DNA from: a virus | Lineage: Duplodnaviria; Heunggongvirae; Uroviricota; Caudoviricetes | Direction: 5' to 3' (one strand) | Virus record (IMG/VR): IMGVR_UViG_2541047739_000010 | DNA length: 4,121 nucleotides | Shown: in pieces, positions 1 through 4,121 of the stretch | How the letters are laid out: each line of letters opens with the position of its first letter | Numbering within the stretch: position 1 is the first letter of the stretch | Program-made: the position numbers and the translations under genes | The notes under the pieces: generated by a model | Database searches by the model: none | What the model was told of the DNA's origin: nothing | What the model saw: the letters and a program-made list of their open reading frames with translations, nothing else

Positions 1-84
1 ATGGCGGGTTATTTGTCCTGGTTATTCCCCCGTTGTAAAATCTCACCTAAACTTAACGGTACGGCACCACACTTCGGGGATGAA

Positions 85-276
85 ATGTTCGCGCTGGTAC
101 TTTTTGTTTGCTACCTGGATGGCGGTTGTGAAGATATTGTTGTGGATGTCTACAACACGGAACAGCAGTGTCTTTATTCTATGAGCGATCAACGGATCCG
201 CCATGGCGGTTGTTTTCCGATTGAGGATTTTATAGATGGTTTCTGGCGACCTGCACAGGAATACGGTGATTTTTAA
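85..276 (+). CDS. yebW: Small conserved protein YebW (63 aa). The frame is open from window position 1, but the start is most likely the internal ATG at 85.
   Basis: The translation from the ATG at 85 (MFALVLFVCYLDGGCEDIVVDVYNTEQQCLYSMSDQRIRHGGCFPIEDFIDGFWRPAQEYGDF) matches E. coli YebW as I remember it. A GGGGA Shine-Dalgarno sits at 76-80, 4 nt upstream of that ATG, and the stop is TAA at 274-276. The gene lies next to pphA as in E. coli K-12. The upstream part of the frame cannot be judged because the window starts at 1. Confidence 0.7.
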   Translation: MFALVLFVCYLDGGCEDIVVDVYNTEQQCLYSMSDQRIRHGGCFPIEDFIDGFWRPAQEYGDF

Positions 277-933
277 TTATTGCAATTGCACAAGAGTCAG
301 TTCGCCCCCAAAGACAGCACCGGTATCAATATAATGCAGGTTGCCAATATCCACGCGATGGCGCAACGGTGTATGACCAAACCAGAAATGATCAGCACCT
401 GTAATTCCCTGCCCTTTTTGGCGTTCACCTAATCGCGAGCGGCTCCACAAGACCTGATGCAAATCAACGTCCTTTTGCCATTCATAAACATCATCCGGAT
501 AATCGGCATGGGCAATAACATGTTTGCCGGTGCGACTGTGTACTTCAAGAATAAAGGGCAAATACTGACATTTTTCCAGCGCCGTTTTCGCTTGTTTCTG
601 TTGATAATCTGCCAGCGCAATAAACCAGTCGCCGCCATTCATCAACCATAAAGACATCTGCCGGGATACCAGCGCATCCATCGCCATCTGTTCATGATTG
701 CCTCTTACCGCACGAACCCAATGTTGTTCCAGTAACTGCAGGCAACGTAAACTTTGCGGCCCACGATCGATAACGTCTCCCACTGAGATAAGTAAATCTC
801 GCCACGGATCAAAACGACAATGCCATAATTTGCGGCGCAACTGCTCAAGACAACCGTGTATATCGCCTGAAAGCCAGATATGTCGCCATTGATGACCCGC
901 AATTCTCTGATAAACGGGCGCAGGCTGTTTCAT
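277..933 (-). CDS. pphA: Serine/threonine protein phosphatase 1 (calcineurin-like metallophosphoesterase, PP-lambda family), 218 aa.
   Basis: The translation MKQPAPVYQRIAGHQWRHIWLSGDIHG... carries the metallophosphoesterase signature motifs GDIHG, GDVIDRG and GNHE in the canonical order and matches E. coli PrpA/PphA from memory. The six-frame ORF begins one codon earlier at a TTG (936); the ATG at 933-931 with a GGAGG about 9 nt upstream is the likely true start. The stop codon directly abuts the yebW stop. Confidence 0.93.
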   Translation of the reverse strand: MKQPAPVYQRIAGHQWRHIWLSGDIHGCLEQLRRKLWHCRFDPWRDLLISVGDVIDRGPQSLRCLQLLEQHWVRAVRGNHEQMAMDALVSRQMSLWLMNGGDWFIALADYQQKQAKTALEKCQYLPFILEVHSRTGKHVIAHADYPDDVYEWQKDVDLHQVLWSRSRLGERQKGQGITGADHFWFGHTPLRHRVDIGNLHYIDTGAVFGGELTLVQLQ

Positions 934-1067
934 CAATATTTTCCTCCCGCGCTAAAGATCACATAATCTTAACAAGAATGTTAAAAAACGCTGGACTCAG
1001 ACAGTAGAGTGTGTGTTATGGTTGACTATAAAGTCAGCGAAGGGAATGCTTCTGGCTTTTAACAGAT

Positions 1068-1098
1068 AAAAAGAGACCGAACACGATTCCTGTTTTCG
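1068..1098 (-). ncRNA. sdsR: 3'-terminal remnant of the sRNA SdsR (RyeB): terminator stem-loop plus U-tract only, no promoter or body. Interpreted as the att core copy at the prophage-host junction.
   Basis: The plus strand reads AAAAAGAGACCGAAcACGATTCCTGTtTTCG, which is about 29 of 31 identical to the reverse complement of the SdsR 3' end as I recall it (...CGAAUACAGGAAUCGUAUUCGGUCUCUUUUU). Similarity ends abruptly at 1098/1099: the remaining ~70 nt of sdsR are absent and replaced by AT-rich sequence. The position about 130 bp from the pphA start fits the K-12 pphA-ryeA/sdsR-yebY order. The comparison is from memory, not a search. Confidence 0.55.
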
Positions 1099-1279
1099 TC
1101 AACAAACAACAAAATCTTTTAGAATTAATGTGTTAAATAAATTTATGCTCATCTTTTAATCTCTAACACGTACTATTACATATTAATACATTCAATTAGT
1201 TACCATTTTTTTCGAGTTTTTTAGAGAAATTTTCGGGAATATTTCAGGTCAATCCATGCATACACAAGCAATTCCTGTA

Positions 1280-1309
1280 TTGAATAATTCCGTAGCAATT
1301 ATGTAAAAT
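1280..1309 (+). promoter_or_regulatory. Candidate sigma70-type promoter: -35 TTGAAT (1280-1285), 18-nt spacer, -10 TAAAAT (1304-1309).
   Basis: This is a sequence-motif match only. The -10 keeps the critical TAnnnT positions and is preceded by TG. The predicted start near 1316-1318 coincides with the 5' arm of a stem that is followed by a Rho-independent terminator. Confidence 0.3.
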
Positions 1310-1316
1310 CATCTCC

Positions 1317-1400
1317 GGCTGATTTTCATTCAAACTCGCGCTATCGAACGTCCATCAGCCAGCCGCAGTATCCTGTCATGACAAGTTACTGCGGCTTTTT
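1317..1400 (+). ncRNA. Candidate ~85-nt structured small RNA in the prophage end region (hypothetical).
   Basis: Stem-loop 1 pairs GGCTGAT (1317-1323) with ATCAGCC (1354-1360) around a ~30-nt loop. It is followed directly by a 9-bp GC-rich terminator hairpin (1362-1395) and a T-tract (1396-1400), with the candidate promoter just upstream. No ORF of meaningful length lies in the interval. Confidence 0.3.
1362..1400 (+). terminator. Rho-independent terminator for plus-strand transcription; possibly weakly bidirectional.
   Basis: A perfect 9-bp stem, GCCGCAGTA (1362-1370) with TACTGCGGC (1387-1395), encloses a loop containing the palindrome TGTCATGACA and is followed by TTTTT (1396-1400). On the minus strand the hairpin is preceded by an A/T-rich tract but not followed by a U-tract, so it should work mainly for the plus strand. 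It lies 12 nt from the stop of the 95-aa gene. Confidence 0.6.
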
Positions 1401-1411
1401 ACTTTTTATAT

Positions 1412-1699
1412 TTAACGGTTCAACATCCAGATCAGCAGACACGCCACCACCGGCACAGCAAAATCCATCAGGCTTGCCACATCCCATGCACGTGGATCAA
1501 AACCGCCCCACCAAGGCATGTTAATCCGCTTGCCATGCCCGAACATTTCAATCCAGCGATATTCTGCCTGGGTGTGTTCACGCGCAATGAAGAACGTACA
1601 ACCGGCTATCGCCCCGTAAGCCCAGTTTCCGGTAAAAAGACCAGCCAGTACCTGCACCGCCACGGCACAAAGCGCATGAAGTATCGACGTGATATCCAT
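1412..1699 (-). CDS. Hypothetical small membrane protein (95 aa, 2-3 predicted transmembrane segments); prophage cargo gene of unknown function.
   Basis: The ATG at 1699-1697 has an AGGATAG Shine-Dalgarno about 7 nt upstream. Hydrophobic segments are ILHALCAVAVQVLAGLFTGNWAYGAIAGCTFFIA and VASLMDFAVPVVACLLIWML, separated by a Trp-rich polar loop. By eye the GC content is noticeably higher than in the flanking prophage DNA. It is the last gene before the junction and sits only 9 nt after the preceding gene. I do not recognise the family. Confidence 0.7.
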   Translation of the reverse strand: MDITSILHALCAVAVQVLAGLFTGNWAYGAIAGCTFFIAREHTQAEYRWIEMFGHGKRINMPWWGGFDPRAWDVASLMDFAVPVVACLLIWMLNR

Positions 1700-1708
1700 C
1701 TGCTATCC

Positions 1709-1987
1709 TTAAAACCACTCCCTGAGCGGGCGCTCTGGTGTAACCACCCACTCACGGAACACGGAATCATCAAATCCATCGTCAAGAAGACGGATATTAA
1801 CAAAGTACCCTTCGTTTCGCGTGTATTCTGGTTCTCCGTCATCAGAAACATCTGTCTCCCTGAACGTAAAACCAATCTCATCAACCAGAACGGCATTCTG
1901 CAGCTCTTCGTCCTCTTCCCAGTTAAGTTTCCTGAGAAATGCCCTGAAATCTGCTTTATCACTGAAACGCAACGTGAAATCTCTCAC
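1709..1987 (-). CDS. Hypothetical acidic protein (92 aa) translationally coupled to the tail fiber gene; possible non-canonical tail fiber chaperone or accessory protein.
   Basis: The GTG start at 1987-1985 overlaps the tail fiber TGA stop (1986-1984) as GTGA; there is no internal Met. Composition is protein-like and rich in Asp/Glu, whereas the overlapping 118-aa ORF in another frame is Arg-rich junk. It shows no resemblance to lambda Tfa as I recall it. Confidence 0.6.
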   Translation of the reverse strand: MRDFTLRFSDKADFRAFLRKLNWEEDEELQNAVLVDEIGFTFRETDVSDDGEPEYTRNEGYFVNIRLLDDGFDDSVFREWVVTPERPLREWF

Positions 1988-4053
1988 TCCACAACCTCCC
2001 CAAGCTGCGCATCTGTTAGCTCTTTATGCCAGAGACGAAAATTCCTCACATGCCCAAATAAATGGCGTAATCCTGCTGTAGTTTGTCCACCAATGCGAAT
2101 GGTTGCTGTACTCCGGATATATTCCCATGTGGTTTTTGTTTCGCTGGATATACGCCCGTTACTTACTGCACATGTAGACTGATCTGACTTTACACGCATC
2201 CCCATAACCATTTTTTTCAACGATGCGTTTTCGTTAACACGCCTATTTGATCCACCAATATCGCAATAAGGAAATCCGTCTGGCCCATCTGCCGAAGATC
2301 CGAAGCCAAGAATAATAGCCGCTCCGGTTTGATGACCGCCGGTATCAAAAACACGTGGCGCTGCATTTGGCGTTTTATACCAGTTCTTATGTACCTCACA
2401 AAGAACCGTAAAAGGAAGATTATAAAGATTATTCTTAATCGGAACTGTAACCATATCGCTTGCCCGCGTTACCGGTGCCGTCCCCGTAACAATAAAAGAT
2501 GATGCGCCTGTACCAGCCTCAATCTGTGGAGTGGTTACATCGAGATAATCCCCTGATGCAACCATCTGCCCTGTATCCGGAGAATACTGGACAAAACCAC
2601 CAACCGTATTTTCTGTTGTATCTGCTTTTAATGTAGCCTCAAAAAATATCCAGCCAGTTGCATCATCCTTAACAGACCTTGCTGTAACACGGCTTGTCTG
2701 ACCTGTCTTGCTAATTATGCGGGTGGTAAGGTTCAGGTTTGCTGCTCCTATTGATGTCCTTACCTCCCCATCATAATGTTCAAATAAAATACGAACGGCG
2801 ATATTATCAACTTCACTTTTTACCCGACAGGATATAGTTACATGCTTTTCGTCCCCTGAAGTATCAACCCCTCCGGTACTCGAATACAGTCCGATAATGG
2901 TATGCGCTTTACTTGTACCAACAATCGAATCCTGTACGACAAACCGGCCATAATTAAACCCGAAACTATCTGTGCCTGTTTCTGTAACGTCCAGTGAAGT
3001 TGACTTATTCCACTTCGAAGGGTCTGTACTGTTCGGGAAGAAGTTCGTTCTTTGCCCCTCAATAAGCAGGCCATCACACTCAAATCGTGGCTCATTAATT
3101 TCCGCCGTTTTCAGTTCGCCAGATTTGTTGATATATGTTGCCGTTGATGCGCGACTGAAATTAACCTGTTTATCACTGGCAACCTGAACCACATTATCAC
3201 CAATCTTCACTTTTTTATAACCCGGAGAATAGCCCGTAATCATATCCAGCGAATCATTAAAGGGTATCCACACATCCGGCAGCGGCTGTAAAACATATCT
3301 GTACGGCTCTGCTGTCTGGTTTGCGTATTCTCTGGCAGCATCTTCACTTGCTTTTGCTGCCGTCTGGCTTGCTGCCGATGCTTTCGCCGAGTTCGCCGCC
3401 GCTGTTTCGCTCACCTTTGCGTTGGCTTCACTGTCTTTGGCATTCGTCTCACTGGTTTTCGCTGCCGTCTGGCTGGATTTTGCGTTTTTTTCGCTGGCCT
3501 TTGTGGCTGTCTCGCTATTTTTCGCGCTGGTTTCTGATTTTTTGGCTGCTGTCGCGGAGTTTGCCGATGCAGTCTGCGAGGCCGCTGCCGCCTGTGCGCT
3601 GTTAGCTGCATTCGTTTCTGAGGTTTTCGCCGCGTTCTTCGATGATGCCGCTGCAGTTTCGGATTTCTTTGCTGCCGCTGCGCTCTGTGATGATGCTCCG
3701 GCATGACGTGCCACTTCATTCACCATCAGCTCAAAACGGCGCAGTGCCTCCGGACGAACATCATCCTCCGTCATGGCACCGAGAAAATCATTCAGCGTAC
3801 CTGGTCTGGAACCTTCATAGACGGTAATGGTCCCAACATGTGATGGCTGAGAACCCTCAATCCACAGGATGACGCTGTACTGACCATACTCAACGTCCAT
3901 ACTGTAACGCCCGGCTTCATCCGGATTTTCAGAGGCCACCGTGTTCACCAGTACCGTGGTGCTGTTACGCTTTGCCTTCAGTTGAATAGTGCAGTTCTGT
4001 ATTGGTTTTCCCGCACCATCTTTCAGCACACCTGAGATTTTTACTGCTGCCAT
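1984..4053 (-). CDS. stf: Lambdoid side tail fiber protein (Stf family), about 689 aa, mosaic: conserved N-terminal domain, Ala/Ser/Thr-rich SETNA-type repeats, and a divergent C-terminal receptor-binding region that probably ends in a LamG/ConA-like jelly-roll domain.
   Basis: The N-terminus MAAVKISGVLKDGAGKPIQNCTIQLKAKRNSTTVLVNTVASENPDEAGRYSMDVEYGQYSVIL... is nearly identical to the lambda Stf N-terminus from memory. The repeat region (KKSETAA, KTSETNA, KNSETAT...) resembles the lambda Stf repeats. The C-terminal end, GHVRNFRLWHKELTDAQLGE, resembles the characteristic end of laminin-G-like domains. The six-frame ORF starts at a GTG (4059); the ATG at 4053-4051 with a GGAG 5 nt upstream is preferred. 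Confidence 0.9.
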   Translation of the reverse strand: MAAVKISGVLKDGAGKPIQNCTIQLKAKRNSTTVLVNTVASENPDEAGRYSMDVEYGQYSVILWIEGSQPSHVGTITVYEGSRPGTLNDFLGAMTEDDVRPEALRRFELMVNEVARHAGASSQSAAAAKKSETAAASSKNAAKTSETNAANSAQAAAASQTASANSATAAKKSETSAKNSETATKASEKNAKSSQTAAKTSETNAKDSEANAKVSETAAANSAKASAASQTAAKASEDAAREYANQTAEPYRYVLQPLPDVWIPFNDSLDMITGYSPGYKKVKIGDNVVQVASDKQVNFSRASTATYINKSGELKTAEINEPRFECDGLLIEGQRTNFFPNSTDPSKWNKSTSLDVTETGTDSFGFNYGRFVVQDSIVGTSKAHTIIGLYSSTGGVDTSGDEKHVTISCRVKSEVDNIAVRILFEHYDGEVRTSIGAANLNLTTRIISKTGQTSRVTARSVKDDATGWIFFEATLKADTTENTVGGFVQYSPDTGQMVASGDYLDVTTPQIEAGTGASSFIVTGTAPVTRASDMVTVPIKNNLYNLPFTVLCEVHKNWYKTPNAAPRVFDTGGHQTGAAIILGFGSSADGPDGFPYCDIGGSNRRVNENASLKKMVMGMRVKSDQSTCAVSNGRISSETKTTWEYIRSTATIRIGGQTTAGLRHLFGHVRNFRLWHKELTDAQLGEVVE
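3320..3700 (-). repeat. Intragenic imperfect tandem repeats encoding the Ala/Ser/Thr-rich fibrous shaft of the tail fiber.
   Basis: Repeated DNA motifs occur here, for example GCTGCCGTCTGGCT at roughly 3356-3369 and 3461-3474, together with repeated TTTCGCTGG-type units. This produces the cluster of spurious overlapping ORFs at 3321-3719 and corresponds to the protein repeats of the KxSETNA type. Confidence 0.5.
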
Positions 4054-4064
4054 ATCCACTCCAC

Positions 4065-4090
4065 AAAAAAGCCCGCCTGAACCGGCGGGC
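4065..4090 (-). terminator. Rho-independent terminator on the minus strand, immediately upstream of the tail fiber start.
   Basis: A perfect 7-bp GC stem, GCCCGCC (4071-4077) with GGCGGGC (4084-4090), encloses a 6-nt loop. The A-tract at 4065-4070 on the plus strand is a U-tract after the hairpin on the minus-strand transcript. It lies between the end of the upstream (unseen) gene and the stf ribosome-binding site. Confidence 0.55.
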
Positions 4091-4121
4091 TGTCATAACA
4101 CTGTGTTACCTGGCTAATCAG

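Follow-up and report, generated by a model that had tools for sequence, protein, structure and literature searches.

The window analysed here, a stretch of 4,121 nucleotides from the IMG/VR virus record IMGVR_UViG_2541047739_000010, carries at positions 1067-1400 what is very probably the integrase-distal junction (attR in the lambda convention) of a lambdoid prophage integrated in the terminator of the small RNA gene sdsR, also called ryeB. This type of event is already known, and the window presents an ordinary case of the published ryeB hot spot. The second junction and the integrase gene described below come from near-identical genomes, represented by the Escherichia coli isolate AF3, which are separate from the source genome of the window. 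The features of the window are collected in Table 1.

Table 1. Features of the window, with positions, strands and the observations on which each assignment rests.
Feature	Position	Strand	Evidence and remarks
yebW, host gene	85..276	+	Same position annotated in AF3 (L001 20085-20276) and in K-12; the mechanical ORF runs from base 1
pphA, host serine/threonine phosphatase 1	277..933	-	AF3 and K-12 annotation; PF00149, E=2.6e-15
ryeA 5' part, ~64 nt kept	1030..1093	+	K-12 ryeA start at L003 1567 corresponds to window 1030
att core, imperfect direct repeat, 32 bp	1067..1098	.	Four-way comparison of attB, attP and the two junctions
sdsR (ryeB) 3'-end remnant	1068..1098	-	Terminator 3' half-stem, loop, U-tract and degenerate 5' half
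Strand-exchange segment ACGATTCCTGT	1083..1093	.	Holds the 7-nt terminator loop GATTCCT (1085-1091) between the stem halves
Tail-side attachment arm, AT-rich	1094..1400	.	Alignable over 32 distinct variants up to the hairpin, with divergence beyond it
Candidate arm-type integrase sites TTTCGAG, TTTCGGG, TATTTCAGG	1210..1246	+	Direct-repeat family D1, shared with the integrase-proximal arm
Intrinsic terminator at the outer edge of the att arm, hairpin followed by TTTTTACTTT	1361..1405	+	Stem 1361-1396, -19.9 kcal/mol
ORF, 95 aa, function unknown	1412..1699	-	phrog_1443, E=8e-57; no Pfam match; hypothetical in AF3
ORF, 92 aa, function unknown	1709..1987	-	phrog_1361, E=1e-40; no Pfam match
Side tail-fibre gene, 691 aa	1984..4059	-	PF08400, E=2e-65; phrog_1419; in AF3 a tail fibre, followed by lom and gpJ

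The left part of the window is bacterial. Positions 1-1093 are colinear with the yebW-pphA-ryeA/sdsR region of E. coli K-12, with 16 mismatches and no indels, which bears out the sequence-only reading of the left flank as host DNA upstream of pphA. The same comparison places the breakpoint: identity with K-12 stops at 1093, inside the SdsR terminator, and similarity collapses past 1098. Position 1094 is T where K-12 has A, one G is lost after 1098, and the sequence from 1101 onward is unrelated. In the annotation of K-12 MG1655, ryeA (1923066-1923337, plus strand) and sdsR (1923104-1923207, minus strand) lie between pphA and yebY. Coordinates in the K-12 locus used here (L003) equal window coordinates plus 537, so the 3' end annotated for sdsR falls at window position 1068. 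A host spacer of 130 bp is present between pphA and the sdsR fragment, and pphA now lies on the same strand as the phage DNA and downstream of it. The ryeA promoter is located just upstream of 1030 and in the window reads into phage DNA. An Rfam scan of the window gave a partial SraC/RyeA match of 25.4 bits against a gathering score of 37, with good alignment in the first ~40 positions only.

To the right of the junction, the window has the composition and content that had been described from the letters alone, namely AT-rich DNA lacking the rest of sdsR, followed by phage tail DNA. The GC fraction is 0.31 over 1101-1360 versus 0.48 in the flanking genes, and the tail-fibre gene with its PF08400 domain lies beyond. 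The two small ORFs between the tail fibre and the att site occupy a typical moron position, and no terminator was called between them and pphA, which is encoded on the same strand. At 4062-4095, between an upstream lom-like gene and the tail-fibre gene, there is a GC-rich inverted repeat with a minus-strand T-run (agcccgccggttcaggcgggctttttt) that resembles an intrinsic terminator within the late region. Tandem Repeats Finder returned nothing on the window, and two weak snoRNA-type Rfam matches in the tail-fibre gene, far below their gathering scores, were set aside as chance.

The whole window is present in five complete E. coli genomes, the best of which is isolate AF3 (NZ_OZ547117.1, 99.0% identity); across 940-1290, the near-identical genomes match the window at 100%. 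In AF3, the interval between pphA and yebY is occupied by a lambdoid prophage of ~45.6 kb, and the junction is one of its two ends. On the phage side, the order is lom, gpJ, tail, head, terminase, lysis, replication, repressor, recET, excisionase and, at yebY, a tyrosine integrase; portal and capsid genes are also annotated, together with one pseudogene in the lysis region. The integrase and excisionase genes lie 128 bp from the core, beside sdsR and yebY, and the interval between the integrase and yebY holds a complete sdsR (RF00111, 118 bits) along with ryeA sequence (RF00101, 179 bits). Two copies of ACGATTCCTGT are found in AF3, 45,605 bp apart. The intact sdsR that had been expected at the other prophage end, outside the window, is thus seen beside the integrase in a 99%-identical genome, and so is the second copy of the core, 45.6 kb away. 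Compared with K-12, the SdsR rebuilt at the integrase end has a stem G-U pair changed to A-U and its tail changed from UCUCUUUUU to UCUUUUUUU. Its terminator has a predicted energy of -16.8 kcal/mol, versus -16.5 for K-12, and is called by the terminator scan.

The uninterrupted site, defined as at least 80% of the 601-bp site covered in one place, is found in K-12 and in 5191 of 5426 complete E. coli genomes. The window junction (at least 80% coverage) occurs in 228 of the 5426, and the integrase-side junction likewise in 228; of the 235 interrupted sites, 228 can be attributed to one integrase/att module. The equality of the two junction counts speaks against a different explanation, in which the window would stem from a decayed prophage or island scar whose tail-side end alone survives in the source genome, the integrase end having been deleted or rearranged. 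Prophage decay is common, the window displays only ~3 kb of phage DNA, and AF3 itself has the lysis-region pseudogene. However, the AF3 element has int, xis, repressor, replication, lysis, terminase, portal, capsid and tail genes, and all three phage ORFs of the window are intact, so we regard such a scar as unlikely.

Carriers of the junction include the EHEC serotypes O26 (O26:H11 11368), O103 and O45:H2, in which the arm is the same and the cargo beyond it differs, nleG7 being one example. In the locus of O26:H11 str. 11368 (L005, 3144-4600), the att arm is followed by this type III effector gene, which replaces the two small ORFs of the window; the integrase/att module is therefore common to EHEC prophages with different cargo. 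The remaining interruptions include insertion sequences such as ISApl1 and IS1. One site interrupted at a different base (H69) proved to carry an ISApl1 insertion and no second phage. At NZ_CP051158.1 (L107, 7304-8300), ISApl1 lies a few bases from the sdsR terminator, and genome H40 has IS1 in the same intergenic region; therefore, the AT-rich spacer beside the terminator also draws IS elements. In the IMG/VR loci L007-L044, the junction 25-mer occupies 1083-1107, the window's own coordinate, in more than 20 viral contigs, which means that prophage calls at this site routinely take in ~1.08 kb of host DNA comprising yebW, pphA and the 5' end of ryeA. The junction 25-mer had no match in the species-representative genomes, and a search of the same set with the integrase retrieved Shigella flexneri and one E. 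coli only.

The att sites could be compared in all four forms. The two core copies, at window 1067-1098 and AF3 L002 16598-16567, are identical at 29 of 32 positions and differ at 1073, 1082 and 1094. A contiguous arrangement of integrase-side arm, core and tail-side arm is present directly downstream of the integrase gene in the deposited phage PP818812.1 ('Actinobacillus phage vB_Apl-pPE4', here pPE4; L004 1190-1260), and a second attP form was found in IMG/VR locus L020. The K-12 attB is gataaaaagAGACCGAAcACGATTCCTGTaTTCGgTCcaggg, and the pPE4 attP is caattaaaaaaAGACCGAAtACGATTCCTGTtTTCG-TCaacaa. The window junction consists of the left part of attB and the right part of attP, and the AF3 integrase junction of the left part of attP and the right part of attB. 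The four sites form an exact reciprocal set, in agreement with the earlier proposal of an integrase core site at the 3' end of an RNA gene. Excision from the lysogen would be expected to yield the attP and attB products caattaaaaaaAGACCGAATACGATTCCTGTTTTCGTC and gataaaaagAGACCGAACACGATTCCTGTATTCGGTC, respectively. The tail-fibre region of PP818812.1 is 91-95% identical to swine E. coli chromosomes, its integrase is 97% identical to those of E. coli prophages, and its attP matches E. coli sdsR; the stated host, A. pleuropneumoniae, looks doubtful.

The position of the exchange was examined by a marker test on about 100 junctions, using a tail-side 25-mer found in 38 IMG/VR contigs and an integrase-side 28-mer found in 61, together with further loci. 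Base 1082 is C in all 34 junction loci with an E. coli flank (L001 and L005 included), across several diverged phage arms. It is C in L021 and L037 too, whose left flank is another one, apparently also of host type. Where the left flank of a contig is phage-type, the base is T or A. The base following CCTGT is T in all tail-side junctions. On the integrase side, it is the host-type A in 59 sequences and T in the attP forms of pPE4 and L020; two further integrase-side sequences with T run into unidentified sequence. Because the markers at 1082 and 1094 follow their flanks, the exchange falls between them, in 1083-1093, and it is within this segment that we infer the exact cleavage points.

It is conceivable that strands were exchanged to the left of 1082, in AGACCGAA, and that the markers record attB/attP polymorphism and do not show where the crossover took place. 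The Rfam consensus lends this some weight, as it has U/A and not C/G at the position of 1082, and T is therefore to be expected there in some enterobacterial attB sites. Nevertheless, the base is C in K-12 attB and T in both attP forms, and the C persists in every E. coli-flank junction whatever the phage-arm variant, as well as in L021 and L037, which makes an exchange to the left of 1082 very improbable.

The segment 1083-1093 is at a distance of 16-26 nt from the 3' end annotated for sdsR (1068), and within ryeA it covers nt 54-64. The loop and the two stem halves of the terminator form the arrangement that would be expected for a 7-bp overlap between inverted core-binding sites. Targets in tRNA anticodon loops have such a 7-bp overlap between inverted core-binding sites. 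A degenerate second copy of the left part of the core (AAAAAAGACCGGAATACAGAAATTCG) is present ~85 bp from the true core (L004 1125-1150 and L002 16685-16655) and also in a Salmonella relative (L006 ~828-852); it may represent an additional site for the integrase, or a trace of an older att.

We propose that the prophage was established by Campbell-type site-specific recombination into the Rho-independent terminator of sdsR (ryeB). The phage attP carries a ~32-40 bp imperfect copy of this terminator, and a lambda-family heterobivalent tyrosine integrase would have exchanged strands within ACGATTCCTGT, with the two stem halves probably acting as inverted core-binding sites. At the integrase end, sdsR is rebuilt with a phage-supplied 3' half-terminator and U-tract, and at the tail-fibre end, seen in the window, the host's original 3' half-terminator is fused to phage DNA.

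The remnant left at the tail-fibre end was compared with the K-12 31-mer AAAAAGAGACCGAACACGATTCCTGTATTCG, which is the sdsR 3' end in plus-strand reading. Window 1068-1098 is identical to it at 30 of 31 positions, and none of 200 dinucleotide-preserving shuffles gave such a match, so the ~31-nt copy of the SdsR terminator noticed in the sequence-only reading is real. The possibility that a terminator-like sequence with no relation to sdsR arose here by chance or convergence, for which the short length of the match is the sole point in favour, is refuted by these figures and by the contiguity of the fragment with 1067 bp of colinear host DNA, which also shows that it is no stray copy, and its probability is negligible. 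The sequence-only reading had counted two departures from canonical SdsR. Aligned with the actual K-12 sequence, the remnant has a single substitution, T1094; C1082 is the K-12 base and is not a difference, since the stem of K-12 SdsR contains a G-U wobble there. The A-G mismatch described for the remnant stem does exist.

The Rfam covariance model of SdsR/RyeB (RF00111) found no match in the window, even at E<=1, and sdsR is therefore present there as a fragment only. The hairpin of the remnant, which carries a bulge as well as the A-G mismatch, has a predicted energy of -3.5 kcal/mol versus -15.8 for the native one; it is not the minimum-energy fold, and its fold z is -0.03 versus -3.0. A terminator scan called nothing terminator-like at 1068-1098, though it called the terminators in K-12 and at the other prophage end. 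The notion that the remnant is a working terminator shielding pphA was rejected on account of the hairpin energy, the fold and the scan, and these predictions point to a terminator that is non-functional in the window.

The integrase itself is of the lambda type. It aligns with lambda Int (5j0n) over its full length (E=5e-72), and its motifs TGQRRED, KTG, FHEIRSL, LLGH and MY align with the lambda motifs TGQRVGD, KTG, FHELRSL, LLGH and QY, which contain what we take to be the lambda catalytic residues R212, K235, H308, R311, H333 and Y342. Domain searches identified PF00589 (61.6 bits) and, at residues 3-61, PF09003 (28.1 bits versus a cut-off of 22). The latter is the lambda arm-binding domain, and the integrase also matches PDB 1kjk. 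The pPE4 integrase is 97% identical and HK022 Int 41% identical; among 50,697 phage records, close relatives were limited to pPE4 and one Salmonella prophage record.

The tail-side arm is conserved as a module with this integrase and is contiguous with the integrase arm in pPE4; in other lambdoid prophages, the sequence in common with the window starts only at 1276 or 1326. The most invariant part of the 32-arm alignment is the block 1200-1246. On the integrase side, the arm has two to three tandem TTTCGRG copies (AATTTCGGG repeats), located 40-70 bp from the core on the same strand. All four TTTCGRG sites in a 5.5 kb stretch of pPE4 lie inside attP on one strand, a count that is not significant alone (15/200 shuffles). 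The Salmonella relative ZC-S1_prp has tandem AATTTCGAGG repeats at the same place. The TTTCGRG repeats in the two arms are plausible candidates for arm-type sites.

At the outer edge of the tail-side arm, the 1361-1405 hairpin was missed by a simple terminator scan. Other variants also have a hairpin at this place, though the sequence of its stem differs. Its location in the free phage is just downstream of int and attP, which is the position of sib/tI in lambda, a resemblance only. In the integrase-proximal arm, a promoter-like TTTGCA-16-TACAAT (L002 16626-16599, minus strand) points over the core into the antisense strand of sdsR. With one site versus 0.9 expected, the evidence for it is weak; the Rfam SraC/RyeA model starts at about this place (AAUUAAAAAAAGACCG). 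In lysogens, this element could stand in for the ryeA promoter.

The ryeA/ryeB locus had been named in the sequence-only reading as an insertion hot spot of enterobacteria, and this agrees with the literature. In Salmonella, the last 23 bp of ryeB serve as the att site of PhiW104 and other elements (Balbontin 2008, J Bacteriol 190:4075, as summarised in PMC7380047), and the same summary reports decreased RyeA and increased RyeB in PhiW104 lysogens. The hot spot is also cited by Bobay 2013, and 'RyeB' is already in use as a site name in automated island callers (PMC10111431). An explicit E. coli account of sdsR as an att site was not found in the literature searched, which is not proof of absence. 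As far as that summary describes the Salmonella case, the E. coli junction agrees with it in target, the last ~23 bp of ryeB, that is, its terminator, internal to ryeA, where the window junction also falls. The geometry is the same as well, since lysogeny swaps the 5' part of ryeA and keeps ryeB. The attP of the Salmonella phage ZC-S1_prp is related and shares the core, and the integrase of this phage is 73-74% identical over the aligning parts. In contrast to the Salmonella hot spot, the present case involves an E. coli host, a lambda-like siphovirus-type carrier, and other sequences in the arms and around the core; the changes in RyeA and RyeB given in the summary are those of Salmonella.

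With the lambda and HK022 systems, the element shares an Int aligned over its full length, an arm-binding N-terminal domain, an excisionase gene beside int, and long AT-rich attP arms with repeated motifs. It differs from them in its target, an sRNA terminator instead of the gal-bio intergenic attB, and in the TTTCGRG consensus of its candidate arm sites. A third comparison is with integrases targeting the 3' ends of tRNA and tmRNA genes (Williams 2002, as cited in PMC3603311). In such systems, the crossover takes place in a 7-nt loop with a symmetric stem, and the displaced 3' fragment is found at the far prophage end. The crossover in a loop and stem, the phage-borne replacement 3' end and the displaced fragment at the far end are common to those targets and to sdsR, and in both the RNA gene is restored because the phage carries a replacement 3' end. 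Unlike tRNA and tmRNA genes, sdsR is a regulatory sRNA gene with an overlapping antisense gene, and therefore restoration of the sense gene would still disrupt the antisense partner and the co-transcribed downstream pphA.

In K-12, pphA is transcribed mainly from the sigma-S promoter of sdsR, through read-through of the sdsR terminator; the reported heat-shock promoter of pphA is located still further upstream and is nearly inactive, and the sigma-70 promoter from which ryeA is transcribed is on the pphA side (Choi et al. 2019, PMC6610125). Given this layout and the insertion, both pphA promoters would lie 45.6 kb away in the lysogen, where pphA is placed behind phage ORFs of the same strand. 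No sigma-70-like promoter was found on the pphA (minus) strand in 900-1750. The insertion would thus separate pphA from the sdsR and heat-shock promoters, and the ryeA promoter from sdsR. The orphaned ryeA promoter, with its start near 1030, would be predicted to give a chimeric RNA stopping at the 1361-1405 hairpin.

The value of these results lies mainly in annotation: the boundary of a prophage family is set to the base, with host DNA ending at 1093 and the att core at 1067-1098, and the Salmonella ryeB hot spot is extended to E. coli. Tentatively, and with less than even confidence, the insertion might go beyond a neutral att event and amount to a lysogenic conversion of the regulatory kind, present in about 4% of E. 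coli, EHEC O26, O103 and O45 among them. If this were true, pphA would depend on read-through from same-strand phage genes, the terminator ahead of it having been destroyed. The sigma-70 ryeA promoter, which is the normal brake on SdsR through antisense degradation and transcriptional interference, would be removed, and the RpoS-dependent SdsR, reportedly a toxin, would be freed. The orphaned ryeA promoter would, in turn, produce a chimeric RNA of ~370 nt ending at the phage hairpin. In this way, lysogeny at sdsR may rewire both the SdsR/RyeA pair and the expression of pphA.

Follow-up and report, generated by a model that had tools for sequence, protein, structure and literature searches.

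The locus raises the question of what a promoter-like site, a stem and a terminator hairpin, set one after another at 1280–1400, are doing in a non-coding part of a lambdoid prophage. In the original prediction the window (the whole stretch of DNA that was analysed, 4,121 nt) was read as carrying a compact, prophage-encoded small RNA of ~85 nt, transcribed from the plus strand with its own promoter and terminator. All three signals were recovered where they had been placed, and they were then compared across related phages, between the two strands and with known RNAs.

Host locus and prophage insertion

The window matched E. coli chromosomes at 100% identity (BLAST). It begins with yebW (1–276, plus strand) and pphA, the serine/threonine phosphatase 1 gene that flanks the insertion on the host side (277–936, minus strand; Pfam Metallophos and RefSeq annotation of the identical locus). 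The other end carries three minus-strand phage genes: a tail fibre gene (1984–4059, Pfam phage_tail_N), a 92-aa ORF (1709–1987) and a gene for a 95-aa predicted membrane protein of unknown function (1412–1699, PHROG 1443), which is the last gene of the late/tail-fibre arm and converges on the element. The K-12 gene order is pphA, the overlapping sRNA genes ryeA (plus strand) and sdsR (minus strand), and yebY. In the matching genome a lambdoid prophage of ~45 kb (int-xis, recET, repressor region, lysis, head and tail genes, J, lom and tail fibre) lies between yebY and pphA, and interrupts the ryeA/sdsR locus.

K-12 sequence is retained through the RyeA promoter (~995–1029, identical to K-12), the RyeA start (1030) and the 3′ end of sdsR (1068), and divergence begins after ...ACGATTCCTGT at 1093. 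By-eye alignment with K-12 ryeA (b4432) and sdsR (b4433) assigned 1030–1093 on the plus strand to a 5′ fragment of the host ryeA gene; Rfam returned a weak SraC_RyeA match at 1064–1184. The att core, which is the displaced 3′ terminator half of sdsR, was placed at 1068–1098, with the crossover located within ~1084–1093. At the int-side end of the prophage an identical 26-nt core is repeated beside an intact sdsR whose terminator is now phage-derived, and the att core was therefore equated with the SdsR terminator. Read in this way, SdsR is reconstituted from phage DNA and RyeA is split by the prophage.

The AT-rich phage DNA at 1094–1281 was examined by repeat analysis of the reconstructed attP. 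The repeat TTTCGGGAA occurs once at 1231–1239 and as two tandem copies beside int, an arrangement typical of arm-type integrase sites, so 1094 to ~1281 was assigned to the attP arm. An 11-nt copy of the core, ATTCCTGTATT, lies inside this arm at 1271–1281, and the contiguity of int, attP and arm is visible in one phage genome record. RyeA transcription is predicted to enter the prophage through the att core and the arm. As the RyeA promoter is intact and transcription from the RyeA start would, in the lysogen, meet no strong plus-strand terminator before 1361–1400, a RyeA′-phage chimeric RNA of ~370 nt would be expected. The attP arm, the RyeA promoter reading in, and the widespread family to which the element belongs, lambda included, had all been missed in the original prediction.

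Structure of the window copy

Positions 1303–1400 are, by homology, one copy of a structured RNA module of ~100 nt found in lambdoid phages of Enterobacterales. The module consists, in order, of a conserved hexamer, a hairpin with a near-invariant interior and, 0–1 nt further on, a second long hairpin. Its 5′ edge is the hexamer TAAAAT (1304–1309, plus strand; TAnnnT in general form), which stands 7 nt before stem 1. The −35-like hexamer TTGAAT (1280–1285, plus strand) is specific to this context and lies outside the conserved module. The two together form a promoter-like site, TTGAAT-18-TAAAAT (1280–1309), with 9 of 12 consensus matches; taken alone, such a match is at chance level (6 sites in the window vs. 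6.6 ± 2.8 in shuffles).

Hairpin 1 (1317–1360, plus strand) was found with the proposed 7-bp stem, GGCTGAT at 1317–1323 pairing with ATCAGCC at 1354–1360 around a 30-nt loop (−10.5 kcal/mol, z = −2.3); the conserved interior measures 30–33 nt across the family. It contains an inner near-palindrome, TTCAATA/TATCGAA with N7 between in the family, which is 1 nt shorter in the window copy. Hairpin 2 (1361–1396) folds at −18.8 kcal/mol (z = −5.4) and runs into TTTTT at 1396–1400, followed by ACTTTTT. Hairpin and T-run together (1361–1400) constitute an intrinsic (Rho-independent) terminator on the plus strand, which a simple terminator scan missed solely through its 3–8 nt loop rule. Folded as one unit, 1310–1400 reached −29.8 kcal/mol (z = −5.5), and 0 of 200 shuffles were equally stable.

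No coding sequence lies between the att core and the 95-aa ORF, and the placement of the unit, in the prophage arm and converging on the 3′ end of that gene, was as had been described. The unit ends 11 nt short of the stop codon of the ORF and converges on the 3′ end only. The suggestion that such a unit might be an RNA antitoxin found no support, since it stops short of the coding part of the gene and does not reach its 5′ end, and a type I antitoxin is further disfavoured by common family members that have unrelated downstream genes.

By sequence, hairpin 2 falls into two or more unrelated types, of which the common one has a conserved TCTTGCATACG loop. The window carries a minority variant, here called ORF95-type, which was always linked to a homologue of the 95-aa gene. 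BLAST identity to O26-type prophages ends at 1366, within a shared AGCCGC. This mosaic breakpoint at ~1366 indicates that the window unit combines a conserved left half with the terminator region of the neighbouring gene. Within the compact unit originally described, hairpin 2 is thus a mosaic segment of its own, which moves together with the 95-aa gene.

Conservation and covariation

The window signals are raised above chance by the conservation and covariation of the same features in >100 distinct homologues. For this purpose 102 distinct sequences were aligned, and the pairs of stem 1 and hairpin 2 were counted on a structure entered by hand, since stem 1 did not emerge when RNAalifold was applied to the raw alignment. 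Pairing was possible in 89.6% of cells, vs. 27–59% with slid partners. Changes on both sides were seen at 14 of the 19 pairs of the two stems, and compensated cells numbered 148, vs. 35.5 ± 7.3 in shuffles (0/500 shuffles reached 148). Stem 1 covaried at 4 of its 7 pairs, with the variants GGCTGAT/ATCAGCC, GGCTGAC/GTCAGCC, GGCTGG/CCAGCC and GACTGGC/GCCAGTC. In both stems, the compensatory changes and the bias in wobble pairs point to selection acting on the folded RNA. Covariation across homologous prophages had been proposed as a check, and both stems proved to covary.

Across the family the hairpin 1 interior (TCATTCAATACTCGCACTATCGAA) hardly varies, part of this invariance being ascertainment, as the first retrieval pattern lay inside the interior. 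When retrieval was instead anchored on hairpin 2, 150 matches were obtained with 54 distinct upstream variants, 13 of them outside the loop pattern. Among these 13, one (L214) was an unrelated chance match, one had lost its 5′ half, and the rest carried 1–3 substitutions.

The hexamer is the best-conserved flank. In the 102 distinct sequences it read TAAAAT (63), TACAAT (19), TAGAAT (7), CAAAAT (6) or TATAAT (1); the remainder were three single TAnnnT-type variants, one sequence with a 1-nt deletion and two without a hexamer. The spacer from hexamer to stem 1 was 7 nt in 102/102, and the upstream contexts were unrelated to one another. T1, A2 and T6 are kept and position 3 is free, a signature of the sigma70 −10 element. 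This pattern fits poorly with the complement being read as a U-tract.

A TTG-type −35 at 16–18 nt was present in the window/yodB-type and Citrobacter-type contexts and in two further sequence-distinct contexts (L135 and L117), and the hexamers comparable to TTGAAT in upstream contexts other than that of the window were TTGAAC, TTGATT and TTGCxx. The −35 was poor (2/6 matches) after E. coli-type dinI, which is the commonest context, after HK97 sib and in lambda, and was absent in most copies. At least 5 T within 8 nt after hairpin 2 were found in only about half of the sequences. Of the two halves of the sigma70-like site, the −10-like hexamer is thus conserved, and the −35 is present in the window copy but missing from most of the family. 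Likewise, the claim of a strong terminator applies to the window copy, with its low z score and good U-tract, but not to about half of the family, in which the U-tract is weak or absent. A small RNA with its own promoter is plausible as a hypothesis.

Distribution and genomic context

BLAST and pattern scans located the same segment at other sdsR-site prophages in O26, O111, O103 and O157 strains and in mouse isolates, and the element was also found in prophages at dusA, yodB, sitD and lambda attB. Of 5426 complete E. coli genomes, at least 905 carried it, as did 201 phage records and no fewer than 120 IMG/VR contigs. Contig pattern matches were filtered by full-length similarity, which removed chance matches and lambda DNA contamination, the latter seen as exact lambda copies on low-coverage contigs from unrelated taxa. 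Genuine copies were confined to Escherichia, Shigella, Citrobacter and Pantoea (one genome per species). Named carriers include lambda, HK97, phi80, mEp460 and many Stx1 and Stx2 phages; Sakai Sp14 is without the element, and the pphA–yebY locus of Sakai is empty. The lambda copy lies at ~24,160–24,260 between ea31 and ea47, with no annotation in either GenBank record.

No description or annotation of the module was found, lambda included, and a literature search for the sequence gave zero matches. With Rfam 15 at E ≤ 1, the window and 9 homologous loci gave no match on the element except an antisense, sub-threshold CssrB hairpin. As a kind, a small structured RNA or 3′ element borne by a phage is already familiar. 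By the conservation described above, this one is a real, conserved structured RNA element.

In alignments from seven contexts, homology started within 1–3 nt of the hexamer (window 1304) every time. A co-oriented DinI-family ORF ends just upstream of the element in 57 of 117 distinct contexts; in phi80 (dinL), mEp460 and Sakai Sp15 the element begins a few bases after the DinI-family stop codon. A LexA box is annotated for phi80 dinL only. The window copy has no dinI upstream, and so does not qualify as a DinR-like 3′ UTR. The orientation of the element always matches that of int and dinI.

Possible termination of converging transcripts

These contexts bear on the possibility that the element is purely a cis-acting boundary, in which the hairpins would only terminate or 3′-protect converging transcripts (on the plus strand from int, dinI or RyeA read-through, on the minus strand from late or moron genes) and would yield neither a separate regulatory RNA nor any trans function. 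The element was always at the point where early transcription running leftward (int, the dinI paralogue, the lambda ea genes) converges with the end of the late tail-fibre arm, which is read rightward. Apart from the element, phages with dinI have no terminator for that gene. The Rfam CssrB model (RF02799) ends at the exact reverse complement of the common hairpin 2, and the hairpin 2 of the window, besides travelling with the 95-aa gene, is more stable on the minus strand (−22.5 vs. −18.8 kcal/mol). The variability of both U-tract and −35 also agrees with a boundary.

Several features exceed what a terminator would need, among them the 30-nt interior, near-invariant from E. coli to Pantoea, and the fixed TAnnnT hexamer 7 nt upstream. 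A boundary would moreover be redundant in HK97-type phages, where a complete tI/sib terminator directly precedes the element, and out of place in lambda, where the copy lies within the co-directional string of genes from ea31 to ea47 and has no U-tract. On this balance a purely cis-acting boundary, the main alternative to the working model given below, is possible rather than probable.

Strand of a putative functional RNA

The two hairpins differ in the strand that they favour. In the common hairpin 2 the plus strand had 103 G.U vs. 30 A.C cells and was the more stable in 61 of 92 sequences, whereas the hairpin 2 of the window has its wobble pairs on the minus strand. In the inner 7-bp near-palindrome of hairpin 1, what is A.C on the plus strand becomes G.U when the minus strand is folded, and the hairpin 1 region folds ~6.8 kcal/mol better on the minus strand, where it was more stable in 100 of 102 sequences. 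In the unbiased set of inner-helix variants, two were wobble-compatible only on the minus strand, one only on the plus, and two were perfect on both; the two minus-only variants are independent G-to-A changes.

The only published RNAs at or beside the element, CssrB and EcOnc47, are both on the minus strand. The CssrB model scored 30–37 bits against a gathering score of 76. EcOnc47 is a minus-strand Hfq-CRAC peak in Sakai Sp15, reported without Northern validation; it lies within ~70 nt of the Sp15 copy, which spans 2,896,542–2,896,639 of NC_002695.2, or overlaps it, the register being uncertain because the paper used an older assembly. No plus-strand RNA at the element was reported in the lambda RIL-seq data or in the Sakai Hfq-CRAC list; the lambda study, by RIL-seq and Northern blotting, described three Hfq-bound lambda sRNAs, none at 24.2 kb. 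The unit originally proposed as a regulatory sRNA is non-coding and structured, and it is conserved, but the published RNAs are on the strand opposite to the one proposed. Signals on both strands suggest that the locus is probably transcribed from both sides.

Could the functional RNA then be the minus-strand one, that is, a structured 3′ end of converging late or moron transcripts, or an sRNA derived from it? The plus-strand ‘promoter’ would in that case be the complement of a U-rich tail (GAUUUUAC). Such an RNA would account for the stability of the hairpin 1 region, the two independent G-to-A variants, the strand of CssrB and EcOnc47 and the wobble pairs of the window hairpin 2, but not for the preference that the common hairpin 2 shows for the plus strand. 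The tail variants GAUUGUAC and GAUUCUAC break the U-tract yet stay good plus-strand −10 hexamers, and the U-run stands 8–9 nt beyond the stem instead of adjacent to it. The genes downstream on the minus strand, furthermore, differ completely between copies, whereas the co-oriented plus-strand partners, dinI and int, recur. A functional RNA on the minus strand is thus considered improbable.

Comparison with known systems

The circular phage map places int, attP, the arm and the element in one co-oriented series, and hairpin 2 is the first intrinsic terminator past int, its 3′ end ~470 nt beyond the int stop codon. This is the position and orientation of the lambda sib/tI retroregulator, likewise beyond attP from int and the first terminator there. 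A sib-type element would end pI transcripts, provide an RNase III site on pL read-through, and be split from int in the prophage. The sequence has no similarity to lambda sib, though, and in HK97 and in the prophage at the lambda attB site (locus L014) the element starts one base past an annotated, authentic sib/tI terminator. The two are distinct entities side by side, and homology to lambda sib was rejected. About half of the copies, besides, follow dinI with no attP between. An int retroregulator of the sib type is for these reasons very improbable.

A DNA-level site, be it a near-palindrome bound by a protein or a linker for recombination where mosaic pieces meet, would suit the sharp module edges, with mosaic breakpoints at ~1303 and ~1366, and the inner near-palindrome TTCAATA-N7-TATCGAA, and one reading frame is open through the element, but the compensatory changes and wobble-pair bias in both stems make a DNA site scarcely credible, and a small ORF was rejected because 1-nt indels among homologues shift the frame and there is no start codon after dinI. 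The PGAP pseudogene calls ‘capsid’ and ‘nucleocapsid protein’ over the element look spurious.

[quoted passage not shown] As with DinR, about half of the copies of the element are found immediately 3′ to a DinI-family gene in the same orientation, and a structured 3′ region ends in the terminator of the gene, with a conserved stretch upstream of that terminator. DinR differs in that it comes from chromosomal dinI, is released by an RNase E cut inside the CDS, and pairs with ftsZ through a Klebsiella-specific stretch. The partner of the element, by contrast, is a prophage dinI paralogue, which the window prophage has lost, and no complementarity to ftsZ was found (ftsZ start region). The 3′ end of chromosomal dinI in K-12 is unrelated to the element.

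The Hfq-binding sRNAs of prophages in pathogenic E. coli and of lambda (AgvB, AsxR, Esr41, StxS, HnrS, PasA-D, PreS/LPR1 and DicF) are likewise short units at a conserved lambdoid position with a terminator hairpin, and the element, like them, neighbours variable cargo or effector genes, e.g., nleG. No Rfam match of the element to AgvB, AsxR, Esr41, STnc100 or others was obtained. Identity with PasA, PasB or PasC was rejected, their probe sequences being absent from the element; PreS/LPR1 was rejected by its lambda position between ea10 and ral, and EcOnc22/23/24 by their location between J and I. HnrS was judged unlikely by description and distribution only, as it has been described as EHEC/EPEC-restricted and as lying within late genes. 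CssrB (Shigella) and EcOnc47 occupy the same DNA as the element on the opposite strand, and the CssrB matches cover the terminal hairpin only, below the gathering score.

The put RNA of HK022 has two stem-loops ~1 nt apart, right after a promoter-like element. HK022 lacks N, and its put sites follow PL and PR closely on their downstream side. The element resembles put in having two stem-loops but is located in the b region and is present in lambda, which uses N.

Working model and implications

Our working model is that the module is expressed as a plus-strand RNA, from its own promoter and/or from upstream genes, ending at hairpin 2 and with an active hairpin 1 interior; a probability of roughly 45% was assigned to it. 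Transcription would start at a weak-to-moderate sigma70 promoter belonging to the module (here TTGAAT-18-TAAAAT). Additional plus-strand transcripts would arrive from upstream genes in other phages and, at this locus, from the intact host RyeA promoter 290 nt upstream. Transcription would stop at hairpin 2 and its U-tract, and the product would be either a stable small RNA of ~85 nt or a longer transcript with this structure at its 3′ end, resembling a 3′-end-type sRNA such as the one from Klebsiella dinI. Function would reside in the conserved hairpin 1 interior, through base pairing or through protein binding, and hairpin 2 would also cap converging minus-strand transcripts. A search for targets of a presumed trans function revealed no complementarity above shuffled controls in the 50-kb prophage and the ftsZ start region.

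A more specific proposal, tentative and as a whole possible rather than probable, is that the module represents an unrecognised regulatory RNA family of lambdoid phages, lambda among them. Ancestrally it would be the 3′ module of SOS-inducible prophage dinI paralogues, made from its own −10-driven promoter and/or by processing and acting through the invariant hairpin interior on a protein or on a target in host or phage, and would couple DNA-damage signalling or prophage state to host physiology.

Should the element be only a two-way terminator, the finding would be an ordinary one; it would rank higher if a trans function were shown. In lysogens of the present type the truncated RyeA, predicted to be fused to the phage element, could alter the reported antitoxin-toxin balance of RyeA and SdsR. 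The element also stands at the junction between the integration/SOS module and the tail-fibre/cargo module, and as effector and moron genes are exchanged there, it may mark a recombination-prone boundary. If the module does give rise to a functional RNA, an unannotated regulatory RNA would be common to lambda, HK97, phi80 and many Stx and other prophages.

Integration site and attP arm

The ryeA/sdsR small RNA locus was the insertion site of the prophage, and the att core corresponded to the SdsR terminator (window 995-1098; L005, 3990-4100). SdsR was restored, with a terminator now of phage origin. RyeA, the reported antitoxin or sponge of SdsR, was truncated by the prophage after ~64 nt, and its promoter was now directed into the prophage (window 995-1098). 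The attB-type core sequence ATTCCTGTATT recurred as an exact 11-nt copy in the attP arm at window 1271-1281, 180 bp from the core and overlapping the putative -35 (1280-1285); this copy may have arisen by chance, or it may serve as a secondary core-type site.

Possible alternative pairing within the element

For the two-hairpin RNA element (window 1303-1400, plus strand), alignment columns 18-24 were compared with columns 72-76, corresponding to window 1310-1316 and 1361-1365. In many copies, base pairing is possible between the spacer that follows the hexamer (CGGT.., or for the Citrobacter type GCC) and the start of hairpin 2 (ACCG, GGC). Such pairing would lengthen stem 1 and shorten hairpin 2, and may represent an alternative structure; its pattern was uneven among family copies, and weak in the window copy.

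Element copies in unexpected records and overlapping annotations

The element was present at 84% identity in 'Actinobacillus phage vB_Apl-pPE4' (PP818812.1, L009), which also carried an integrase and an attP with the E. coli sdsR 3' end as its core. These features are unexpected in a phage with an Actinobacillus host and point to one of the Escherichia type. Exact copies of the lambda element were retrieved from L142, L146, L150, L155, L158, L161 and ~15 further loci, all low-coverage or short contigs from unrelated assemblies (Streptomyces, Enterococcus, Vibrio, Pseudoxanthomonas and MAGs), for which contamination with lambda DNA is the likeliest explanation. Short minus-strand pseudogenes annotated over the element in RefSeq by PGAP as 'capsid protein' or 'nucleocapsid protein' (L011, 2490-2570; L014, 2499-2600) probably arose from false protein-similarity matches to DNA that does not code. 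Rfam IS009 (RF02111) matches lay 0.1-1 kb from the element on two prophage contigs (L025, 169-367; L064, 508-711), one of the two exceeding the gathering score.

Late arm and cargo exchange

A clean intrinsic terminator (window 4070-4091, minus strand; 8-bp stem with 7 G-C pairs, and a T-run) was located directly upstream of the gene for the tail fibre, which places it behind the lom-like gene in the late arm. C-terminal to its conserved N-terminal domain, the tail-fibre protein contained a long repetitive segment rich in Ala, Ser, Lys, Glu and Thr, with KxSETxA-like repeats (window 3380-3700, minus strand), which gives rise to long spurious ORFs in other frames.

In other prophages, the 95-aa gene (window 1412-1699, minus strand) was replaced by type III effector genes (nleG7, espJ, tccP; L002, 3989-4639; L141, 1911-2564), sited directly past the element or the att arm. 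Because effector genes stand there in place of the 95-aa gene, the boundary at the element or att arm is a point of cargo exchange.

Follow-up and report, generated by a model that had tools for sequence, protein, structure and literature searches.

The 95-aa gene on the minus strand at positions 1412-1699 of the window, by which we mean the whole stretch of 4,121 nucleotides analysed here, is an accessory membrane protein gene that is linked to receptor-binding-protein (RBP) genes and not to the phage attachment site (att), and its product has no homology to a characterised example. In the window, it is the distal gene of a side-tail-fibre operon consisting of the fibre gene, a 92-aa partner and the 95-aa gene itself. 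The family to which it belongs tracks an RBP gene of any type, across siphoviruses, myoviruses and podoviruses, and constitutes a one-gene accessory cassette directly 3' of RBP genes in tailed phages of Proteobacteria. That the gene is the terminal one here is an accident of this phage's gene content.

The gene, its operon and the prophage end

The whole window corresponds to E. coli chromosome at 99% identity (NZ_OZ547117.1). Its left, chromosomal side carries yebW (85-276, plus strand) and pphA (277-936, minus strand), and its right part is the distal end of a lambdoid prophage, in which the gene order on the minus strand is gpJ, lom, side tail fibre, 92-aa ORF and 95-aa ORF. Window positions 880-1098 alone, and nothing beyond them, were matched in 5426/5426 E. 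coli genomes, and we therefore placed the chromosome/prophage junction at about 1098/1099. The chromosomal side of the junction (1064-1098), next to pphA, contains the SdsR/RyeA 3' hairpin region; this 3' hairpin part (1064-1184, below the Rfam threshold) is all that is recognisable of the sRNA pair. The remnant at the junction indicates that the prophage inserted in the sdsR/ryeA sRNA locus, beside pphA. This locus is the insertion hot spot reportedly described by Balbontin et al. (2008). The AT-rich non-coding prophage end (1099-1411) yielded no ORF of note in a scan, and 313 gene-free nucleotides separate the stop codon of the 95-aa gene from the junction, in keeping with a preliminary description of the gene as the last one of the prophage before the attachment site.

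The operon begins with the gene for a 691-aa side tail fibre, the RBP (1984-4059, minus strand), assigned by domain and PHROG matches, with Pfam phage_tail_N at its N-terminus and an NCBIfam GTA_spike_fiber domain in its C-terminal half. It overlaps by 4 nt the 92-aa ORF (1709-1987, minus strand; PHROG 1361), the usual partner of such lateral or side tail fibres. As read from the sequence, a spacer of 9 nt (1700-1708, minus strand) lies between the stop codon of the 92-aa ORF and the ATG start of the 95-aa ORF, whose own stop codon is at 1412-1414, and the Shine-Dalgarno-like AAGGA before the 95-aa gene overlaps the stop codon of the 92-aa ORF (TAAGGATAGCAGATG). A scan of 900-2100 detected no promoter-like site for the 95-aa gene on the minus strand. 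The GC content of the 95-aa ORF is 53.5% (GC3 57%), compared with 46.6% for the 92-aa ORF, 47.7% for the fibre gene and 46.5% for the window. The excess over the neighbours (46-48%) that had been described earlier is thus real, yet modest; the Ala-rich part of the fibre gene equals the 95-aa ORF in GC (53%).

The assignment as a coding sequence for a three-helix inner-membrane protein draws on the ORF itself, a PHROG match, an AlphaFold2 model, conservation and dN/dS. The protein matched the PHROG 1443 profile with an E value of 7.8e-57 (residues 1-94 against profile positions 1-94 of 97) and is 99% identical to P0001. PHROG 1443 is of unknown function, and the sole name found among cluster members was 'Ybl63'. 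In a collection of 5.8 billion proteins, 563 clusters at 90% identity were retrieved for the 95-aa protein and 1113 clusters by a family-profile search; none of these protein clusters had a Pfam domain, and every one was annotated 'hypothetical'. An exhaustive HMMER search gave 447 clusters at 50% identity, nearly all of them stand-alone proteins of 90-110 aa. At megablast sensitivity, the gene was found in 1900 of 5426 complete E. coli genomes (~35%), the median copy number being two and the maximum seven. The dN/dS among 41 E. coli alleles was ~0.14 and 76 of 81 E. coli copies were intact. The 95-aa ORF is a genuine gene under purifying selection, not a chance ORF, and of the two findings that would have spoken against the earlier proposal of an undescribed function, homology to a characterised protein was not detected and pseudogenisation was slight.

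A strong hairpin (GCCGCAGUA..UACUGCGGC; 1355-1397), 16 nt past the stop codon of the 95-aa gene, is followed by U5 on the plus strand; with MFE values of -25.7 and -29.8 kcal/mol (z -4.3 and -5.5), it is predicted to be terminator-like in both directions. The hairpin lies within a 136-nt block (1276-1411), 3' of the 95-aa gene, that is conserved alongside the gene in other prophages at 82-86% identity. On the plus strand this block has promoter-like hexamers (TTGAAT and TAAAAT, 18 nt apart), and its first hairpin keeps its pairing through sequence change. In these respects the block resembles a gene for a small RNA that converges on the 95-aa ORF; it matched no Rfam family.

Neighbourhood of the family in phages and chromosomes

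Free lambda-like coliphages have the order J, lom, fibre, 92-aa gene and 95-aa gene, and in phage ev243 seven more genes lie between the 95-aa gene and int. The family gene was found 3' of a giant gpJ gene in Comamonas, overlapping the final 4 nt of the fibre gene in an Aeromonas P2/HP1-like prophage, after a pectate-lyase tailspike in Citrobacter, where the prophage likewise adjoins pphA, and after a GDSL-esterase tailspike in a metagenomic prophage. In the Uetakevirus phiv142-3 it is located between the tailspike gene and a holin/endolysin/Rz lysis cassette, in the Halomonas phage phiHAP-1 between a tail fibre assembly gene and the sheath gene, and in two betaproteobacterial prophages between an RBP-sized, DGR target-like gene and avd. 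A search with a divergent sub-alignment retrieved 80 environmental viral contigs, in which the usual order was a beta-helix tailspike of 520-720 aa, the family gene and a head-tail adaptor or scaffold gene; the family gene mostly overlapped the tailspike gene by 1-4 nt, and the next gene followed 1-3 nt on. In P22-like environmental phages, the family gene was flanked by the tailspike gene on one side and by genes for a head-tail adaptor or scaffold on the other. The environmental gene order therefore reveals a pair of tailspike and small gene in the middle of a structural operon, at a site that varies between genomes.

Among the non-redundant upstream proteins, 16 of 49 matched the Pfam pectate-lyase-like family, and fewer matched other beta-helix, endosialidase-chaperone, Tail_spike_N, tail-fibre and GDSL families. 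For 31 of the 71 non-redundant family members, an ORF of 150 aa or more on the same strand ended within 30 nt upstream, with overlap in 14 of these 31. The 92-aa and 95-aa ORFs also occur naturally fused, and one family member is placed among early-type genes of a phage contig. About 25 of 80 IMG/VR provirus records end at the 95-aa gene. The preliminary description had taken the gene for terminal cargo at the attachment site; it is indeed accessory, and terminal in this prophage, but its position is not explained by an att-proximal slot, given the genes before int in ev243, the mid-operon location in P22-like phages, the place before avd in one phage group and, as the constant element, an RBP gene immediately upstream.

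The pair of fibre gene and 92-aa ORF was present in 186 phage records, as against 72 for the 95-aa gene. Records with the 92-aa ORF include virulent Drexlerviridae, T5-like and rV5-like phages, and phage KarlJaspers has the fibre and 92-aa genes without the 95-aa gene. Since virulent phages have the fibre and its 92-aa partner without it, the 95-aa gene is accessory rather than core structural. Judged by this gene content, it is dispensable for the fibre, and its product is probably neither a part of the virion nor needed for fibre assembly. A moron, as reportedly described by Juhala et al., is an autonomous promoter-gene-terminator insert between conserved neighbours. The composition of the 95-aa gene deviates from that of its flanks, a hairpin lies downstream of it, and phages with the same fibre module can be without it; the 9-nt spacer before it is short, and no promoter-like site for it was detected in the window.

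Family genes can also exist without phage partners, as orphan chromosomal genes. Five Aeromonas species share a syntenic chromosomal copy, flanked on one side by a pirin gene and on the other by a gene for a RIO1-type kinase and two lipid A acyltransferase genes. In Leclercia species, a chromosomal copy with its own promoter-like sites and its own terminator is flanked by a peptidase M3 gene on one side and by MetE-like/urt-type transporter genes on the other, and in alphaproteobacterial MAGs a family copy follows ligA.

Predicted structure and searches for relatives

AlphaFold2, supplied with a 55-sequence alignment, modelled the 95-aa protein as three helices (residues 4-23, 26-53 and 74-94) with a pLDDT of 94.8. 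Kyte-Doolittle peaks at residues 4-23 and 74-94, and a weaker one at 26-39, correspond to two strong and one moderate hydrophobic segments, which agrees with the two to three hydrophobic helices noticed at first. The loop described as Trp-rich contains four (W49, W63, W64 and W72) of the six Trp among the 95 residues, W26 and W91 being outside it.

Conservation was examined in an alignment of 86 family members, each sharing 30-55% identity with the window protein. The residues R40, E41, Q44, E46 and W72 are invariant, H8, A45, R58 and P83 are conserved in at least 90% of members, and Y47, R48, I50, D79, G24, G29, P62 and W63 are strongly conserved; the window protein has all invariant and near-invariant residues of the PHROG 1443 / 'Ybl63' family. 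The conserved core comprises the C-terminal extension of helix 2 (REhxQAEYRWI) and the loop that follows (G.R.NMPWWGGFDPR.W). Across genera, from E. coli to Aeromonas and Comamonas, the family of the window protein holds 55-60% identity. The mean number of K and R residues in the 86-member alignment is 5.4 in the loop, 0.6 in the N-tail, 0.1 in the turn between TM1 and TM2 and 0.6 in the C-tail, which has a mean length of five residues. By the positive-inside rule, this distribution suggests an N-in/C-out topology, in which the 34-residue invariant loop (R40 E41 x x Q44 A45 E46 Y47 R48 W49...R58...P62 W63...W72) would be in the cytoplasm. Helix register further suggests that H8 of TM1, R40/E41 where TM2 ends and S76/D79 where TM3 begins may be level with one another within the inner leaflet, where they would make a single polar site.

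The window protein matched nothing in Pfam or NCBIfam, and no PADLOC family at E values up to 1. For the 86 diverse members, Pfam and NCBIfam returned nothing consistent, with scattered generic transmembrane matches (such as the PhoR N-terminus in 6/86) and a weak match to Phage_holin_8 (E 0.004) in 1/86. PDB sequence profiles gave nothing meaningful; a match to 'REVxQAEY' of Ard1 (E 0.4) was judged to be due to chance. Foldseek searches of the PDB with the AlphaFold2 model gave PsaL as the best match, uninformative at an E value above 2, and the BFVD fold search gave nothing at E below 0.5. Profile comparisons by hhalign yielded probabilities of 0.3% with P22 SieA, 0.5% with HK97 gp15, 0.5% with lambda S and 0.1% with P22 GtrA, and Pfam GtrA matched 0/86 members. 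The label 'prolipoprotein diacylglyceryl transferase' on one UniRef member was judged to be an automatic mislabel because this member is 102 aa long and has no match to the Lgt family. A full-text literature search found no paper on the PHROG 1443 / 'Ybl63' family. The earlier view of a small integral membrane protein from an unrecognised, uncharacterised family thus held in sequence profiles (Pfam, NCBIfam and PDB) as well as in the fold search.

Candidate functions and significance

Accessory genes adjacent to RBP genes (Cor, Llp, SieA, Gtr and Oac) are classic sites of exclusion and surface conversion. To our knowledge, every known RBP-adjacent example is restricted to a single receptor or a single tail type. 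The window family differs in that its genes follow those for fibres and tailspikes in phages of each of the three tail morphologies; in E. coli genomes that carry it, it is often present in multiple copies. The genes for Cor and T5 Llp adjoin the receptor-binding gene, as the 95-aa gene does, so that both are co-inherited, and their products are not in the virion. However, Cor and Llp are outer-membrane lipoproteins that block one receptor, FhuA, whereas the 95-aa protein is polytopic, has no signal peptide or lipobox, and occurs with many RBP types. A receptor-specific blocker of the Cor/Llp type was dropped because the same protein accompanies unrelated RBPs and has no lipoprotein signal.

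The GtrA/O-antigen conversion proteins are, like the 95-aa protein, small polytopic inner-membrane proteins whose genes lie beside RBP genes and att in temperate phages, and they act on undecaprenyl-phosphate-linked glycans. GtrA differs in having four TM helices instead of three and in working with GtrB and GtrC; the window has no partner glycosyltransferase or gtrB/gtrC-type genes. P22 SieA is an inner-membrane exclusion protein with three TM helices and a conserved cytoplasmic motif (PMC10883804). It resembles the 95-aa protein as the product of a phage accessory gene, as a protein integral to the inner membrane, for which three TM helices and a conserved cytoplasmic motif are predicted, and in the location of its gene in the virion-gene/tailspike part of the genome (P22 map). 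By contrast, SieA has 162-164 aa as against 95 and no detectable sequence relation, its motif FxRYPxEAxxFNK (PMC10883804) is absent from the 95-aa protein, its gene is transcribed in the prophage state from a promoter of its own, and it is confined to P22-like phages, for whose ejection proteins it is specific. Identity among SieA types is also below 30%, whereas the window family is highly conserved between phages of different tail types and between host genera. HK97 gp15 is a moron of the tail gene cluster (PMC10883804) and likewise a small membrane protein encoded among lambdoid tail genes and dispensable for the virion; unlike the 95-aa protein, it has 62 aa, shows no sequence relation, and is encoded before the tape-measure gene, not 3' of an RBP gene, with a putative terminator of its own.

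A role of the 95-aa gene in lysogenic conversion, exclusion or defence, as proposed in the preliminary description, is a reasonable guess. The reading that we rank above its rivals, tentatively and itself as a guess, is that the protein provides self-protection or exclusion of some kind, irrespective of the receptor type. The protein would reside in the inner membrane, its conserved site turned towards the cytoplasm, act in the phage-carrying or phage-producing cell on a target common to many Proteobacteria, and bind or block a conserved inner-membrane component. Candidate targets might be the cytoplasmic-face steps of undecaprenyl-phosphate-linked surface-glycan assembly or, alternatively, a host factor on which the entry of phage DNA depends. 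The ranking reflects the known occupants of the RBP-adjacent slot (Cor, Llp, Gtr, Oac, SieA and HK97 gp15), which are of this type; such a role would also make sense once the gene is domesticated by chromosomes, and a glycan target would be in line with the high conservation and with RBPs that mostly degrade or bind glycans. On the other hand, the lack of a promoter-like site for the gene in the window and the translational coupling in late structural operons of many phages imply expression late in the lytic cycle and not from the prophage, and such timing is hard to reconcile with surface remodelling or exclusion of the classical kind, in both versions of the target. Each of the DNA-entry exclusion proteins known so far acts on a single tail type (PMC10883804), and by analogy this would speak against the exclusion reading for a family that spans siphoviruses, myoviruses and podoviruses, as does the member placed among early-type genes. 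Family identity of 55-60%, as against less than 30% among SieA types, gives the protein more the look of an enzyme, or of one that binds a universal target. A further reading, somewhat improbable in our estimate, is a new functional class: a small inner-membrane protein, co-inherited and co-translated with any RBP, with one cytoplasm-facing polar site, acting on a universal envelope step and repeatedly domesticated. A universal step, for instance Und-P-linked glycan assembly or a shared DNA-entry factor, would let it work whatever the receptor type or tail morphology.

The size and the three helices would also suit a lysis-related protein, a holin-like, antiholin or viroporin-type channel that is made late with the RBP and tunes membrane potential or lysis timing. 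Lambda S105, a class I holin, is also a phage-encoded protein of ~100 aa with three hydrophobic helices and late expression, and the polar residues within the TM helices (H8, Q16, D79 and P83), the frequent late-operon coupling, the phiv142-3 member beside the lysis cassette and the single weak Phage_holin_8 match all point the same way. This possibility nevertheless seems unlikely to us, as there is no sequence relation to lambda S (only 0.5% probability by hhalign) and the predicted N-in/C-out topology is opposite to the N-out/C-in of the holin; the large invariant loop and the nearly uncharged C-tail are likewise unlike class I holins. Furthermore, lambdoid carriers have separate lysis cassettes, away from the 95-aa gene, no endolysin is encoded in the window or near the syntenic chromosomal orphans, and holin sequences are seldom so conserved. 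Those orphans in Aeromonas and Leclercia, the latter with promoter-like sites and a terminator, would suit host-benefit cargo (broad lysogenic conversion) that confers an envelope or stress fitness gain and hitch-hikes with the RBP, the most exchanged phage module. The GC3 of the gene, unlike that of its neighbours, and its terminal position in many E. coli prophages (the ~25/80 IMG/VR proviruses) are in line with cargo, which we also regard as improbable: coupling to RBP genes in structural operons is tight or overlapping, including on contigs without signs of lysogeny in the stretch seen, a promoter-like site for the gene is absent from the window, and hitch-hiking by itself fails to explain the rarity of the gene elsewhere in phage genomes.

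Translational coupling is what a helper of RBP maturation or assembly would predict, that is, a membrane-anchored protein whose cytoplasmic loop aids the folding, trimerisation or tail attachment of fibres and tailspikes. The 95-aa gene occupies the slot of tail-fibre assembly genes, with the coupled expression that those genes and the 92-aa PHROG 1361 ORF also have after a fibre gene; the loop is predicted to be in the cytoplasm, the compartment of RBP folding, and the fusions with the 92-aa ORF occur in nature. Tail fibre assembly proteins, however, are soluble and specific for a fibre type, whereas the 95-aa protein is membrane-integral and independent of it, remaining 55-60% identical although its partner RBPs differ in fold and N-terminal anchor. 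With virulent phages that make the same fibre type without the gene, and with chromosomal orphans that adjoin no RBP gene, we consider this helper role quite unlikely; we know of no integral membrane chaperones for tail fibres. It is highly improbable that the gene encodes a toxic membrane protein controlled by a convergent sRNA-like transcript (1280-1400), in a 3'-overlapping module resembling type I toxin-antitoxin systems that would stabilise the prophage end. Although the conserved 136-nt block with its promoter-like hexamers, two hairpins and U-tract lies on the opposite strand, and pairing of the first hairpin survives sequence change, most family members have no such block and are followed by structural genes within 1-3 nt, a protein of 95 aa with three helices exceeds typical type I toxins, and both toxicity and transcript are hypothetical.

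The family is among the commonest 'hypothetical proteins' of coliphage tail modules. If the protein were merely a dispensable passenger, its strict linkage to RBP genes would still want an explanation. If receptor-independent exclusion or envelope remodelling proves true, the finding would matter for phage resistance that prophages confer and for selecting phages and engineered RBPs for therapeutic use.

The fibre repeats and the 92-aa ORF

Residues about 120-250 of the 691-aa side tail fibre, encoded on the minus strand at window 3300-3700, form a repetitive stretch rich in Ala, Ser, Lys and Thr with SETxAK-like repeats, and this composition accounts for the strong AT skew (-0.7) and the GC content raised to about 55% over the same interval. 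Between the fibre gene and the ORF for the 95-aa three-helix membrane protein lies a 92-aa ORF (1709-1987, minus strand), which belongs to PHROG 1361 and had no Pfam match. In 186 phage records it was found alongside a lateral tail fibre of the window's type, and virulent phages (Drexlerviridae, T5-like and rV5-like) are among these; its product is probably a fibre-specific assembly partner. Several metagenome-derived proteins of 190-194 aa (P0356, P0358, P0359, P0367, and P0395) share about 90% identity with the 95-aa protein over its entire span. To judge by their size, they are putative fusions in which the 92-aa ORF reads through into the 95-aa ORF.

The non-coding block and the prophage junction

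Downstream of the 95-aa ORF is a conserved non-coding block (1276-1411), read on the plus strand at about 1280-1400. The block contains promoter-like hexamers (TTGAAT at -35 and TAAAAT at -10, 18 nt apart) and two hairpins. The first keeps its pairing in other prophages despite changed sequence; the second is followed by U5 and has a minimum free energy (MFE) of -29.8 kcal/mol (z -5.5). An Rfam search of the block returned no match. The block looks like a small-RNA gene convergent with the 95-aa ORF. The insertion site of the prophage is the SdsR/RyeA sRNA locus beside pphA, with the junction to the chromosome at about 1098/1099; on this side only the 3' hairpin part of SdsR/RyeA remains (1064-1184), and its matches score below the Rfam gathering score.

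Relatives of the 95-aa protein in other settings

Half-size relatives, limited to the third helix and the end of the loop, occur in PHROG 34165 and in Escherichia phage HC6 (L147, 3501-3662, unannotated), where the relative lies 40 nt past the gene of an 859-aa protein; these may be either remnants or functional mini-proteins. In Comamonas nitrativorans (L042) and Pigmentiphaga humi (L044), in the region at about 4785-6700, a homologue lies between a receptor-binding-protein-sized gene and an Avd gene of a diversity-generating retroelement (DGR), an unusual insertion within a DGR cassette. Aeromonas chromosomes (L006, L018, L022, L023, and L026) carry an orphan copy convergent with a RIO1-type kinase gene, and two genes for lipid A acyltransferases come after the kinase gene; these neighbours may or may not hint at a connection to LPS.

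Follow-up and report, generated by a model that had tools for sequence, protein, structure and literature searches.

The window analysed here, a stretch of 4,121 nucleotides from a caudoviricete record (IMGVR_UViG_2541047739_000010), raises the question of what a very small gene does at the place where a gene for a tail fibre assembly protein of the Tfa type would be looked for. Tfa-type proteins of lambda, P2 and Mu comprise about 175–195 aa and have a gp37-like fibre tip as their partner. In the window, the side tail fibre gene stf (691 aa; 1984–4059, minus strand, from the ORF listing) is instead followed by a gene for an acidic protein of only 92 aa (1709–1987, minus strand, from the ORF and its match to PHROG 1361), which is in turn followed by a gene for a membrane protein of 95 aa (phrog_1443; 1412–1699, minus strand, from ORF and PHROG). 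An initial reading of the letters alone, hereafter the sequence-only reading, had proposed two possible roles for the small gene: a new minimal fibre chaperone, or a partner of the membrane protein in a toxin-immunity or exclusion pair.

The small gene begins with GTG and ends with a TAA at 1709–1711 on the minus strand. Its start codon (1985–1987) and the TGA of stf (1984–1986) overlap as GTGA (1984..1987, minus strand), the minus-strand sequence across the overlap reading ...GGGGAGGTTGTGGAGTGAGAGATTTC, and a Shine-Dalgarno-like GGGGAGG (1995–2001, minus strand) is located within the 3' end of stf, with 7 nt between it and the GTG; in phage 21, a ribosome-binding site is annotated at the corresponding position. 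The spacer from the TAA to the ATG of the membrane gene (1699) is 9 nt long (GGATAGCAG) and contains an AAGGA-type site. Both the stop/start overlap and the 9-nt distance had been described in the sequence-only reading, and both can be read directly from the sequence. The encoded protein (11.2 kDa) has a pI of 4.26, with 24 Asp and Glu residues versus 12 Lys and Arg residues, and the pI values of its family range from 4.05 to 4.49. It is a full-length member of PHROG 1361 (E 1.1e-40, residues 1–92 on profile positions 1–92 of 92), a family annotated as being of "unknown function", and the GTG of the window gene lines up exactly with the ATG at which its homologues start. Furthermore, the gene is under purifying selection where no distal fibre exists, with a dN/dS of 0.26–0.31 among close alleles from loci of the window's type, which lack such a fibre. 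The end-to-end profile match, the alignment of the starts and this dN/dS together show that the gene is not a chance open reading frame, and the acidic 92-aa product predicted from the letters is thus real.

As an object, however, the gene is not new: it is already catalogued as phrog_1361 and is common in E. coli, where the window allele at a nucleotide identity of at least 95% was present in 365 of 5426 complete genomes, including that of CFT073, and was labelled "hypothetical protein" among the E. coli matches listed. Neither Caudo_TAP (PF02413) nor any other Pfam or NCBIfam family matched the protein at E ≤ 1; the absence of a Caudo_TAP match in both collections indicates that it is not a Tfa, in agreement with the sequence-only reading. 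No published function was found for the protein, a literature search for "phrog_1361" being likewise empty, and no function is assigned to it in the literature on DT57C, the BASEL collection, the AKFV33 proteome, the evolution of Salmonella T5-like phages or the engineering of lambda STF.

Within the family, M1, D3, L6, F8, D36, I38, G39, G60, V63, N64, R66, R89 and W91 were found to be invariant or nearly so. The AF2 model of the window protein (pLDDT 90.8) is a compact α+β structure with two helices and the element order β1-α1-α2-β2-β3-β4-β5, followed by an extended C-terminal tail that bears the invariant R89 and W91. A possible identity as a PKD/Ig-like repeat was considered and rejected, as the resemblance rests on the motif F.F.E.D.SDDG.P.Y....GY.V.I.L.DDG (Pfam and BLASTP check), the window protein has no Pfam PKD match, and the AF2 fold is α+β with two helices. 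Giant multi-PKD proteins (P0032, P0043 and P0045) owe their scores in this comparison to numerous weak repeats of 25–35% identity each; these were not accepted as homologues, the likeness being summed over repeats and limited to the motif level (D..G...Y.V.v.v.D..G). A profile search of PDB sequences returned telomerase p19 only, a chance match. Among 56 matches in 1.84 billion representative proteins, none was fused to a fibre.

The fibre encoded upstream had been described as being of the lambda type, which holds for its first ~250 residues but not for the remainder. The former comprise a PF08400 domain (residues 5–134, E 2e-65) and a shaft of repeats rich in Ala, Ser, Thr and Glu (3283..4059, minus strand), a lambda-Stf-type part that is lineage-specific and without a link to the small gene. 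The C-terminal 430 residues form a different head (Stf residues 260–691; 1987..3282, minus strand), which co-occurs with the small gene, and the lack of a Tfa is therefore to be expected rather than anomalous. Searches against Pfam and NCBIfam identified neither Tfa, nor S74, nor any other known chaperone in the window fibre or beside it.

The head is composed of a conserved junction (PLPDVWIPFNDSLDMITG), a β-sandwich similar to the head spike of gene transfer agents, and a second β-sandwich ending in RHLFGHVRNFRLWHKELTDAQL. The first domain matched NF048003 (GTA_spike_fiber; residues 332–533, E 8e-20) and is homologous to Rcc01080 of RcGTA (PDB 6TB9; phmmer E 5.7e-6), the closest solved relative of the fibre head. 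The second domain ends in RHLFGHxRNFRIWHKxLTDxQ, a terminal motif that points to a LamG/concanavalin-like β-sandwich. For the T5-like phage IrisVonRoten, Humolli et al. 2025 (PMC11990801) describe the homologous part of Gp22 as a galectin-like domain that protrudes at the end of the fibre. The head is conserved at its junction and at its extreme C-terminus, and the cores of both domains are hypervariable, as would be expected of glycan-binding surfaces. All matches listed in a search for homologues of the Stf head were at least 94% identical, and yielded no alignment useful for modelling the head. In ev243 (locus L001, 2639–3068) and 2G7b (locus L003, 1769–2067), short fragments of a "tail fibre assembly protein" are found further 3', beyond a methyltransferase gene, and probably derive from a lambda-type stf-tfa module that was replaced.

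Homologues of the small gene were found by tblastn in 191 phage records, 185 of them near full length (at least 80% coverage). The carriers include lambdoid phages (ev243, mEp460, 2G7b, phage 21 and PhiR47_1) as well as other coliphages, namely the T1-like KarlJaspers, the T5-like IrisVonRoten and AKFV33, and the rV5-like CarlMeissner, in addition to Dhillonvirus and 9g-like phages. In every locus inspected, the gene is positioned directly 3' of a lateral or side tail fibre gene, and in 85 of 87 loci there is a stop/start overlap of 1 or 4 nt with the preceding fibre gene; the remaining two loci yielded no fibre ORF in this position. All fibres encoded 5' of the homologues share only their C-terminal ~430 residues, corresponding to residues ~260–691 of the window Stf, and their N-terminal attachment domains and shafts are specific to the phage lineage. 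The head was detected in 202 phage records (at least 80% coverage) compared to 185 for the small gene, and the two seem to pair close to one-to-one, since a 92-residue query is less sensitive and orf136 of AKFV33 is a homologue only at the 30% level. The proposal that the gene is tied to the fibre and occupies the place of Tfa is thereby strongly supported, given the 85 overlaps and the roughly one-to-one association with a single head across unrelated phage groups. The same head is also found in prophages of pathogenic E. coli, e.g. CFT073 and ST131. A scan of species-representative genomes with a very strict pattern returned three loci, two of them from Escherichia, and carries little information on distribution.

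The pairing extends well beyond the coliphages. A relative with 32% identity to the window protein is encoded by a gene overlapping that of a 565-aa fibre with the same head. The Aeromonas myophage 13AhydR10PP encodes a 557-aa fibre followed by a 101-aa homologue (HMM 52 bits), and the T4-like cyanophage S-WAM2 encodes a shaft-less protein of 423 aa, corresponding approximately to the head alone, followed by a 116-aa homologue (HMM 40 bits). The motifs DxxG, G[YFW]HVNxR and PxRVW/FA are kept in both homologues, and the window head aligns with the heads of both phages. Among 72 environmental viral contigs that contain the whole head gene and enough sequence 3' of it, a member of the small-gene family was present on the same strand in 50 and directly adjacent in 44, the adjacent pairs mostly overlapping by 4 nt; for about 30% of the distant environmental heads, no homologue was detectable. 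RcWaterboi gp56 from Rhodobacter, a close relative of the RcGTA head-spike fibre, consists of the first domain alone and lacks a small-gene homologue. The Rhodobacter proteins thus have one domain and no small-gene partner, and the small gene accordingly goes with the two-domain form of the head. The pairing is ancient, head and small gene being co-inherited over very long evolutionary distances.

Within this pairing, the small protein does not follow the parts of the head that vary. Identical small proteins were found with different variable head domains and with different distal fibres, and the correlation between small-protein identity and the identity of 40-residue head windows was weak (r 0.2–0.5, the best value being 0.53 at the junction) and too confounded by lineage to point to an interface. 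The protein is consequently the constant element and does not read the receptor-binding surfaces, and if it binds the fibre, it would bind the conserved parts of the head.

Based on these observations, we favor the interpretation, to which we assign a probability of roughly 55%, that the two-β-sandwich fibre head has in the small protein a dedicated partner for its assembly or maturation. The head and the small gene would constitute one cassette that recombination has transferred to fibre shafts in many unrelated phages. Translation of the small protein would be coupled to that of the fibre on the same message, giving roughly matched amounts of the two, and the product would fold into a compact acidic α+β domain. 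It would bind to the head at a conserved, non-variable site and aid the folding, assembly or maturation of the head on the fibre, and it would thereby fill for this head the role that Tfa has at the tips of lambda-type fibres. As the gene is kept in loci without a distal fibre (window-type loci, the Aeromonas phage and S-WAM2), its core role probably concerns the head itself. Some observations speak against this interpretation. Lectin-like β-sandwich domains usually fold unaided, and the need for a chaperone is thus not obvious; moreover, around 30% of the distant environmental heads come without a detectable partner gene. In addition, the IrisVonRoten fibre (Gp22 and Gp24) has been modelled without mention of the small protein (PMC11990801).

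A comparison with known fibre maturation systems places the proposed head partner beside Tfa, P2 gpG and Mu gpU (Caudo_TAP, PF02413) in several respects: the gene lies directly 3' of the fibre gene, travels with a particular C-terminal module, and has a presumed role as an assembly aid for that module. In contrast to Tfa, the small protein is much shorter (92 aa compared to about 175–195 aa) and shows no sequence match, its partner is a double β-sandwich head instead of a gp37-like tip, and it does not co-vary with the variable receptor-binding part. The Peptidase_S74 domain (PF13884) represents an alternative solution for fibre maturation and is present in the distal fibres of sister loci, whereas it is absent from the window Stf (Pfam), and the small protein is always a separate polypeptide.

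The most serious alternative arises from these sister loci, as two types of locus can be distinguished. In the first, represented by the window, ev243, phage 21 and mEp460, the membrane gene comes directly after the small gene; in the second, which comprises many other loci, a third gene encoding a distal fibre of 225–586 aa comes after it. The resulting order of proximal fibre, small gene and distal fibre was found in 2G7b, KarlJaspers, IrisVonRoten, AKFV33, JenP2-like phages and the locus L090, with distal fibre genes located e.g. at 3325–4362 in L003, 4270–4947 in L004, 4289–6013 in L005 and 5077–6750 in L094. The distal fibres belong to four unrelated classes, each with its own Peptidase_S74 intramolecular chaperone, and therefore need no small protein for their folding. 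All four classes nevertheless share an N-terminal motif of 26 residues, M-[AV]-T-x-T-V-I-P-x-D-I-x-x-L-K, and among the 60 matches listed, the full 26-residue stretch was matched only in cassette-carrying phages, whereas in the distal relatives from DT57C and phiEco32 the match does not begin before residue 27 or 49. The stretch is probably a plug-in docking peptide. In IrisVonRoten, the distal Gp24 is a T-shaped receptor-binding protein attached to the proximal Gp22 (Humolli et al. 2025, PMC11990801).

These features would be accommodated if the small protein were a joint or adaptor, analogous to the T4 gp35/gp36 hinge, that stays in the virion where the proximal fibre ends and forms all or part of the platform to which the distal fibre docks via its 26-residue peptide; in window-type loci, the distal fibre would have been lost and the small protein left behind as a cap. 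The gene order in many loci, the motif shared by four unrelated distal classes and fully matched only in cassette phages (among the 60 matches listed), and the position of a constant protein between two variable receptor-binding cassettes are all consistent with such a joint. The same applies to the C-terminal tail, where the conserved PxRxW, modelled with lower confidence, resembles a docking peptide. Furthermore, 7 of the 92 small-protein columns separate loci with a distal fibre from loci without one, compared to 1 of 445 in the head, although this separation can also be explained by linkage, as the small gene adjoins the distal gene. Other observations are harder to reconcile with a joint: the gene is under purifying selection in the absence of a distal fibre (the window, phage 21, mEp460 and ev243), both the Aeromonas phage and S-WAM2 have it, with no distal-fibre-like gene annotated after it, and a published AlphaFold-Multimer model joins Gp24 of IrisVonRoten to Gp22 without the small Gp23, which is not mentioned (PMC11990801). 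Since loci without a distal fibre keep the small gene, a role as joint cannot be the whole story, and we consider it a tentative explanation that is rather unlikely to be the correct one.

Fibres in which a proximal protein carries a distal one via a conserved N-terminal segment are well represented by the T4 gp35/gp36 hinge, DT57C LtfA/LtfB and phiEco32 gp14/gp15, and multi-gene branched fibres with an N-terminal docking segment have been described (PMC4728585, PMC11990801). None of these proteins is related in sequence to the small protein, and in both DT57C and phiEco32 docking of the distal protein is direct, involving neither a small third protein nor the 26-residue motif. In further contrast to all three systems, the small protein described here persists even where there is no distal fibre. 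That the small protein is a stoichiometric subunit of the virion, forming with the head a conserved heteromeric receptor-binding and joint module on which S74-type distal fibres dock, is possible yet doubtful. If true, it would amount to a previously unrecognised three-part fibre architecture, extending from lambda-, T1-, T5-, 9g- and rV5-like coliphages to Aeromonas phages and cyanophages, and a retained joint subunit would explain how modular distal fibres plug onto proximal fibres. An assembly partner of the head and a retained joint subunit are not mutually exclusive readings, and of the two we favor the former.

It could also be argued that the gene is linked to the fibre simply by hitch-hiking with the head cassette and acts as a regulator or an anti-host factor rather than in fibre assembly. 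This leaves unexplained both the overlap and adjacency maintained from coliphages to cyanophages and the presence of the gene in strictly virulent phages with compact late operons, and we regard it as improbable.

The second role put forward by the sequence-only reading, in which the acidic protein and the membrane protein would act together in toxin-immunity or exclusion (or, as a further variant considered here, in lysogenic conversion), draws on the arrangement of the two genes, which are adjacent on the same strand, with a 9-nt gap, in the window as well as in phage 21, mEp460 and ev243. The membrane protein was modelled with three helices (AF2, pLDDT 92), and a fold search with this three-helix bundle gave no informative match. 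An alignment of 27 homologues chosen from 563 revealed a nearly invariant loop, REHTQAEYRWI..FG.GKR.NMPWWGGFD, which suggests that the protein has a specific activity and could be taken as a hint in favor of such a pair. The distributions of the two genes are, however, clearly different. The same type of search returned 563 homologues for phrog_1443 and 25 for the small protein, the former from Escherichia, Salmonella, Enterobacter, Leclercia, Citrobacter, Aeromonas and Comamonas. Without the small gene, phrog_1443 is found between the tailspike and integrase genes of the P22-like phage Gally, in a Comamonas prophage, where it lies 3' of gpJ, and on the Aeromonas chromosome, where it stands alone. 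Conversely, the small gene has no adjoining membrane gene in the virulent T1-, T5- and rV5-like carriers examined, none of which were among the phrog_1443 matches listed. In many lambdoid phages, a fibre gene of 229–346 aa parts the two genes, and the membrane protein is ~90% identical in lambdoids whose small proteins range from 43 to 98% identity. Neither protein matched any of the PADLOC defence models, and the small protein had no Pfam match. The membrane gene is situated near the attachment end in both lambdoid and P22-like prophages; its location next to the prophage end in the window suggests that it is an independently acquired and distributed prophage accessory gene. With the two distributions independent of each other, a two-gene module can be rejected as very improbable.

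A dedicated partner of the head would be of practical relevance, as fibre heads of this type decide the recognition of O-antigens or surface glycans in many coliphages, with published examples in the T5-like IrisVonRoten and AKFV33. Should a working head depend on the small gene, transplants of the head onto lambda, T5 or T1 chassis must include it, and a "hypothetical protein" could be renamed in ~190 genomes of phages and several hundred of E. coli. The protein would then represent a new class of fibre accessory proteins, unrelated to Tfa, gp38, gp57A and S74.

For virions of AKFV33 (L094), published mass spectrometry covered four large bands only (PMC3326045). The fibre protein ORF137 of this phage has a predicted mass of 83.1 kDa and was assigned to a virion band of 95.8 kDa (PMC3326045). 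The excess is close to the mass of the small protein (orf136, 10.2 kDa), and is probably an anomaly of gel migration.

The surroundings of the three genes identify the locus as the right-hand end of a lambdoid prophage, which runs from base ~1276 to the end of the window and is read on the minus strand. Bases 1–936 are E. coli chromosome and contain, on opposite strands, yebW (DUF1482; plus) and the phosphatase gene pphA (minus). Among other E. coli genomes, many match the window from base 1276 on only, and five also match across pphA. As the matches from many genomes begin at this base, the junction between prophage and chromosome is placed near 1276, where an AT-rich spacer separates pphA from the membrane gene. 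Other strains have the same prophage end at other chromosomal sites.

At the opposite side, a strong terminator-like hairpin with a T-run (4070–4091, minus strand; 8 pairs, 7 of them G-C) is located immediately 5' of stf, and a terminator is annotated at the corresponding position of phage 21. With this hairpin in front of them, stf, the small gene and the membrane gene would be transcribed either separately or by read-through after lom, and the fibre operon may accordingly need its own promoter or read-through past the hairpin. Just 3' of the stop codon of the membrane gene, finally, there is a palindrome of 18+18 nt (1361–1396; AGCCGCAGTATCCTGTCA/TGACAAGTTACTGCGGCT, 89% complementary), which encloses an inner perfect palindrome, TGTCATGACA, and which may be either a terminator without a T-run or a site for protein binding or recombination near the prophage end.

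Follow-up and report, generated by a model that had tools for sequence, protein, structure and literature searches.

It is textbook knowledge that tail fibers evolve by exchanging their receptor-binding modules while the anchor is conserved. In siphoviruses, the usual targets of lateral fibers are O-antigen or other glycans (PMC8594841, PMC11990801). In phage lambda, the side tail fiber protein (gpStf) is trimeric, its residues 1–94 form a collar, and the twelve-copy stoichiometry of the assembly has been established only for this phage (PMC12617516). Binding of capsular polysaccharide has been demonstrated experimentally for the head spike fiber of RcGTA (PMC7296036, PMC10218006), and branched fibers formed by LtfA and LtfB, which carry C-terminal autocleaving chaperone domains (pfam13884), are documented for phage DT57C (PMC4728585).

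The stf gene analyzed here is located in a window of 4,121 nucleotides (the entire stretch of DNA under study) and encodes the side tail fiber of a lambda-like prophage inserted beside pphA in E. coli. The open reading frame is intact and lies on the minus strand (ORF list and translation). The features of the locus and of its product are compiled in Table 1.

The stf locus and the lambda-type part of the fiber

In NZ_OZ547117, a locus with 99% identity, the genes encoding the tape measure, L, a K-like protein, I, J, and lom precede stf in this order and make up a complete lambdoid tail module with it (annotation of NZ_OZ547117). The start codon is preceded at a distance of 5 nt by a ribosome-binding site (GGAG, positions 4059–4062), and the gap between lom and stf contains a terminator-like hairpin with a stem of eight pairs (seven of them G-C) that is followed by a run of T. 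A terminator and a ribosome-binding site are annotated at the equivalent position before the stf gene of phage 21. A search of the whole window against Rfam at the gathering threshold produced no match, and no small RNA such as SdsR/RyeA is located inside. Open reading frames antisense to the repeat region (3321–3719, both strands) were dismissed as by-products of the low-complexity coding sequence.

Table 1. Features of the stf locus and of its product (positions in the window; residues of Stf)
Feature	Positions	Residues	Strand	Basis
Terminator-like hairpin in the lom/stf gap, followed by the stf ribosome-binding site	4070..4091		-	scan
stf, complete side tail fiber gene (689 aa; ATG at 4053, TGA at 1984–1986)	1984..4053		-	ORF list, translation
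Collar/anchor domain, attaches the fiber to the tail	3769..4047	3–95	-	PF08400, PDB 9e7m, identity to lambda
Stalk, Ala/Ser/Lys/Thr/Glu-rich heptad repeat 'AKxSExxA'	3304..3717	113–250	-	autocorrelation, spacing of SE motifs
Conserved stalk/head junction	3160..3303	251–298	-	49-sequence family alignment, conservation profile
Predicted GTA head-spike-fiber domain, beta-sandwich, hypervariable core ~350–509	2416..3159	299–546	-	
Predicted LamG/pentraxin-like (ConA-like) beta-sandwich, hypervariable core ~570–649	1987..2415	547–689	-	
Exchanged patch in the LamG-like domain	2158..2361	565–632	-	identity to ev243, FGS017, KurtStettler
Acidic protein of 92 aa, pI 4.3	1709..1987		-	phrog_1361, E 1e-40
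Membrane protein of 95 aa, last gene of the prophage arm	1412..1699		-	phrog_1443

[quoted passage not shown] The family phage_tail_N (PF08400) matches residues 3–132 (to window position 3658) with 219.1 bits (cut-off, 26.6), and the N-terminal collar domain of lambda gpStf (PDB 9e7m) matches residues 3–95 with an E value of 7.8e-47. The initial annotation had described the first ~110 residues as almost identical to lambda Stf; the homology stands, but the wording is somewhat overstated because the identity to lambda orf-401, the N-terminal part of Stf, is 84.9% over residues 3–95, 83.8% over residues 3–113, and 80% over residues 3–132. The SETNA-type repeats that it reported after the anchor were recovered as nine SE[TKDA] motifs between residues 131 and 236, with spacings that are all multiples of 7.

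The same periodicity is evident from the autocorrelation of residues 113–250, which reaches 0.42, 0.44, 0.41, and 0.43 at lags 7, 14, 21, and 28 but only ~0.09–0.20 at other lags. Tandem Repeats Finder reported nothing for the DNA of stf; the repeat is present at the protein level only and degenerate in the DNA, and its similarity to the repeats of lambda is only compositional. The region probably forms a trimeric coiled-coil stalk, with the trimeric state deduced from lambda and the heptad periodicity compatible with a trimeric fiber.

Two small genes follow downstream. The first (92 aa) has a GTG start codon that overlaps the stop codon of stf (GTGA) and a ribosome-binding site (GGGAGG), and is translationally coupled to stf. 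Members of its family abut or overlap a tail fiber gene in 186 phage records, which comprise lambdoid, T1-like, T5-like, Queuovirinae, Dhillonvirus, and rV5-like phages, and at least six groups of phages combine the gene with the present type of head. The encoded protein is labeled 'hypothetical' or 'prophage protein' in all sources, and searches of PDB, Pfam, and NCBIfam returned no PDB match and no significant match to the protein families. The product of the second gene (95 aa) has two hydrophobic segments (residues 3–24 and 74–93) and is ~90% identical among lambdoid phages with different Stf heads; judging from these sequences, the gene goes with lambdoid fiber modules and does not vary by head allele. 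When both open reading frames were compared with Pfam, all hits fell below the cut-off (best E 0.078), and there was no match to a Tfa family.

Predicted architecture and relatives of the head

The divergence from lambda Stf at about residue 250, which had been claimed in the initial annotation, is borne out by the absence of any match between residues 250–689 and the region 15,000–24,000 of lambda (J, lom, stf, tfa) in all frames (best E 1.6); there is also no similarity to the DNA of lambda orf-401, orf-314, and tfa. The domain swap proposed there holds as well, in the sense that an anchor and a stalk of the lambda type are joined to a receptor-binding region unrelated to that of lambda. The swap is neither a recent nor an unusual event, because collinearity with the fibers of phage 21, ev243, and PhiR49_2 extends over the entire protein, which also has an identical entry in RefSeq; stf is a common fiber allele and no novel chimera.

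The allele is already catalogued and common in E. coli prophages. The protein equals RefSeq WP_021526714.1 from end to end and is identical in 35 UniRef entries of E. coli. Of 5426 complete E. coli genomes, 296 carry close relatives of the head DNA. Some relatives of the allele are annotated from O25b:H4-ST131 isolates. Among isolated phages, ev243 and PhiR49_2 have fibers with ~95% identity at residues 3–689, and the Stf of phage 21 is collinear over residues 3–688 with 59% identity. The match to phrog_1419 (1185.9 bits) extends over nearly the whole length in two stretches, the best of which covers residues 205–688.

A first search for homologs recovered only proteins with at least 95% identity and was useless as an alignment; a search of representatives clustered at 50% was used instead and yielded a family of 3075 representatives. 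An alignment of 49 members of the family documents invariant and nearly invariant columns at the junction between stalk and head, where the segment PLPDVWIPFNDSL (residues 257–269) is nearly invariant.

For residues 250–689, a high-confidence prediction gives a compact, all-beta head (monomer model; pLDDT 91.2, pTM 0.88) that consists of a GTA-head-spike-fiber domain followed by a LamG/pentraxin-like domain. The conservation profile reveals a conserved framework and a hypervariable core in each of them. The top structural matches of both models include CBM40 and AbnA domain 4, and several of the matching BFVD entries are described as proteins of the ConA-like lectin/glucanase superfamily.

The first domain is matched by the NCBIfam profile NF048003 (GTA_spike_fiber) at residues 330–531 with 72.1 bits (cut-off, 36) over profile positions 1–181 of 182, and the family profile recovers the RcGTA head spike fiber (Rcc01080) with an E value of 1.7e-43. 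In the case of the second domain, the sequence similarity to the LamG, pentraxin, and CBM40 domains of the ConA-like lectin/glucanase superfamily is marginal. A Pfam search with the head alone found nothing beyond Laminin_G_3 (PF13385), which remained below threshold (13.6 bits, cut-off 27.6; E 0.078) and covers only residues 632–683; the family profile reaches pentraxins at an E value of 5e-4. The predicted structure is a curved two-sheet beta-sandwich of the LamG/pentraxin type, in agreement with the initial claim of a LamG/ConA-like C terminus: the last ~150 residues are modeled as a ConA-like/LamG/pentraxin beta-sandwich, with a conserved motif (G-H-[IV]-R-N-[FL]-R-[IL]-W-H) at the C-terminal end. 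C-terminal segments gave no match to the peptidase S74 chaperone domain (pfam13884) in Pfam up to an E value of 10. The two-domain build of the head had not been recognized in the initial annotation.

Within the LamG-like domain, residues 565–632 stand out as a patch in which the identity to ev243 drops to 73%, compared with 99–100% elsewhere; the nucleotide identity falls from 94–100% to 66–72%. The same patch is 94% identical to LtfA of the T5-like Salmonella phage FGS017 and 90% identical to the homolog of the Seuratvirus KurtStettler, so that it resembles the virulent T5-like and Seuratvirus phages more closely than ev243.

Proposed function of the head and of its putative partner

The best explanation, and a fairly probable one, is that the fiber combines a lambda-type collar and a coiled coil with a glycan-binding head that is swapped by recombination and has the 92-aa protein as a partner. 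Twelve copies of Stf would form a collar at the junction of tail tube and tip and give rise to four trimeric fibers, as in Ur-lambda. Their lectin-like heads would attach in a reversible manner to a surface polysaccharide (O-antigen, capsule, or LPS core) and thereby retain the virion on the cell until the central fiber J has met its terminal receptor. Recombination at the conserved framework segments would change the host specificity and may have moved segments of the head between temperate lambdoid and virulent T5-like or Seuratvirus phages. The 92-aa acidic protein may take over from lambda Tfa and assist the head in folding or assembly. Neither Tfa nor a peptidase S74 chaperone domain was detected as a rival route of assembly; gene linkage, at the position of lambda tfa, makes it a candidate for a fiber partner or chaperone.

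A more specific and rather tentative proposal is that the fiber is built like a collectin and that the 92-aa protein represents an unrecognized, widely distributed chaperone or adaptor specific to heads with a GTA-spike-fiber domain. The trimeric coiled-coil stalk would then carry at its end three tandem-lectin heads, each separate and folded on its own, instead of an intertwined trimeric tip, allowing multivalent glycan binding of low affinity. Such a build is compatible with the data because the monomer is predicted with a pTM of 0.88 and the RcGTA homolog consists of a single subunit. The 92-aa protein is spread among temperate and virulent sipho- and myoviruses.

Binding of carbohydrates by the head is suggested by its fold and by its homology to the capsule-binding RcGTA head spike fiber. 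ConA-like, LamG, and pentraxin folds, however, mediate also protein–protein contacts, and the lectin-like fold might be a mere scaffold of a head whose ligand is an outer-membrane protein, like OmpC in the case of lambda Stf. [quoted passage not shown]

It is even more doubtful that the main role of the head is to dock another adhesin or a second fiber, with the 92-aa protein as adaptor. Such an arrangement would resemble the branched LtfA/LtfB fibers of DT57C (PMC4728585), and both FGS017 and KurtStettler possess a second large fiber-like gene after the homologous fiber gene and the small gene. However, there is no second fiber gene in this prophage, phage 21, and ev243, where the module ends with the 95-aa membrane protein, and the LtfA of DT57C represents another allele, whose autocleaving chaperone domain at the C terminus has no counterpart here.

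Although many E. coli prophages are defective and the stf gene of lambda PaPa is itself frameshifted, it is very improbable that the present gene is an inert relic that yields no functional fiber, given its intact reading frame with a ribosome-binding site, the complete tail module upstream, its identical occurrence in 35 UniRef entries of E. coli, and the ~95% identical genes in the plaque-forming isolates ev243 and PhiR49_2. The idea that the head is an enzyme (a ConA-like, glucanase-type glycan depolymerase) and not a passive lectin has an equally slim chance and is rejected, as a GH16-type motif is absent from the head.

The significance of a putative glycan-binding head on a lambda-type anchor is modest, since the principle is known and the allele is common. 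Nevertheless, entries named 'prophage tail fiber N-terminal domain-containing protein' can now be described in terms of a collar, a coiled coil, a GTA-spike-fiber domain, and a LamG-like domain, and the 92-aa gene, which is always linked, is worth testing as a fiber partner. The conserved framework segments on either side of both hypervariable cores offer themselves as splice points, which could serve lambda-based delivery particles with new host ranges.

Comparison with known fibers

The gpStf of Ur-lambda (UniProt P03764) is encoded at the same position after J and lom and possesses likewise an Ala/Ser-rich heptad stalk, but is unrelated to the present Stf past residue ~250 (best E 1.6). The collar of twelve copies and the four trimeric fibers of Ur-lambda are presumably shared. 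In Ur-lambda, stf is followed by the chaperone gene tfa, which is replaced here by the 92-aa acidic gene, and the tip of its Stf reportedly binds OmpC, whereas the present head is predicted to be lectin-like. Gifsy-1 Stf, which binds Gal II of the LPS core, was rejected as a functional analog because it is of the lambda type throughout and therefore uninformative on this head.

Phages 21, ev243, and PhiR49_2 share the three-gene module of this prophage, comprising stf, the 92-aa gene, and the gene of a ~95-aa membrane protein; the counterpart in phage 21 is annotated as 'putative membrane protein'. The Stf of phage 21 differs in the hypervariable cores (31% identity at residues 565–632), whereas that of ev243 differs only in the LamG-like patch and some N-terminal residues. 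In the literature, no receptor was found for the fibers of phage 21, ev243, or PhiR49_2, nor a paper on the side tail fiber of phage 21 or a binding experiment on this Stf or a close relative.

The lateral fibers of T5-like, Seuratvirus, T1-like, and Dhillonvirus phages end in the same two-domain head, accompanied by the 92-aa gene, and the LamG-like domain is 89% identical to that of FGS017 LtfA and 86% identical to that of KurtStettler. Their N-terminal anchors are unlike that of the present Stf (17–35% identity), and many of these phages have a second fiber gene downstream. In the T5-like and Seuratvirus relatives, in which this gene follows the small gene, the head may also be a branching point. 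O-antigen is considered a facultative first receptor of these lateral fibers. Both the classical Ltf of T5 and the LtfA and LtfB of DT57C terminate in an autocleaving chaperone domain; the latter two were considered as the nearest characterized T5-like fibers, but the present Stf lacks such pfam13884 ends.

Pa193 gp46 (PDB 9b45) and E217 gp45 (PDB 8env) of Pseudomonas phages are components of the myovirus baseplate wedge/triplex and not siphovirus side fibers. Rcc01080 of RcGTA, which is homologous to residues ~299–546 of Stf, is a flexible appendage whose binding to capsular polysaccharide brings about the first, reversible attachment. Unlike Stf, it is located at the vertices of the capsid, where a short N-terminal peptide anchors it as a single subunit, and it is devoid of a LamG-like C-terminal domain, a collar domain, and a coiled coil.

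A side tail fibre gene at the prophage boundary

The window spans the point where one arm of a lambda-like prophage meets the E. coli chromosome. The sequence common to all complete E. coli genomes (5426 of 5426) stops at ~1098, upstream of pphA, and ~1098/1099 marks the chromosome/prophage junction. The following ~180 bases (1099-1275) are AT-rich (31-34% G+C) in an arrangement present in only 5 genomes; neither an att core nor an sRNA was identified at the junction, and an Rfam search of the window returned no match. In NZ_OZ547117 (99% identical), the gene order beyond the window edge goes on with lom, J, I, K-like, L, M-like, the tape measure gene and further genes, which places the 689-aa protein at the exact position of lambda stf. 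A GGAG motif lies 5 nt 5' of the start codon of the 689-aa ORF.

Features of the chromosome/prophage junction and the fibre module
Feature	Position	Strand	Remark
yebW	85-276	+	chromosomal; 63-aa version annotated in matching genome
pphA	277-933	-	chromosomal
95-aa membrane protein	1412-1699	-	
92-aa acidic protein	1709-1987	-	
stf, 689 aa	1984-4053	-	ORF intact, ATG at 4053
patch, Stf residues 565-632	2158-2361	-	
terminator-like hairpin	4070-4091		precedes stf
lom	right edge of window		final bases only

In a mechanical ORF list, yebW begins at the edge of the window and is 91 aa long (1-276, +). The list also contains several 90-100-aa ORFs on both strands at 3321-3719, in other frames and on the strand opposite the heptad-repeat region of stf, which are most likely by-products of low-complexity, GC-rich coding sequence and not genes. 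The 95-aa protein (phrog_1443) has two hydrophobic segments. Many lambdoid phages carry it at the end of their fibre module with ~90% conservation, whatever the fibre head, which places it outside the specificity module. In phages of Halomonas and Aeromonas, distant relatives adjoin genes for tail fibre assembly.

Anchor, stalk and lectin-like head

The architecture of Stf is close to certain, with a collar domain followed by a heptad stalk, a conserved junction, a spike-fibre domain and a LamG-like domain. Residues 3-132 match PF08400 (219 bits), and residues 3-95 match the solved collar domain of lambda gpStf (PDB 9e7m; E 7.8e-47). The initial annotation had called the first ~110 residues almost identical to lambda Stf; identity to lambda orf-401, the N-terminal part of lambda Stf, is indeed high (84.9% over residues 3-95 and 83.8% over 3-113) but falls short of near-identity. 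The SETNA-type repeats it described form a long heptad repeat at residues 113-250 (34% Ala, 17% Ser), in which nine SE[TKDA] motifs are spaced exclusively by multiples of seven and residue autocorrelation is 0.41-0.44 at lags 7, 14, 21 and 28. The likeness of this stalk to the lambda repeats (53% in a forced global alignment; short, scattered BLAST matches) is compositional.

The complete divergence from lambda Stf proposed at about residue 250 is borne out, as a comparison of residues 250-689 with all frames of lambda 15-24 kb yields no match (best E 1.6). Nothing in this head exceeds a Pfam threshold, with only a weak Laminin_G_3 signal at residues 632-683 (13.6 bits, E 0.078). Residues 330-531 fall into the NCBIfam "phage head spike fiber domain" (NF048003; 72 bits, cut-off 36). 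A representative search (50% clustering) recovered 3075 relatives at E ≤0.001; the homologous region is C-terminal in nearly all of them, and their N-terminal parts differ greatly in length. The AlphaFold2 model of the head, built with an alignment of 48 of these relatives, is all-beta (mean pLDDT 91.2, pTM 0.88).

The family alignment profile matches the RcGTA head spike fibre (E 1.7e-43). For the middle domain of the Stf head (residues ~299-546) it matches Pa193 gp46, E217 gp45 and a gp17 tail fibre (1e-17 to 2e-15), and for the last domain (547-689) it matches pentraxins, a LamG-like S-layer protein and BoNT/D (~1e-3 to 1e-2). With the all-beta model, these matches identify the C-terminal domain as LamG/pentraxin-like in fold, in line with the LamG/ConA-like end expected beforehand, although membership in Laminin_G_3 by sequence failed at the Pfam threshold. 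The whole-head model aligns over 183-224 residues with AbnA domain 4 and Pa193 gp46; because this exceeds the 154 residues available in the last domain, a second ConA-like sandwich is the most probable fold of the middle domain. Anchor, repeat, divergence and lectin-like end were each checked, and all four elements of the original observation are thus present.

The mosaic fibre and its small neighbour

The suggested domain swap was likewise supported: Stf is a mosaic at several scales, though an old and common allele with collinear phage fibres. The fibres of phages ev243 and PhiR49_2 share ~95% identity with it, and DNA closely similar to the head region reaches ≥80% query coverage in 296 of the 5426 complete E. 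coli genomes. The side tail fibre of phage 21 is collinear at 59% identity, which breaks down into 87% for the anchor, 56% for the stalk, 79% for the junction (residues 251-298), 57% for the middle domain and 31% for residues 565-632. Identity to ev243 is 99-100% at residues 113-546 and 73% at 565-632, with nucleotide identity dropping to 66-72% in this patch before recovering to 90-100% for the end of the gene. LtfA of the T5-like Salmonella phage FGS017 shares 94% identity with this patch, and the lateral fibre of the Seuratvirus KurtStettler 90%; the anchors of these two fibres are unrelated (17-35%). The patch suggests that temperate and virulent phages exchanged sequence recently. The family as a whole shows two hypervariable cores (residues 350-509 and 570-649) set between conserved framework segments (250-349, 510-569 and 650-689), as would be expected were the cores to determine specificity and the frameworks to act as recombination sites.

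The GTG start of the 92-aa gene overlaps the stf stop (GTGA), and a GGGAGG motif precedes this start by 7 nt. Its product (pI 4.3, phrog_1361) has no relative in Pfam, NCBIfam or PDB. Homologues are present in 186 phage records covering at least six unrelated groups (lambdoid, T1-like, T5-like, Queuovirinae, Dhillonvirus and rV5-like phages), adjoining or overlapping a tail fibre gene in nearly all of those listed. In four sampled phages, its identity (93, 63, 44 and 48%) tracks that of the middle domain (99, 57, 61 and 55%) and not that of the last domain (85, 45, 89 and 86%) with the neighbouring LamG-like patch. Since the gene occupies the place of lambda tfa and neither a Tfa-type gene nor an intramolecular chaperone domain is present, gene linkage points to a folding or assembly partner of the head, which makes the protein a candidate for a new chaperone or adaptor of the fibre.

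Near homologues of the fibre head or the 92-aa gene also occur in records labelled "Campylobacter phage" (MG065692, MG065676, MG065652) and "Listeria phage" (OR847733, OR848352). In size and content, these resemble T5-like, Seuratvirus-like or fragmentary coliphage sequence, and wrong host assignment or contamination may account for the labels.

Probable function and relation to known fibres

In lambda, the gpV/gpM junction is encircled by twelve collar domains, with flexible linkers running on to four trimeric fibres (PMC12617516). The homologous spike-fibre protein of RcGTA provides reversible attachment to capsular polysaccharide (PMC7296036, PMC10218006), and the usual facultative first receptor of siphovirus lateral fibres is O-antigen or other glycans, followed by central fibre-porin contact (PMC8594841, PMC11990801). 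By analogy, a glycan is the likely ligand of Stf. Its collar and trimeric fibres would be arranged as in lambda, and binding of surface polysaccharide via one or both hypervariable lectin-like cores would make J more likely to meet its terminal receptor; this mechanism as a whole is reasonably probable.

A protein receptor for the head seems unlikely. Still less probable is a docking site for a second fibre, which would be favoured by the second fibre encoded downstream in the T5-like and Seuratvirus relatives; the lambdoid versions lack this second large fibre-like gene. In FGS017 (L005 2960-7329) and KurtStettler (L006 4004-7572), the order is fibre gene, small gene and second large gene, the last labelled "tail fiber protein" in one phage and "putative lateral tail fiber chaperone" in the other, which suggests branched fibres. 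Enzymatic activity is very improbable, as a GH16-type motif was not found and non-catalytic modules score higher, and an inert relic is just as improbable.

Stf belongs to the PF08400 anchor family, to phrog_1419 (matched almost end to end in two stretches, 1186 bits) and to the NF048003 domain family, and is identical over its full length to RefSeq WP_021526714.1. A lambda-type distal fibre, given the lack of a lambda match at residues 250-689, and a T5/DT57C-type fibre with an autocleaving chaperone were rejected as its class. The literature searched contains no description of the head as two lectin domains, of the patch common to Stf and virulent phages, or of the ubiquitous 92-aa partner gene. 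The gene itself, its near relatives from phage isolates and fibre mosaicism as a principle have all been recorded before; the two-lectin-domain reading, the virulent-phage patch and the 92-aa partner gene represent modest, annotation-level additions.
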